From the NCBI GenBank assembly GCA_963736115.1, contig CAVTNR010000002.1, positions 1 through 64,000 of the forward strand: 64,000 nt of DNA, in the 5' to 3' direction. Positions 1 through 64,000 of this stretch are shown here, one piece after another; the stretch's first letter is position 1, and each line of letters opens with the position of its first letter. Below the pieces are notes generated by a model. That model saw only the letters and a list, made by a program, of their open reading frames with translations. It was not told where the DNA came from and did no database searches. This stretch comes from an uncultured bacterium. GTDB taxonomy: Bacteria; Zhuqueibacterota; QNDG01; DTFT01. Both the position numbers and the translations under genes were made by a program.

Positions 1-443
1 GGATGAACCGCATCGTCCTGCGCGACGGTCTACCCACCCGGTTTTCGACCCTGGTGTACGCGGAACTGCGCCCCAAATCCGACAAGGTCCGGCTGGTCAA
101 CGCGGGGCATTACCCGCCCATCCTGCTCCGTTCCGGAGCCGCGTCAGTGATGAAGCAGGGTGCGCCCGCGCTGGGCATCACGGCCAGGGCCGCTTACAAG
201 GAGCAGACCGTCCGCCTCCGAAAGGGCGACACCCTGCTGATTTATTCAGACGGCATCACGGACGCGCGCAATGTAAACGGCGCGCATTTCGACGAGAAGC
301 GCCTGATGGACATGATGCCTTCGCTGAACGGACTCCCGGCCGCGGACATGGGCAAGGCCCTTCTGGCGGCCGTGGACCGCTTCGTGGGCGAGGCGCGTCC
401 GAACGATGATCTCTCTCTGGTGATTCTGCAGCGAAAGGACTGA
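1..443 (+). CDS. PP2C/SpoIIE (RsbU-like) serine phosphatase, 5' truncated by window edge
   Basis: Motifs NAGHYPP, LIYSDGITDARN and C-terminal DDLSLV typical of SpoIIE phosphatase domains. Confidence 0.9.
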   Translation, partial: MNRIVLRDGLPTRFSTLVYAELRPKSDKVRLVNAGHYPPILLRSGAASVMKQGAPALGITARAAYKEQTVRLRKGDTLLIYSDGITDARNVNGAHFDEKRLMDMMPSLNGLPAADMGKALLAAVDRFVGEARPNDDLSLVILQRKD

Positions 444-447
444 GGAT

Positions 448-1431
448 ATGGAAATGCGGAAGTTCGGTCGGACCGGCTGGTCCGTGTCGGCCGTCGGATT
501 CGGCGCCTGGGCGATCGGCGGCTCATGGGGCCGGACGGACGATTCCGAATCCATGTCGGCCCTGCACCGGTCGCTTGATCTCGGCGTCAATTTCTTCGAC
601 ACGGCCGATGTGTACGGCGACGGCCACAGCGAGCGCCTGCTCGGCCGTCTGCGGCGCGAATGCCCCGAGCCTTTTCTCATCGCCACCAAGGCGGGCCGCC
701 GTCTCGACCCCCACGCGGCCCAAGGCTACAACCGGTCGAATCTCACCGCTTTCGTCGAACGCAGTCTGAAAAACATAGGGACCGATTCGCTCGATTTGCT
801 GCAGCTCCATTGTCCGCCGTCGGCCGTGTACGACAGGCCTGAGGTCTTCGGTATTCTGGATGATCTGGCCGTTTCCGGAAAAATCCGGCATTACGGCGTA
901 AGCGTCGAAACCGTGGACGAGGCGCTCCGGTCGCTGGTATATCCGAACGTGATGTCCGTGCAGATCATTTTCAACCTCTTCCGGATCCGCCCGGCCGAGG
1001 CGTTCTTCACCGAGGCGAAACGCCGCGGGGTCGGCGTGCTGGCCCGAGTGCCGTTGGCTTCCGGGCTTCTCACCGGAAAGATGACCGCGGCCACCGCATT
1101 CGCTCCGGATGACCACCGGGCTTTCAACCGGAAGGGCGAAGCCTTCGACCGGGGCGAGACATTCTCGGGAATCGATTACGAAACCGGGCTGGCCGCGATC
1201 GAAGAGTTGAAAAAGATCGTCCCGCCCGGCGTGTCCCTGGCCCGCTTCGCGCTCAGGTGGATCCTGATGTTCGACGCGGTTGCCTGCGTTATCCCGGGCG
1301 CCCGCCGTCCGTCCCAGGCCGAGGAGAACGCATCCGCCGCGGACCTTCCGCCCCTGACCGAAACGCAGATGCAGGCTTGCCGGGAGATCTATGACCGCTT
1401 CATCCGGCCGCAGGTGCACCATTTGTGGTAG
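448..1431 (+). CDS. Aldo/keto reductase
   Basis: GFGAWAIGG, FFDTADVYGDGHSE, LDLLQLH, PLASGLL and IPGA motifs; GAGG RBS. Confidence 0.93.
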   Translation: MEMRKFGRTGWSVSAVGFGAWAIGGSWGRTDDSESMSALHRSLDLGVNFFDTADVYGDGHSERLLGRLRRECPEPFLIATKAGRRLDPHAAQGYNRSNLTAFVERSLKNIGTDSLDLLQLHCPPSAVYDRPEVFGILDDLAVSGKIRHYGVSVETVDEALRSLVYPNVMSVQIIFNLFRIRPAEAFFTEAKRRGVGVLARVPLASGLLTGKMTAATAFAPDDHRAFNRKGEAFDRGETFSGIDYETGLAAIEELKKIVPPGVSLARFALRWILMFDAVACVIPGARRPSQAEENASAADLPPLTETQMQACREIYDRFIRPQVHHLW

Positions 1432-1476
1432 AGCGTTCTATCACCTGTTGTTGAGTTTTGGATCGCCGATTAAATG

Positions 1477-1518
1477 AAAATCGCCCGGAAAGGTCCGCTT
1501 CCGGGCGATTTTGTTTTT
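1477..1518. terminator. Bidirectional intrinsic terminator
   Basis: AAAATCGCCCGGAA/TTCCGGGCGATTTT stem followed by a T-tract, between convergent genes. Confidence 0.8.
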
Positions 1519-1543
1519 CTAATTGCCGTAGGGCGCGAGCTTC

Positions 1544-3064
1544 TCAGCTCTGCGTTGCGTACTTCTTTCTCCGCTCCGCCAGCTCGTCGGCGATCTGCAG
1601 AGTCTTTTTCTTGGTGAGGGGATACGCGATCATCAGAAGCGCGCATATGGCGAACAGAATCGCGATGTACACGCTCGAGAACATCCGGAATCCCTCAAGC
1701 ACCTGCCCTGCGGGCGCGACGGCCGTGTCATATCCGTACCAGGCCGCCATCAGCCAGAGGAAAAAGGCGGACCCGAGACTCAACCCCGCCTTCAGGGAGA
1801 ATCCGATCGTCGCGAAGATGATGCCCGTGGCGCGTCTGCCCGTCTTCCACTCCCCGAAGTCCGCGGCGTCCGCGAAAATAGCCCAGATCAACGGGATGGT
1901 GGGGGCGTAGCAGATCGAGGTGATCGCGCTCATGGCGATCATGGCCCCCGTGTTCGTGGGCTTGAGCAGGTAGAACGAGAGGGAGGCAATCGCGGTGAGA
2001 CTGAAGCCGGCGGTCGCGACGGCCTTTTTCCCGAACCGCTTGGTCAGGGTTGAGGCGAACAGGATAATGATGAGAATCGTGGTCGCCGTGCCCACGATAT
2101 TGAAAACGCTGTTGAACACGTCCGCGACGTTGGAGTTCGCCAGATTCAGCCGGTCCCCGTGAACGATATACCCCAGCGTCTCGAGTATGCCGCCCTGCGC
2201 GGTCTCACCCGGAGCCAGTGCCGGGGCCGTCAGGCCGATTTTATGCAGCCAGTCGTACATCGCGGTCTTGTCCGCGTAATGATGAAAGTAATTATACCAG
2301 GCGCCGCCCCGCATCGCGAGTATGGCGAAATGCACGAGCGTGAAGAAGAACATGATGGCCCAGGGCTTGTTCCGGGCCAGATCGGCGAAATCCTGCTTCG
2401 GGGAAGTCTTCTGCTTCGGGGGCGGCTGGATGCGCTCCTTGGTGGAGAAAAACGTGATCATGAACAGCACGAGGCAGACGCCGGCCCAGAGGGCCATGGT
2501 CATGGTCCAGCCGTGCTGGCGGTTCAGCTGCGGTCCCGCGAACTTGGCCACCAAAGTCAGCGTGAATCCGCCCACGATAAACTGGGCGATGTTCGCGGAC
2601 ACGAACCGGAAGGAGTTCAGCTTGGTCCGTTCCACAACGTCACCGGTCATGACCCCGCCCAGAGCCGAGTAGGGCATGTTATTGGCCGAATAGAGCATCA
2701 TGAGCAGAATGTTCGTGGCGAAGGCGTAGAAGATCTTCGCAGAGCCCCCGAAACTGGGCGTCGTGTAGGCCAACACCATAGCCACGGCCCACGGAATGGC
2801 GGTCCAGAGCACCCAGGGACGGAAACGGCCCCAGCGGGTGTTGGTGCGGTCGGCGAGCAGACCCATGATTGGATCGAAACACGCGTCCCAGAGCCGGGCG
2901 ACCAGCAGAATGGTGGCGGCGAGACCCGCGGTCAGGCCGAACACGTCCGTGTAGAAGTTCGCCTGGAACAGAATCATCGTCTGAAAGACGAAATTCGCGG
3001 CCGCGTCTCCGCCGCTGTATCCCAGCTTCTCGAAAAACGACAGCTTCTGGCTTTTCTCGCTCAT
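1544..3064 (-). CDS. MFS glycoside-pentoside-hexuronide:cation symporter (xyloside/glucuronide-like)
   Basis: EKLGYSGGDAAAN, RLWDACFDP, DRTNTRWGRFRPW and DFGEWKTGRR motifs; start MSEKSQK after AAGGAAG. Confidence 0.9.
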   Translation of the reverse strand: MSEKSQKLSFFEKLGYSGGDAAANFVFQTMILFQANFYTDVFGLTAGLAATILLVARLWDACFDPIMGLLADRTNTRWGRFRPWVLWTAIPWAVAMVLAYTTPSFGGSAKIFYAFATNILLMMLYSANNMPYSALGGVMTGDVVERTKLNSFRFVSANIAQFIVGGFTLTLVAKFAGPQLNRQHGWTMTMALWAGVCLVLFMITFFSTKERIQPPPKQKTSPKQDFADLARNKPWAIMFFFTLVHFAILAMRGGAWYNYFHHYADKTAMYDWLHKIGLTAPALAPGETAQGGILETLGYIVHGDRLNLANSNVADVFNSVFNIVGTATTILIIILFASTLTKRFGKKAVATAGFSLTAIASLSFYLLKPTNTGAMIAMSAITSICYAPTIPLIWAIFADAADFGEWKTGRRATGIIFATIGFSLKAGLSLGSAFFLWLMAAWYGYDTAVAPAGQVLEGFRMFSSVYIAILFAICALLMIAYPLTKKKTLQIADELAERRKKYATQS

Positions 3065-3223
3065 CGATGGCTTCCTTTTCAGGTAAGGTGATGGGATGAA
3101 GTTCGATTGGTTCACGCGGCAGCGGACGATGACCCCTCTCCGGAACTGCGTGACCGATAACGCCTCTTCCGAACTGAAACCCGCGGTTTCTGGGGACATT
3201 CCAAAAAACCGCGGACGATTCTC

Positions 3224-3448
3224 CTAATGCTTTTTCCCTTTGAGCGTCCGCAGGGACGGAACCAGAAACAATAGGCCCGCCGCAAGCATGATCAATCCCC
3301 ACCACAGGCTGGGGTTGAGATGCGCGAGCACGGTGACCTGCTGGGGGCGGAACAGAAAATAAACGCCTGTCGCCGTGATGATGACTCCGAATACGGTCAG
3401 CATCAGCCCGACGAAGAACCAGATGGACAGCATGCGGTGTTCGGACAC
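3224..3448 (-). CDS. Small two-TM membrane protein, probable partner of the upstream SSS transporter
   Basis: 74 aa, two hydrophobic helices, directly downstream of the SSS gene. Confidence 0.7.
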   Translation of the reverse strand: MSEHRMLSIWFFVGLMLTVFGVIITATGVYFLFRPQQVTVLAHLNPSLWWGLIMLAAGLLFLVPSLRTLKGKKH

Positions 3449-3461
3449 GTCGGGCCCCCTT

Positions 3462-5120
3462 CTACCAGAAGATGAGATTCAGGATCAAAAACACGCCGAG
3501 CGCCGCCAGGGCCATGAGCCCCGGTCTCTGGTAGAAACGGAGCTTGCCGTCACTGGCGACGGTGGTCAGCCCCCTGACCAGACCGGCCAGCTGGGCTTTC
3601 GGCTTGGGCCTGGTGAAGGCGCTCACCAGAATGGTGATCACGAAGCAGATCAGCCACGCCCACCAGGCCCGCCAGAAATTGGCGGCCATCGGGCTGGCGT
3701 TCTTCGACAGGGTGATCAGGCTTGCGGAAATCCATCCGAACTTGACCGCGAGAAAGAGTGAAAAGGACGAGACCATGCCCGCGATCAGGCCCCAGAAAGC
3801 GCCGGCGGACGTGATCCGCGCGAAAAACATGCCGAGCAGCATGGTGGCGAACAGCGGGGCGTTCACCCACGAAAAGATAGCCTGCATGTAATCCATGATG
3901 CTGGGGAACGACTTGGCCCAATACGCGGTGACCACGCTGAGCAGAATGCCGACGATCGTGGCCGCCCGGCCCATGCGGACCGTGTGGGCGTCCGTGGCCT
4001 TTTTCCGGATCAGGGCCCGGTAAATGTCATAAGTCCAGACCGTATTGAAGGCGCTGATGTTGCCAGCCTGACCGGCCATGAAGCCCGCCAGCAGTGCCGT
4101 CACGCCCAATCCCATGAGGCCGGTCGGATAATACCGCTTGATCAGCATGGGCAATGCGGAATCATAGCGCACACTGCCGTCCTCGACGAGAAGTGAGAAC
4201 CCCGTACCCGGATCGCGCGCCAGCACCCACGCGACGAGACCGGCGATGACCACGATGAACGGAAGGGCCATTTTAAAGAAGGAGGCGATGATGGGAGTCA
4301 TGCGCGCGGACCGGAGATCCTTGGAGGAGAACGCGCGCTGCACGACCAGGAAATCCGTGGTCCAGTACCCGAACGAAAGCACGAAGCCGAGTCCGAGGGC
4401 CACCCCCATCCAGGTCACCTGCATCCCGTTGTTCGCCGGATCGGTGGACGTGGACCAGAGGGCGCCCATGGAGTCCGGGAGCCGGTTGAAGACCTCCTGC
4501 CATCCGCCGATTTCAATGATCCCCAGGACGGACACCAGGAACAGGCCGAACCAGATCAGGAAAAACTGGATAATCTCGGTGAAAATGGCGGAAAGCAGGC
4601 CGCCCAGCGTCACATAGACGGCCACGGTTCCCGCCGAAATCCACATACAGGCGTCCCAGTTCCATCCGAGAAAGGTGCGCAGGACCAGGGCCATGGCGTA
4701 CAGGTTAATGCCCGACACAAGGAGGGTCATGACTCCGAATGCGATCGCGTTCAATATGCGCGTTTTTTCGTCGAAACGGAGCTTCAGGTACCCGGGAACG
4801 GAGTGGATCTTGCTGGAATAGTAGAAGGGCATCATGTAAATCGCGAGAAACAGCATTGCGGGAATCGCGCCGACCCAGTAGAAATGGGCGACGAACATGC
4901 CGTATTCGTAGGTGTTGCCGGTCATGCCCAGCAGTTCAAGGGCGCCCATGTTGGCCGAAAGAAACGCGAGCCCGGCCACCCAGGCGCTGTTCCGGCGGCC
5001 GGCGATGAAAAAATCCTCACCCGTCTTGGTGAACCGCCTGAGGTAGAACCCGATGCCCAGCACGAAAGCGAAATAAATCCCGATGACCAGCCAGTCCACC
5101 CAGGTGATGTGAAAGGTCAT
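3462..5120 (-). CDS. Sodium:solute symporter (SSS family)
   Basis: DFFIAGR, SANMGALE, YWTTDFLVVQR and AFNTVWTYDIY motifs; many TM helices. Confidence 0.92.
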   Translation of the reverse strand: MTFHITWVDWLVIGIYFAFVLGIGFYLRRFTKTGEDFFIAGRRNSAWVAGLAFLSANMGALELLGMTGNTYEYGMFVAHFYWVGAIPAMLFLAIYMMPFYYSSKIHSVPGYLKLRFDEKTRILNAIAFGVMTLLVSGINLYAMALVLRTFLGWNWDACMWISAGTVAVYVTLGGLLSAIFTEIIQFFLIWFGLFLVSVLGIIEIGGWQEVFNRLPDSMGALWSTSTDPANNGMQVTWMGVALGLGFVLSFGYWTTDFLVVQRAFSSKDLRSARMTPIIASFFKMALPFIVVIAGLVAWVLARDPGTGFSLLVEDGSVRYDSALPMLIKRYYPTGLMGLGVTALLAGFMAGQAGNISAFNTVWTYDIYRALIRKKATDAHTVRMGRAATIVGILLSVVTAYWAKSFPSIMDYMQAIFSWVNAPLFATMLLGMFFARITSAGAFWGLIAGMVSSFSLFLAVKFGWISASLITLSKNASPMAANFWRAWWAWLICFVITILVSAFTRPKPKAQLAGLVRGLTTVASDGKLRFYQRPGLMALAALGVFLILNLIFW

Positions 5121-5188
5121 TGATGCCTCCTCATGCTGCGACGCCCGGGGCCGGTATCACCGGCCGGCCCGGAGGCAGGGTTCTGAAA

Positions 5189-5222
5189 GCGGAAACCGGG
5201 GTCAAAGCGCCCCGGTTTCCGC
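5189..5222 (-). terminator. Strong hairpin, possible terminator after the TonB operon
   Basis: GCGGAAACCGGGG/CCCCGGTTTCCGC inverted repeat. Confidence 0.55.
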
Positions 5223-5271
5223 CGCAGAAAATCATCATCATGGACAAAAATCGAGATACAGGTCGGACGCG

Positions 5272-6279
5272 CTATTTCAACTGGATGGATCCGACCATTT
5301 TCTCGAACGCAGGCAGGAAGTCGTCCTTCATCTTCTGATAGTAGTTGAAGATGATCCGGACCATTTTATCATCTTTCACGAGAAAATAGGCCCGGCTCTG
5401 GACGCCGGGCTGGGGCGAATAATTCAGGTAGATCGATTTCGCGCCCGCGACACCGGCCTCGCCCTGCGATGTGGCCTTGAAGAACTTGCTGTTCTGCTCC
5501 ACCACTTTCTCGAGGGTCTGGTTCTGCGCCGGCAGGATGTCGATCCGGAACGTGCAGTCCGCGCGATCGCCCTTGACATCCAGGGAATAAACAACGGGGG
5601 CTTTCGCCTGGGCCGTCGCCGCGCCGAAATTGTCCGGCAGCGACATTTTGCAGGTCGCGTCCTCGTACGTCTTATACACGGTGGAAGGCTTCTGCAGATC
5701 CTCCGGCTTCAGGTCCTTCTGGGAGATGGGGAAACGGAAGGACGCAAGCGCGGTGTCGAGTACCGCCCGGGAGGCGGCGAAAGCCTTGTTGAACGCCTCG
5801 TACTTGATCGTGACGAGAAAGGAGTCCTTCACGGCCTGCACCTGGACGGCCTCCAGTTTGTTCTTGGCATCCACGAATCCGCTGAAGCGAACGGCCGTTC
5901 CCGGCACGCCGCGGACCGGGCCGGCAGTCACTTCACTGATGACGAAACCGGAGGCGGACAGGGTGTTTTTAAGTTCGTCCACGGCCTTCTCGAGCGTCTT
6001 GAGCGTGTCCATACGGTCGTACCAGACGACCAAGCGCGCGCCGTCCTTGCCCTTGACCGTATAGTCATAGAAGCGCTCGATGACTTCCTGAGAGGAATAG
6101 ACCATGTACCGGCTTCCGCCCTCCGATGTCATGATCCAGTTCTGAGGATAACGAAAACCGGGAAGCTGGATGAGGCCGGTATTTTCCGTCCATCCGGAGA
6201 TCTGGGGCTTGGATTCCTTCTTGGCGCATCCGGTCCAGATGGCCGCACCGAGGCAGACGAGAAGCAACACGCGTTTCAT
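5272..6279 (-). CDS. Lipoprotein with probable tandem PsbP/DcrB-like domains
   Basis: Lipobox IWTG-C after MKRVLLL; two repeated units ending in 'F...(D/E)...SF/I'; GGAGGAGG RBS. Confidence 0.65.
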   Translation of the reverse strand: MKRVLLLVCLGAAIWTGCAKKESKPQISGWTENTGLIQLPGFRYPQNWIMTSEGGSRYMVYSSQEVIERFYDYTVKGKDGARLVVWYDRMDTLKTLEKAVDELKNTLSASGFVISEVTAGPVRGVPGTAVRFSGFVDAKNKLEAVQVQAVKDSFLVTIKYEAFNKAFAASRAVLDTALASFRFPISQKDLKPEDLQKPSTVYKTYEDATCKMSLPDNFGAATAQAKAPVVYSLDVKGDRADCTFRIDILPAQNQTLEKVVEQNSKFFKATSQGEAGVAGAKSIYLNYSPQPGVQSRAYFLVKDDKMVRIIFNYYQKMKDDFLPAFEKMVGSIQLK

Positions 6280-6375
6280 GAATCCTCCTCCTCCTTGCAT
6301 GGGATCACACTGTGCCGATTGACCGGACCCCGGTTCGAGCCCGCAGGTCCGGCGGAACTTCGCTGTTCCGGTGAC

Positions 6376-8064
6376 TCAGAAACCCAGATCCAGCCGGTCC
6401 AGGCCCTTCTGTGCATCAATGCCCTCCTTCTTCTTGGGCACGGCGCGGACGATGCGCTCGTACTCCCGCCGCGCCTCATCCCGCCGGTTCATCGCGTGCA
6501 GGGTCTGGGCGTGCCACAGGGCCAGTTCCCAGTCGTTCGGCCGGAACGGCATGGCGCTCTCAATGGCCATCAGCGCGGCCGGGTAATTCTTTTCATAGAG
6601 CCCCACGAACGCCAGATAGCGGTAGGAATCGCCGAGTTCGTTCCGGTACCGCGTCTTCTGCGTGTCGGCCAGGGCGATGACGGTCTCGTATTCCCGCTTC
6701 GCGGCCTGCACCGAGTCCATCCGTTGAAGCGCGTAGGCAAGGTAATAGTGCCCGCCGACGTAATTCGGGGCCTGCCTCAACCCGCGGACCAGTGCCCGGC
6801 GCGCGTTGTCCCAGTTGTTCATCTGCTCCTCGCACAGCGCGTAATTCACGTAAGCCGCCGTGGCCGTGGAGTCCTGCCGGATCTTGGTCGCGAACATCGC
6901 CGAGGCCCGGCTCCAGTCCTTGACCCGCATGTAGGCCGAACCGAGATCCATGGGAACGTCGGTCTGGGTGGTGTCCATCTCCCACGAGCGCTTCAGGTGC
7001 CGGATGGCAGTCGTGTCGTTCCTGAGCTCGTAATGGGCCTTGCCGAGGAACTTGGTGTCCTCGGCGTCGAGGGGCTGAATCTTCGCGAGACGGCCGAACA
7101 GTTCGATGGCCTTGATGTGCATTTCGGAGGAGCGGCCGGCCCTTCCCAGCTGGTTACTGGATTTGGCCGCCAGCTTGAGCGCCTGAACATTGCCCTTATC
7201 CCGGGCCAGGATGCTGTCCGCCACGCCGAGCCCGACCGACCACGCCTTCGCCTGATCCACGGCCTCGTTGAACTGCGCCCAGTTTTCCAGGTCCTCGGGG
7301 TGAACCGTGACATAGGCGGCCAGGATGTTGGCCGCGTTGCCGTATTGTTTGGCGAGTATGTACAGCGTGCCGAGTTCGAGCGAGGGCGTCACCTTGTCCT
7401 CGCTGCAGTTGATGGCTGCGATGTACGACCTGGCCGCGTCGTTGTATCGCTGTTCCTGGCGGTACAGCCGGGCCAGCGTCAGCTTCAGGTCGCAGCGGGA
7501 GGAATCCAGGGCGGCGGCCTCCTCGTACTGGAGAATGGCGACCGCGCAGGCCTGCAGGCGGCGGTAGGATTCACCCAGGCCGATGTGGGCCTCCAGCGCC
7601 TTCGGGTCGGATTCCTTGGCCTGCGCGTACGCGACGATTGCCTGTTCCACGGAATCGGCCGCGAAATGCACATTGCCGAGCTGGATGAGCATGCCCGCAT
7701 GGTTTTTCTTGGACTTCAGCCCCTTGCGGATCACCGTGTAGGCTTCCTTGATCTTCTTCTGGGCGACGAGAGCCCGGTTGACGGCCAGAATGGCCTCAAC
7801 GTTCTTGTCATTGAAGCCGAGCAGAATCTTGCCCCTGGCCTCGGCGGAGTCGGCCTGCCCGACCGCCAGAAACGACTGGCTCAGCAGAAGCAGGGCGTCC
7901 TTATAGTGGATGTCGGTGGCCAGTGTGCCGCGCAGGCCGTTGATCACCGCCTGGTAATCTCCCTTCAGAAAGCAATCCTTCGCTTTCTGAATCTTGTCCT
8001 GCCCGGAGGCGGGTTGGGACGCCACGAGGACGAGGATGGAAAGCGCCAAGAGGAATCTTTTCAT
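6376..8064 (-). CDS. Exported tetratricopeptide-repeat protein
   Basis: Signal peptide and many TPR-like helical repeats (e.g. AHIGLGESY, GHYYLAYAL). Confidence 0.88.
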   Translation of the reverse strand: MKRFLLALSILVLVASQPASGQDKIQKAKDCFLKGDYQAVINGLRGTLATDIHYKDALLLLSQSFLAVGQADSAEARGKILLGFNDKNVEAILAVNRALVAQKKIKEAYTVIRKGLKSKKNHAGMLIQLGNVHFAADSVEQAIVAYAQAKESDPKALEAHIGLGESYRRLQACAVAILQYEEAAALDSSRCDLKLTLARLYRQEQRYNDAARSYIAAINCSEDKVTPSLELGTLYILAKQYGNAANILAAYVTVHPEDLENWAQFNEAVDQAKAWSVGLGVADSILARDKGNVQALKLAAKSSNQLGRAGRSSEMHIKAIELFGRLAKIQPLDAEDTKFLGKAHYELRNDTTAIRHLKRSWEMDTTQTDVPMDLGSAYMRVKDWSRASAMFATKIRQDSTATAAYVNYALCEEQMNNWDNARRALVRGLRQAPNYVGGHYYLAYALQRMDSVQAAKREYETVIALADTQKTRYRNELGDSYRYLAFVGLYEKNYPAALMAIESAMPFRPNDWELALWHAQTLHAMNRRDEARREYERIVRAVPKKKEGIDAQKGLDRLDLGF

Positions 8065-8076
8065 GGACTCCGTCTC

Positions 8077-9210
8077 CTATTCGGGTGAACCGCTTGTGAG
8101 TTGAACCAGCCGGACGGGCGTGGTGGCGGGGACCAGCCCCCGGTTCAGGAAAAGCTGCTGGCCCTGCGTGGAGGCCACAAACCCGCTGAACCCGAGGGCC
8201 AGGCGGGATTTCGCGCCGCAGACATACATGACGACCGGATAGTGAAGGGGATATTTTCCGATATAGACGTTCGCCTGATGGAGCTTCTGAATCACCGGCG
8301 CGCCCGAAGAGTCGGCGCCGATCATGTCCAGTGCCCGGACTTTCTGCTTCTCCACCCTGAGGGCCGACGTGTCCTTCAGGCAGGCGAGCGAGACGAAGCC
8401 CAGGCCGCCCAGGCGGCCCGCCACGGTTCGGATGACCTCGTTCTGATCCGAGGCCCTGACCATGGGCACGAATCCCTCTGAAATGAGGGAGAACCGCGTG
8501 CGGAGGAGCTCATAAGCGCCGGAGTTGATGCCCGTCGAAACGGTCTGGATCCGGCCGCTCAAGCCGGCCCCGGGTATCCGCGACCAGTCGGCGATCCGGC
8601 CCTCCAGAACGGCCCGAAGGCCGTCCGGCGTGATGCTCTCGAGATCGTTGAATAGGTTCACGACGACCGCAATCGCATCCTTTGCGATGACCACCGAGTC
8701 GATTCTGGATTTGGACCGCGCCGCGACCGAATCCTCCTCTGCGTTAAAGGGCCGGTCGAGCACCGCGCAGGGCAGGCTGTCGTTCAGCAGAGTGACTGCG
8801 GCCTGCCGCGTCTGCATGGGAAGAATGGTGATGTGGGCTTTGGTGTACAGCCGCATGAACAAATCGGCCTGGGCCCGCATCAGGGGGGCGTGCGATTCGG
8901 ACACGGCGATGGCGAGAGTGCCGGATTCGACCGTATCTTCGGTGGTCTTGGATTTCTGGCATGAGGACAGCCCGACGGCCAGGAGAAGGATCAGGAACGG
9001 GCCGGGCCTGTCGCGCTTCTGCCGCCGTGGCTTCAATCTCAGCACGGCCAGCCGGTATCCCGCATAGAGCAGCAGCACCACGCCAAACACGGTCCGCACC
9101 GCCGGACCCTGCGGCATGCGGATGAACCCAGCCAGCACGGCGATGCCCAGCAGCACCATCATCGCCGCAGCGGTGTAACCGATGATCCTCGTCAAATTCA
9201 GGTTGGTCAT
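8077..9210 (-). CDS. PstS-like substrate-binding protein with N-terminal two-TM extension and internal lipobox
   Basis: IAKDAIAVVVN, NSGAYE and YPL..F..FVAS..GQ..GLVP motifs of the PBP fold; position in exbBD-tonB operon. Confidence 0.8.
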   Translation of the reverse strand: MTNLNLTRIIGYTAAAMMVLLGIAVLAGFIRMPQGPAVRTVFGVVLLLYAGYRLAVLRLKPRRQKRDRPGPFLILLLAVGLSSCQKSKTTEDTVESGTLAIAVSESHAPLMRAQADLFMRLYTKAHITILPMQTRQAAVTLLNDSLPCAVLDRPFNAEEDSVAARSKSRIDSVVIAKDAIAVVVNLFNDLESITPDGLRAVLEGRIADWSRIPGAGLSGRIQTVSTGINSGAYELLRTRFSLISEGFVPMVRASDQNEVIRTVAGRLGGLGFVSLACLKDTSALRVEKQKVRALDMIGADSSGAPVIQKLHQANVYIGKYPLHYPVVMYVCGAKSRLALGFSGFVASTQGQQLFLNRGLVPATTPVRLVQLTSGSPE

Positions 9211-9407
9211 GGCATGAATCCTTTCGGATCGCGGCGCCCGAAGGGTCGGACAACCGTCCCCAGAATCCGCCAGACCGGCGGACCAGGCAAATCCTCATTC
9301 CGGCCGGAGGTCCGGCCCGCCGATTGCCGCCCAACCATTATTTTGGATTCAGGGGTTGGCCGGTCCTGAGTGACGCTTCGGCCATCCTGCGTCTGAAGCG
9401 GCAACAT

Positions 9408-9449
9408 TCGTCCCGCGTTCCGGATTTCAGGCCGGAACGCGGGACGCGA
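9408..9449. promoter_or_regulatory. Long hairpin immediately after tonB (mRNA stabiliser or attenuator)
   Basis: CGTCCCGCGTTCCGG/CCGGAACGCGGGACG perfect stem. Confidence 0.45.
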
Positions 9450-9463
9450 ACATATATCGTAGG

Positions 9464-10177
9464 TTATTTGAGCGTGAAATTGAAGGGGACCGCGAGCCAC
9501 ACGGCCACCGGCCCGTTCTTCATCATGGCCGGCGTGAAGAGCCATTTGCCCGCCGCGTCGATCACCGCCTGATTGAAGATTTCGGAGTCGCTTTTCATGA
9601 TCACGACTTCCTTGACCTTCCCTTCCTTGGTGATCCACAGCTTCGCGTACACCGAGCCTTCGAGCCCCGCCTTCTGGGCGATTTCGGGGTAGGTCGGATC
9701 AACTTTCTTGATGGCGACCGGCTCCTTCTCGAAGGGAACGAAGGCCGGCGGCGGCTCGTCCACTTCGATGTCCTGCTCGATCACGGCACTGCCGCCCACG
9801 TCGGTCGTGACGGGGCTTGACATCTGGCTCAGATCCTGCTGGGACGCGAATGAGGCTTCGGGGCTGACTTCCGCGTCCGGCACGGGCACCGGGATGCCGA
9901 TGCTCGGCTTTGCCGTGGGTCCGGCCATGGACACCGCCGGCGCCACCTCGCTGGAGGCGATCGACGGGGGCGGGCCCAAGTCGCTGTACTTGACGATTTT
10001 AATGATGGTTGTGGGCGGTTCTTCCTGGCCCAGAATCGTCGAACCCCAGTACAGGCCGACCAGCAGCAGGTGGGACACCGCCGCGATGATCATCGCGCGG
10101 ATCAGATACTTCTGTTGGACCTCCTTGAGTTCGATGCCTCCGTACTTCGGAAGGCCCGGCATGACATATCCCGACAT
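9464..10177 (-). CDS. tonB: Energy transducer TonB
   Basis: TM anchor, Pro-rich linker, C-terminal YPEIAQKAGLEGSV...WLFTPA...PFNFTL domain. Confidence 0.92.
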   Translation of the reverse strand: MSGYVMPGLPKYGGIELKEVQQKYLIRAMIIAAVSHLLLVGLYWGSTILGQEEPPTTIIKIVKYSDLGPPPSIASSEVAPAVSMAGPTAKPSIGIPVPVPDAEVSPEASFASQQDLSQMSSPVTTDVGGSAVIEQDIEVDEPPPAFVPFEKEPVAIKKVDPTYPEIAQKAGLEGSVYAKLWITKEGKVKEVVIMKSDSEIFNQAVIDAAGKWLFTPAMMKNGPVAVWLAVPFNFTLK

Positions 10178-10195
10178 GGGTGGTCTCCTGTTCCT

Positions 10196-10702
10196 TTAGG
10201 CGCCCTTGGCCTTCTGCACCACTCGTTCGTCCGCCTCGTTGAAGGGCGCGAGGCTGAAGCGGGTGATGCCGGCGATGTTTATTTCATCCATGATATTGAC
10301 CATCATCTCGTACTTCCCTTCGCGGTGCACCTTGAGCAGGCAAATGAGGCCCGGCTCGGCAGCCAGGGTCTGCGTGAGGAAACCCTGAAGCTCGTTGAAC
10401 GTCAGCATCTTTGGGGTTTCGAAGCCCTTGTTGTAGAAGATGGTGCCGTCCGGGATGACGCGCAGGGTCAGCAGCTTCGTTTCGGCCACCTCCACCTTGG
10501 TGTCGTTCTCGGGCGGAACGTTGATCTCCATGGTCTGCGGTGTCGAGAACACCGTCGTGAGCATAAAAAACGTCAGCAGCAGCATGATCACGTCCACCAT
10601 GGGCGTCATGTCGATGCGGACACTGATCCGCTTCTTGCTTTTGTGCTTTTTGGCGCCTTTTCCGTGGGATTTCCCACCGCCGCCTAAATCTACGCCTGCC
10701 AT
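10196..10702 (-). CDS. exbD: Biopolymer transporter ExbD
   Basis: IDMTPMVDVIMLLLTFFM motif. Confidence 0.93.
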   Translation of the reverse strand: MAGVDLGGGGKSHGKGAKKHKSKKRISVRIDMTPMVDVIMLLLTFFMLTTVFSTPQTMEINVPPENDTKVEVAETKLLTLRVIPDGTIFYNKGFETPKMLTFNELQGFLTQTLAAEPGLICLLKVHREGKYEMMVNIMDEINIAGITRFSLAPFNEADERVVQKAKGA

Positions 10703-10714
10703 GGTAGCTCTCCT

Positions 10715-11203
10715 TTACCCTCTTTCCATTTCGGTGACCAGGGCGAAACGCGTGATCATCACCTTCTGGAGGGTGTCCATCACGTCCTGGAAATGGCCGT
10801 ACGGCGTTTCCTTGTCGCCTTTGACCACAGTCCGCAGTTTCGGATTCTGAACCCGGGCACGGATCATGATGTCCGCCAGGTTGTTCTGATCCCGCATCTC
10901 AAGCCCTTCTTCGAGCTGCTTGAAGCCGGCTTTCTCGGCTTCGTCGGTGGACGTCCGGGTGAGTAGCATCCGGGTCCGGTCGTCGGTCTTGAGAAAGATC
11001 TTCCCGTCCTTGCCGACCATCACCGTCATCACGTCGCTCTCCGGCAGTTTGAATTCGGAGTTGGACGTCGGAATGTCGATTTCGGCCGCTTCCGGCGGGC
11101 GGAACTGCGTGGTCATCATGAAGAAGGTCAAGAGGAGCATGATCACGTCCACCATGGGCGTCATGTCGATATGGACGCTGACTCGACCCTTTTTTCTGTG
11201 CAT
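10715..11203 (-). CDS. exbD: Biopolymer transporter ExbD (second copy)
   Basis: IDMTPMVDVIMLLLTFFM motif; KGDKETPY. Confidence 0.93.
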   Translation of the reverse strand: MHRKKGRVSVHIDMTPMVDVIMLLLTFFMMTTQFRPPEAAEIDIPTSNSEFKLPESDVMTVMVGKDGKIFLKTDDRTRMLLTRTSTDEAEKAGFKQLEEGLEMRDQNNLADIMIRARVQNPKLRTVVKGDKETPYGHFQDVMDTLQKVMITRFALVTEMERG

Positions 11204-11230
11204 GATCGTTGCTCTCCGTTTTGGTTGTGA

Positions 11231-11956
11231 TTACTTGCCCTGCTTCTCAGCCAGGGTCTGGACAATGGAGTAGCTCGCCTCGTCGATCATGTAGGTGAAG
11301 TTGTCGATGCGGGTGGTGAAGTAGTTGTACGCCACAATGCCGAAAATGGCGCAGATCAGACCGCCGGCGGTGTTGATGAGGGCTTCGGAAATACCGAGCG
11401 CCAGGGCCATGGCGTCCGTCTTGCCGGCGTGCGACAGGGCGGTGAAGGATTTGATCATGCCAAGCACCGTTCCGGTCAGACCGACAAGCACGGAGATGGA
11501 GGCGATGGTCGAGATGGCGACGAGGTTCTTCTCGAGCAGCGGCACTTCAAGCATCATGGCTTCCTCGATGGCATGCTGAATTTCAGACTGGGTCTCCTTG
11601 GGGTTCTTGGCCAGGCCCGAGGCTTTCAGGATGCGGTACTTCTCGAAACCGGCGCGCAGGATGTTGGCGCACGAACCGCGCTGGGCGTCGCAAGCCTTGA
11701 TGGCGTCGTCGATCTTCTCGTTTTTGGTGGCCTCATGGACCTTCTTCAAAAAGGCGACCAGGGAACCCCTGCCGTTGGCCTTCTTCAGGGTGAACAGGCG
11801 TTCGATGATGAAGGTGAAAAGCATCAGGGAAAGCGCGATCAGCACCACCACCATGGGGCCGCCCATCCGGATATACTCGGGCAGGAATCCGAAGATAATC
11901 CGAGCGACGATCAAAGCAGCGACCAAAACGATTCCGATGAACATCCCCTGTCTCAT
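11231..11956 (-). CDS. exbB: MotA/TolQ/ExbB proton channel protein
   Basis: GLTGTVLGMIKSF and GISEALINTAGG motifs. Confidence 0.93.
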   Translation of the reverse strand: MRQGMFIGIVLVAALIVARIIFGFLPEYIRMGGPMVVVLIALSLMLFTFIIERLFTLKKANGRGSLVAFLKKVHEATKNEKIDDAIKACDAQRGSCANILRAGFEKYRILKASGLAKNPKETQSEIQHAIEEAMMLEVPLLEKNLVAISTIASISVLVGLTGTVLGMIKSFTALSHAGKTDAMALALGISEALINTAGGLICAIFGIVAYNYFTTRIDNFTYMIDEASYSIVQTLAEKQGK

Positions 11957-12013
11957 TGCTCTGCTCCTTTTAATTGAGTGAAGTTGAACTCAGCCGTTCC
12001 GACGCGGGTCGCC

Positions 12014-12367
12014 TTATTGGCCGGCCTGAAAATTCCGGATGGCTTCTTCCCGCGTCTCCTCGATGTCGAAAATGGTGACGAGCTTGGTGATGACGAACGT
12101 GTTCTGGATGCTCTTGCCCATGTGGCAGAGTTTGATGCGGCCGCTGTCCTTGGCATACATGGTGTAGAGGCTGACCAGCGTGCCGATGCCCATGCTGTTG
12201 AGATAGGTGACGCCGCCGAGGTCGAGCACCAGTTTGCGGTTGCCCTGCTCGAACAGATCCCCGACCGCAGCGCGGAGTTCCTCGGTTTCATTGCCGCCGA
12301 GAAAAGAGCCCCTGAGTTCGAGAACCGCGATATCCAGATTGTCCAGGGTCATGGCTTTAACAGCCAA
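12014..12367 (-). CDS. STAS-domain anti-sigma-factor antagonist
   Basis: LVLDLGGVTYLNSMGIG motif with phosphorylatable Ser; TTG start after AAGGAGG. Confidence 0.88.
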   Translation of the reverse strand: MAVKAMTLDNLDIAVLELRGSFLGGNETEELRAAVGDLFEQGNRKLVLDLGGVTYLNSMGIGTLVSLYTMYAKDSGRIKLCHMGKSIQNTFVITKLVTIFDIEETREEAIRNFQAGQ

Positions 12368-12429
12368 GAAGAACCTCCTTCCGTGAAAGTATCTTTCTAT
12401 ATAAAGAGGCTTAGTTTCATAATTATGTA

Positions 12430-12445
12430 TTCAAATCGTATGCCA
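12430..12445 (-). promoter_or_regulatory. Putative sigma54 -24/-12 promoter of the STAS-exbB-exbD-exbD-tonB operon
   Basis: TGGCATACGATTTGAA on minus strand; canonical GG-N10-G spacing with a GA variant at -12. Confidence 0.6.
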
Positions 12446-12523
12446 TGACCGGAGAGAAACCCATATAACATTAATTATCAAGTGTTTATGCTGGAGATAG
12501 ATGTTTACTGATCTGTAAATTGC

Positions 12524-12538
12524 GTTGCATTATCCAAC
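12524..12538. promoter_or_regulatory. Putative enhancer-binding-protein site GTTG-N7-CAAC
   Basis: GTTGCATTATCCAAC, 79 bp upstream of the -24 element; equivalent site at 13659. Confidence 0.45.
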
Positions 12539-12737
12539 TGATGGATTTCGAAACGCGTCCATTAGCAAGCTTATTGAAATGATTTTTATAAAAATATGTC
12601 GTGTCGTATTTTTCACCGAAACATGAAGAAAATCCAAACAACTTTTAAGCTTCAATTAATAAACGATTTATCAGCAGGATCCGGTTTCATTTACACCACA
12701 GTCATTTTGATCATCCATCAAAAACCCCACAGGATTG

Positions 12738-12771
12738 AGCCCTGTTCGGTTCGACCGGACAGGGCTTTTTT
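12738..12771. terminator. Terminator-like hairpin after the second tonB
   Basis: AGCCCTG/CAGGGCT stem with T-tract. Confidence 0.5.
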
Positions 12772-12784
12772 CCTGCCAGGGATG

Positions 12785-13507
12785 CTATCTGAGCGCGAAA
12801 TGAAACGGCATCGACATCCACACAGCAACGGGTCCCGCATTCATCATGGCCGGCGTGAACACCCATTGTCTCGCGGCTTCGATCACAGCCTGATCAAAAA
12901 TCGGATTATCGCTCTTGAGCAAAACCACCTGCCGCACTTTACCGGCTTTGTCGATCCACAACTTGACGTAAACCGTACCCTCCAGCCCGGCGAGACGGGC
13001 GACTTCCGGATAAGTCGGATTCACCCGGTGTATGCATACCGGATCCCTTTCCACGGGCGTAAAATCCTTCGGAGGAGCCTCGATTTGCAGGTCCGGCGGG
13101 ATCCGGTAAACGATGCCGTCTCCGTCCCCAATTCCGGCCGCAAGTCCGTCCTCCATGCCCATTTCGGCCTGCGTCGGAACCGTGCTCTCCGGATCGGCCA
13201 CTACATCGGGCACCGGCACCGGAGTCCCGTTCGAAGGCCTGATGCGCGTCCTCTGCGGGATGAGATCCCAAAGCGGCTGGACATCCGTGTTCACCGGAGG
13301 CGCCGGAGGCAGGTCGACAATAATTTTGACGTTGTCGTCGAGAACTTCCGGAGCGGCAACGAAGTGCCGCCAGGCGTGATAGCCCGCCAGGAGGGTGAAC
13401 TCGAAAAGGATGGCCGTCAGAAGCGCCCGGAGAATGAACCGCTGCTGAACTTCAAGGAGCTCGACAGCCCCGTACCTGGGAAGGCCCGGCATCATTGCGG
13501 TATTCAT
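12785..13507 (-). CDS. tonB: Energy transducer TonB, paralog
   Basis: Shares MPGLP(K/R)YG, PVPVPD and YPEVARLAGLEGTV...FTPAMM with the gene at 9464-10177. Confidence 0.9.
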   Translation of the reverse strand: MNTAMMPGLPRYGAVELLEVQQRFILRALLTAILFEFTLLAGYHAWRHFVAAPEVLDDNVKIIVDLPPAPPVNTDVQPLWDLIPQRTRIRPSNGTPVPVPDVVADPESTVPTQAEMGMEDGLAAGIGDGDGIVYRIPPDLQIEAPPKDFTPVERDPVCIHRVNPTYPEVARLAGLEGTVYVKLWIDKAGKVRQVVLLKSDNPIFDQAVIEAARQWVFTPAMMNAGPVAVWMSMPFHFALR

Positions 13508-13565
13508 GACTGCCTCCTTTCCAAATGGTCAATGGATAGTGGATCAATCGTCCATATGGACAACC

Positions 13566-13581
13566 TTCAATAAACATGCCG
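13566..13581 (-). promoter_or_regulatory. Putative sigma54 promoter of the tonB paralog
   Basis: CGGCATGTTTATTGAA on minus strand, about 60 bp upstream of ATG. Confidence 0.55.
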
Positions 13582-13658
13582 TGAAAGGACGGCTTGCGTA
13601 ATCGATTATGAATGATGGGATTGGATTGGGACCAAGAAGCCAGAAGGGGATTCGGCTG

Positions 13659-13673
13659 GTTGGATTCTACAAC
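13659..13673. promoter_or_regulatory. Putative enhancer site GTTG-N7-CAAC
   Basis: GTTGGATTCTACAAC, 78 bp upstream of the -24 element. Confidence 0.45.
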
Positions 13674-13773
13674 AATAATATTCGTAAAAACCGGACGATT
13701 GTTCGTTGTGATTTGATTTTCAAGAAATAACAGGCGTTGCCGATTGCATCATGGATTTGCGGTTATTTATACG

Positions 13774-13900
13774 ATGTGCGACACACCTTTAGGCGTGTCG
13801 CATGTTTAAAACCTCCCGGAGGCTTCAAGCCTCCGGGAGGTTTTGATTCCCGCCTCTTAACCGGAACCTCCCGCGGGTTGTTGAAAACCCGCGGGAGGTT
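13774..13900. repeat. Cluster of three REP-like palindromes
   Basis: TGCGACAC..GTGTCGCA; AAAACCTCCCGGAGGC-TTCAA-GCCTCCGGGAGGTTTT; AACCTCCCGCGGGTT..AACCCGCGGGAGGTT. Confidence 0.7.
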
Positions 13901-13930
13901 GTCATCCTGTTACCCGCAATCTGTATCAAC

Positions 13931-14180
13931 GAATCTGTCAGCGAGCGTATTCCCCGCGGCTTGCCTTCAACCAGAAGGCATAGAATCGATTGGTCCCGCG
14001 AAGCGGGGCCGCGGGGTAAGCGAGCGAATATCAGATGACTCTTCTCTACAGATAGAAGATTCGCAGCAAAGCGGCACCAAGTTATTTGATTTGTTCACTA
14101 TTGAAGGCCCGCCGCTTGTCTTCAACAAGAAGACATATAATAGCTTGATCCCGCGTAGCGGGCGGCGGGGAGCTTCAATC
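13931..14180 (-). mobile_element. GATT-flanked two-hairpin MITE, copy A, carrying three 44-45-bp micro-element insertions
   Basis: Aligns with 28938-29098 and 48390-48597 (GATTGAAGC...AATCTTC...TCGCTCGC...GGGGAAT...CAGATTC). Confidence 0.8.
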
Positions 14181-14225
14181 ACCCTATTCATCCAACCTTA
14201 TCCGCGCCGGAGGTCCGTGCGCCGT

Positions 14226-14268
14226 CCTTCACTAAAAAAATATAATTGATTGGTCCCGCTTTGCGGGG
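14226..14268 (-). repeat. Solo 43-bp micro-element inserted in a CACGGA-type repeat
   Basis: Minus strand reads CCCCGCAAAGCGGGACCAA-TCAATTATATTTTTTTAG-TGAAGG; removal restores GCCTACGGC. Confidence 0.65.
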
Positions 14269-14313
14269 AGGCGTCCGTGTTCCATCTTTTCCATTGAACC
14301 GGGACGAAACAAA

Positions 14314-15629
<1,316 letters not shown>

Positions 15630-15633
<4 letters not shown>

Positions 15634-17489
15634 GCGTCCGCATCCCCTTCCGCCGTGAGCGGAACCGTGAAGAAGAACGTGCTGCCTTTTCCTTTCCCGC
15701 TGACAACCCAGATCCGTCCGCCGTGGGCTTCAACTACCTCCTTCGCAATGGCCAGTCCCAGGCCGACACTGCCGGGCGTGGATTCGGCCGGGGACTTGAT
15801 CTGAACGAATTTGTCGAAAATCGTAATGAGTTCCGACTCCGGGATACCCCGTCCCGTGTCCGTCACAGAAACCCGGATGGCGTTCCGCCCGCCCTCGCTT
15901 TCCGCGGCGACCGTGATGGACCCGCCCCGGGGCGTGTAGCGCACCGCATTGCCGACCAGGTTGGCGAAAACCCACGCCATCTGCGCCGGATCGATCCAGA
16001 CCTCCGGCAGATCCTCCGGGAATTCCAGCGTCGCACGGATCTGTTTCTCCCGGAGCACCAGATCGAGCGAATGGACCGTTTCCTCGGCCACGGCCCTGAG
16101 CCGCATCCTCTCCTTCTTCGGCCTCTGCCGGCCGGACTCCAGCCGGGACAGGTCGAGCAGGTCCCTGACGAGTTTGCTCAACCGGCTGGCGTCGGCCTTG
16201 GCCGAGGCGAGAAGATCCTTCTGTTTTTCATTGATCGCGCCCACGACCTCCTTCGCGAGAATGTCGACGCTCATGTGGATGGAGGTGAGCGGTGTGCGGA
16301 ACTCGTGCGACACCGTGGCGATGAAATCCGATTTCATGCGGTCGAGCTTCTGGTAGGCGGTGACGTCCTGAAAAAGCGTCACGAAGTAGCGGACCCGGCC
16401 CTTGTCCTCCGCCGCGGTCGTCCGGTGCGGCCGGAAATACCGCGTTTCTCCGGCCGTCTGAATGGGAATCCAGAAACCGGCCGCTTCCGCGTCAACAGAC
16501 GGAGAAGGATCCCCGGAGAACAGCCCCCGGAGCTTTTCATCGAGGACCACGGAATCGACCGTCTTTCCCTGCCATCCCGTTTCCGGGATGCCGAGCAGGC
16601 GGACCGCGGCCCGGTTCATCAGCACCAGGGCGCGCCGGTCATCGGTGACCACCACCGGCTCGTCCAGGCTTTCCACGACCGCCTCGGTCTTGGTCTTCTC
16701 GGCGATGATCTGCTGGATGTTGAGCCGCTCGTACGACCGGAGCCGCTCGGTCATTTTATTGAATTCCGAGTACAATTCGGAGAGCTCTCCGCCCGCGTTG
16801 ATGTCGATTTTCTGGGCCAGGTTCCCCGAACGGATGAGCCGCAGGGTCTGTCGCAGACGCTGGGTGGGCCGGATGACCTCCCGCCGGAGCTGGATGTTCA
16901 GTCCGATGATCAGAACGGCCGCGAGCGCGGCGGCGCTCAATACGGCGAGGAGCGCGCCCGTGTTGGCGGTTTTGCGGATACGAAGGTTGGTCTCGTCGAT
17001 GCGGGTCTGGTTGTAATCGAGCAGTCGCAGGCAGTGGCCGCGCAGCTGCTCCTGCGCGGAAAGCATGTTCAGAAAGGCCGTGTTCCGGCCCCGGGAACGG
17101 GCCGCGGCCTCCTGCAGAAAACTTTCGGAGAGGGACAGGTACATCTTGTACACGTCCATCAGGGTATCGAGAATGCCGCATTCCCGCGGCATGGCGCACT
17201 GCTGCTGCGCCTGCTCGGCATTGGCGAGGAACTGGTCCCGGCAGAGCATGAAGCTCTCGACCACCCGCTCGTCGTATTGACTGATCAGCAGGACCTGGGC
17301 CGATTCCTGTTCGCTGATGGATTTCAGCATGTTGCTCGAGGCCTTGACATTCGCGCTGTTGTGCGCCAGAAGCGTCTTCACCGTTCTGCCGAGCCGGATG
17401 TAATCGAATGTCGCGTAAAGGGAAAGGCCTATGATGACCGCCAGGAGGGCGAAGTATCCGGAGCTGAAAGTGTACAGCCGGCTTTTCAT
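15630..17489 (-). CDS. Sensor histidine kinase (4HB sensor-HAMP-PAS-HisKA-HATPase, KinB-like)
   Basis: [23 protein letters not shown] and GLGLAI motifs; ATGA-type overlap with the regulator. Confidence 0.93.
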
Positions 17490-17539
17490 GGGAGGTCTTC
17501 CGTCTGTCTCAGCCGCGAAACGAGAGGCATGGTTCCGGA

Positions 17540-18154
17540 TTACAGGAAAAAGTAAAGGGCAACGGCGATGTCCGGACCACTGAAGTCCGACAGACCGCCG
17601 ACCGCTTCCCGGGGCCGCATCAGACGGTACTGGAACGTCATGCCGGTTCCGATGCGGCGGGACAGGGCCAGGTCGAATCCCGCGCCCAGATTCGCCCCCC
17701 AGGACGGCCGGGCGGAGCCCAGGCCGGAGCCGAAGAGCCGGGATTCGTTTTCCGTCCCCCAGTAGACGCTGACGCCGTACAGAACGTACGCGGACAGGCG
17801 GAAGTCCGGAACCAGCCAGTATTTGAAATCAGCCGAGACCGTATGAAAACTCACCGGCTGCAGCAGGTCCTTGTCCTCGTCCGGATCCCGGAGCGACCAG
17901 AACCCGCCGACGAGCCGGAATCCGATCTCTTTTCCCAGAGGGAAAGAAAAGCCCGCGGCCAGCCGGGGCGTTGCCCCGCATTCTCCGAAGGAGGACAGCC
18001 GCAATTCTTCGTTCAGGCTCTGCGGCTGCCAATTCCCCGTCTCGAGCACGACGGAGATTTTACGGGAGGGACTCGGAGACTGGGCCGCGGCCGTCGGCCA
18101 GAACATCAGGAAACAGAGTGAGGCGGCAAGCGCCGCCCGGAAGCGGGATTTCAT
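17540..18154 (-). CDS. Small outer-membrane beta-barrel protein
   Basis: Signal peptide, amphipathic beta strands, GANLGAGFD, aromatic C-terminus. Confidence 0.7.
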   Translation of the reverse strand: MKSRFRAALAASLCFLMFWPTAAAQSPSPSRKISVVLETGNWQPQSLNEELRLSSFGECGATPRLAAGFSFPLGKEIGFRLVGGFWSLRDPDEDKDLLQPVSFHTVSADFKYWLVPDFRLSAYVLYGVSVYWGTENESRLFGSGLGSARPSWGANLGAGFDLALSRRIGTGMTFQYRLMRPREAVGGLSDFSGPDIAVALYFFL

Positions 18155-18158
18155 GAAA

Positions 18159-18485
18159 TCAGGCGCCTGTTCCCTTGGGCTGGACCGGCGACTGGAAACC
18201 GAAAGATTTACCGGAATCCGCGCCGGCAAGCTTGATTTCACCGAACTGTTTTTCATATTTTTCGATGTTCTCAGCCAGCGCCCGGCCGAGCGATTTGGCG
18301 TGCTGGGGGGCCATGATGATGCGGCAATAGACCTTGGCTTTCGGCACGCCCGGAAGCATGCGCGTGAAATCCAGAACGAATTCGGCCGGAGAGTGGCTGA
18401 TCACCACGAAATTGGAATAGATGCCCTCCGCTTCCTTTTCGCCGAGTTCTATATTAATCTGCTGGGGCTGACCCATCTGGTTCAT
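18159..18485 (-). CDS. DUF3467-family protein
   Basis: AEGIYSNFVVISHSPAEFVLDF...PQHAK signature. Confidence 0.85.
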   Translation of the reverse strand: MNQMGQPQQINIELGEKEAEGIYSNFVVISHSPAEFVLDFTRMLPGVPKAKVYCRIIMAPQHAKSLGRALAENIEKYEKQFGEIKLAGADSGKSFGFQSPVQPKGTGA

Positions 18486-18574
18486 GACCGCTCCTTTTGG
18501 GGGAAAATGCGTTTAATTGCTCTTTTCTATTATAAACAATCGGGGAGTGAATGTCAAGTCCCGCGTGTTAAAAA

Positions 18575-18752
18575 GGTTCCGGGTTCCAAGTTCCGGGTTC
18601 CGAGTCGAAAAAACCGGTCATTTCGAGTGTTTGCGACCGATAATTCGCGGAATGGAACGATGTTCAGACTTCCTCGAAATGCAGAACAAGCTTTCAGTGA
18701 TTCCTGCTCGCAGTCTTTCCAACCCGGAACTCGGAACCCGGAACCCGGAACT
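18575..18752. repeat. Inverted heptamer-array element, (GTTCCGG)n...(CCGGAAC)n
   Basis: Four imperfect 7-mers at each end in opposite orientation. Confidence 0.75.
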
Positions 18753-18797
18753 TCTCCTGTTGCATTTCCTCCCAAACATCCGTAGATTGATTCCATC

Positions 18798-20243
18798 ATG
18801 TCAGAGCCCAGAAAAAAATTCGAAATTATCGAGCTGGAAATCGCTGATCTCGCCTTCGGCGGACGGGGAATCGCCAGACAGGACAATTACGTCTGGTTCG
18901 TGGACGGGGGCATTCCGGGCCAAAAAGTCCGCGCCCGCACATACCGCATCGCCAAACAGTACGGCGAGGCGCGCGTCGTCGAGACGCTTTCCCCCTCGCC
19001 CGACCAGGTGGACCCGGTCTGTCCGCATTTCGGCGTCTGCGGCGGATGCCAGCTCCAGCACCTGCGCTATGAAGCACAGATCGCCGCCAAAACCAGGCAG
19101 GTGCGGGACCTGCTCCAGCGGATCGGCGGTTTTCCGGAACCCGACGTACGGCCGACCCTGCCTTCCGCTTCAGTCACGGGTTACCGGAATAAAATGGAAT
19201 TCACGTTTTCCGATCTCTCTTGGAAGCCCGCCCCCCCCGCTTCGGACGGGGATGCTCCCAGCGCCGCCGGAACTGAGCCCGGGTGGGCTCTCGGACTGCA
19301 TGTGCCGGGCCGTTTCGACAAGGTTCTGAACATCGAATCCTGCCCCCTGCAGTCCGATCGTGCCAATGCCGTTCTGGGGTCCGTCCACGGTCTGGTGGCC
19401 GCATCAGGACTTCCCGGCTACGGCGCACGCAGTCACAGAGGCGTCTGGCGTTTTCTCGTCCTGCGCGAGGGCAAGGCGACGGGCGATCTGATGGCGCATC
19501 TCATCACGTCCGGCCAGAATTTCCAGGAAACCCGGGCCGTGGTCGACCGGATGGCCGCCGAACTGGTTCGTCGCCATCCCTTCGTCACCACGTTCACGCA
19601 TTCGGTGACCGACCGCCTGTCCCAGGTGGCGGCGGGCGAGTCTGAACGCGTACTGCACGGCGACGGCCGCATACGGGATAAACTGGGAGACCGTGTCTTC
19701 GAAATCTCCCCCGGCTCATTTTTTCAGACACACACGGCGCAGGCGGTCCGGTTGTTCGAGACCGTCGCCGAGCTGGCCGGATGGAAGGGGAACGAGCGGG
19801 TGTACGATCTGTACTGCGGTACGGGCGCGATCGGCATCTGCCTGGCGGACAAGGTCGGGGAGGTGGTCGGCATCGAATCGGTCGAGCCCGCGGTGCGGAA
19901 TGCCGTGCGGAACGCGGAATTGAACGGCCTGACGAACATCTCCTTTGTCCTGGGGGACCTTAAGGATGCGCTCCGCGACAAGGGCTTCAGGGAACGGTTC
20001 GGCCCTCCGGATTCCGCGGTCGTGGACCCGCCGCGGGCAGGCATGCATCCGGACGCGCTGGAGGATCTGATCCGCCTGGCCCCGGCATCCATCGTGTACG
20101 TTTCCTGCAATCCGCCCATTCTCAGCCGCGACGCGAAAACGCTGTGTTCGCGGGGTTACGTCCTGGGCCCGGTTCAGCCCGTGGATCTTTTTCCGCACAC
20201 GGGGCACGTCGAAGTCGTTGCGGTATTCAGGAAAAGTTCATAG
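18798..20243 (+). CDS. rlmD: 23S rRNA (uracil-C5)-methyltransferase RlmD/RumA
   Basis: TRAM domain, CPHFGVCGGC Fe-S motif, SFFQ, DLYCGTG, DPPRAG, YVSCNP, DLFPHTGHVE. Confidence 0.93.
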   Translation: MSEPRKKFEIIELEIADLAFGGRGIARQDNYVWFVDGGIPGQKVRARTYRIAKQYGEARVVETLSPSPDQVDPVCPHFGVCGGCQLQHLRYEAQIAAKTRQVRDLLQRIGGFPEPDVRPTLPSASVTGYRNKMEFTFSDLSWKPAPPASDGDAPSAAGTEPGWALGLHVPGRFDKVLNIESCPLQSDRANAVLGSVHGLVAASGLPGYGARSHRGVWRFLVLREGKATGDLMAHLITSGQNFQETRAVVDRMAAELVRRHPFVTTFTHSVTDRLSQVAAGESERVLHGDGRIRDKLGDRVFEISPGSFFQTHTAQAVRLFETVAELAGWKGNERVYDLYCGTGAIGICLADKVGEVVGIESVEPAVRNAVRNAELNGLTNISFVLGDLKDALRDKGFRERFGPPDSAVVDPPRAGMHPDALEDLIRLAPASIVYVSCNPPILSRDAKTLCSRGYVLGPVQPVDLFPHTGHVEVVAVFRKSS

Positions 20244-20296
20244 TTCATGGTTAAAAAAGGTTCCGAGGTTGGGTTCCGGGTTCCGGGTTCCGGGTT
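20237..20296. repeat. Heptamer arrays GTTCATA/GTTCCGG overlapping the rlmD stop codon
   Basis: GTTCATAGTTCATGG then GGTTCCGGGTTCCGGGTTCCGGG. Confidence 0.65.
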
Positions 20297-20406
20297 GAAG
20301 CCCGCAATCGCAATGTTTCACGAAATTCGTCTCAATGATTAATACTATTCACCAATCTTGATCCGTGCCGATCCGTGTTCCATTTCTTTTTCCCGGATAC
20401 CGGACA

Positions 20407-22341
20407 ATGCGCAGACCCACTCGTAAAACCCCTCTCCTCCTTCTGATCCTCTCGGCCGCGGCCGTCCTGAATGCCTTTGATAAACAGACCGTGATGATGC
20501 CGATGCGGGACGGCGTGCGGCTCGCGACGGACATTTACAAACCCTCCGTTTCCGTCGATCGCCTGCCCTGCGTTCTGGTGCGCACCCCGTACGGCAAAAA
20601 AATCGGCATGGAAGCCTGGATGCTTTCCCTGCTCACGGACGTCATGCAGTACACGGTCGTCATACAGGACACCCGCGGCCGCCACGGCTCCGAAGGCGTG
20701 GATTCCCTGTACTTCTCGGACGGGTGGGGCGCAGTACGCGACGGATATGACACGGTGGAATGGCTGGCGGCCAGAAGCTGGTCGAACGGCCGGATCGGCA
20801 TGTTCGGCGCTTCGGCTCTCGGTATCACGGGGATTCTCGCCGCGGGCGCCGCGCCGCCACATCTGTCATGCGTGGTCGCGATCGTATCGGCCTCCAATCT
20901 CTATGAGGACGCTGTTTTCTACGGCGGGGAATTCCAGAACGCGCTGGTGAGCGGGTGGCTCGAGGAAACCGGGAACGAAGACCTCATCCCGTTTTTCCGG
21001 GACCACCATGACGGTGGGCCCGCATACGACCGGGTGAATCTGACCGCCCGTTTCGACAGCGTCCGCGTTCCGATCTTTCACATCGGCGGCTGGCATGACA
21101 TCTTCATTCAGGGAACCCTGAACGCCTTCACCGGTCTCCAGGCCTCCGGAGGGCCCGGCGCCCTCGGCAACCAAGCCCTGCTGATGGGCCCCTGGGTGCA
21201 CAATATTCTGGATGAAAACTGCGGCGAGCTGTCCTTTCCCGGTTCCGGAGCCTCGGTCTTTATCGACGACATCGTGAACTGGTTCGAAGTCTGGCTGAAA
21301 GGCCGCTCCGGACGCATTCCATTCCCGGCGGTGCGCTATTATCTGATGGGCGACGCGGAGCGGGCCGAAGGACCCGGAAACCGGTGGATTTCCGGATCGG
21401 CCTGGCAGCCGGAACCGGAGACGGTTCCGTATTATCTCTCCGGCGGAGGCCGCCTCGCAACCGCTCCTCCCCGGCCGGACGAGCCGCCCGATGTTTTCGA
21501 TTTCGATCCGTCGGATCCTGTGCCGACCCTGGGCGGCCGGAACCTGAACATCCAGGCCGGCTCGCGGGACCAGGGGCCGGCGGAAGCGCGGCCGGATGTC
21601 CTGGTCTATGAGACCGAAGTCCTCGCCGATTCCGTCGTGATCACGGGACGCGTCACCGTGCGCCTATGGGCCTCCTCGGACGGTCCGGATACGGACTTCA
21701 CCGCCAAGCTCTGCGACGTGTACCCGGACGGCCGCTCGATGCTCGTGGCGGACGGAATTGTTCAGGCCAGGCACCGCAACTCCCTGACGATCGAGGAATT
21801 CCTCGCCCCGGGAGAGCCCGAACGGTTCACGATCGACCTGTGGTCCACGGCCCTGGTTTTCGCGGCCGGGCACCGCATCCGGCTGGATGTCTCCAGCTCC
21901 AACTGGCCGCGGTTCAGCGTGAACCCGAACACGGGAGGCCTCTTCGGCGCGGACGAAACGAAGCGCATCGCGCGGCAGACCGTGTATCACGACGCGTCCC
22001 GCCCCTCCTCGCTGGAACTCCCGGTTCAGTTACCGGCCGACGTTCCGGAGGAACCGCAACGCCGGTTCGCCCTGGGCCGCAACTACCCCAATCCATTCAA
22101 TTCCTCGACCGTGATTCCGGTCTTCTCAGGCGCCTCCGCCGGGCGGCTCGAGCTCGAAATCATCGATGCGTTCGGCCGGCGTCTCCGATTCTGGCGTCTG
22201 CAGAACGGTGTCGCGGGCCCGCATTTGATCCTTTGGGACGGGCTTGACGAATCGGGCCGGGACGCGCCTTCGGGCGTGTATGTGGCCCGGCTCCGGTCCG
22301 GCCGGTCCGTCGAAACCGTCAAAATCATCAGGCTCCGTTGA
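20407..22341 (+). CDS. CocE/NonD-family hydrolase with T9SS/FlgD-type C-terminal domain
   Basis: MRDGVRLATDIY, RTPY, QDTRGR, GASALG and GPWVH motifs; NYPNPFN...SGVYVARL CTD. Confidence 0.9.
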   Translation: MRRPTRKTPLLLLILSAAAVLNAFDKQTVMMPMRDGVRLATDIYKPSVSVDRLPCVLVRTPYGKKIGMEAWMLSLLTDVMQYTVVIQDTRGRHGSEGVDSLYFSDGWGAVRDGYDTVEWLAARSWSNGRIGMFGASALGITGILAAGAAPPHLSCVVAIVSASNLYEDAVFYGGEFQNALVSGWLEETGNEDLIPFFRDHHDGGPAYDRVNLTARFDSVRVPIFHIGGWHDIFIQGTLNAFTGLQASGGPGALGNQALLMGPWVHNILDENCGELSFPGSGASVFIDDIVNWFEVWLKGRSGRIPFPAVRYYLMGDAERAEGPGNRWISGSAWQPEPETVPYYLSGGGRLATAPPRPDEPPDVFDFDPSDPVPTLGGRNLNIQAGSRDQGPAEARPDVLVYETEVLADSVVITGRVTVRLWASSDGPDTDFTAKLCDVYPDGRSMLVADGIVQARHRNSLTIEEFLAPGEPERFTIDLWSTALVFAAGHRIRLDVSSSNWPRFSVNPNTGGLFGADETKRIARQTVYHDASRPSSLELPVQLPADVPEEPQRRFALGRNYPNPFNSSTVIPVFSGASAGRLELEIIDAFGRRLRFWRLQNGVAGPHLILWDGLDESGRDAPSGVYVARLRSGRSVETVKIIRLR

Positions 22342-22357
22342 ACAGGAGAATCCCGAA

Positions 22358-22894
22358 ATGGAAAAACTGATCTACACCCGCATGAAATCGCCGCTGGGAA
22401 CACTGACGCTCGTCGCCTCCGGGAAAGGCCTGTTCACCGTTTTCCTTCCGAAGAAGGGAATGGGGATTCCGGAAGCCTGGCTCCGCGGCAGGCTTCGCGG
22501 CCTGGATCTGGTCCGGGACGACCCGGGACTGGCCGGGACGGTCCGCCAGATCGAGGAGTACTTCAGCGGAAAAAGAATAACCTTTTCCATCCGTCTGGAT
22601 CTCAAGGGAACGGAATTCCAGAAAAAGGTCTGGAAAGCCCTTTCGACCATACCATATGGCCGCACGGAAACCTACGGTTCGATCGCCAGGCGCATCGGAC
22701 GGCCCGGCGCCTCACGGGCCGTGGGCGCGGCCTGCGGAGCCAACCCGGCGGCGATTGTCATCCCCTGCCACCGCGTGGTCGGGAGCGGCGGAGCGCTCAC
22801 GGGGTTTGCAGGCGGGCTGGCGATGAAGAAAAAACTGCTGGAGATGGAGAAAGTGGTCGGGTCCGGATCGCGTCAGGCTTCCCCGCGGAGGTGA
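22358..22894 (+). CDS. ogt: Methylated-DNA-protein-cysteine methyltransferase
   Basis: GTEFQKKVW, IPYG, RAVG and active-site IPCHRV. Confidence 0.95.
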   Translation: MEKLIYTRMKSPLGTLTLVASGKGLFTVFLPKKGMGIPEAWLRGRLRGLDLVRDDPGLAGTVRQIEEYFSGKRITFSIRLDLKGTEFQKKVWKALSTIPYGRTETYGSIARRIGRPGASRAVGAACGANPAAIVIPCHRVVGSGGALTGFAGGLAMKKKLLEMEKVVGSGSRQASPRR

Positions 22895-22928
22895 AGAAAC
22901 AGCGGTTCCCGATCCGTGTCCCATTCAT

Positions 22929-22965
22929 AAAAAAAGCCCCCGGCCGTTTCGGCTCAGGGGCTTTT
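22929..22965. terminator. Bidirectional intrinsic terminator
   Basis: AAAAGCCCC...GGGGCTTTT between convergent genes. Confidence 0.75.
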
Positions 22966-22993
22966 GATTGCCGGGTCCGGAACTCGGCGGCGT

Positions 22994-25900
22994 TCACTGC
23001 ATGAGAATCATCTTCCGGCTGAGCACAATCCCATCCGCCTCGAGGCGGTAGACATACACCCCGGACGGCAGTCTTCGACCTGCATCATCCTGTCCGTTCC
23101 ACTCCACGGTCCGGACGCCCTGAGGCTGTTTCCCCTCGAAGAGCACGGCCACGGCCTGCCCCGCGGCATTGACCACGACGAGCCGGACCGCCGACGGCGC
23201 CGGCAGTTCGAACGTGATTGTTGTCGCGGGATTGAATGGATTGGGGTAATTCTGCTTCAACGCGATCCGTTCGGGCGCGGAACCGTCCCGCCGCGCGCCG
23301 GAGATCCCGATGTGCAGAATGCCGAGATTCGAACTGGTCCTGGAAATGCCGTACTGGTCCACGGCGTCCACGTCCCAGAAAAAGATGCCATCCGGCAGGA
23401 ACGCGTCCGGCGCGTAACGGAACAGCGTGTCGTGAGTCACGACCCGCCGGACCGGATTGACAAGAGCGCCCTGCTCATGGAGGTTCCAGGCATAATACAC
23501 GATCCCGATCGAGTCCTGCGTGGTGGAGGCCCGCCACCTGAAGTCGACGGTGTCCGGCCAGGCGTCGGCCCTCAGAAACGCGGGTCCGACAATGACGAAG
23601 GGCGTCGGCGGATCGAGCACCGAGATCACCGTCACAGTCACCGAATCCCGGCAGGAGGCTCCGAGGGGATCCGTGGCCACGAAAAGGAGACTCTCGACTC
23701 CGTACCATCCGACGGTCTGGGGCGCCAGCGTGATGCGGGTTTTCGCCGCGTCCATCGACCAGGCGATGCGGCGGTTCCCGGAAACGCTGAACGTCATGGT
23801 CGTCGCATCATTGTCCAGGTCGGAAACCCTGGCCCGGAGCGAATCGAGCCGCACCACCGCGGCACTGTCTTCGAGCATTTCAATGTCCGGAGTGGGCCGT
23901 GCCCAGACGGGCGCGTCGTTTACCGGCCGAACGATGAACCGCACGCGGCTGCTGTCCGCGTGGTTCAGCGGATCCAAAACGAAAATCCAGATGTCCTCAG
24001 ACCCGGACCATTCCGGGTCGACCGGCCGGGCCCGGAGCACGCGTTCCGAAAGCGTGACCTCCAGGTTCTGCCCCCCGCGGAATCGCCAAATCAGCAGGCC
24101 GTCTTCGTGCACCGGATCCGAGACGAACGCGTCCAGTTGAAGCGGCGCGAATGCGTTTCCCTCATCCGTCGTCTGATCGGGCAGTGCGGCGATCGTGGGT
24201 TTGTCCAGCATGATGGTCACGGAGGCTGTGTCGAGGCTGACACCGCCGTCGTTGTCCGATACCCGGAAAGAGGCCCTGAAGCGGCCGAATGCATGATAGA
24301 CAAAGGTCGGGCCGGTGACGCCCCGCGTTTCGAAAATCCCGTCCCCGTCCAGGTCCCATTCGTAAGTCAGAACGTCGTTCTTCCCGGGATCCGATGCCGA
24401 TCCGTGAAACTGGACCGCGGATCCGGTCGTGCCCGTGTACGGTCCGCCCGCTTCGACCGCGGGCGCCACATTGGCGATAGTCACGCGGGCTGAATCCCTG
24501 CCCACGCCGCCGTCGTCGTCTGTCACCGTCGCCAGCACCCTGAACACGCCGTCGTCGACGAAGAGATGGCTGACGGCCGGTCCCTGACCGGTTTTGCCGT
24601 CACCGAAATTCCAGGCCACCGCGTGGGAGTCCCGTCCCGGGTCCTGAATCACCGCCTCGAAGCTGAACGAGCCGCCTTCCAGTCCCGTCCGATCGGCCCC
24701 GATGTTGACCGCGGGAACGGCGTTGGTGACGGTCAGCGTGGTCGTCCCTTCGGCCGTGAATCCGGAGCGGTCCGTCACACGCAGGCGGACGGCCGCGGTT
24801 GTGTTGTCCTCATAGGTCCGCTGGACCGTAGGCGACCCGGATACCGAATCCCAGACCCCGTCATTGTTGAAGTCCCAGGCGTACGAAACGATGCCGGCGT
24901 TCTGGCCGGTGTCGACCGAGCCGGATCCGTTGAACGTGACGGTCTGCCCCTCGACGAGAGTGTAGGGCCCTCCGGCTGAGGCAGTGGGCGGATTGTCCCC
25001 GATGTTGCGCAGCAGGCGGACGCGGATGTCCTGGCCCTGCGGATAAACAAGCGCGAAATGGTTCCGGACCGCACGCAGAAGATGCTTGCTGCGGCCGTCG
25101 GTGCTGCCCACTCCGGACGCGATCAACTCCGGGGTCGACCATGTCGCGCCGCCGTCCTGGGAAAGGGTGAAATACAGATCGCCCGCGGCCTTCGTCAGGA
25201 AGGCGAGGCCCACGACCCGGCCGTCTGAGGTCGCGGCCACGGATCCGAGACCCCAGCCGTTTCCATCGTTGTAGGTTTCCAGCAGCCCGGCCGGTGTGGG
25301 CATCACGTTCCGGACCAGGTTCCCGCCTTCGTAACGGACGTATCGCACCGAAGGCGCGGAGCCCGCATCCAGGTCGATCTGTGATCCGTAACAGAGATGG
25401 ACGGTTCCGGACGCGTCGACGAACAGGTCCGGCGATCCGTTGCGGCCCGCGTTCTGGCCGGAATGAATGTCCGCGATGAAAGACATCGTCTCCCCGCCGT
25501 CATCCGACCGGTGATAGCTGACCGGACTGCCGCCGGGATCCGGACAGCCGAGGACGAGATGCACCTTGCCGTCTCCGATCGCGCCGATTTCCAGACGGTC
25601 GTCCGTGCGGAAGGACCTCAAACCCGCGATCCGCCGATCCGTGGTTCCGCCGGAAATCCGCAAATAGGCGGCCTCGGCCCAGGGAGCGGCATCCAGGGCG
25701 TATCCCCTGGCCAGGTGCAGCCGGTCGGGCCCCACCGCCGCGATGCGGATCATGAACCCGCGGTTCTGGATGAAGGATATCATCTGCGAAGCGCCCCAGC
25801 CTGTGGAGCGCCGCTCGATCTGATACGTGTTGAAAACGTTCTGATCCATCTGGAGCGGGTAGACCACATGCGCATCCCCGTCCGCGTCGACTGAAACACC

Positions 25901-26194
25901 CGGCCCGAAGCACCAGCCGCCGGCCGCGGATTCGGATCCGGGCACGGTCTCCATGCTCAGAATCGTGCCGAGGGAGTCCAGCCTGAAATACGTGACGCCC
26001 CGGGTGTCGTAATCCGTCCCGCCGATAGTCACGACATGGATGTCCCCGTTCCTGGAATCGATGTCCAAATCCGGAGAGACCGCCTTGGTTTTCAGGGTGA
26101 CGGGATCGGACCAGCGGCTCTGGGCCGCGAGGATTCCGTGGAAGAGTACGAGAAGCAACAGCCGTCCGGCTTTCATGAACCGCTCCTGCGTCAT
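22994..26194 (-). CDS. Secreted protein: BNR/sialidase-like propeller, three PKD domains, cadherin-like repeats, T9SS CTD
   Basis: Asp-boxes SDDGGETM and SQDGGATW; YAWDFNNDG, WNFGDG, VTDDDGG; VNDAPVW; NYPNPFNP CTD. Confidence 0.85.
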   Translation of the reverse strand: MTQERFMKAGRLLLLVLFHGILAAQSRWSDPVTLKTKAVSPDLDIDSRNGDIHVVTIGGTDYDTRGVTYFRLDSLGTILSMETVPGSESAAGGWCFGPGVSVDADGDAHVVYPLQMDQNVFNTYQIERRSTGWGASQMISFIQNRGFMIRIAAVGPDRLHLARGYALDAAPWAEAAYLRISGGTTDRRIAGLRSFRTDDRLEIGAIGDGKVHLVLGCPDPGGSPVSYHRSDDGGETMSFIADIHSGQNAGRNGSPDLFVDASGTVHLCYGSQIDLDAGSAPSVRYVRYEGGNLVRNVMPTPAGLLETYNDGNGWGLGSVAATSDGRVVGLAFLTKAAGDLYFTLSQDGGATWSTPELIASGVGSTDGRSKHLLRAVRNHFALVYPQGQDIRVRLLRNIGDNPPTASAGGPYTLVEGQTVTFNGSGSVDTGQNAGIVSYAWDFNNDGVWDSVSGSPTVQRTYEDNTTAAVRLRVTDRSGFTAEGTTTLTVTNAVPAVNIGADRTGLEGGSFSFEAVIQDPGRDSHAVAWNFGDGKTGQGPAVSHLFVDDGVFRVLATVTDDDGGVGRDSARVTIANVAPAVEAGGPYTGTTGSAVQFHGSASDPGKNDVLTYEWDLDGDGIFETRGVTGPTFVYHAFGRFRASFRVSDNDGGVSLDTASVTIMLDKPTIAALPDQTTDEGNAFAPLQLDAFVSDPVHEDGLLIWRFRGGQNLEVTLSERVLRARPVDPEWSGSEDIWIFVLDPLNHADSSRVRFIVRPVNDAPVWARPTPDIEMLEDSAAVVRLDSLRARVSDLDNDATTMTFSVSGNRRIAWSMDAAKTRITLAPQTVGWYGVESLLFVATDPLGASCRDSVTVTVISVLDPPTPFVIVGPAFLRADAWPDTVDFRWRASTTQDSIGIVYYAWNLHEQGALVNPVRRVVTHDTLFRYAPDAFLPDGIFFWDVDAVDQYGISRTSSNLGILHIGISGARRDGSAPERIALKQNYPNPFNPATTITFELPAPSAVRLVVVNAAGQAVAVLFEGKQPQGVRTVEWNGQDDAGRRLPSGVYVYRLEADGIVLSRKMILMQ

Positions 26195-26333
26195 CCGGCT
26201 CCTCTCCTTTTTCATCAGGGCTGGCTGAAAATGCGCCACCCGCGGAGCCGGTATTCCCCTAAGGACAAGATTAGTGTTTTCAAGAGATTGCCCGTTGTCC
26301 GGCAACTCTGAAAACAAGTATCGGAATAAGACT

Positions 26334-26349
26334 TGCGAGAAGTATGCCA
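26334..26349 (-). promoter_or_regulatory. Putative sigma54 promoter of the PKD-protein gene
   Basis: TGGCATACTTCTCGCA (GG-N10-GC) on minus strand. Confidence 0.55.
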
Positions 26350-26363
26350 GGGGAATGGAAAAA

Positions 26364-26478
26364 GTTCATAGTTCATAGTTCATGGTTCCGAGTTCACTGT
26401 TACCAGTGAGTTCACAATAACAATTTATGATTGAAGATCCACTTTTTTTCTATGAACTATGAACTATCAACCATGAAC
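26364..26478. repeat. Inverted heptamer-array element, (GTTCATA)n...(TATGAAC)n
   Basis: Right arm identical over 34 nt to the copy at 59158-59255. Confidence 0.8.
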
Positions 26479-26484
26479 TGGTTT

Positions 26485-27855
26485 CTACCCCTCCATCTCC
26501 GCGATCTTCACCTCGGGAAATTCCTCGAGCCGCTTGCGGAAAACCGTTTCGATCTCCTTGAGCCGCTCCCGGGTCTTGGCCTCGAAACGCATGACGAGAA
26601 GCGGCTGGGTATTGGAAGCACGCACCAGGCCCCATCCGTCCCCGAACAGCACCCGGGCGCCGTCCACATCGATCACCTGATAGTCCCGCTTGAAGGACCG
26701 GACAAGCTTGTCCACCACTTCGAACTTTCGGTCGTCGGGGCAGTCGATTCGGATTTCCGGCGTGGACTCGAAAGCCGGCAGTTCATCCACCAGCTCGGAG
26801 AGTTTTTGACCCCGGCCCGCCAGAAACTGAACCAGCCGCATCGAGACATAGATGCCGTCGTCGAAACCGAAATACCCGTCCTTGAAGAAAATGTGACCGG
26901 ACATCTCGCCCGCGAGCGGCGCGCCCGTTTCCTTCATCTTCGCCTTGAGCAGGGAATGGCCGGTCTTCCACATGACGGGGACGCCGCCCGCCTTTTCAAT
27001 GGTCTCGGGGAGCAGCTGCGAGCACTTGACATCGAACACGATCGGCGCGCCGGGATGGCGCGACAGAACCTCTCCCGAAAGGAGGGCGAGGATCTTGTCC
27101 GCGAAAACCGCACGGCCGCGGTCGTCCACCAGGCCCAGCCGATCCGCGTCTCCGTCGTAACCAATCCCGAAATCGGCTCCCGTCTCAACGGTGCGGCGCC
27201 TCAGGTCCTCGATGTATTTCATCACCGTGGGGTCCGGCAGATGGTTGGGAAACCGGCCGTCCGGATCGCAGTACATGCGGATCACTTCGCATCCCAGGGC
27301 CTCGAACAGGCCCGGCGCGATGGGCCCGGCCGTTCCGTTGCCCGCGTCGATGACGATTTTGAACCGTTTCGGGATGCGGATCTTCTCGAGAATCATGGCC
27401 CGGTACTCGGGGACGATGTCGTGGCGCGTCAGGCGGCCCTGGCCCGAGGCGAATCTCCCGGACTCGATGAGCGCGAGAAGCGACTGTATCTGTTCGCCGT
27501 GCAGGGAGGCCAGGCCCTCGCACATCTTGAGGCCGTTGAATTCGATCGGATTGTGGCTCCCGGTCACCATGACGCCTCCGCCGGCCTTCAGCCGCTCGAT
27601 GGCGTAATACAGAACGGGCGTGGGCACGATTCCCACATCGATCACGTCCATCCCGGCGGAGAGAATGCCCCTGGCCAAAGCCGCGGAGATCCGCTCCGAG
27701 GAGAGCCGCACATCCCGGCCGACCACCGCGTTCTTCAGGCCCTTGGCGGTCAGCGTGGTCGCGTATGCGCGTCCGATCAGTTCGACGGTCCCGTCATCCA
27801 GGTCCGTGTCCGCGATGCCGCGGATGTCATAGGCTCTGAAAATATTTCGATTCAT
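26485..27855 (-). CDS. Phosphomannomutase/phosphoglucomutase (AlgC-like)
   Basis: IFRAYDIRG, TGSHNP, DGDADR, GEMSGH and LVRASNT motifs. Confidence 0.95.
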   Translation of the reverse strand: MNRNIFRAYDIRGIADTDLDDGTVELIGRAYATTLTAKGLKNAVVGRDVRLSSERISAALARGILSAGMDVIDVGIVPTPVLYYAIERLKAGGGVMVTGSHNPIEFNGLKMCEGLASLHGEQIQSLLALIESGRFASGQGRLTRHDIVPEYRAMILEKIRIPKRFKIVIDAGNGTAGPIAPGLFEALGCEVIRMYCDPDGRFPNHLPDPTVMKYIEDLRRRTVETGADFGIGYDGDADRLGLVDDRGRAVFADKILALLSGEVLSRHPGAPIVFDVKCSQLLPETIEKAGGVPVMWKTGHSLLKAKMKETGAPLAGEMSGHIFFKDGYFGFDDGIYVSMRLVQFLAGRGQKLSELVDELPAFESTPEIRIDCPDDRKFEVVDKLVRSFKRDYQVIDVDGARVLFGDGWGLVRASNTQPLLVMRFEAKTRERLKEIETVFRKRLEEFPEVKIAEMEG

Positions 27856-27909
27856 TCCATCTCCCGATTTTATCGTTCTGAGTTGCAGAGGCCTTCGGTT
27901 TCTCCCCGT

Positions 27910-28798
27910 TCACTTCTTCGCACGGATCACGCGGGGAATGCCGTTCAGATCCTGAAGCGCGGACGCGTCCCGGAGTCCGTTCCGGCCGAACATTTCCAGC
28001 ACGGCCCCCGACTGCCCCGCTCCGACCTCCGCCCATACCGTACCGCCCGGGACGAGCATTTCCGCGGCCAGCCGGGCGAGGACCGGATAGAAGGCAAAAC
28101 CGTCCCCTCCGTCGCACAGTGCCCGCCTGGGCTCGTGTTTCCGTATCTCAACGGGAAGCCGCGCCCATTCGTCCTCGGACACATAGGGCGGATTCGAAAC
28201 CAGCGCGTGGTACGGAGGCGCGGCGGCCGCGCGAAAACCCCCGTCCATCGCGTCCGCCTTTATGAACCGGATGCGGTCTCCGACGCCGATCCGGGCCGCG
28301 TTGTCCGCCGCGGTTTCAAGCGCGTCCGGCTCCGAATCCACCGCATCGACCGCTGCTTCAGGCAGGTTTCGGGCCAGACTCGACGCGATGCACCCGCTTC
28401 CGGTGCCGATATCGAGTATCCGGACCGGTCCTGCCGCCTTCAGCGTTTCGACTGCGTCCTCGACCAGGATTTCCGTCTCCGGCCTGGGGATGAGAACCGA
28501 GGGATTCACGCGGAACGCCAGGGACATGAACTCGGTCACTCCCAGCAGGTATTGGAGCGGCTCCCCCGTGGCCCGACGCCGGAGCAGGTCGCGAATCGAA
28601 GACCGTTCGGAAGCGGAAAGCGGCCGGTCGAATTGCAGATACAGCCCCACGCGATCCGCTTTCAGGACGGAGGCCAGAAGCCTTTCGGCGTTGAGCCGCG
28701 AGGATTCGATTCCGTTCCGCTTCAGAAATGACGCGGCCTCGTTCAGGACGTCGATGAGCCGCCAGATCCGTCCGTTCTCTTCGATGAGGGGTCTCCAT
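27910..28798 (-). CDS. prmC: Release factor glutamine methyltransferase PrmC/HemK (apparent +1 indel near the start)
   Basis: GEPLQY, LIPRPETE, LDIGTGSG and SNPPY motifs; ATG at 28798 is in frame only if one base of the 28788-28791 homopolymer is removed. Confidence 0.9.
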
Positions 28799-28930
28799 GT
28801 TCCCGAATGTCGGTTCCAACCGCCTCTTTTAATGACACAGTCAAAATAGCGATTTTTATCAAGAAATCCAACTTTGGCGTTGCGCGCCGGCGTGATTCTG
28901 AAGTATATTATCCGGTCAACAGGAGCCTGC

Positions 28931-29800
28931 ATGAACGGATTGAAGCGCCCCGCCGCAAGCGGCGGGAAATCTTCTAACTGTAGAAAAAAGACATCCGATA
29001 ATCGCTCGCATCCCCCGAGGCCCGCTACGCGGGATCAAGCAACTGTATTTGTGAATGATTGCAGACAAGCCGCGGGGAATACGCTCGCTGACAGATTCAC
29101 CGTATTCGCCCACAGGGGCGCGGCCGGAACCGAACCCGAGAATACGCTCCGCTCCTTCCGCAAAGCGCTGGAAACCGGAGCGGAATGGGTGGAACTCGAC
29201 GTTCATTCGGTCGAGGGCGTGCCTGTCGTATTTCACGACAACCGGCTCAACCGCCGGACTAATGGATCGGGCCTGATTTCCCGGCGGTCACTGGAACATG
29301 TCCGCTCCCTGGACGCGGGCCTGGGAGAACGCATTCCCCTTCTGGACGAGGTTCTCTCCCTGCTGGCCGGCAAGGCGGGTGTGAACATCGAGCTCAAAGG
29401 ACGCCGGACCGCGGAGCCGGTTGCCGCGCTTCTTGCGGACCGCCTCTCCGAAGGAGTCTGCACCCCGGACCGGCTGATCGTTTCTTCATTCGAGGCGGCC
29501 GAACTTTCGCGTTTCGGCCGCATCATGCCGCAACTCCGCCTGGGCGCGCTGTTCCGTAAAGCCCCTGCGGACCCCGGCGCAGTTCTGCCAGGTCAAGGCC
29601 TCTTTTCCCTGCACCTGCACAAACGGGCCATCTCCGCTGAAATCGTCAACCGCGCCCACGGCCGTGGCCTGCAAGTTTTCGTTTACACGGTGAACGATCC
29701 TACGGACGCGGCCCGGCTCAAGACCATGGGCGTGGACGGCGTGTTCACCGACTTTCCCGAACGTTTTCCCCGCACCCGGGGCTCAGCCCCTCAGGACTGA
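28931..29800 (+). CDS. Glycerophosphodiester phosphodiesterase (UgpQ/GlpQ family) with a 52-aa MITE-derived N-terminal insert
   Basis: AHRG, PENTL, ELDVH, NIELK, YTVND and GVFTDFP motifs; AGGAG RBS before ATG 28931. Confidence 0.9.
   Translation: MNGLKRPAASGGKSSNCRKKTSDNRSHPPRPATRDQATVFVNDCRQAAGNTLADRFTVFAHRGAAGTEPENTLRSFRKALETGAEWVELDVHSVEGVPVVFHDNRLNRRTNGSGLISRRSLEHVRSLDAGLGERIPLLDEVLSLLAGKAGVNIELKGRRTAEPVAALLADRLSEGVCTPDRLIVSSFEAAELSRFGRIMPQLRLGALFRKAPADPGAVLPGQGLFSLHLHKRAISAEIVNRAHGRGLQVFVYTVNDPTDAARLKTMGVDGVFTDFPERFPRTRGSAPQD
28938..29098 (+). mobile_element. GATT-flanked MITE, copy B (one micro-element at 29021-29065), in frame in the phosphodiesterase gene
   Basis: Homology to copies A and C; removing 156 bp restores ATG AAC GGA TTC ACC. 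Confidence 0.8.
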
Positions 29801-29931
29801 CCCCCCACTCCTGTCCCCGCTCCGGAAAGCAAGGGGCCGCCCGGTTCCGCGGAATCCGTTTCCCCTGAAACGGCCCTGCGTCACCGGACGGCCCCTTTGT
29901 CGATCACGTCCGCGTCAAACGGACGACCGTC

Positions 29932-31119
29932 CTATTTGCCCGCTTCGTTCCGTCCCGCATCGATCCGCAGGATATCCCGTTCCGCCGCGGCCACCAGCTG
30001 CATGTTCAGGTATATATAATGGCTGCCGCCGTAAATGAGTTGGCCTCCGCAGTTCGTCGGCAGAATGCCCTTGTAGAAGGACGCCGCCGTTCCGCCGGGA
30101 AGAACCTGTAAGATCGGGTCGGTGGACCGGTTGGTGCAGACCACGATGTTCCCGTCCTGATCCATGACGAACGAAAGGATCTTGGCGTCCCCGTACCCGG
30201 CAACTTCCGTGAGGTCGAACACTTTCTCCTTCGGCGTGGCCGAGGAATAATCCGCCGAAATCACGGACTTCCACAGGCCCGTGCCGTCGGCCACGTAGAC
30301 GCTCCCCTGATAGCACTTCACCCAGACCGCGGTCAGATCGTTGAATTCCGTCAGTGACTTGCCGGTCAGATCGGGAAGGATGATCTGGATGCCGTTCTTG
30401 TCGCCCACGCCGACGGCCGCGCCGTTGGCGTCGAAATCAAAGCTTTTGGGCGCGGCCGGGAAATCAGCCAATTTCACCGAGTCTCCGCCTTCGGTCGGAA
30501 TCCGGTTGAGCGCCGTGCCCGCGGCTTCGTTCAGGTAAACCGCGCCGTCCGGTCCGGCCAAAATGCCTGCGTTCTTCTTCTTGGACTTGTTGGCCCCAAA
30601 CGTCGAGCCGGTCTCGGTGGCGTCGATCTTGGTGACGCTCTTGGTCGTGGTCAGAACGTATATGTTTTCCGTCCGGTCAACGCCCATGAATTGGATGAAT
30701 CCGGTCACGTTCTTGTTCCCGTACATCCGGTTCACGGCGTCCACGGCGTATCCCGGCAACTGTCCGATTCCGTAGGCGCCATCGACGAGCACCTTGACAG
30801 CCAGTCCGTCGCCCGCGATGTTGGGCCGAAGGATGGTGATCGACGACGCCGTGGCGGCCGTCACTTCGGCTCGCGCGGTTCCCACAAAAACCGTGTTCTT
30901 CGAAGCGTCCGGCGCGAAGCCCTGGCCGTTGATCGTGATGGAGTGGACGCCGGCGCCGGCCCGTCCATCGGGGCTCACGCCCGTGATTTCCGGAAACGTG
31001 CCCAGATCCGCGCCCGGGTTCCAGACCGAGGCCGGGCTATCGTATTCGCAGCCCGCCCACGCGAGCGCCAGAATGGCGAGCGCCAGAGGCAGCCGTTTGA
31101 TGAAGACATTGTGTTTCAT
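29932..31119 (-). CDS. IPT/TIG-domain lipoprotein with C-terminal beta-propeller
   Basis: Lipobox AWAG-C; PEITGVSP...ITINGQGF...NTVFVG IPT signature; NHL-like repeats. Confidence 0.8.
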   Translation of the reverse strand: MKHNVFIKRLPLALAILALAWAGCEYDSPASVWNPGADLGTFPEITGVSPDGRAGAGVHSITINGQGFAPDASKNTVFVGTARAEVTAATASSITILRPNIAGDGLAVKVLVDGAYGIGQLPGYAVDAVNRMYGNKNVTGFIQFMGVDRTENIYVLTTTKSVTKIDATETGSTFGANKSKKKNAGILAGPDGAVYLNEAAGTALNRIPTEGGDSVKLADFPAAPKSFDFDANGAAVGVGDKNGIQIILPDLTGKSLTEFNDLTAVWVKCYQGSVYVADGTGLWKSVISADYSSATPKEKVFDLTEVAGYGDAKILSFVMDQDGNIVVCTNRSTDPILQVLPGGTAASFYKGILPTNCGGQLIYGGSHYIYLNMQLVAAAERDILRIDAGRNEAGK

Positions 31120-31141
31120 GTGAAATCCCCTTTCCCGGATA

Positions 31142-32143
31142 TTAGAAGGATGCGCGCGCCGTAATGCGCTGCACCGAATCGAACACGCCGAACGGCGTGT
31201 AGGCATAATCGAAGCCCACGCCCTTGTATCCCGCGCCGATTCCGAACGAGAAGGAATCCTCGTCCTCCTCGGTGACGTAGCCGCCGCGCAGAGAAACCAG
31301 CTTGAACAGGGTGTAGTCCAGGCCCACCATCACCTGCTCGGGCCGCGAGCGGTAATGTGCGACATCCACGACCGCGAGCAGGGAATGATCGATTCCCCCG
31401 GTCCCGATCCAGTCCATCAGGTCGGCCGAGACGCCCATCGTGAACGTCAGCGGCAGCTGAAAGCCTTCGCGTTCAAACTTGTATTCCTTCGAGAAATTGC
31501 GGATCGACATGCCGAAGGTCAGGCTCTTGTACCCGGTCTTGAAATTGGTCCCGAAGTCGAAGGACAGCGGCGTGACCTCGTTTGTCTCCTTGTTCAGCGA
31601 ATCAACGCCAACCGGCAGCCAGTTTTCGCCCAGCTGCTGCTTGACCCAGTGCGCCTGCGCGCCGATCGCGAACCGATCGGTGAGGGAACGGGCATAGCCG
31701 AGCCCGACTGAAAAAGCCGAGGGCGAAAATTTGCCCAGGTCGGCGTATCCCCGGTCCTGCGACAGGTCCACCATGGTCCACTGCAGGTCCCCGTAGTCCA
31801 CGTTCTGCAGAGAGGCGCCGAAAACGCCGTACTTGCCCTTGAAGGGCCTGAAGGCGACGCTCATCTCGGTGTGCCGGATGTCGGCGAGCCATTCGTTCAG
31901 GCTGATCGAGAAATCGGCCGTGCCGTTCAGGCTGGCCATGCCCGCGGGGTTGAAGAACAGGCTGCCCGACCCCATCTCGAGCGTGGTGACGGCCCCGGCC
32001 AGGGCCATGGCCCTGGCGTCGGCCTTGACGTTCAGGAACTCCATGCCGCTCTGGGCCAGTTTTTTATAATTCTGGGCCGATCCGTCGGAAGCCAGGCCGA
32101 ACAGGATCAATCCGATCCCCAGAATGGTGAGATGCCTTTTCAT
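31142..32143 (-). CDS. PorV/PorQ-family (UPF0164-like) outer-membrane barrel
   Basis: FL....ARAMALAGA and LFFNPAG N-terminal motifs; FDYAYTPFG; C-terminal F. Confidence 0.8.
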   Translation of the reverse strand: MKRHLTILGIGLILFGLASDGSAQNYKKLAQSGMEFLNVKADARAMALAGAVTTLEMGSGSLFFNPAGMASLNGTADFSISLNEWLADIRHTEMSVAFRPFKGKYGVFGASLQNVDYGDLQWTMVDLSQDRGYADLGKFSPSAFSVGLGYARSLTDRFAIGAQAHWVKQQLGENWLPVGVDSLNKETNEVTPLSFDFGTNFKTGYKSLTFGMSIRNFSKEYKFEREGFQLPLTFTMGVSADLMDWIGTGGIDHSLLAVVDVAHYRSRPEQVMVGLDYTLFKLVSLRGGYVTEEDEDSFSFGIGAGYKGVGFDYAYTPFGVFDSVQRITARASF

Positions 32144-32176
32144 GGTCTTGTCCTCGCGTTTGGATTTGGGAGACCG

Positions 32177-34282
32177 TTATCGGATGATCACGAACTTTCG
32201 GAACGTCTTCTCGCCGTCGGGCGTCTCGAACACCGCGATGTAGAGCCCGCTCACCACGACCTGACGCGATGAGGTCACCGATTCCCAGAGTTCGTCCCCC
32301 GAGTTGTTGGTGTGATTCAGGGTCTTGATCAAATCCCCGCGCTCGGTGTAGATCTTGATGGTGCACTGGGGCGGAAGGCCGAAAAATGCGATCCGGTCCG
32401 GCTGATCGAACTGGATGTTCCGCGCGCCGAGGTGGAACGGATTCGGAACGATGCGGATGGAATCCAGCGAAGTCAGAACCGACGGCCGCCGGAGATACGC
32501 GGCCTGGTTCGTGACCGTATAGTACTTGCTGCTGACCAGCGGCGTGCCGGGTTTGACGTCGTTCTGGGACCCGTCATCCTTGCTCACGATGTAGTAGTAG
32601 TAGTTGAAGCCGCGCCTGGCCGTGGTGTCGTCGAAACGGTTGACGACTTGGTTCTTGTCGCACGAGAAGAGAAGATCGTACAGCGTATCGGGCCTGGCCG
32701 AAGCCCGGTAGATCTCGTACCCGTTGAAATACGGCCAGGATTCCGCGTTGGCCGCCCATTCCAGCACGATGCGGTCTCCGCCCGAGCTGACGGTGAAAGT
32801 TTCGGGAGGCGGAGGCGGCTGGGGGATCTCGAGGTTGTTGTTGTACGTATGGATCGCGCGCCGTAAAGTTTCTTTGATCGAATCCTCGGCCGTCCAGACC
32901 CAGGCGCGCTTATAGGCGTTCCGGTCGCTGCCGGTGGAGCCGTTCGGCAGGGTGAAAGGCGCGGCGTTGTTGAACCAGTTTGTGCCGACTTCCAGGCTCT
33001 TGCGGCGGGTCAGGCCCTGAACGCCTTCGGCCATGACGATGTGAACGCTCTGGCCGGGCTCCAGTGTGTAGGGCCCGTAGGACTGAATCTGGGCGGACCC
33101 TCCGATGCCGGGTCCGAACAGGTCGGCGAAATTGCCGTCACCGACCGCTTCGGCATGGGTCTTTTCCGGATGACCGGCGCTCATGGCCGCGTACTGCTGG
33201 TTCATCTGGTTGATGTTGTACGAGTCGATCCAGTTCATGATGTTGTCGTCCGTGTCCCACCACGGCGTGGACTTCGGCTGTTCGAGATCGTCGGACTTGT
33301 CGGTGGCCGACTTGTCCGCGTGCAGGGTCGCGACGCCGCAGAAGCCGGGCGCGCCGAGCACGCCGGGGCCGCCGTAATTGGGTTCGCCCCAATCGGCTTC
33401 GTAGCCCATCGACGCCTGCGAGTGCGGACCGTACCAGGCGTACGAAGCGCGCATTTCGAAAAGCGGGTCGGTCGGATCGTCGCCGATATAGTGGAGAACC
33501 GTGTTCCGGCCCCAGCTCACGTTGCCGGTGGAATGCCAGCCGCCGATGAAGCCCTGGTGGCCCGGAGAGTACCGGTTCGAGAAGGCGAAGTAGACGCCGT
33601 TCAGGGTCTGGTTGACCGGCGCGCCGCTTCCGTCCTTCAGGCCGACGTTGGTGAAAACGAAATCATAAATGTGATAGTCGTCATGGTTCTGCTGGCTGTA
33701 GGCGTAGATCGTGCGCTCGCACCGGACACCGATGTTCGTCTCCGTGACATTGACCAGGATGCGGTCCGCCGGCTGGTCTGGATTGACCTCGTCGACGATG
33801 TCGTCGAGCGTATTTTCCGTACCGTCGGCGCCGTCCACCACCACGATGGGATGGTTGAATTTGCCGTACAGCTTGAACTCGCCCGGCATGAAATTGGTCA
33901 GCGTGTTGAGGTAACGCGGCCCGGCCTGGCACACCTTGAACGGATAGGTGAGCCCGGTTTTCGGGTCGGCGAAGTCCGTGGCCCCGATCCAGAGAGAGCG
34001 GGAGTTTTGCGTGTCGGTGCGGTAATACAGGGCCTCCCACATCATCTCGTCGGCCTGCTGGGTGTTCTGCGCGGCCGCGCGGGAGATCAGCCCGTATTCG
34101 ATCTCCATGCCGGCGTTGGTGTACCACTGGCGCAAGTCGCCGATGCGGATCCACTTGACCTCATGGGGACCGGTGTATTCCTGGGCGGGCAGGGCCGCGG
34201 GAAGAAACGCCGCGGCGAGCGCGCACAGGACCGCCGCCCGGACGAACGCCCTGCCGAAACCGGTGATGTTCAATTTCTTCAT
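32177..34282 (-). CDS. Uncharacterised exported protein with FN3-like domain and variant T9SS-like CTD
   Basis: Signal peptide; PPPPP..V.SGGDRI.LEW..GYEIYR; IVPNPF...IKIYTERGDLIK...SGLYI...KFVIIR. Confidence 0.75.
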   Translation of the reverse strand: MKKLNITGFGRAFVRAAVLCALAAAFLPAALPAQEYTGPHEVKWIRIGDLRQWYTNAGMEIEYGLISRAAAQNTQQADEMMWEALYYRTDTQNSRSLWIGATDFADPKTGLTYPFKVCQAGPRYLNTLTNFMPGEFKLYGKFNHPIVVVDGADGTENTLDDIVDEVNPDQPADRILVNVTETNIGVRCERTIYAYSQQNHDDYHIYDFVFTNVGLKDGSGAPVNQTLNGVYFAFSNRYSPGHQGFIGGWHSTGNVSWGRNTVLHYIGDDPTDPLFEMRASYAWYGPHSQASMGYEADWGEPNYGGPGVLGAPGFCGVATLHADKSATDKSDDLEQPKSTPWWDTDDNIMNWIDSYNINQMNQQYAAMSAGHPEKTHAEAVGDGNFADLFGPGIGGSAQIQSYGPYTLEPGQSVHIVMAEGVQGLTRRKSLEVGTNWFNNAAPFTLPNGSTGSDRNAYKRAWVWTAEDSIKETLRRAIHTYNNNLEIPQPPPPPETFTVSSGGDRIVLEWAANAESWPYFNGYEIYRASARPDTLYDLLFSCDKNQVVNRFDDTTARRGFNYYYYIVSKDDGSQNDVKPGTPLVSSKYYTVTNQAAYLRRPSVLTSLDSIRIVPNPFHLGARNIQFDQPDRIAFFGLPPQCTIKIYTERGDLIKTLNHTNNSGDELWESVTSSRQVVVSGLYIAVFETPDGEKTFRKFVIIR

Positions 34283-34313
34283 GGTCGGTCTTCCTCAATC
34301 GATGGGTGAGTGG

Positions 34314-37300
34314 TTAAAACGAAACGTTGACGCCGAAGAAGATCTGCCTCGGATTCAGGAAATTGAAATACGTCTGGTTCGGCATGTCGATATAGGCCTT
34401 GTCCTCCAGGATCTTGTCGATCCGGGATTTCGGAACCTGCTGCCAGCCGCTTGCCCCGCTCTGCATGTACTTTTTGGACGAGGTTTCGTAATAGATCATG
34501 CCCGCGGCCGGGTTGGAGATATCGTTCACGATGGCGACCGACGTCATCGGCTGGAAGGCCACGCCGGTGCCCCGGAATTCGCCGACCCGGTCGTCTCCGG
34601 GAATATTGTCATAATCGGAGCTCTTCGGCAGGTGCAGCGACTGCATATAGAACAGGTAGTCGTTGGTGTCGTAGAAACCCGCTCCGGACAGTTTCTTCGT
34701 GTTGAACAGGTTGTCCACCTCGACGAAAAAGGTCCAGTTGAGGCCGGCCAGCGGGATCAGCTTGTTCAAGCGCAGGGAGAAGTTGGTGAAATCGGTGACC
34801 TGCACGTTGGAGACGACGTCCGCCTTGGAGTCCGGGTTGTAGGTGATGTACTCACCGGCCTTCCAGTTGAACAGCAGGTTCATCGTCCAGTTCTCCAGCG
34901 GACTGATATTCATCAGCTCGGGGCCGAATCCCTTGGGCGAATTCAGCACCAGGCTGGTCCGCGCGTAGGGCTGCGCGATCGGCTTCTGCTGGTAGAGGAA
35001 CGAGGTCCGCGTGCGGGCGTCGGAATCACGCTGACGCGAGACGCTCTGGAAGACGAACGGATTGCCGAAATACCCGTAGCTGGAGACCTGGTACGTGTAA
35101 TTGGCGAAACCGGACACCCAGCCCGTGTTCCTTTTCAGCGTGAGCTCGAACCCGCGCACGTCCGCGTAATTGTTGCTGTTGGCCGCGCTGTAGCTCACCT
35201 TGCCGTCCGCGCTGGTGTAGGTTGTGAAGGACTGCTGGCTGGAGATGTCGTGGTAAAACGCGGAGGCCTGGATCAGCAGGCCGCCCTGGCCGAACATCTC
35301 CTGGTCATAGCCCAGTTCGTACGAAACGGTTTTGGCAAGCGCCAGGTTGGGATCGCCGTAGTTCTGCATCTCGCCGCCGGCCCCGCGGCCGGTCCGGATC
35401 AGCTCCTCATAGGTGGGCAGCTGCTTGAAGTGGCCGTAATTGAAGTACAGCTTGGAGCTCTCGGTGATGGGATGCGAAATGCCGAGCCTCGGGCTGAGAC
35501 TGACGTCGGCCTTGGCTTTTTCGGTCCGGAACTCGGCGTCCTGGTTGTACAGGTAATTGCTCGCGAAGAACGTGACATCGAACGGATTGACGGGCTTGAT
35601 CCAGTCCGTGTTGGCGTTGCTGTAGTCGAGGCGCAGGCCCGCGTTCACGACAAAGCCCTTGGCCTCGAGCTTGTTCTGGGCGTACAGGGCGCCCCGGAAC
35701 GGGAACTTGTGCGACTTGTTCATGATCCGGAGGCCCGTGAAATTGTTGATGGACCCGTAGTACAGGTTCAGGTCGTTGTAGACGAACTCGACGCCCGCCT
35801 TGAACAGATTGTAGAAGTTCAATTGGCTGGTCATGTCGAACTTGAGGGTAATCGCCGAAATGTCGCTGGTGTCGCGGGACTGGCCCGAGTGGCCGCCGAA
35901 AATGTTGATGGCGCCGCCGACGCCGCCGACGGAGTTGGCGCTCCATCCGAAGGGAGCCTCATCCGTGAAATAACCGGGGATGATTTCCTGAGTCCGGGCG
36001 TAGTTTCGTTCCCGGACGGGGCCGGTCGTGTACTTGGTCTTGACGTATTCCAGCCGGCCCTCGTAGAAGGTCCTGGCGCTGAGCGTGTGCGTCAGCTTCA
36101 GGGAGCCGCCGGCGTGCCGCACGAAGGCCTCGGAGTACCAGGAGTCGCCGAACAAGCGGCCCGCGCGCTGTTCATTCGAAACCTGAGCGATGGACAGCGG
36201 ATCCGTCAGATACATGGTCGGCATCCAGTAGCGGGCGACGCGGGAATCGTTCGGCCCGAACTGGTTGTTCAGGTAGCCCGGTCCCTGGCCGTCGGGCATG
36301 AAGTTCCCAACCGCCGCGGCGAACCATCCGCCGTACTCGCTCGCGGTCAGCTTCATGTTCTTCTTGATGTCGGAGGTCAGCTGGACCATCCAGTTGTCCA
36401 CCACGTAGTCGTCGCGCGTCAAGGGCATGAGGAGCATCTCCCGGTCGCGCTTGAAGCTTCCGAAGAACCGCAGGTCCCCCAGCGCCTTGCTGACGAGCGG
36501 AACGGGGCCTCCGAAACCGGCGTCGATGTTGTAGTCGAACTGATCGTTGACGTCCGTTTTACGGTGCTCCCAGTTGAACAGCCGCTGGGCCCCCGACGGC
36601 GTGAGATCGTTGTTCGGATCCGAGTCGGAGAGCAGTTCACTGGACACCGCGTTCCAGCCCCGGAAATTCGGGTACTGGCGCTGGGTGTATTCGTCCCAGG
36701 CCCCGCTGGTGGTGCCGGTCCAGCACACGGCGTCATCCAGGTAGGGCCGCATCCACATGGAATTCTTGTCGAATACGGACTTGCCGAACTGTTTGGGGGC
36801 CGGCGGGCTGCCCTTGACGGTGAGGCCGCCGCTGTACCCCTGCTTGCCGCCTTCACGGGTCACGACGTTGATGATGCCCGACCGCACCTGGCCGTACTCG
36901 GCGTTGAATCCGCCACGCTCCATCGCGACTTCCTGAACCGCGTTCAGGGCCACGCCGGTGATGGGCTTGTTGTTGCGGGGATCGCGGAGCGTGGTGCCGT
37001 TGATCTGGAACAGCAGTTCGCTCTCATCGCCGCCCCGGATGGCCAGGCCCTTGTCGACGCCGGCCTGCAGCTGGACGAGGTCGTTCACCGTGGTCACGGC
37101 CAGGTCCTTGATCTCGGCGCTCGAGAAGGCCGACACGCTGGTGGCCACGTCCTGCTTCACCGCCTCGCGCTTGCCGCTGATGGTCACGGTTTCGCCGGGG
37201 ATGAGCTCCTGATCGAGCCGGAACTCGATCGGCGAAGTCTGGTCGATCCGGACCTGGACATCGGTCACCGTAACGGACTTGAAGCCCATGGCCCGCACCT

Positions 37301-37535
37301 GCACCGAATAAATGCCTGGCGGGACCTGCAGCACGCTGAATTCACCGTTTGCGTCCGTGGCCGCCCCGAGGGCCGTGCCGACCAGGATCACATTCGCGCC
37401 GTAATACGGCTGGCCCGTGGCCCGGTCGGTCACCTGTCCGGCAATCTTGCCGGTGGTGCCGCTCCACAACGGGATAGAGACGGCGAATGCCGTGCACACC
37501 ACGGCCGCCAATACCCATAGCCGTTCTCGTTTCAT
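34314..37535 (-). CDS. TonB-dependent receptor with N-terminal carboxypeptidase-regulatory-like domain
   Basis: GTTGKIAGQVTD, plug IRGG, GGFNAEYG, SPRLGISHP, YFNYGHF; ends NPRQIFFGVNVSF. Confidence 0.92.
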   Translation of the reverse strand: MKRERLWVLAAVVCTAFAVSIPLWSGTTGKIAGQVTDRATGQPYYGANVILVGTALGAATDANGEFSVLQVPPGIYSVQVRAMGFKSVTVTDVQVRIDQTSPIEFRLDQELIPGETVTISGKREAVKQDVATSVSAFSSAEIKDLAVTTVNDLVQLQAGVDKGLAIRGGDESELLFQINGTTLRDPRNNKPITGVALNAVQEVAMERGGFNAEYGQVRSGIINVVTREGGKQGYSGGLTVKGSPPAPKQFGKSVFDKNSMWMRPYLDDAVCWTGTTSGAWDEYTQRQYPNFRGWNAVSSELLSDSDPNNDLTPSGAQRLFNWEHRKTDVNDQFDYNIDAGFGGPVPLVSKALGDLRFFGSFKRDREMLLMPLTRDDYVVDNWMVQLTSDIKKNMKLTASEYGGWFAAAVGNFMPDGQGPGYLNNQFGPNDSRVARYWMPTMYLTDPLSIAQVSNEQRAGRLFGDSWYSEAFVRHAGGSLKLTHTLSARTFYEGRLEYVKTKYTTGPVRERNYARTQEIIPGYFTDEAPFGWSANSVGGVGGAINIFGGHSGQSRDTSDISAITLKFDMTSQLNFYNLFKAGVEFVYNDLNLYYGSINNFTGLRIMNKSHKFPFRGALYAQNKLEAKGFVVNAGLRLDYSNANTDWIKPVNPFDVTFFASNYLYNQDAEFRTEKAKADVSLSPRLGISHPITESSKLYFNYGHFKQLPTYEELIRTGRGAGGEMQNYGDPNLALAKTVSYELGYDQEMFGQGGLLIQASAFYHDISSQQSFTTYTSADGKVSYSAANSNNYADVRGFELTLKRNTGWVSGFANYTYQVSSYGYFGNPFVFQSVSRQRDSDARTRTSFLYQQKPIAQPYARTSLVLNSPKGFGPELMNISPLENWTMNLLFNWKAGEYITYNPDSKADVVSNVQVTDFTNFSLRLNKLIPLAGLNWTFFVEVDNLFNTKKLSGAGFYDTNDYLFYMQSLHLPKSSDYDNIPGDDRVGEFRGTGVAFQPMTSVAIVNDISNPAAGMIYYETSSKKYMQSGASGWQQVPKSRIDKILEDKAYIDMPNQTYFNFLNPRQIFFGVNVSF

Positions 37536-37621
37536 ACAACCGACCTCCTCAGATGGGAATGAAAGGTTACTGGTCTTGATTCTTCGTTCAGGCTTTCCGT
37601 TCAGGCATTTCGGTCCGGCCG

Positions 37622-38632
37622 TCAGGCCGACTTGCGGATGATCAGTTCGGTTTTCAATATTTTATGGACCGGAACGACAGGGCTGGACTGGTTCGCGATC
37701 TGGTCGATCAAAAGCTCGGCCGCGGTCCTGCCGATCTCGTACGCCGGCTGACGGACCGTGGTCAGCGGCGGTTCGATGAGTTCGGCCATGGGATTGTCGG
37801 TGAATCCCATGACAGCCATCCGGTCCGGCACGGCGATGCCTTCCTGCTTCAACCGGACCAGAGCGCCCATGGCCACCGGATCGGTCACGCAGAAGACCGC
37901 GTCCGGCCTTTCTCCGCCCTGCTCGAGCAGTCGGGACATGGAATCCACGCCGTCCTCCTCGTTCAGGCCGCCGCGAATGATCCATTCGTCCCGGAGGGGA
38001 TGACCGAGCCCGACGACCGCGTCCCGGAATCCCTCGAACCGGAGGCGGCAGATGCTCAGGAATTCGGGTCCGCCCAGGTGGCCGAACCGTCGGTAACCCT
38101 TTTGTACCAGGTATTCGCCCGCTCGGAAGGCCCCGTCGTAATCATCAACCACCACGGTGGGCGCATCAACCTCGCTGCAGACGCGGTCGAAAAAGACCAG
38201 GGGCACGCCCCGCTGTTTGAGCCGGTTGAAATGTTCGCAGGATTTCGTCGTCACGGACACGGAAATCAGAAGCCCCGCCACCCGGTGGGACAGCAGGACG
38301 TCGATGTTGCTCTTTTCCCTTTCGAAATCCTCGTTGGACTGGCAGATCATAACCGTGAATCCGGCCTGATAGGCCACGTCTGTGATGCCGGACATGATGG
38401 ACGCGAAGAAATAATGCTTGACCTGGGGGACCACGACGCCGATGACGAGGGATTGTTTCTGCTGGAGGCTTTTGGCAAGGGTGTTGGGATGGTAGTCGAG
38501 TTCACGGGCCAGGGCTTCTATCCGTTTGCGCGTTTCCTCGCTGATGTCCGGATGGCCGGACAGCGCGCGGGATACGGTTGAGACGGATACGCCCATTTTA
38601 CGGGCTATGTCCTTGATCGTAGTTTGTTTCAT
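37622..38632 (-). CDS. LacI-family transcriptional regulator
   Basis: TIKDIARKMGVSVSTVSRAL HTH; YHPN..A; PPLTTVRQP. Confidence 0.95.
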   Translation of the reverse strand: MKQTTIKDIARKMGVSVSTVSRALSGHPDISEETRKRIEALARELDYHPNTLAKSLQQKQSLVIGVVVPQVKHYFFASIMSGITDVAYQAGFTVMICQSNEDFEREKSNIDVLLSHRVAGLLISVSVTTKSCEHFNRLKQRGVPLVFFDRVCSEVDAPTVVVDDYDGAFRAGEYLVQKGYRRFGHLGGPEFLSICRLRFEGFRDAVVGLGHPLRDEWIIRGGLNEEDGVDSMSRLLEQGGERPDAVFCVTDPVAMGALVRLKQEGIAVPDRMAVMGFTDNPMAELIEPPLTTVRQPAYEIGRTAAELLIDQIANQSSPVVPVHKILKTELIIRKSA

Positions 38633-38775
38633 ATCTGATTGGGATACCGGGAGAGGGTTCGGTTTCGGCTGCGTACCGCAGGCCCGGATTGATTCGGGCG
38701 GAACGGCCGGATCACAGACCGGAACCGATCTTGCGGAACCGTTCACGCCCGGTGAAATGGGCGTACTTTGGTTCC

Positions 38776-38816
38776 GCAAACGTTTGCAAGATACGAAACT
38801 AATTTTTCTTTGTCAA
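38776..38816 (-). promoter_or_regulatory. Sigma70 promoter (TTGACA-17-TATCTT) with adjacent LacI operator GCAAACGTTTGC
   Basis: -35 at 38811-38816, -10 at 38788-38793, perfect palindrome with central CG at 38776-38787. Confidence 0.8.
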
Positions 38817-39223
38817 CGGGTTTTTCGTAAAATATTCCGAGCCTCGAATACTGTTACTTTACATAGAATAACTGTTAAGAACATCAATATAGTTGAATGT
38901 GACGGAGAAATCGGACCTCCCGAAGGTCCCCCGCTTCAAACGGTCCGGCTTTTTTACTTGACATTTAACTTATTCGAAATTATATTTAAGTATACCTACA
39001 TAAGGAACCCCATTATACTCCTCGCTATCTTTTTTCACACCTCTATTATTTAAGTCATTCGTAACTGTAAAAGACATTGCCTCTCTTGAGTTCCGAGAGA
39101 CAGGATTGTCTACCCATTATTATGGGAGGACCCGATACGCATTTCGGCTAACGGATGTCCGGCCCTGCCGGTCTTTCATCCCCATTCATCCGTATCACGC
39201 CCGAAAGGCGAAAGGAGGGTCCC

Positions 39224-40039
39224 GTGAACCACAGAATCCTTGCGGCCCCAATGCTGGCGGCCGTACTGCTTCTCCTGAATTGTGAACGCCAGAGAGAATA
39301 CCTCGTCGCAGGACCGACTTACGAGAAACGCTTGATTCGTTTCGGGGGGGTCGTTCTCGCCTATGATGAGCGCGGAAATGTCGCGGGAATCGATTCTGTG
39401 ATATCCGTTATCCTTGATTCGGCCCGCACCGTCCATGACATCCGTTCTCACCGGTTTTTCTACAACGAGAACAATCTCCGGGTGCGGGAGGACGTCCGTC
39501 AAGTTTACCCGGACAGTCACGTGGACGAGTATCAATACCAGTATGAGTATGACGCGAACGGCTTTCAATCGCGTGTCCACGGATTGAACAGGCGGAAGGA
39601 TGGATCCTATAACGCAAGCTTCGAATGGCTCGTGACCTGCGACAGCCTGGGCAGGCCCACGGATATCAGTTTTCTCTGGTCGGATGGGACGCTCCATCCT
39701 TACCGTCAATTCGAATGGGATGAGAGCGGAAACATGCGCGTGGAAAGAACGGATTTCCAGAACGACCTCGCTCAAACCGTCATCACCCGCGAATACGACC
39801 GTTCCCGGAATCCCTTCAGCGTGCTCAAGGGTGTGATGGAAGTCTTCCATTCATATAACCGGAATAACCCGGTGCGCATTTCCTGGACTACGGAATTCCC
39901 GGTCCCGTCTGATAGTGAGTCGTTTTACACGTATTCTTACGATGGATCAGGGTATCCCCTCGTCTGCAAAAGCCTCGGAGATGATGGGACAGTGTCCGAA
40001 ACGAAATACGAATACGAACCGGTTCCGGAAGCGGAATAA
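39224..40039 (+). CDS. Uncharacterised lipoprotein with YD-like beta repeats
   Basis: GTG start after AAGGAGG; lipobox LLLN-C; repeated Y-x-YD-x-x-G motifs and YD...NPF. Confidence 0.65.
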   Translation: MNHRILAAPMLAAVLLLLNCERQREYLVAGPTYEKRLIRFGGVVLAYDERGNVAGIDSVISVILDSARTVHDIRSHRFFYNENNLRVREDVRQVYPDSHVDEYQYQYEYDANGFQSRVHGLNRRKDGSYNASFEWLVTCDSLGRPTDISFLWSDGTLHPYRQFEWDESGNMRVERTDFQNDLAQTVITREYDRSRNPFSVLKGVMEVFHSYNRNNPVRISWTTEFPVPSDSESFYTYSYDGSGYPLVCKSLGDDGTVSETKYEYEPVPEAE

Positions 40040-40278
40040 ATCCGGACAGCCGGACCTCCCGGGGGCCGAAGGTTCCACCCTCGGGAGGTCCGATCCGGGC
40101 TGTAAAATAATATCACCCACCCTGCCGCCCCCACACAAGTCCTTGACTTTTTCCCTTTAATTGGTTAAATAAAATCGGTGGTTCTCCGGTCCGTCCGGCA
40201 TCCCATCCTTTCTTTATATATAGTCAGGAAGGTCCCAAGGGACCAGGCCATCAAATCTTTCAATTAAGGAAGGCCCCC

Positions 40279-41670
40279 ATGGAAAAAAAGGATTCGGAGA
40301 AACGGATCACCCGCAGGGATTTCATCGGCGGCATGACGGCCGCGGCCGCGGCCTTCACCATCCTTCCCTCCGGCCTCCGGGCGGGCGAAAATTCCAGGCC
40401 GTCCGGAACCCTGAGCCCCAGCGACAGGCTGAACATCGCGGTCGTGGGCGTGGGAGGCATGGGCCGGTCCAACCTCAAGGCCGTGTCGGACACGGAGAAC
40501 ATCACCGCCCTGTGCGACGTGGACGAGAACCTCGCCTCGGATGTGTTCGGTCAATTCCCCAAAGCCGCCCGGTACTGGGACTTCCGAGACATGCTGGACA
40601 AGGAACACCGGAACATCGACGCGGTCATTATCGCGACGCCCGATCACACGCACGCCGTCGTCGCCATGGCCGCCATGCAGATGAACAAGCACGTGTACGT
40701 CCAGAAGCCCCTCACCCGGCTCGTATCCGAGGCGAGAAAGCTCGCCGAAGCGGCCCGTCGGTACGGCGTGAAAGCCCAGATGGGGAACCAGCACCATTCC
40801 GAGGAACCTATCCGGCTGATCGCCGAGATGATGGCCGACGGCGCCATCGGCCCGGTCCGCGAGGTGCACCTGTGGACGAACCGGCCGGTCTGGCTGCAGG
40901 GCGTGGCCGAGCGGCCCGCGGGCGTGCCCCGTCCGGACGGTCTGGACTGGGACCTCTGGTGCGGGCCCTCCCCCATGCGCGAGTACCATTCCATCTACCA
41001 CCCCTTCGCCTGGCGCGGCTGGTGGGATTTCGGGACCGGCGCACTTGGAGACATGGGCTGTCATTTCATCGACCCGACCTATTTCGCGCTCAAGCTGACA
41101 AAACCGACGGCAATGGAGGCCAGCGTCGCGGCCCTGGTCGATCCGAAGGAAGTCTGGGAGAAGGTCGACAACCGTGAAACCTTTCCCTCCGGATCCATCG
41201 TCACCTTCGAGTTCCCGGCCCGCGAGGCCATGCCCCCGGTGCGGCTGTTCTGGTACGACGGTGGACTCAAGCCTCCGAGGCCCGAGGAGCTGGAGCCGGG
41301 CCGTAATCTTCCGGTCAACGGGTCCCTGTACATCGGGGAGAATGGCAAAATCCTGCACGATCTGGACGGGGCCGCGCCCCGCATCATACCCGAGGAAAAA
41401 ATGCGCGCCTACACCATGCCGGCCAAGACCATCCCGCGCATCACCACGAGCCACGAGATGAACTGGGTCAACGCCTGCAAGGGCATCGGCGACCTGAGCT
41501 CCCCGTTCGACTACGCGGGGCCGCTGGCCGAGTCCACGCTCGCGGGCAACCTGGCCGTGCGCTTCCCCTGGCAGCGGCTCGAATGGGACGCTGAGGCCAT
41601 GCGGGTGACGAATTTCGACGACGCCAATGAATACGTGGAACCGCATTACCGGCAGGGGTACTCGCTCTAG
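40279..41670 (+). CDS. Tat-exported Gfo/Idh/MocA-family oxidoreductase
   Basis: Twin-arginine TRRDFI; GVGGMG, ATPDHTH, HVYVQKP and DFGTGALGDMGCH motifs. Confidence 0.92.
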   Translation: MEKKDSEKRITRRDFIGGMTAAAAAFTILPSGLRAGENSRPSGTLSPSDRLNIAVVGVGGMGRSNLKAVSDTENITALCDVDENLASDVFGQFPKAARYWDFRDMLDKEHRNIDAVIIATPDHTHAVVAMAAMQMNKHVYVQKPLTRLVSEARKLAEAARRYGVKAQMGNQHHSEEPIRLIAEMMADGAIGPVREVHLWTNRPVWLQGVAERPAGVPRPDGLDWDLWCGPSPMREYHSIYHPFAWRGWWDFGTGALGDMGCHFIDPTYFALKLTKPTAMEASVAALVDPKEVWEKVDNRETFPSGSIVTFEFPAREAMPPVRLFWYDGGLKPPRPEELEPGRNLPVNGSLYIGENGKILHDLDGAAPRIIPEEKMRAYTMPAKTIPRITTSHEMNWVNACKGIGDLSSPFDYAGPLAESTLAGNLAVRFPWQRLEWDAEAMRVTNFDDANEYVEPHYRQGYSL

Positions 41671-41683
41671 GCGGTGTTCATTG

Positions 41684-41827
41684 AACGCTCCGGGAGGCTT
41701 CAAAACCTCCCGGAGCGTTTCTTCCCGAGCAGGGGTACCTTTGGTACAGCGCGTTGTAACGTTCGAACGTTCCGACGTTCGAATAATGCCATTCAGACGG
41801 TAACCTTCTGCCAGAAGGTTACCGTCT
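41684..41827. repeat. Cluster of REP-like palindromes
   Basis: AACGCTCCGGGAGG..CCTCCCGGAGCGTT; AACGTTCGAACGTT; AGACGGTAACCTTCTG-C-CAGAAGGTTACCGTCT. Confidence 0.7.
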
Positions 41828-41855
41828 TATTTTTGACACTGAAACCGAGAGATCC

Positions 41856-42799
41856 ATGCGCATCGACCGCCTGCTGGGCATCACCGTCCTGCTCCTGAAC
41901 CGCGACCGGATCACGGCCCGCGAACTCGCGGAACGGTTCGAGGTTTCGGTCCGGACCGTGTACCGGGACCTGGAAACCATCAATACCGCCGGCATTCCGG
42001 TGGTGTCATACACGGGGAACCAGGGCGGTTACGGCATACTGGACACGTTCCGCATCGACCGTCAGGTGCTGACCTTCGGGGACGTCGTCTCCCTGGTCTC
42101 GACGCTGAGGGCTGTCAACAGCGTACTGGAGAACCGGGAGCTCGACGCGGCCGTGGAGAAAATCGCCAACCTGCTCCCGCGCCGCGGGGAGGATGCGCTC
42201 AGTCGGGCCTCGGAACGCATCGTTATCGACATCCTGCCGATGGGATACACGAAGAAACAGAAAGACCGCCTGGCGGACGTTCACCGCGCGGTATCGGAAC
42301 AGCGCCTGATCCGATTCGCTTACTGCAACAACCGCGGGGAGAACACCGTGCGCACCGTCGAGCCGATGACCCTCATTTTCAAGGGAGGCGTCTGGTACCT
42401 GTTCGCCTTCTGCCGGCTGAAGTCCGCGTACCGCCTTTTCCGCCTGTCCCGCATGTCCGATTCCGAGGTACTGGACGAGACCTTCCAACGCAGGGAAGAA
42501 TCGTTCCGGGACATTTTCGCCTCCAACCCGGCCGGCCCCAACCTCGTGGAGCTCGAGCTTCGGTTTTCTCCCGAAGTCCGGTCGCGCGTGGAGGATTTCT
42601 TCGATCCCGACCAGATCCGGAGGGACGAAATCGGACACATGCGGGTTGATGTGGTCTTTCCCGAGGATGAATGGGTGTATGCGTTTCTGCTCGGATTCGG
42701 CGAGCATCTCGAGGTTTTGTACGCCGGACCGCATACGGAGCCTTCTCTGCGGAGAAGGCGGGAAAAATACAGGCTATTTATAATGGTGGAAACCGTTGA
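41856..42799 (+). CDS. YafY-like HTH-WYL transcriptional regulator (two apparent +1 indels near the 3' end)
   Basis: LAERFEVSVRTVYRDL, RTVEPM, WYL, RLFRLSRM; removing T42720 and T42748 restores ...EVLTPDRIRSLLAEKAGKIQAIY...stop. Confidence 0.88.
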
Positions 42800-42899
42800 A
42801 ACGGTTTTCTGTCCGTCCTTCACCGTTTTTCACCCACGACTGAAGTCGTGGGCTACCGGAATACAGTCGTGGACTACTCGGATACGAAGTCGTGAGACT
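42789..42899. repeat. REP/IS200-type palindromic element with degenerate tandem units
   Basis: AAACCGTTGAAACGGTTT and CCCACGACTGAAGTCGTGGG hairpins, then two more AGTCGTG units. Confidence 0.6.
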
Positions 42900-42942
42900 C
42901 CGGGACCTAAAACCGACCCCGGTGTCGATTTTTTCCCAACCC

Positions 42943-42974
42943 TGACATCCCCCTGTCACAGGCCCTTGTATATT
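42943..42974 (+). promoter_or_regulatory. TGACA-N6-TGTCA operator with downstream -10 box (TATATT), likely WYL-regulator site
   Basis: Palindrome at 42943-42958 just upstream of the zinc-ribbon gene. Confidence 0.6.
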
Positions 42975-43028
42975 GGGATAGCTTCCGAACTGGAAGCGGA
43001 ACCCGAAACCCGACCAAGGAGGTCTGTG

Positions 43029-43253
43029 ATGAACGCCCGATTCTGCCAGTCCTGCGGCATGCCGCTCCCCGAAAACGACCAGGCGGATTATTGCCGGTAC
43101 TGCACCGACGAAAACGGAAAACTCAAGCCAAGGGAGGCCGTTCGTGAAGGCATCGCCGCCTGGCTGGAGCAGTTCACGCCGGACAGGAAAGCGGATTTCA
43201 GGAAGCGCGCGGATTCATATCTCAACGCCATGCCGGCCTGGGCGGAGAAGTGA
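43029..43253 (+). CDS. Zinc-ribbon protein (FCQSCGMP...YCRYC type)
   Basis: Two CxxC motifs; own AAGGAGG RBS; ends MPAW. Confidence 0.85.
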   Translation: MNARFCQSCGMPLPENDQADYCRYCTDENGKLKPREAVREGIAAWLEQFTPDRKADFRKRADSYLNAMPAWAEK

Positions 43254-43254
43254 C

Positions 43255-43626
43255 ATGAAAACGACCCGTCGAATCTGGCTGTACGGCGCCCTCATCTGGA
43301 TCATCGGCATGGCCGTGGCGACGGCCCTGTGGCCGCTCCATGCCTCCCGCCTGCCGTTGTTCAAGAGCCTCCTGGTGGTGACCATGACGGCCGTGGGCAT
43401 GTTCTTCACTGTGCGGGTGTTCGATTCCGTCCGCTCGGATTACGTGAAAGCGGGAATCCGGACCGGCCTGGTCTGGATGGTCCTCAATTGGATACTGGAC
43501 CTCGTCGTCCTGGTCGGATTGATGAAGACGCCGGCCGGGATGTACGTCATGGACGTGGGCCTTCGATATCTCGCCATCCCGATCATGACGATCGGATGCG
43601 GAATTCTGCTGGAGAGGAAACGATAG
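43255..43626 (+). CDS. Four-TM hypothetical membrane protein
   Basis: Hydrophobic helices; starts 1 nt after the previous stop codon. Confidence 0.7.
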   Translation: MKTTRRIWLYGALIWIIGMAVATALWPLHASRLPLFKSLLVVTMTAVGMFFTVRVFDSVRSDYVKAGIRTGLVWMVLNWILDLVVLVGLMKTPAGMYVMDVGLRYLAIPIMTIGCGILLERKR

Positions 43627-43687
43627 GGCAGGTGCGACGAATAGAACGCTCCGGGCCTGAAATGCGGGGCTATCAAAAGGAGAAGTC

Positions 43688-44536
43688 ATGAAAAAACATT
43701 CTGGAACAGCCGCAATTCTGGCCGGCTGCATCCTCTTGTCTGTCCTGTTTCCGCCTGGGGAGACCGCCGGCTGCGAACTCGCGCCCGGTTCCGTCATCGA
43801 CATCCCGTTCGAAGGTAAAGATCTGCCCCGCACTCTGTACAAGATGTTCACCGGCGGGGAAGAACCGACCGGCCTGCGGGTCCGCCTGCCGGACGACTTT
43901 TCACTCGACCGCCGTTTCCCTGTGCTCGTCTACGTGCCTGGATATCACGGCGGACCGAAGGGCAACCTCGACAACGCGGTGGCCATTGCAGGCACCCAGG
44001 GCTGGATCGCGGCCAGCCTTCCGTTGTTTAAAAAGGACCTGGACAAGGGCGAACCGGCCGACGGGGTGATTGTCAGTTTCGAAGATTATGCGGTTCTGTC
44101 GAGAGCCTACGGCATTCTGCTGGGCCGTCTGTTCGAGATGATCCCCAACACGGACCGCGACAACAGCGCCATGGTCGGATTCTCGAACGGTTCGCTCACG
44201 ATCGCCGTTCTGGTTTCCTGCCACGACGAATTCATCCTCTCCAGATTCAGAAATTTCTGCCTGGTGGACCATGGGATGGCCCATCTGACCGATCTGCATA
44301 AAAAAGGCGCGAGAGAGTCGAGGTTCCTCATCGCCGTGGGCGACCGCGAGGATTACGGAAGAAGTCTGAAAATCAGGGGCGCCGAGCTCCGGCGGGACGA
44401 GTGGAAACTGCTGGGCGTGAATGTCGACTTCAGGATACTGGAGGATACCGGGCATGAATTCGAGGCGAGACACATGGAACTGGTCGGCCGGTGGCTGAGG
44501 CGGGAACCGCTCGGGGAACTCCATCCGCGGGAGTGA
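43688..44536 (+). CDS. Exported alpha/beta-hydrolase-fold protein
   Basis: Signal peptide, FPVLVYVPG, GFSNG nucleophile elbow, TGHEF. Confidence 0.7.
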   Translation: MKKHSGTAAILAGCILLSVLFPPGETAGCELAPGSVIDIPFEGKDLPRTLYKMFTGGEEPTGLRVRLPDDFSLDRRFPVLVYVPGYHGGPKGNLDNAVAIAGTQGWIAASLPLFKKDLDKGEPADGVIVSFEDYAVLSRAYGILLGRLFEMIPNTDRDNSAMVGFSNGSLTIAVLVSCHDEFILSRFRNFCLVDHGMAHLTDLHKKGARESRFLIAVGDREDYGRSLKIRGAELRRDEWKLLGVNVDFRILEDTGHEFEARHMELVGRWLRREPLGELHPRE

Positions 44537-44540
44537 AATG

Positions 44541-44618
44541 ACAATCTCCCGCGGGGTACAATTCTGCGGGAGATTGATTCTTTCTTCGACCCGAAACTCG
44601 GAACTCGGAACCCGGAAC
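44541..44618. repeat. Hairpin plus (C/T)CGGAAC heptamer array between convergent genes
   Basis: CAATCTCCCGCGG..CTGCGGGAGATTG, then CCGAAAC TCGGAAC TCGGAAC CCGGAAC. Confidence 0.6.
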
Positions 44619-44623
44619 TGTAA

Positions 44624-44866
44624 TTAGTCCGAAAACAGCACTTCCAGAATCGTTCCCAGATTATCCTTCCCTTCCAGTATGCGCAGGTTGAAGATCTCCG
44701 TGTACCCGCAATGATCGCAGGACACGAAAGCGTACCGGTAGGGCTGAACCTCGAACAGTCGGGATAAGCCAGTGCCGGACATGGCCAGTTTCTGAACTTT
44801 TCCCCCCTGCTTTTTGCATTTCGAACAGATAAACCGTTCGCTCAATTGCCTCTCGACCTCGGTCAT
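44624..44866 (-). CDS. Small Zn-ribbon nucleic-acid-binding protein (DUF2082-like)
   Basis: FICSKC...SGTGLSRLFEVQ...VSCDHCGYTEIF; AGGAGG RBS. Confidence 0.8.
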   Translation of the reverse strand: MTEVERQLSERFICSKCKKQGGKVQKLAMSGTGLSRLFEVQPYRYAFVSCDHCGYTEIFNLRILEGKDNLGTILEVLFSD

Positions 44867-45101
44867 TTCCTCCTCCTTTTTCACACATATACGGACCGGA
44901 ATCCGTCATGTTTCGAATCCGATTCGGACTTGCATTAAAACACTGACAAAGGCCGGTCTGACTGTATCGAAACCGGCAACGGGTCCTCCCCTCAAACAGG
45001 GACGACCCCCGGAAGTTGCATTTTGTCCTTTATTTTCGTAAGTTTAGGATGGGAGGAACTGCGGCTCCATGCCTACAACCACAAGCCGAAAGACGCAGGC
45101 C

Positions 45102-48100
45102 ATGAAAGCGCGAAAGAAATCCGTTCTTTTCCTCCTCTTCGGCCCCCTCTGCATGACCTTTGCGAGCCTTGCCGCTCAGACCGAAACCGTCCGATTCGAA
45201 AAACTCTCCATTGAACAAGGCCTTTCCCAGAGTTCCGTCACGTCGATCTGTCAGGACCGGAAGGGTTTCCTGTGGTTCGGCACGTACGAAGGCGTCAACC
45301 GGTACGACGGATACGAATTCAGGATTTACCGGCACAACCCGGACGACCCGAACAGCCTCATCCAGAACGTCATCAAGGACTTGAAGGAAGACCGGTCCGG
45401 CACGCTCTGGATAGCGACCGACGGAGGCCTGGACCGGTACGACCGGCAGGCCGATCGTTTCATCCACTATGTTCATGATCCCGGCGATTCCGCCAGCCTC
45501 AGCCACAACCGGGTCCGGAACGTTTTCGAGGACGGCCAGGGCACGCTCTGGGTGGCAACGGACAACGGCCTGAACCGGTATGACCCGGAGTCGGACCGTT
45601 TCGTCCGCTACAGCAACGATCCGGCCGATTCGAACAGCCTCTGCGACAACAAGGTCCGCGAAATCTACGAGGACCGGCAGGGAAACCTCTGGATCGGAAC
45701 GGACGCAGGCCTCGACTGTCTCGACCGGAAAACAGGCCGCTTCCGTCATTACCGGAACGTGCCGGGGGATCCAAACAGCATCAGCGGGAATCACGTGATC
45801 TCCTTCGGGGAGGACAGGAACGGGGGTTTCTGGATCGGCACCTGGGACAAGGGGCTGAACCGTCTCGACCGACGGACCGGAAAATTCAAGCGGTACATGG
45901 CCGATCCGCGGAATCCGAAGAGCCTGCAGTACAATACGGTTCGCGCCATTTACGAGGACCGAAGCGGCACGCTGTGGATCGGCACTTACGGCGGGGGCCT
46001 CGAGCGGTATGACCGGGAAACCGACGGATTCACGCATTTCAGATCAAATCCTGACGATCCGATCAGTCTCAGCAGCGATGCGGTCTGGTGCATTGCGGAG
46101 GATGCGTCCGGGATTCTCTGGATCGGGACCGATTTCGGGGGCATCTCCAAGTACGACCGCAGAAAAAACCAGTTCGAATACCACCGGAGCGGATCCGGCA
46201 CGGCCGGCGGCCGGTACCGGAACGCGGTGAACGCGCTGTACGCCGATCCGGACGACCGTGGCCGCATTCTCTGGATCGGCACCTGGGGAGGCGGGCTTTG
46301 CCGCCTGGACCGCCGGTCCGGAGAGCAGGTCTGCTACAAAAACGACCCCTATGATCCCGAAAGCATCAGCAATGACGTGATCCGCTGTATCGACAAGGAC
46401 CGTGACGGCCATCTTTGGATCGGGACGGACGTCGGTCTGAACCGTCTGGATCGCAGAACCGGCCGGTTCGAGCGCTTCTACTGCGATCCGGGCAATCCCA
46501 ACACCCTTGATTACGACAACATATTCAGCCTCTGCGAGGACAGCCGGGGCAACCTGTGGGTCGGATCGTATTACGGAGGACTGAACCGCTTCGACCGCAA
46601 GTCCCGGCGCTTCATCCGGTACCGAACGGGTTCTGCGGATTCCGGCGCGTTCAACGATAATATCGTCTGGAGCATCAAAGAAGACAGGGCCGGCCGAATC
46701 TGGATCGGAACCGATGCCGGGGGCTTGAACCGGTTCGACCCCGCGACCGGGCGGTTTGCCCATTACAAGAGAATTCCGGGCAATCCCAACAGCATCAGCG
46801 ACAACAAAGTCCTCAGCATCCACGAGGATGCCGCCGGGATTCTCTGGCTGGGCACGCCGGGCGGTCTGAACCGTCTCGACCCCGCGGACGGACAGTGGCG
46901 CCGGTACGGCCGGCAGGACGGCCTGGTTTCGGACGCGGTGCAGTCCATCGCCGGGGACCCGGAAGGCTATCTCTGGATCGGCACCACCAAGGGACTGTCG
47001 CGCTTCGATCCGAGGAAGAACACATTCGTCAATTTCAACGCGAACGACGGACTCCAGGGTGACGAGTTCAGCGTCAATTCCTGCGCGTCGGCCGCCACGG
47101 GAGAGATGTTCTTCGGCGGCATCAATGGATTCAATGTGTTTTTCCCGGGTCGGGTGAAGCTCAACGGATTCATCCCGCCGGTCGTACTGACCGACTTCCA
47201 GCTTTTCAACCGGTCCGTTCCCGTCGGGGAGCCGGTCGGCGGCCGGGTGATCCTGAAGCAGTCCATCATGGAGACCCCGGAGATCTCTCTGTCGCACCGG
47301 CAGAATGATTTTTCGATCTACTACGCCGCCCTGTCCTTTTCCGCGCCGGACCGGAACGCATACCGGGTCCGGCTGGCGGGCATTGAGGATGAGTGGAACC
47401 CGGCCGGCCCCAGGCGCTTTGCGACATACACGCGTCTGCCTCCGGGCAATTACGTCTTTGAGGTGAAGGGCTCCAACAACGACGGCGTCTGGAACGAGAA
47501 AGCGATCTCCCTGAAAATCCGGATCCGGCCGCCATTTTGGAAAACCGCCTGGTTCATCCTCCTGATGTCGATGACCGGCCTCGGCTTGATGGCCGCGGGT
47601 TACATCAACCGCACCGGAAAAATCAAGGCGCGGAACCGGGAACTCGAATCCCGTGTCCGGGAAAGAACCCGACAGCTCGAGGAGGCCAACCGGGAACTCG
47701 AGGCATTCACCTATTCGGTTTCGCACGACCTGCGGTCGCCCCTGCGCGCCATGGACGGGTTCAGCCAGGCCGTTCTCGACGAATACGGACCCAAACTCGA
47801 TGAACGGGGTGTGGATTACCTCCGGCGCATCCGGAGGGGAAGCCAGCAGCTGGGTCGGCTGATCGACGACCTGCTGAAGCTGTCCCGGCTGGCGCGCAGC
47901 GAAATGAATTTCAAGGAAATCGATATCGGCCGGCTGGCGGAGACGATCGCGACGGATCTGCGTCAGTCGGACCCGTCCCGGAAAGCCGAGTTCGTCATTG
48001 CCCGGGACGCAATCGTGCACGTGGACCCGGATCTGCTGAAAGTGATGCTTGCCAACCTGCTCGGCAACGCATGGAAGTTCACGTCGAAACGTCCAGACAC

Positions 48101-48395
48101 CCGCATCGAGTTCGGCTTCGATGACGGGGAAGGCGGCCGCGTGTTCTTCGTCCGGGACAACGGCATCGGCTTGGACATGAAATACGCGGACAAACTGTTC
48201 AAGCCGTTCCAGCGCCTGCAGTCGGAGTTCGAAGGAACGGGTATCGGGCTGTCCACGGTCGCCCGGATCATCCGCCGGCACAACGGCCGCATCTGGGTCG
48301 AGGGAAAACCCGATGTGGGCGCCGTCTTCTTTTTCACGCTGGACAATCCCGCGCACGCGGAAGACGGAAATCCGGTCCGGCCGCAATCGGATTGA
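45102..48395 (+). CDS. Sensor histidine kinase with Reg_prop beta-propellers, Y_Y_Y domain, HisKA and HATPase
   Basis: Repeated ED..G.LWIGT..GGL.R.D blades; ATYTRLPPGNY; PPFWKT; SHDLRSPL; GTGIGL. Confidence 0.92.
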   Translation: MKARKKSVLFLLFGPLCMTFASLAAQTETVRFEKLSIEQGLSQSSVTSICQDRKGFLWFGTYEGVNRYDGYEFRIYRHNPDDPNSLIQNVIKDLKEDRSGTLWIATDGGLDRYDRQADRFIHYVHDPGDSASLSHNRVRNVFEDGQGTLWVATDNGLNRYDPESDRFVRYSNDPADSNSLCDNKVREIYEDRQGNLWIGTDAGLDCLDRKTGRFRHYRNVPGDPNSISGNHVISFGEDRNGGFWIGTWDKGLNRLDRRTGKFKRYMADPRNPKSLQYNTVRAIYEDRSGTLWIGTYGGGLERYDRETDGFTHFRSNPDDPISLSSDAVWCIAEDASGILWIGTDFGGISKYDRRKNQFEYHRSGSGTAGGRYRNAVNALYADPDDRGRILWIGTWGGGLCRLDRRSGEQVCYKNDPYDPESISNDVIRCIDKDRDGHLWIGTDVGLNRLDRRTGRFERFYCDPGNPNTLDYDNIFSLCEDSRGNLWVGSYYGGLNRFDRKSRRFIRYRTGSADSGAFNDNIVWSIKEDRAGRIWIGTDAGGLNRFDPATGRFAHYKRIPGNPNSISDNKVLSIHEDAAGILWLGTPGGLNRLDPADGQWRRYGRQDGLVSDAVQSIAGDPEGYLWIGTTKGLSRFDPRKNTFVNFNANDGLQGDEFSVNSCASAATGEMFFGGINGFNVFFPGRVKLNGFIPPVVLTDFQLFNRSVPVGEPVGGRVILKQSIMETPEISLSHRQNDFSIYYAALSFSAPDRNAYRVRLAGIEDEWNPAGPRRFATYTRLPPGNYVFEVKGSNNDGVWNEKAISLKIRIRPPFWKTAWFILLMSMTGLGLMAAGYINRTGKIKARNRELESRVRERTRQLEEANRELEAFTYSVSHDLRSPLRAMDGFSQAVLDEYGPKLDERGVDYLRRIRRGSQQLGRLIDDLLKLSRLARSEMNFKEIDIGRLAETIATDLRQSDPSRKAEFVIARDAIVHVDPDLLKVMLANLLGNAWKFTSKRPDTRIEFGFDDGEGGRVFFVRDNGIGLDMKYADKLFKPFQRLQSEFEGTGIGLSTVARIIRRHNGRIWVEGKPDVGAVFFFTLDNPAHAEDGNPVRPQSD

Positions 48396-48597
48396 AGCTC
48401 CCCGCCGTCCCGCTGCGCGGGATCAAGCTATTATATTAATAAACGATTGTAGACAAGCGGCGGGTCTTCAATAGTGAACAAGTCAAATAACTTGGTGCCG
48501 CTTTGCGGCGAATCTTCTATCTGTAGTGAAGAAAATATATTATATTCGCTCGCTTACCCCGCCGCAAACGGCGGGGAATGCGCGAGCGATCAGATTC
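48390..48597 (+). mobile_element. GATT-flanked MITE, copy C (micro-elements at 48408-48453 and 48465-48509); supplies the kinase stop codon
   Basis: Inverted homolog of 13931-14180. Confidence 0.8.
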
Positions 48598-48734
48598 CGG
48601 CGTCGCGCGGTGACAACGACGAATTCTGGTTGCCGGCGCCGTCCGCTGTGGGAATGACCGGTCGTACGCCTCTTTAATGGTTCACCTCCCCAACCCTGAA
48701 CGCCCGCCGGATTCCGGCGGATCAAGGAGCCTGC

Positions 48735-50993
48735 ATGCATAAAGAAAGCGCGCTCATCCGGATCCTTCTGCCGATCCTCATTCTTTCCGCGGTTCCAGCC
48801 GGACTTACATCCGAGGCGTTCAAGCGCGAACTCACCCTTGAGCGGGAAACGGGTCGGCGGATCCGGCGCATCCCCGCGTCCTTCCTGCTCCTGGAGCGCG
48901 AACGCGCCCTCATCGAGGGACTACGCCTTCATCCGGAATGGAGAATCAGCGCTCCGCTTCGCAAGACCGCCTGGTCCTTCTCCGTGGGGTCCACGAGGGG
49001 GTGGTACGCCTATGATTTCGTGACCGAAAAGGATTACGTCGTGCCCTCGACCTGCCGCGCCGTGGGCGATAACTGTTATGTCTTCGTGGAGAACGCCATC
49101 TGGGGAACCCGGGTCACCCAGGCATCCGTGGATTCGATCCGGAACGTCTTCGATCTGCGGACTCCGGCCGATCCGAACCGGGGCGTCTACCGGATGGACA
49201 TCGACATCTTCGGATCCGTTCCGAACGTGGACGGCGATTCCCGCGTCATCATCCTGATTCTGGACATCCGGGATGATTTCACAACGACGGGCGGATACGT
49301 CGGGGGGTATTTCGACTCCACCAACGAATACGACATCTCGACCAGCAACCGCGCGGAAATGATCTACCTGGACGCCGACCCCGTGAACCTGTCCTCCGAA
49401 GACGACATCCGGGAATCCATGAGCATCACGGCGCACGAATTCCAGCACATGATACACTGGCATCAGGATGACAGCGAAATCACGTTCGTCAAGGAGGCCT
49501 GTTCTCTCGAGGCCGAGGTTCTCTGCGGTTACCCCATCTACGACCAGGATCATTACATCAACGAAACAAACACCACGCTCCTGGGCTGGCGGTACGGAGA
49601 GGACGGCGTGCATGGAGATTATTCGCGCGCCGCGCGCTTCATGGCGTATATCGGCGAGCAGGCGGGGACAGGCGTTTTCCGTCCCATGGTCACCAGCGCC
49701 AAGACCGGCATCGCCGGGATCAACGCCGGCCTGACCGCGATCTCGCTCGGCCGGGATTTCAACACGCTTTTCCGGGACTGGCTCGTGGCCAATATTCTGA
49801 ACGATCGGTCCTTCGATCCCCGGTACGGATACGCGGATCCGGGGCTCATGAAACCCGTTCCGATCGTATATCCGTTCTCAGCCGTGACGGATGCGCAGAC
49901 CGTCGAGCCCCTCGCGGCTGTTTACCTCCGTTTCCCGATAGGTTCCGGATTCCGCATCCGTTTCGAAACCGACAACCCGAATCTGCTGATCAAGGCGGTC
50001 GAAACCGGAGAGGCAGGGCCCCGCGTGATCGACATCACGCCCGGGGTCGAGTACGGAGAGCCCGCGCTCGACCCCGCGGCCGGCGAAAGGACGTTCATCT
50101 GCATGAACACCCATCTGACCCAGCAGTGCGTCGTATCCTACACCACCAACGGATCCGCGTCCGGAGCCGCGGAACTGAAATGGGACATGACCGAGCCTTC
50201 GGGCTATCTGACGCTTTCCATCCGCGATACGGTCTGCGTGACCTTCGACGCGATTCCCGGCGCGAAACTGGATTCCGTGCGCGTGGCACTGAGACGCGCG
50301 GGTACGATCACGGGAGGCGTCTGGCGCCACACCGGCGTGACCCGTCCCACCCCGCTCGGCGAACCCCTGGCTTTCCCCGTAACCGCGTCCATCGCCACCG
50401 AGACTCCCGTGCCCTACCCGGTTCCCTATGAAAACTGGGCGACCATTGACCTGACGGCGCACAACATCGACGCGGGGTCGCCTTTCGCCGTGGCCTTCAT
50501 CTACCAGGGCGCCGGAACCGTGGGCCAGCGGGTCATGATCACAGAGCAGAAGAGAACGGGATCGGACCACAGCCTGACCTGGATGAACGACCCCGGAGGG
50601 ACCAGTTCTCCGAACTGGTATTCCGTGGGGCCGCATCAGGACTCGGTTTTCGTCTACCTGGTCCGTGCCTATGTGAGCATGACCTCCGGCACGGACGGCC
50701 CTGCCGAACCGCCGGCCGCGTTCGCTTTGTCTCCGAACTATCCCAATCCTTTCAATCCGTCGACCCGCTTCTCTTTCAGGTTGGCTGTTCCATCCCGTGT
50801 TTCAGCGGACGTCTGGAATCTGACGGGACAACGCGTGGCCTCTCTCGCGGACAGGACCTTTCCGGCCGGGGAGCACGCGCTTGAATGGGACGGCAGGACA
50901 AACCAGGGCGTACCCGCGCCGTCCGGTGTGTATCTGATCCGTCTGCAGGCGGGAGGCAACGCGACGGTCCGGAAAATGGTACTGGAGCGGTAG
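48735..50993 (+). CDS. Secreted zinc metallopeptidase (M30/hyicolysin-like) with T9SS CTD
   Basis: DVDGD-type loop, GGYF, AHEFQHMIH zinc motif; NYPNPFNP...SGVYLIRL CTD. Confidence 0.8.
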   Translation: MHKESALIRILLPILILSAVPAGLTSEAFKRELTLERETGRRIRRIPASFLLLERERALIEGLRLHPEWRISAPLRKTAWSFSVGSTRGWYAYDFVTEKDYVVPSTCRAVGDNCYVFVENAIWGTRVTQASVDSIRNVFDLRTPADPNRGVYRMDIDIFGSVPNVDGDSRVIILILDIRDDFTTTGGYVGGYFDSTNEYDISTSNRAEMIYLDADPVNLSSEDDIRESMSITAHEFQHMIHWHQDDSEITFVKEACSLEAEVLCGYPIYDQDHYINETNTTLLGWRYGEDGVHGDYSRAARFMAYIGEQAGTGVFRPMVTSAKTGIAGINAGLTAISLGRDFNTLFRDWLVANILNDRSFDPRYGYADPGLMKPVPIVYPFSAVTDAQTVEPLAAVYLRFPIGSGFRIRFETDNPNLLIKAVETGEAGPRVIDITPGVEYGEPALDPAAGERTFICMNTHLTQQCVVSYTTNGSASGAAELKWDMTEPSGYLTLSIRDTVCVTFDAIPGAKLDSVRVALRRAGTITGGVWRHTGVTRPTPLGEPLAFPVTASIATETPVPYPVPYENWATIDLTAHNIDAGSPFAVAFIYQGAGTVGQRVMITEQKRTGSDHSLTWMNDPGGTSSPNWYSVGPHQDSVFVYLVRAYVSMTSGTDGPAEPPAAFALSPNYPNPFNPSTRFSFRLAVPSRVSADVWNLTGQRVASLADRTFPAGEHALEWDGRTNQGVPAPSGVYLIRLQAGGNATVRKMVLER

Positions 50994-51163
50994 AACGAAT
51001 GTCATGCCGGCAAGCTTCGGTCGTGGATTTCACTTGACTGGACGGTTTTTTCGGGTAACTTGATCAAGGCGATTGAAACGGCGTGATCGAATCGCGCGCT
51101 GACAAGGCAAGCCATGGCGGGGGGAATCCGCCCATCTCACGAACGAACCTGGAGAAAATCCGC

Positions 51164-52531
51164 ATGAACTGGCACAGGAAAACTCTGAAAACGAATACCG
51201 TGTGGTTTTTCATAGGCGCCGCGATCTTTCTGATCGTATACGCGCGCTCCGGAAAGGCTCTGGCCTTCAACAACAACAACGGCCGCAACCTGCCTTTTTG
51301 CGACACAACGATGACTCCCTCGTGGGACCCGCCCGGGGTATGGTATGAATGGTGCGGCCGCAGATGGTTCGTGCCCGACAACAGCCCCGGAAAAGCCGGC
51401 AGGACGTTTTATCAGAAAAAAGAACGGAAGGAACGTCTGGAAAGGGCGTATCGGGAAGCCGTCACGGCCATGATTCGGAAAGCGGCCCTGCACCGGACCG
51501 CAAAGGCGAACCGTCCGGCGGATTCAGATATCGAGATCACCTATGAGGACATGCAGACGGCCTACGCCCTTGGTTCGGACTTCATCGAATCCTATGCCTT
51601 TCCTGAAAATGTCCTGATGGACATGGGAATCGAAGATCCGGAGTTCACGGCCCCGCAGCACTGGATCCTCCCGGCGGGCCTGGACTTTTCGACCACGCTG
51701 ACGCGGAAGATCATGGATCCCGAAGACACCCCGGACACGGAAGCATCGCTCGAAGCCACGCATTGCCTCTATGCCAAGTCCCCGAATCAGGGCATCGAAC
51801 TGTACGAATACTTCCTGCTGGACGAGGACGGTCTCTGGCTGATGGGCCAGGCAATGGAAGACCTGGATTTCTTCGACTACACCGACGACGAGATCATGAC
51901 CCTTCCGCTGGATTATTACACCGATTATCAGTCCGGATCCGGGGAGCTGGAAAACTGGCAGGCGGACGGGGACACGACCTGGTACGGCGACGACAATTAC
52001 CAGGTGGACGCCTGGTATTACTGGTCCGAGGCATACGGCACCATCGAGACTCCGGATGACGGTCCGATTGAAGTCATCAAGATCGCTTATCAGTGGATAT
52101 GGTCCGATTGGGCGGTCAACGAGGAGTCAGCGGACGGCGAGGACACTCTCCTGGATTTCGACAACGGCACGGAGATCTATTTTTACAGCAAGGACGGGCA
52201 TCAGATCATGATTTCCATCGATTCTCTCGGAGTGGAGACCTCCGGCCTGGTGAAGCCGGATGCCGTGTATTATCAGAAAGTCCGGAATCCGGGCTCCTCG
52301 GTGGAGAAGGAACGCTCCGTGGTACACCCCGGGTTCCGGGTTTACCCGAATCCGACCGGAGGCATGATTCATTTCGACCAGCCCGCCAGCTTCACGCTGT
52401 ACGACGTGCTCGGCCGGCGGGTTCTGTCGGGGAAAAATGCCGACCGGGCGGATCTGTCCGGCCTGCCCAGAGGCCTGTATTTCATCAAACCCCTGAAGGG
52501 CGCGGCTCAGAAAGTGTTCGTCCAGAAATAG
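51164..52531 (+). CDS. Acidic secreted protein of unknown function with Bacteroidota-type T9SS CTD
   Basis: Signal peptide ending ALA; DAxG-like 'EAYGTIETP' motif; VYPNPT...YDVLGR...LPRGLYFI. Confidence 0.7.
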   Translation: MNWHRKTLKTNTVWFFIGAAIFLIVYARSGKALAFNNNNGRNLPFCDTTMTPSWDPPGVWYEWCGRRWFVPDNSPGKAGRTFYQKKERKERLERAYREAVTAMIRKAALHRTAKANRPADSDIEITYEDMQTAYALGSDFIESYAFPENVLMDMGIEDPEFTAPQHWILPAGLDFSTTLTRKIMDPEDTPDTEASLEATHCLYAKSPNQGIELYEYFLLDEDGLWLMGQAMEDLDFFDYTDDEIMTLPLDYYTDYQSGSGELENWQADGDTTWYGDDNYQVDAWYYWSEAYGTIETPDDGPIEVIKIAYQWIWSDWAVNEESADGEDTLLDFDNGTEIYFYSKDGHQIMISIDSLGVETSGLVKPDAVYYQKVRNPGSSVEKERSVVHPGFRVYPNPTGGMIHFDQPASFTLYDVLGRRVLSGKNADRADLSGLPRGLYFIKPLKGAAQKVFVQK

Positions 52532-52560
52532 AAACGGCCCTTCATCCGTAACCGGATTGG

Positions 52561-52590
52561 CAAGCCCCGTTTTTCTCTGCGGGGCTTGTT
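52561..52590 (+). terminator. Terminator-like hairpin
   Basis: CAAGCCCCG...CGGGGCTTG followed by TTATTT. Confidence 0.55.
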
Positions 52591-52612
52591 ATTTATAAAG
52601 AGGCGGGATCAA

Positions 52613-54172
52613 TTGAAAATTCATCCATTTCCCTGGTGGATCGCGGGCGCCGTTTTGTACGGCATATCCTGGCCCATGCCATGGGATGCGAATCTGTCCT
52701 TTCTGGCGTGGTTTGCCCTCGTTTTCCTCCTCATCTCCCTTGAAAAAGCGAAAGGATTCTGGCGGTTTGCGGGAATCACATGGGGATTCACCTTCATCTC
52801 TTATACGATCTGTTCCGGCTGGTTCCTGGACATTCCCACCAACAAGATACTCATCGGCATCGGAGCCCTGACCGAATCCTTCGGCTTCCCTCTGCCGTTC
52901 ATCCCTTTTTATTTCATACAAAAGAGGATCGGTTTCAGACGATCCGTGTTCATCCTGCCTTTCCTGTTTGTGCTCGGGGAATGGGCATACTGTTCGATGG
53001 AGCACAATCTCAGCTACCTGCTGGTGGCCCATTCCCAGACGGCGAATTGGCGGCTGATTCAATACGCGGATTTGTTCGGGTTCCTGTCCGTCACGTTCTG
53101 GGTCGTCCTGTTCAATGTCCTGCTCTATTCCGCCCTGGACCGATCGGATTTCCGCCCGCTCTCCGCGTCCTTTCTAAAACGGGCGGTCCCCTCCATCGCC
53201 ATGATGGTCTGTGTGCCCCTGGCCTATGCCGCGCTTCAAAACCATCGGCTCCGGGACCTGTCGACGGACCGGATGAAAATCACGATGATTCAAACGCGGT
53301 TCGCCCCGAAGCCGGAAGACGAACAGGCGGCGAAAAACCTGGACCGGACCGTCGAATTGACGGACTCCGTCGATTACACTCTCAAAGAGGGCGGGCTGAG
53401 CCACGACCTGGTGGTCTGGCATGAAGGCGCCATTCCGATGGGCAACAAGCCCGAGATCCGGCGTTTCGTCCAGGGTGCCGTCAATGACTGGCAAATACCC
53501 CTGCTGTCCGGGATCGAATTCTACGAGCGGTTTGAAAACACAACACACAGACAGCCCGTCAATCGCGTGGTTCTGTTCGTCCCGAATCCGGATTCGACGG
53601 ACCGGCCCCAGTATTACGACAAGATCAGTCTCGCGCCGGGATGGGAGAGCATCCCGTATCTGTCTATATTTCACAAAGCGGGGATCCGGTTCAGGAACGA
53701 GCACACGTTCCATAAAAAAGGGGATCGGGTCCGGGTGTTCGACGTTCCCGGCCGAATCCGGCCTTTCACGATCGGCACGCCGATCTGTTTCGAGCAAAAT
53801 GCCCCCTGGCTCTGGAACCGCATGGCCCGGCTTGGCGCGGAGGGCTTTGTTCAGGTGTCATTCGAGAGCTGGTTCGGCAGAACGTATTTCCAGAAACAGG
53901 TCGCTTTCATCACCCGGCTCCGGGCGATCGAGACCCGGCACAGTGTGGCGCGGTGTTCCAACGGAGGGCTTACGTTTTTCGTGGATCCCTTCGGCAGGAT
54001 TTATTCCCCGGCGCGCGGTTCGGAATCTTCAACCACGGATTTTCTCCCGCTCACCCGGACGGTCACCTTCTATTCGCGGCATCCCGTCCTCTTTCCTCTG
54101 ATCTGCGCGATCGTTTCCGCCGCATTCTTCGTCTATGCCCTGTTCCGGCCCCGCCGGCCCGTCGTATCGTGA
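52613..54172 (+). CDS. lnt: Apolipoprotein N-acyltransferase (divergent)
   Basis: TM region plus nitrilase domain with E(WHEG)-K(YDKISL)-C(PICFE) triad; LRAIETR, VARCSNGG and TFYSR motifs. Confidence 0.85.
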   Translation: MKIHPFPWWIAGAVLYGISWPMPWDANLSFLAWFALVFLLISLEKAKGFWRFAGITWGFTFISYTICSGWFLDIPTNKILIGIGALTESFGFPLPFIPFYFIQKRIGFRRSVFILPFLFVLGEWAYCSMEHNLSYLLVAHSQTANWRLIQYADLFGFLSVTFWVVLFNVLLYSALDRSDFRPLSASFLKRAVPSIAMMVCVPLAYAALQNHRLRDLSTDRMKITMIQTRFAPKPEDEQAAKNLDRTVELTDSVDYTLKEGGLSHDLVVWHEGAIPMGNKPEIRRFVQGAVNDWQIPLLSGIEFYERFENTTHRQPVNRVVLFVPNPDSTDRPQYYDKISLAPGWESIPYLSIFHKAGIRFRNEHTFHKKGDRVRVFDVPGRIRPFTIGTPICFEQNAPWLWNRMARLGAEGFVQVSFESWFGRTYFQKQVAFITRLRAIETRHSVARCSNGGLTFFVDPFGRIYSPARGSESSTTDFLPLTRTVTFYSRHPVLFPLICAIVSAAFFVYALFRPRRPVVS

Positions 54173-54217
54173 CGTCGAACCGGAACGGGGGTTCGGCCCG
54201 ACATATTGAAATTCAAC

Positions 54218-54257
54218 AACAGTGGCTCCGGGGAAGAAATCCCGGAGCCGCTGTTTT
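54218..54257. terminator. Intrinsic terminator between lnt and serpin
   Basis: AACAGTGGCTCCGGG/CCCGGAGCCGCTGTT plus T-tract. Confidence 0.7.
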
Positions 54258-54301
54258 GCCCTATCCTGGCCGCGAGAAGAACCTCCCCCCAGCCGGGGCA
54301 C

Positions 54302-55534
54302 TCACTGCGGGATGGTTTCGATTCTCCCCATGAACAGCATCGTCCCGGACGTCTTCTCGTAAATCGCGAAAGCGAAGGGCCGGTCGAAGCGGATCACGCT
54401 TTCGTCCGGTCCGGCCGAAGTCTCCCGTATTTCCACGACTGTCACGGCCGCGGCCTCCGTTCCTTTCTCGTCCACCTCGACGAAGGATTTGTGATAAACA
54501 TCGCTGATGTATGGCCCCAGGCTTCCCGTGATCCGGCTGAAATCCGCGCCGCCGCCGAAAGCGACGCTCATACCCAGCGCCTTCAGTGCGTCGCTCAGGG
54601 TGATTTTGTATTCGACCTTGAATTTCGGCAAGTATAGATCCATTTCACCTTTCACGAAACTCCCCTTCCAGCCCCGCCAGGCCGCTTCCGTCCAGCCTGA
54701 GATGAACGCGTCCATGGAGGTTCCCTCCTCGGGCAGAAACAGTGCCATGGCGTATTGTCCGTTGCCATAGGCCAGTTCCACGGCCCGGAAAGCCGGCGTC
54801 CGGAAATACCCGATCTCCGCCTTCTGCGACATCATCCGGCAGGACAAGGCGGACCCGCCGTCGGGATGGAAAAAATCATCCCGCGTGGTTTTCGGATCAA
54901 ATGCGTACACCCAGGTTCCCTTGAAATACACCGCATTGATCAGAAACATCACCGTCAGCGGATCAATTTCCTCGATCATTCGGTCGATACGGCCGTGCGT
55001 GTTGTCTGAAATCCATCCGTTGATGACGTCCGGCGCAGCCGGATCGGAGAAATCCATCTCCCTGACCGCGGCGTCGAAATACCGCCGGTTCATGTCGATG
55101 AAAGACGGTTGAACCGGATACCCGAGCCTGTACCAGATGGAATTCGCAATTTCCATGACCGTTTCAGGATCCGCCGCTGGCAGAAAGTCGAGAAGACCCC
55201 GGTAGGAGGCGTTGATCTCGTCCTGGGTCATGGTCCCGAAGCCCAGCATCGTCCGCATGTCCGCCTCCGTGCGGCCCGCGGCGCCGTTCAGCGTCATCCC
55301 CAGGGCCATCGAAACGGAGAACGGGGAGACGAATACATTCTTCACACCCTCCTCCCGGCACACTTCCGCGAACAGGTTGAAGCCGAAAGCATTGGAGGCC
55401 TCGGACACACGCTTTTCCTGAGCGGTCAATTCCCGGACCGGCCGCGGATCCGCGTTCTGTATCGTGGACAGGTCGCGGTCACAGGAAACAGCCGCCAGAA
55501 CCGCGGCTGCGGCGAGAAAAGAGAATTTCTTCAT
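54302..55534 (-). CDS. Lipoprotein serpin (probably inhibitory)
   Basis: Lipobox AVS-C; NVFVSPFS, NAVYFKGTW, hinge EKGTEAAAVT, FDRPF. Confidence 0.93.
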   Translation of the reverse strand: MKKFSFLAAAAVLAAVSCDRDLSTIQNADPRPVRELTAQEKRVSEASNAFGFNLFAEVCREEGVKNVFVSPFSVSMALGMTLNGAAGRTEADMRTMLGFGTMTQDEINASYRGLLDFLPAADPETVMEIANSIWYRLGYPVQPSFIDMNRRYFDAAVREMDFSDPAAPDVINGWISDNTHGRIDRMIEEIDPLTVMFLINAVYFKGTWVYAFDPKTTRDDFFHPDGGSALSCRMMSQKAEIGYFRTPAFRAVELAYGNGQYAMALFLPEEGTSMDAFISGWTEAAWRGWKGSFVKGEMDLYLPKFKVEYKITLSDALKALGMSVAFGGGADFSRITGSLGPYISDVYHKSFVEVDEKGTEAAAVTVVEIRETSAGPDESVIRFDRPFAFAIYEKTSGTMLFMGRIETIPQ

Positions 55535-55632
55535 TCCGCACTCCTCCTTCATTGCGCCGGATGGCTGGTCAACCAATCCGGAGACCGAGGATACAAATGA
55601 ATTGTCCTATCACTGCGTCCAACCGATCCATA

Positions 55633-56695
55633 TCACCATTCACGCGTGATCCCCAGGGAAGCGATTGTTTTTCGGTAGTACAGGGCCCGGATCGGCGATT
55701 CGTTCCTGTAACGCGCGGCCCTCATCCGGCCGGTCCAACCGTTTCCGAAGCGGCGGGACAGATCCAGAAGGGCCTGGCTGTTCGTCTCATCCTCCGCGTC
55801 CGGCCGGATCCGGATGAGAGCCTCCAGGCCATCGGCGTACGTCTTCTTACGATGCGTCCAGAACGCGCGGACATTCAGGCCCCAGGGCAGCATTTTGCCG
55901 AACCCGACCTCGAAGAAAGGGATCCCGGAAGGAATAGCCGTAGCTGTTGGACCGGTTCCCCTGCATGGAAAACCGGCACATCCAAAGGGCGCACCAATAG
56001 GCTTCGATCGAAGCAGCGGTTTCCAATGTCCGATCCCTCTGACGCTTGTCCAGAAACCGCCATTCGAGTTCCGGAGATTCCAGCCCGGTGCGTCCGACCG
56101 CCCGCCTTTCGAATTCCAGGGACCTGGAACACGCCCGGAGCGACCACTTGACCGACGGCAGGGGCGAGGATTCCACGGCCGCGCTCCATTCCGAGGAGCG
56201 GAAATCGAAGGCGCTGGACGGCGTGTAGTCGAAACCTCCCGCCGACCATCCGAGCCGCACTACCGCGCGGCCGAAGAGGTTCATTCGGAAGAAGGGCGAC
56301 GCGCTCCAGGCCGCGTATCCGCGGCCGTTCCGCATGAACGTTTTGGTCCTGCCCCGCAATTCCGCTCCGGTCGAAAACACCTTCCGGAATCCGGTCTCCG
56401 CGGACAGGCCCGCGGTGTGCACATGCCGGGTCTCGGACGGGTGCTCTGAGTACACGTCCGCGCCTGCCGAATAATCCGCGGACAGGGCCAGCCGACCGGC
56501 CGGCCGGACACGGCCTCCAATCTCCGCCCAGACCCGGCCGATCCGGTCCGGAACCGCGGCGCTGTCCGATTCGAAAACATTGGAGTCGCTGAGAACCGCA
56601 AGTGAAATTCTCGCCGCGCCCTGTCCGCCTGATGCGGGCAGAGCCGTCAGAACGAGCCACGCCGGAATGAAGACGAGGGCGGGAAGCCGTTTCAT
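55633..56695 (-). CDS. Outer-membrane beta-barrel protein of unknown function (apparent +1 frameshift near 55914)
   Basis: Signal peptide and DSNVF; ORF 55847-56695 continues in another frame (FEVGFGKMLPW...) to a C-terminal W at 55633. Confidence 0.65.
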
Positions 56696-56710
56696 CAGGG
56701 GGCCGGCCGC

Positions 56711-57712
56711 TCAGTCCGCCGCTTCCGCGGCCTTTTTCAGGAACCATCGGGCCCTGGCCGCGAGGCTGTCCGCGCGTGCGGCCAGTCTGCGCTTGTATTT
56801 CTCCAGTCGATCGATGCGGGTGTTCAGGTCAGCAGGATCGTTTTCCACGCCGGCCCCTTCCGCAAGCCAGCCGGACGGCAGTTCCGGGCCGGCATTTTCT
56901 CCGTTCAAGCCGGGCGGCACGTCGATCAGATTGCCGCGAACATCGAATGTCCCCTCTTTTCCGACCATCCCGCCGGATTCCATGCGCCGGCCCAGCAGTT
57001 CGTCCTGCTCGTTGAACAACGCGAGTTCCCGCGACAGTTCGGCTACGTTCCGCCGTACATCCCTTTCCTCGCGGAGCGACCGGATGCGGCCGTCGATTCT
57101 CAGCATTTCATCCTGCGCGGAATCAACCTCGTCCTGAAGCAGGTTCGCTTTCAGACGGATATCCTCCGGACTGTTCCACGGTTGAAGCCGCACCGGATCC
57201 GACTGCCGGACCGGCGCGGGTCCGGCCAGCAGGCGCGATTCCCACGCCATTTTCCGTTTCAGCAGATCCTGCAGGACCGAGGCGAGTTCGCCTTTGCGCC
57301 TGCTGTCCGCGTTTTCCGCCTCTTCCCGGATTCCGGCAAGCGCCGCCTGAATCGCGCCGATCAACCGGCCCACGGCTTCATCACGCCTTTTCTGGCAGTC
57401 CGCCAGGTCTTTCCTCAGCCTGTTCATCTCTCCATCGAGCCGTTGGGAGGTCTGAAGCCATTTTTCCATCTGCCTGTGCTCTTTGGGGCTGAGCATTTCC
57501 TTTGAGCGGAGCAGATCCATCTGAGCGGCAACCGCTTCGCCGTCCTTCTGAATCCGGCTCCGGACGGACTGGAGTGAATCCAACGATTTTTCAATCGAGA
57601 GGCTCAGTTTTTCGAGGGATTCGAGGTCATCCGTGCCGGTAGGACCGGATGCGTTCAGGGGATTCATCCATTGCAGAAAAAAGAGGAAGGTGATGGAATA
57701 GACTGTCTTCAT
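56711..57712 (-). CDS. Exported coiled-coil protein of unknown function
   Basis: Signal peptide, long heptad helices, ATGA overlap with the upstream regulator. Confidence 0.7.
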   Translation of the reverse strand: MKTVYSITFLFFLQWMNPLNASGPTGTDDLESLEKLSLSIEKSLDSLQSVRSRIQKDGEAVAAQMDLLRSKEMLSPKEHRQMEKWLQTSQRLDGEMNRLRKDLADCQKRRDEAVGRLIGAIQAALAGIREEAENADSRRKGELASVLQDLLKRKMAWESRLLAGPAPVRQSDPVRLQPWNSPEDIRLKANLLQDEVDSAQDEMLRIDGRIRSLREERDVRRNVAELSRELALFNEQDELLGRRMESGGMVGKEGTFDVRGNLIDVPPGLNGENAGPELPSGWLAEGAGVENDPADLNTRIDRLEKYKRRLAARADSLAARARWFLKKAAEAAD

Positions 57713-59121
57713 GGCGGGCCCGATCCGGGACTAATCCCATATTTTTCAAGCTTATAATAGAGCGCGCTTTCCTTGATGTTCAGCAATTTGGCCGCTCTGG
57801 CCTTGACGCCGCCGGACAGGGTCATGGCTTTTTCAAGCAGTCGTTTTTCAACCGCTTCCAGCGTGGCGTCGAGATCCATGCCGTCTTTCGCAACATCCAT
57901 GCCTTCGGGTCTGACTGCGAGAAAAGAAAGATTTTCCGAGCCGATCCGGTTGTTATCCGAAAGCACCAGCGCCCGTTCCAGAACGTTTTCCAGTTCCCGC
58001 ACATTGCCCGGCCAATCGTACGATTCGAGAATGCGGATGCCTTCCTCGGAGAGAGAGGCTCCGGGCTTCCGCATTTCCGAGGACAGCTTGCGTATAAAAT
58101 GATCGGCCAGAAGCCGGATGTCCTCCCGCCTTTCCCGGAGCGGCGGAAGATGGACGGGCAGGATGTGCAGTCGGTAGAACAGGTCCTCGCGGAAACGGCC
58201 GGTGCGCGCCTCGGCCTGCAGGTCCCGGTGCGTCGCCGCGATGATGCGTACATCGACGTGAATCGTTTCCTCTCCGCCCACCCGCTCGAATTCGCGTTCC
58301 TGCAGGACGCGGAGCAGTTTGACCTGGGTGGAGGGCGAGATGTCCCCGATCTCGTCCAGGAAGAGCGTGCCCCCGTCCGCAAGCTCGAACCGGCCCCGCT
58401 TCTGGCGGATCGCGCCCGTGAATGCGCCTTTCTCGTGGCCGAACAGCTCGCTTTCCAGAACGCCCTCGGCCAGCGCGCCGCACGCCACGCGGATGAAGGG
58501 TCCCGCGCTCCGGCCGCTTCTCTCGTGAACGGCCTGCGCCACCAGTTCCTTGCCGGTTCCGCTCTCGCCGAAAATCAGGACGGAACTGTCGCTGGACGCG
58601 ATTTTCCGGATGTCCGCGAAAACGGCATTCATGCACTCCGACCGGCCCACGATTCCCTTCTCGCCCACCCGGCCGACGAATTCATCACGCAGGTACAGGT
58701 TCTCGTCCGCCAGACGCGAGGCGGCCCGGCGCTCCGACACCAGCCGGAATACGCGGTCCGCCTTGAGCTTCAGGGCGTCTCCGGAGAACGGCTTCGGCAG
58801 GAAGTCCCACGCGCCGGCCTTCATGGCCTCCACCGCGAGATCCACCGTGCCGAAGGCGGTGGCCATCATCACTTCGGTTTCCGGCCGCAGACCTTTGATC
58901 CGGTTGAGAAGCGCCAGGCCGTCCATTCCGGCCATGCGGAAATCCGTAATCACCAGGTCCGCGGGTCTCTCCTCGAAAATCCGGAGAGCCGCGGCCCCGT
59001 CTGATTCGGCCCGCACGTCATAGCCTTCCTTCTCGAGAACGGCCGTCATGCCCTCGCGGAGCGTCTCATTGTCCTCGACGACGAGGATGCGGAATGCGGT
59101 GCGGTTGGAAGAGTCTGGCAT
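57709..59121 (-). CDS. Sigma54-dependent response regulator (REC-AAA+-HTH, AtoC/ZraR-like)
   Basis: [39 protein letters not shown]. Confidence 0.95.
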
Positions 59122-59157
59122 GGAAGCGGTCTCTGTTTGGTTGGGACGGATCAGAAA

Positions 59158-59255
59158 GTTCATGGTTCATGGTTCATGGTTCATAGAAAAAAGTAATTAG
59201 GGAATCTTCAATCATTACTTATTTTTCTATGAACTATGAACTATCAACCATGAAC
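59158..59255. repeat. Inverted heptamer-array element, (GTTCATG)n...(TATGAAC)n
   Basis: Four 7-mers per arm around an AT-rich spacer. Confidence 0.8.
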
Positions 59256-59324
59256 CGTTTTTGAGCCCTTCTCACTCTCCAGCGCGAACACGGTTCCTTC
59301 GGGACCGGTCCGGACAAGGGAGGC
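59244..59324 (-). pseudogene. Remnant 3' end of a histidine kinase gene
   Basis: Translates ASLVRTGPEGTVFALESEKG, matching VSLLRSGPDGTVFVLDLERE of the kinase ending at 62947. Confidence 0.65.
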
Positions 59325-59455
59325 GGACCTCGCCGGGGAAGGAGTGACTCATATGATTCTCAGTAAATTGCATTCCTTCGGCGGCTGTCCGCGGACGGGA
59401 TGATGGATAATATAACTAAAAAATGGGGAAAAATACAGAGGAAGGAAGAGAAAGG

Positions 59456-59539
59456 TTCATGGTTCATAGAAAAAAAACAATTTGGAAAAATTTGATCATG
59501 ACGTTTATAACTATGAACCATGAACTATCATCAATGAAC
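59456..59539. repeat. Inverted heptamer-array element
   Basis: GTTCATGGTTCATAGAAAAA ... TATGAACCATGAACTATCATCAATGAAC. Confidence 0.75.
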
Positions 59540-59545
59540 TTGTCT

Positions 59546-60379
59546 TCACCCGTCGCGCGCGCAGCGGAATCCATTGTGTGAGATGCCGTGATAATCGCCT
59601 TTACCGGTGCAACGGAAATCGTTGGTGCAATGAATGGCCGCGCTCAGCCAGCAGCCGCCTCGATAAATGCGATAACTGCCTTCAGCCGGTCCCTCCGGAT
59701 CGGTCTGCAGCGTGCTGTCGTAAGGGGCGTCCCAGTCCGAACACCATTCCCAGACGTTCCCGGTCATGTCGTACAGACCCAGTTCGTTCCGCATCAGCGA
59801 TCCGATCGGATGCGTCCGGTTCTCCGAGTTCTTGTCGTACCATCCCACCTGGGCGATCGAATCGCTTCCGCTGAAAGCCGTCCCTCTCGACCGGTTACCG
59901 CCCCTTGCCGCGAATTCCCACTCGGCTTCCGTCGGAAGCCGCATGCCGTAAAACCCGCAGAACGCGTCGGCGCCTTCCCACGTGATGTTCAGGGCCGGAT
60001 GATTCTCCAAACCCGGCACCGGAGCCCAGCCGCCCCCGGTTTTCTGAACCCCCCAGGGGTGCGAAAACACAAGCACGGCCCCGCGGTGCGGTCCCGTTTT
60101 CACCGTGTCGCTTCCGTATTCGAAGAGGAATCCGGCGAACTCGGCGTTGGTCACCTCCGTCCTGGAGATGAGGAAATCGGAGAGTGTCACGGTGTGCCGG
60201 CGGTCATTCCCCTTCTCGGCCGAGCCCATCTGAAACGTTCCCCCCTGAATTTGGATCAATGCCATGCCCGGGGGCTGGCGTTCCGGTTCGACGGCCGATT
60301 TCCGAATGCAGGCGGAAGCGAGAAGCACGGCAGCCGGCAGGAGCAGCCGGGGCCATTGGAGCGAACGTGAAGTGGTCAT
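59546..60379 (-). CDS. FGE-sulfatase (SUMF1/formylglycine-generating-enzyme fold) lipoprotein
   Basis: Lipobox LASA-C; GGTFQMGS, TEVTN, RLPTEAEWEFAARG, GLYDMTGNVWEWC, GFRCA. Confidence 0.9.
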   Translation of the reverse strand: MTTSRSLQWPRLLLPAAVLLASACIRKSAVEPERQPPGMALIQIQGGTFQMGSAEKGNDRRHTVTLSDFLISRTEVTNAEFAGFLFEYGSDTVKTGPHRGAVLVFSHPWGVQKTGGGWAPVPGLENHPALNITWEGADAFCGFYGMRLPTEAEWEFAARGGNRSRGTAFSGSDSIAQVGWYDKNSENRTHPIGSLMRNELGLYDMTGNVWEWCSDWDAPYDSTLQTDPEGPAEGSYRIYRGGCWLSAAIHCTNDFRCTGKGDYHGISHNGFRCARDG

Positions 60380-60536
60380 TCATCTTCCTTTCGGCGTGAG
60401 TCGGTGCGGAATCGATCGTCACTCGAAACGAACGGCGGCATCCCGCTGCCGGTCCGCATGGGTCCTGTGCAGGTTCCAGGCCCGCGGGAGGACGCGTCTC
60501 CGCGCGTGCTCCCGTGTCTGTTTCCCGGCGGAAGCG

Positions 60537-62727
60537 TCACCGGATCAGAGCGACCTTGAGCGCATCGCGGCCGGATCCGCCGGTCACTTCGATCACGTAG
60601 ATGCCTCCGGCGGCGGGACGACCTCCGTCGTCCGCACCGTCCCAGAACCAGGCGGCTTCGTGCCCTCCCGGCGCCGGCGGATCGATCGCGTCGAGGCGGA
60701 TTCTACGGCCGAGCGCGTTGAAAACCCGCACGCGGAGAAAACTGGCCTCATCCCGGGATCCGCCCTGAAAACGGACTTTCAACCGGACCCCGCCGTTGGA
60801 CGGATTCGGATGCGCCCCGAGAATGCGCAGGCTCCCGGCCGCGTGAATCTCCGCCGTCCCATCGACCCGGGTCTCGATGGAAGCCACCAGCACGGCTCCG
60901 AATTCGGCGGAAAAGGCCCTGCCTCTCCGTTCGAAGGACGAAACGCAAATACCCGCCTTCGGCTGGGTCGTGAATTTCATCTCCGCGGTCCGGAGGATAT
61001 CCCGCCACGTCAAACCGTCCTCCGAGCTGGAAAGCCTGACCCGGTCACCCCTTCTCTCCACGCGCACGCGGAGCGGAGGGTTCAGGGAGTCCCCATACAC
61101 GGAAAAAATGGTTTTCCCGTTCGGGATTTTCCGAACGTGCGTGATGAGCTGCCCCGAACGGGTCAGAAAAACGGAGAAGTGGGGGCTTCCCGGATCGAGC
61201 GTCTCCCGGATCATCAGGCCGGCCTTGCTGTCCGGATGCAGGCGCCTGCAGGCCGGCGATCATCGCTTCGATGCGAAAATCCCCTTCCGTGTCCCGGTAG
61301 GCGAACGTGCAGGCGTCCGCGGTGTCGTGCACGTCGCTCGCATGTCCTGATAGAATCAGGCCCGGGTCGTTCTCGATGAAGGACCCCGGATCGGGGACGT
61401 CGCCGATGTCGTCCCACATCCAGGCCTCCCTCCGGAACGGCCACCGGCTTCCGCTTCCGACGGGATTCGAACGGGAGGATGCGTCCCTGAGGTCCGTCAC
61501 CGTCAGGATGCAGGATTCCTGCGGCTCCAGCGGCGGCAGGGAGAGAACGGCCGACCGGCAGCCCGGGCCCGGATCGGCGGACAGGACGGTCCGTTCCGGC
61601 AGAACGCCGAAGTTCCGGGCGTCCCCGAGTCCGCTGCGCTCCATCGGTTCGCTGAACCGGATGCGCACCCGCGATGCAAGATCCGATGTCTCTATGACGT
61701 GAACGGACGTGATCCGTGGCCGTGCGGTGTCGGCCGGGGTCGTCACGACCAGGCGCGGATTGTCCTGAGATTCATCGAGGCGGTAATCAACGGCGCGTAT
61801 TTCATACACGTGCCGCGCTGCATCCGCGAGACCCGCGTCCACGGCCTCTGTTGTATCCGTCTCCAGAATTTTAAGTCCGTCCCGCATCACCCGGTAGAAC
61901 CAAGTTTCCGGATCCGAAATCACCGGATTCCATGTCAGACGGACCGAATGGTCCGTGAGATCGGCGGATGCCGGATTCCCAGGAGACGGAGGCCCGGTAG
62001 CCGGTTTTCCCCGGAGCGTCTGGCTGAACAGCCATTTCGGCAGATCGGGCGTGTGATACGCCTGATCCCCGATGTTGTGCCCTGTTCCCGGGTATTCCGT
62101 GTACAGGACCCGAACGGATCCCAGCCGGAGCAGGGCGTCGACCATTTCCCTCGCGCGGTCCACCCACACGGTGGCGTCGGCTTCACCGTGAAAGACCCAG
62201 ACCGGCAGGTGGATGATGCGGTCCGCCCGCTCCGGATCGGACCAGCCGCTGATCGGCACGGCCGCGGCCACGCGTTCGGGATGGTCTATTGCGAAGGTCC
62301 AGGCTCCCCCGCCCCCGAGCGAGGCGCCCGTCACGTAGACGCGGTCCGTATCAATCGGAAGCGTCCGGACAAGGGAGTCCACCAGCGCCCACGTCAGGGA
62401 CTCGGCATCCTTCTCCCAGCGCCCCCCGCTGATCTGCGGAACCAGGACAAAACAGGGTCGGAGGGCCTGGTTTTCCGGCTCTGCCCAGATTCGGGCTCCG
62501 GATTCCAGGTTTTTAACGTTGTCCAGACCCAGGCCGCCCGAGCCGTGCAGGTAGAGGATCAGGGGATAAACAGAATCCGCATCCGAAACGGAGGGGGTGA
62601 ACAGGCGGTACGGCATGTCGAATCCGTACCCGGTTCCCGAAAAAATCCCGGACCCGAAATCGTCCGGACCCGCGGACGCGGACAGGAACGGGAGAAGAAG
62701 AAGGGATCCGAACGCGAGAATTCTCAT
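60537..62727 (-). CDS. Secreted esterase/peptidase (alpha/beta hydrolase, FN3, Ig-like, lectin-like, T9SS CTD); apparent +1 frameshift near 61240
   Basis: YPLILYLHGSG, GASLG, WVFHGEAD, YPGTGH; continues in another frame as SKAGLMIRE...HPNPSN...GGIYVI. Confidence 0.78.
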
Positions 62728-62946
62728 TTCCGGCTCCTGGCAGGAGTTCAAACGCCCGGACGCATCCGGGAGGCACGGAGAATATAATCAACGGAGTGCG
62801 GAAAATCGTCCTGAATCATGAAGTAGTACGTTGAACCTTGAGGGGGGTTATCCGGAACAGCGTGCGGTCCGGACGTATCGGGCGGGTGTCATTCCCGTCT
62901 GCTCTATGAACACCCGATTAGAGGAGGACTTCGAGTTGTGTCAGGG

Positions 62947-64000
62947 TCATCGGATCGATCTCCGGCTCTCGGGTTCCGGCCGTTCCTCTCTCTCCAGATC
63001 CAGGACGAAGACCGTGCCGTCCGGTCCTGAACGGAGGAGGGAAACGCCGCCGCCATTCGCCTCGGCAAGCTGTCGGACGATGGAGAGCCCCAGTCCGGTT
63101 CCCTTCTCACGCGTGGTGAAGAAGGGGCTGAACACGGACGAACGGATTTCCTCCGGAATCCCCGGGCCCGTGTCCGTGAACCGGATGGCGATCCGGTTCC
63201 CTTCAGGCCCGGCCTCCACGGAGAGACGGCCTCCGCCGGGCATCGCCTGGACCGCGTTGCGCATCAGGTTCAGGCTGATGCGCTTGAGGTGGCTGGGATC
63301 GCAGAGGATCATGGCGCTTTCGGTGACGCCTTCAGTCGACAGGACGATCGCGCTTTTCCGGAATTCGGACTCGAGCAGGCCCGCGGCCTCGAGGACGACC
63401 GGAAGCACCGCGCAGGCCGTCCGGTGCGGCTCATCCGGACGCGCGTATTCCAGGAAACGGTCCACGATGTCCCGGAGATACCGGACTTCCTTGGCGATTT
63501 TTCCCACATGTTTCGCCGCGTCCGGATTCGCGGATGTTTCGTCCGCGAGCAAGCCCGCGAACAGTTCGATGCCGCCGAGCGGGTTCCGGATCTCATGGGC
63601 CACGCCGGCCACCATGGCCTTCAGCTCACGTTCACGCTCGACCACCCTGCGGCGCATGGATTCCATGGTGCTGGCCAGCCGCCCGATCTCCCCGCCCCCG
63701 GCGGCCGGAATCGGATCGTCGTACCGGCCCTCGCCGATCCGTTCGGAGGCGCGAACGAGTCCCCCGACCGGACGTGTGATGCTTTTGGCGAGAAAAAAAG
63801 CCAGCAGTCCGGTGGCCGCTGCGCCGGCGGCCGCGATCTGAAAAAGCCGTCTGCGGAGGGTGTCGACCGCGCCGAGGAATTCGGCGCTGCCGTCCACACC
63901 GACTCCCCCGACCACCCGGTCATCCCGGATCAGGGGCGCGAAACCCGTCATGGTCGGCCGCCCGTCGATGCCGTGGAACAGAATCGTATGCGACCGCTCC
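62947..64000 (-). CDS. HAMP-containing sensor histidine kinase, 5' truncated by window edge
   Basis: ITRPV HAMP, AHEIRNPL, NLMRNAVQA, DTGPGI, PFFTTREKGTGLGL. Confidence 0.92.
   Translation of the reverse strand, partial: ERSHTILFHGIDGRPTMTGFAPLIRDDRVVGGVGVDGSAEFLGAVDTLRRRLFQIAAAGAAATGLLAFFLAKSITRPVGGLVRASERIGEGRYDDPIPAAGGGEIGRLASTMESMRRRVVERERELKAMVAGVAHEIRNPLGGIELFAGLLADETSANPDAAKHVGKIAKEVRYLRDIVDRFLEYARPDEPHRTACAVLPVVLEAAGLLESEFRKSAIVLSTEGVTESAMILCDPSHLKRISLNLMRNAVQAMPGGGRLSVEAGPEGNRIAIRFTDTGPGIPEEIRSSVFSPFFTTREKGTGLGLSIVRQLAEANGGGVSLLRSGPDGTVFVLDLEREERPEPESRRSIR

Follow-up and report, generated by a model that had tools for sequence, protein, structure and literature searches.

The closest described systems are the REP/BIME elements and the RAYT (TnpA-REP) Y1 HUH transposases (PMC2817692). 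TnpA-REP binds the hairpin of a REP, and its cuts in single-stranded DNA fall in linkers and at the flanks of hairpins (PMC3333891, PMC3479197). In vitro, RAYT enzymes both cleave and join single strands (PMC3333891), and the mechanism of REP propagation has been called unclear (PMC3479197). The cleavage sites of IS608 are read by base pairing with guide sequences beside the hairpin foot (PMC3201880). Several insertion sequences, among them IS1397, ISKpn1, IS621 and ISPpu9/10, are described as targeting REPs (PMC1525189, PMC12288879). In Thermomicrobium roseum, GTAG-23 repeats are described inside the palindrome CCGSSCC(n3,4)GGSSCGG (Di Nocera et al. 2013, PMC3733652).

The repeat unit under study here, which we call U, was noticed in a 64,000-nt stretch of DNA (the window) carried by the genome, designated G000, of an uncultured bacterium. 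It is a real variant of REP/BIME-like mobile repeats and apparently an undescribed one. We found no description of such a unit in the literature searched, and catalogues of REP families (e.g. PMC3733652) may list a related family. Like REP/BIME elements, U has a short GC hairpin, many intergenic copies, mosaic modular arrays and no target duplication, and the genome that bears it has RAYT genes, a family that reads its cut site via bases by the hairpin foot. Unlike a REP, U has no GTAG or CGTC tag. The 3′ side of its hairpin reads A-Y-C-A, its 5′ flank varies, and ..CCGT precedes the hairpin in only 20 of 173 copies. A REP is a palindrome of 20-40 bp, while the stem of U is only 5 bp and is followed by a 31-nt non-palindromic tail. 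In contrast to the REPtron arrangement, in which REPs lie beside a single-copy RAYT gene, U flanks none of the RAYT genes examined, and its putative guide would lie 3′ of the hairpin, whereas the guides of IS608 and the REPs lie 5′ of the foot.

Other comparisons are instructive in the same way. The inserts described in T. roseum share with U a position inside GC-rich palindromes and many empty target copies in the same genome. As that paper describes them, however, they are REPs with a GTAG tag, or dimers of these, and occupy a single family of targets, while U is untagged, uses many unrelated hairpins at a defined bond and nests in itself. With IS200/IS605 elements such as IS608, U would share hairpin recognition and single-strand, duplication-free insertion, and a coupling between its bases 15 and 44 looks like guide pairing. 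IS608 carries a subterminal hairpin at each end and targets a fixed tetranucleotide, and members of its family insert 3′ of a fixed tetra- or pentanucleotide. U has a single hairpin, at its 5′ terminus, and shows no fixed word on its left flank. Non-autonomous derivatives of the IS200/IS605 family are termed PATEs; unlike such derivatives, U has no full-length relative with the same ends that we could find. Like the REP-targeting insertion sequences, U inserts specifically in palindromic repeat units, but those are full-length elements encoding their own transposase and U is 44 nt long and non-coding. The boxB module of Streptococcus pneumoniae BOX elements is about 45 nt long and present in variable number, and U likewise occurs in zero to several copies of about 45 nt within a composite intergenic repeat. 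boxB is not known outside BOX elements, whereas U is found in 90 distinct contexts, unique sequence included. Unlike a classical (DDE) MITE, U has ends (CCCGC.. and ..GAAGR) that are not inverted repeats, and no duplication at three empty orthologous sites. Unlike a CRISPR-like unit, its copies are dispersed or nested and form no regularly spaced array with unique spacers.

Copies, anatomy and spread of U

The earlier note had placed seven units in the window, and all seven were recovered with every end at most 1 nt off (Table 1). A relaxed form of its consensus matches seven times in the window, versus 0.04 expected from 100 dinucleotide-preserving shuffles, none of which reached seven. An nhmmer scan of the window yielded no eighth copy. 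The occupancy of the modular host repeat had also been read correctly: a unit occupies hairpin 1 in copies A and C but not in B, and hairpin 2 in copies A and B but not in C. Two copies of U do sit inverted at GGG^GAATC (^ marks the point of insertion), one interrupts a different repeat (..GCCTC^ACGGC..), and removing U leaves the hairpin intact and no target duplication, as had been noted.

Table 1. Positions of the U copies and of the modular host repeat ("MITE") in the window.
Feature	Position	Strand	Type	Situation
U copy 1	13964..14007	-	C/G type	between 5′ arm and CAAG loop of host hairpin 2, host repeat copy A
U copy 2	14063..14107	+	hairpin GCAGC-AAA-GCGGC	just beyond foot of host hairpin 1, GAAGATTC^U^CCCGCCG
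U copy 3	14119..14162	-	T/A type	between 5′ arm and CAAG loop of host hairpin 1, copy A
U copy 4	14226..14267	-	42 nt	loop of another small hairpin repeat, ..GGACGCCTC^U^ACGGCGCACGG..
U copy 5	29021..29065	+	T/A type, end TTGCAGA	between 5′ arm and CAAG loop of host hairpin 2, copy B
U copy 6	48409..48453	+	T/A type, end TTGTAGA; extra 5′ T	between 5′ arm and CAAG loop of host hairpin 1, copy C
U copy 7	48465..48509	-	hairpin GCCGC-AAA-GCGGC	just beyond foot of host hairpin 1, copy C
Host repeat copy A	13931..14180	-		slots 1, 2 and 3 all filled
Host repeat copy B	28938..29098	+		hairpin 1 empty (28948-28966), hairpin 2 filled
Host repeat copy C	48390..48597	+		filled at hairpin 1 and slot 2; hairpin 2 empty (48557-48576)

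The joined flank of copy 2 is found uninterrupted at 17 other places in the genome, and the context of copy 4 has a paralogue at contig C21:60145. Host repeat copy A is missing from the orthologous intergenic region of the sister genome G002. Contigs from four metagenome runs with small word shares show forms that skip exactly 13963-14007 (45 nt), as in two of the runs, or that skip both 14063-14107 and 14119-14162. In a repeat family these are paralogous forms or the empty forms of relatives, not alleles.

U is a non-coding unit of 44-46 nt. Its first bases at the 5′ end form a GC hairpin with a stem of 5 bp and a loop of 3 nt; an invariant A-Y-C-A-A, about 20 AT-rich nucleotides and an invariant TTGAAG-R follow in that order. 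The palindromic part is the first 13 of 44 nt. The hairpin is usually CCCGC-NNN-GCGGG, with compensated variants (arm pairs CCCGC/GCGGG 100, CCGGC/GCCGG 15, GCCGC/GCGGC 5), and columns 3 and 11 covary (CG 211, GC 16). A second hairpin (YCTTC..GAAGR) is confined to some subfamilies. The ACCAA version is present in 132 of 236 distinct copies, while T-type copies read G-ATCAA-GCTA-TTA. The earlier note had described a variable core between conserved ends. The conserved ends and near-constant length stand, with 44-45 nt in 108 of 138 full-length copies, but the core does not vary freely: genome-wide, the tails of these 138 copies fall into 27 clusters, the largest with 25, 17 and 14 members, and the core forms discrete subfamilies.

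A profile scan of the full genome, suggested as a check in the earlier note, did find further copies. nhmmer reports 173 at E<=0.01 in the 3.34 Mb of G000, and a regular expression finds 104. Most are intergenic (153 of 173), with no orientation bias toward the neighbouring gene (75 same, 76 opposite) and no overall strand bias relative to GC skew (Fisher p = 1.0). The pattern occurs in nine of 41 related genomes, and a reversed-pattern control has no match in any of the 41. The other three genomes of the genus (G001, G002 and G003) have 34-53 matches apiece, five more genomes of the order have fewer, and the sequence and length of U are conserved over three families of the order. Viral contigs gave no match to the pattern. 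In the genomes G026 and G023, all 11 copies examined share a single unchanging context of 95 nt instead of occupying varied hairpins. An 11-bp hairpin adjoins U in G026; attC identity was considered for it and rejected, as its GTT..AAC order is the reverse of that in attC.

Exact gain and loss of U at hairpins

Gain and loss of U involve the whole unit, with exact ends, and leave no target duplication. The insert in the slots of the host repeat is 0 or 44-46 nt long, and rarely 89-91 nt. Slot 1 is empty in 20 cases, single in 25 and double in 3; slot 2 is empty in 33 and filled in 8; slot 3 is empty in 20 and filled in 20. For 41 of the 138 full-length copies, the joined flanks occur uninterrupted elsewhere in the genome. 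The site C11:86197 is empty in G002 and filled in G000, G001 and G003, with exact ends and no duplication, and the orthologue of C2:107616 in G001 is exactly empty, again without duplication. At C22:134277, orthologues carry no U in G002, one in G000, two nested copies in G001 and at least three in G003, and the subfamilies in G000 and G001 differ. These three orthologous sites, empty in sister genomes, bear out the earlier proposal that U is a unit of its own, inserted into other palindromic repeats with no duplication. When 118 copies from other genomes were compared with G000, 17 could be mapped, and most of these differ by whole host repeats and not by U alone.

U inserts where single-stranded DNA meets double-stranded DNA on the 5′ arm of GC-rich hairpins. 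There are 90 distinct flank contexts, unique sequence among them. The junction lies at the bond between 5′ arm and loop in 32 of the 90, versus 4.9% of 2000 random intergenic positions, and contexts classed as "other" make up 17% for U versus 47% at random. This bond is the main site; the second is the 5′ foot of GC-rich hairpins. Targets range from REP families and the modular MITE-like repeat to terminator-like hairpins and the hairpins of other copies of U, and insertion of U inside U gives tandem-looking 37-39-nt arrays. No target word is fixed on the left, where position -1 is C in 44 copies, G in 47, T in 39 and A in none, and position +1 on the right is C in 119 of 130 copies. The diversity of contexts, together with the empty orthologous sites, agrees with the earlier view of U as a hyper-parasite of REP-like hairpins. 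Loop-type and foot-type copies have opposite strand biases (38 versus 17 and 32 versus 11), which are due to the orientation of the host repeat and not to that of U. At foot-type sites U is bounded by direct repeats of 3-5 nt (CCC at C2:107616, CCCGC at C11:86197), so slippage deletion could yield empty alleles there.

Base coupling and candidate mechanisms of movement

Base 15 of U and its last base, 44, are Watson-Crick partners in 96.5% of 229 distinct copies (CG 127, TA 94, TG 5, CA 3). Columns 15 and 44 have the highest mutual information of 946 column pairs, 0.768 bit against 0.456 for the next pair, and neither shares more than 0.173 bit with any third column. When both columns are left out of the tree-building, each changes about 30 times on the resulting tree, yet 96.5% of tips pair, compared with a maximum of 61.6% in 1000 shuffles. 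Among close sequence pairs that differ at column 15, 179 of 209 also differ at column 44. This covariation is new in this analysis and goes beyond the earlier note. By analogy, it resembles the guide/cleavage-site pairing of Y1 HUH transposases. The alternative that base 44 derives from the target, following the left-end logic of IS608, was rejected, as there is no place for such a base in the empty site at C11:86197.

Our reading is that U is a 44-46-nt non-autonomous mobile DNA element moved in trans by a Y1 HUH enzyme, and we put the chance that this is right at about even. U would move as single-stranded DNA through a RAYT or IS200-type enzyme, which would bind its hairpin. The Y-C dinucleotide by the hairpin foot would pair with the terminal G-R of U, and this pairing, of the guide/cleavage-site kind found in IS608, would put the 3′ end beside the 5′ end and set the cut. 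HUH/RAYT chemistry had already been favoured in the earlier note. Duplication-free insertion at hairpins and the guide-like covariation speak for it; the lack of any U flanking 28 Y1 loci and RAYT genes with REPs of their own speak against it, as does the layout of U, whose hairpin opens the unit and whose putative guide lies 3′ of the foot. Also against it are the lack of a GTAG or CGTC tag, of a fixed word on the left and of an overall strand bias, the direct repeats at foot-type sites, and the fixed context in G026 and G023. It is tempting to go further, to a tentative claim that we would ourselves bet against: U may be the smallest self-defined HUH-type mobile element so far, in which a single 13-nt hairpin, together with two internal guide bases complementary to the 3′ terminus of the element, suffices for excision. 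The target would then be hairpin geometry (the junction of 5′ arm and loop or the 5′ foot) instead of a sequence word, and U a structure-seeking hyper-parasite of REPs that persists across this order of uncultured bacteria.

The search for a moving enzyme covered the window, G000 and its relatives. As the earlier note had stated, the window encodes no candidate. G000 has three RAYT genes (C19:57396-57902, C2:71373-71864 and C17:75009-75635), whose ORFs, in no stated order, pass the NCBIfam model REP_Tyr_transpos with 88.2, 133.9 and 90.9 bits (cut-off 80), and each is flanked by its own, different REP family. One has orthologues of 70-77% across all four genomes of the genus. For the gene at C2:71373, G001 alone offers a close orthologue (86% identity), with a 34% match in G002, and that at C17 has no orthologue in the genus and only 32-42% matches in two genomes of the same phylum, G031 and G035. 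None of 28 Y1 loci (85,397 bases in G000, G001, G002, G003, G005, G023 and G026) is flanked by U; two matches to U occur there, both more than 1.4 kb from the gene. The IS200-like Y1 genes of G001, G002, G005 and G026 carry no U ends. Y1_Tnp is present in 39 of 41 relatives, so the presence of Y1 genes does not track U. The larger element with U ends around a recombinase ORF that the earlier note had envisaged was found neither in G000 nor at the 28 Y1 loci, and no partial or long element with U ends turned up in G000. G000 has no TnpB-type match; the reverse transcriptase model RVT_1 had no match, and neither did Y2 (IS91-type), in a search whose control also matched nowhere. G000 is 87% complete, so the enzyme gene could be missing from the assembly.

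The lack of a cognate transposase at the 28 Y1 loci would be expected if U had no dedicated enzyme. U would then be a BIME-like mosaic module shuffled by gene conversion, template switching at stalled hairpins and slippage deletion, host processes helped by the likeness of its CCCGC/GCGGG arms to those of target hairpins. Nearly all targets are indeed GC hairpins with CCCGC-like arms, the direct repeats at foot-type sites fit, and gene conversion could explain the slot polymorphism among host repeat copies. We nevertheless consider this account rather unlikely. Loop-type sites offer only 1 nt of microhomology, and still U ends precisely in dozens of hairpins unrelated to one another; copy-choice does not predict covariation of bases 15 and 44 across a free middle; and both sequence and length have been kept over three families. 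Crossover within the CCCGC core was considered separately and set aside, since it suits foot-type but not loop-type sites. A different recombinase acting on folded or hairpin DNA without duplication, whether IS110-type with a bridge RNA, integron-type tyrosine or of another kind, is an unlikely agent. Members of the IS110 and IS3 families are described as inserting specifically into REPs (PMC1525189), and G000 does have one IS110-family gene (C14:87546-88628), but it lies in a low-GC island with flanks nothing like the ends of U. No bridge RNA can be encoded in 44 nt, U as read from its sequence has no attC-like R/L boxes, and the Y2 search, with the limit on its control given above, was negative.

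It is also conceivable, although quite improbable, that U is mainly a functional sequence, bound by IHF or another nucleoid protein or else acting as a small structured RNA, and kept and spread through host use like the IHF-binding L linker of E. coli BIME-1. Its invariant blocks are strongly conserved across families, it is fixed in the conserved 95-nt unit of G026 and G023, and T-type copies look close to the IHF consensus, WATCAANNNNTTR. The BIME-1 L linker is described as often carrying an IHF site (PMC3333891). More than half of the distinct copies are of the ACCAA version, however, U shows no orientation bias relative to genes and matches no Rfam family, and a regulatory site has no need to nest in hairpins or in itself. 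Function does not explain insertion, and this reading can therefore stand beside the others but cannot take their place. In the earlier note, a core that differs between conserved ends, with the length nearly constant, had suggested a repeat/spacer-like or guide cassette whose core holds target information. That suggestion now appears extremely improbable, because the cores are clusters of related sequences and the copies are dispersed and nested, not arrayed. A search of the cores against the genome gave an exact match outside U for one of 116 distinct cores, which looks like an unmasked weak U, and the U pattern had no match in viral contigs.

U is clean material for the question of how REPs are copied, as an exact 44-nt unit with a defined bond of insertion in hairpins and with filled and empty sites plentiful both within one genome and between sister genomes. 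If the proposed HUH movement is true, U is a compact system for testing REP-like movement with 44-nt oligonucleotides, and the single coupled pair 15:44 predicts which mutations would kill and which would restore activity. U also illustrates that small repeats can build tandem-looking arrays by repeated insertion in their own hairpin, which is relevant to annotators of intergenic repeats and candidate RNA genes in metagenome-assembled genomes. Rfam 15 had no match in the window at gathering score, and at E<=1 only sub-threshold hits on neighbouring hairpins, none of which overlaps a copy of U. Those to His_leader, at 13780-13913, we took as chance. In nine related loci, the sole Rfam match was one tRNA.

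Filled and empty sites of the unit

U, a repeat unit of about 44 nt, opens at its 5′ end with a hairpin (5-bp stem, 3-nt loop), continues with A-Y-C-A-A and about 20 AT-rich nucleotides, and ends in T-T-G-A-A-G-R. All seven copies that the earlier note had placed in the window are present, some with ends shifted by at most 1 nt. A relaxed consensus gives 7 matches there versus 0.04 expected from shuffles, and an nhmmer profile of U found no copy in the window beyond the seven. Carried to the whole source genome (G000; 3.34 Mb in 31 contigs, about 60% G+C, 87% complete, with the window as C2:1-64000), as the note had suggested, the 44-position profile found many further copies, with 195 matches at E≤1, of which 173 remain at E≤0.01; the note's consensus, used as a regular expression, found 104. 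The profile is covered end to end in 138 of the 173, with lengths of 44 nt (56 copies), 45 (52), 42 (19) and other (11). By a crude gene call covering 83% of the genome, 153 of the 173 are intergenic, and copies run with the adjacent gene (75) about as often as against it (76). The other 20 lie within ORFs of that call, and may be either in-frame insertions into genes or the result of false gene calls.

The host repeat is a modular, hairpin-bearing repeat with four slots in which U is found. When slots are compared across copies, insert length between the constant flanks is quantal (see the table for slots 1 to 3), and the filled and empty pattern described earlier is reproduced exactly in all three host-repeat copies of the window. 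The joined flank (10+10 nt) occurs uninterrupted elsewhere in G000 for 41 of 138 copies of U. Three loci are clean orthologous filled/empty cases against sister genomes of the genus (G001, G002, G003), and at none of the three is the target duplicated, in agreement with the note. U is present at C11:86197 in G001 and G003 too, there with a 5′ hairpin that is enlarged. At C22:134277, the subfamily of the U in G000 is not that of the outer U in G001, which speaks for more than one insertion at this site. U is a real, abundant and precisely bounded mobile unit, and very probably a discrete mobile (or precisely excisable) element.

Features, slots and loci of the analysis
Feature	Location	Strand	Basis or state
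Host modular repeat copy	13931-14180	-	hairpins 1 and 2 filled
Host modular repeat copy	28938-29098	+	hairpin 1 empty, hairpin 2 filled
Host modular repeat copy	48390-48597	+	hairpin 1 filled, hairpin 2 empty
Host-repeat slot 1			0 nt in 20 copies; 44-46 nt in 25; 89-91 nt in 3
Host-repeat slot 2			0 nt in 33 copies; 45-46 nt in 8
Host-repeat slot 3			0 nt in 20 copies; 44-45 nt in 20
Orthologous site	C11:86197		G002 empty, reads ..ggttct|cccgccgttgcc..; G000 has a 44-nt U at that bond
Orthologous site, one small hairpin	C22:134277		G002 empty; G000 one U; G001 two nested U; G003 three or more
Orthologous site	C2:107616		empty in G001
Y1 ORF (RAYT) closest to the window	C2:71373-71945	-	7 kb past window end
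95-nt unit, G026	L023, L025, L033, L043, L047, L051, L081, L091
95-nt unit, G023	L020, L055, L090

The note had also read the middle of U as a possible spacer or guide cassette. The 138 full-length copies fall into 27 core clusters (the largest with 25, 17 and 14 members), and 1 of 116 distinct cores recurs exactly outside U copies within G000, so this reading is unsupported. A separate repeat family (C8:111157, C8:180339, C8:246174, C22:60761, C22:61281) holds U-like cores as its constant inner part with a degenerate 5′ hairpin, in the layout GGGGGTGTCA, weak hairpin, GGACCAAGC..ATTGAAGG, CCCGNAATCTNTTANCGGGGATCCAGG.

Target hairpins and coupling of the two ends

U was removed and the joined flanks were folded in 90 distinct contexts, with 2000 random intergenic positions as the control. 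The junction falls exactly at the bond between the 5′ arm and the loop of a hairpin in 32 of 90 contexts (36%), compared to 4.9% of random positions, and contexts without such a hairpin relation make up 17% versus 47% at random. In a second class of site, U abuts the 5′ foot of a hairpin or lies one base further in (ATTC|U|CCCGCSG, TTCT|U|CCCGCCG). U is followed by C in 119 of 130 copies and preceded by A in none of the 130 tallied. The target hairpins are mutually unrelated: they include both host-repeat hairpins, two REP families linked to RAYTs (REP-associated tyrosine transposases), terminator-like hairpins and the hairpin of another U. Insertion of U at the 5′-arm|loop bond of a resident U accounts for the tandem-looking arrays with a 37-39-nt period at C9:30553, C28:841 and in G003.

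At foot-type sites U and target share the starting bases CCCGC (CCC at C2:107616), which leaves the ends of U uncertain by as much as 5 nt, and loss by slippage is therefore possible at such sites. Loop-type sites leave no more than 1 nt of ambiguity. Orientation relative to GC skew is 38 to 17 for loop-type copies and 32 to 11, in the opposite sense, for foot-type copies; this bias belongs to the host repeat, and U as a whole shows no GC-skew orientation bias.

The arm pairs of the U hairpin covary (CCCGC/GCGGG 100, CCGGC/GCCGG 15, GCCGC/GCGGC 5, CCAGC/GCTGG 1), with columns 3 and 11 reading CG in 211 copies and GC in 16. The strongest coupling lies elsewhere. Among 236 distinct copies aligned on the profile (125 of them from G000 and 111 from other genomes' loci), the top mutual information of 946 column pairs, 0.768 bit, joins column 15, the Y after the hairpin, to column 44, the last base of U; the next pair reaches 0.456, and neither column exceeds 0.173 with any third. 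The pairs are C-G (127), T-A (94), T-G (5) and C-A (3), and the neighbouring bases C16 and G43 are invariant. Pairing at 15:44 holds in 96.5% of 229 tips, compared to a mean of 51% and a maximum of 61.6% in 1000 shuffles. Parsimony gives about 30 changes for each column, a rough count on a weak tree (42 columns, 15 and 44 excluded), and of the 209 pairs of close sequences with different bases at column 15, 179 have different bases at column 44 too. A two-base helix, too short for stability alone, would stack on the hairpin and draw both ends of U close to each other.

Directly past the upstream gene, window 13804-13913 holds two long neighbouring hairpins from another repeat family, AACCTCCCGGAGG.. 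and AACCTCCCGCGGG.., which G002 retains at the orthologous position. Repeats related to this family hold U within an arm elsewhere, e.g. at C15:29632 and C9:69556. Matches to His_leader at 13804-13913 were sub-threshold and were taken as chance. Compared with window 13700-14320, the orthologous intergenic region of G002 (contig C7, L013) is without the entire host repeat and has instead about 600 bp of other sequence, which resembles a small membrane-protein ORF on the opposite strand.

Candidate enzymes and comparison with known elements

In IS608, guide bases adjoining the hairpin foot read the cleavage sites (PMC3201880), and the C|T cut site of E. coli TnpA-REP is proposed to be recognized by two bases of the GTAG tag (PMC3479197). 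By analogy, U may employ the guide logic of Y1 HUH transposases, although its putative guide lies 3′ of the foot, unlike in both of those models. That Y1 HUH single-strand chemistry moves U is possible, and we stop a little short of favoring it; the joint statement, that U is a non-autonomous mobile element moved as a single strand by a Y1 HUH enzyme in trans, seems to us evenly balanced.

The NCBIfam model for REP-associated tyrosine transposases accepts three Y1 ORFs of G000. A different REP family flanks each of them, none of these families being U-like. Orthologues of the C19 RAYT, at 70-77%, are present throughout the genus (all four genomes); the C2 RAYT has one at 86% in G001 but no more than a 34% match in G002, and the C17 RAYT has none within the genus. 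Since Y1 genes are present in 39 of 41 relatives, co-occurrence with U at the family level is uninformative. The note had proposed looking for a larger element with U ends around a RAYT/Y1 or IS110 gene. None appeared in 28 Y1 loci (G000, G001, G002, G003, G005, G023, G026; 85,397 bases) or in the IS110 locus; across the Y1 loci the U profile gave no U adjoining a gene and two matches, each separated from the gene by over 1.4 kb. The flanks of the sole IS110-family gene of G000 hold nothing that resembles the ends of U. Searches of G000 gave no match to a reverse transcriptase or a TnpB-type gene, nor to an IS91-type gene in a search without a working control. Our best guess, and it is a guess rather than a finding, is that a RAYT moves U in trans.

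The C2 RAYT gene (C2:71373-71864, minus strand) lies within a GTAG-tagged REP array (C2:71300-72070, locus L002) of GGTAGCCGCAGCC-TTTA-GGCTGCG repeats and a GCACCC-TGAA-GGGTGC variant; six copies of this family elsewhere hold in their loop a U whose own hairpin is of a special form, CCCG-ATGAA-CGGG. The IS110-family gene (C14:87546-88628, a 361-codon frame) belongs to a distinctly AT-rich island, presumably of horizontal origin.

U behaves as REP/BIME-type or IS200/IS605-type non-autonomous elements do, yet lacks what marks membership of each family. Unlike REPs, it has no GTAG or CGTC tag and stands in no REPtron arrangement with a RAYT; unlike IS200/IS605 elements, it has one hairpin rather than two and no fixed target word; and unlike a classical MITE, it has neither terminal inverted repeats nor a target duplication. 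U is a variant of known repeat kinds. REPs nested in small palindromes are already known, as GTAG-23 REPs of T. roseum nest in CCGSSCC(n3,4)GGSSCGG with hundreds of empty targets (PMC3733652), and so are full-length IS that target REPs (PMC1525189). What is new is the unit itself, its defined insertion bond in many unrelated hairpins, its self-nesting and the 15:44 coupling; our literature search, whose scope was narrower than supplementary catalogues, found no description of such a unit.

Distribution in other genomes

A strict U pattern matched 85 times in G000, 53, 50 and 34 times in the three other genomes of the genus, once in the sister genus, and 4, 4, 15 and 1 times in four genomes from two other families of the order. 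It was absent from 32 other relatives searched, and a reversed-pattern control gave 0 in every genome searched. A scan of one genome per prokaryote species found at least 79 stretches, all in metagenome-assembled genomes among the matches listed, and viral contigs searched with the pattern gave none.

In two relatives, G026 and G023, all 11 copies examined lie in one conserved 95-nt unit: an 11-bp AT-rich hairpin, GTTCTTTTCTT-NNN-AAGAAAAGAAC, then C, U and CAAAAGAACCGGCCTTTTTGCC. The 95-nt unit of G026 lies within two types of ~400-nt repeats that contain further conserved blocks (..CCACCCC.., ..ATGCCCACCCC.., ..CAAAAAGGCC..) with compensated hairpins and sit upstream of unrelated small ORFs, e.g. 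a GNAT acetyltransferase and a DUF6398 protein. Rfam gave no match to the U-containing repeats of either genome, which may represent a structured RNA or an unfamiliar type of cassette boundary. One copy from another genome (L082) sits in a hairpin loop, as in G000.
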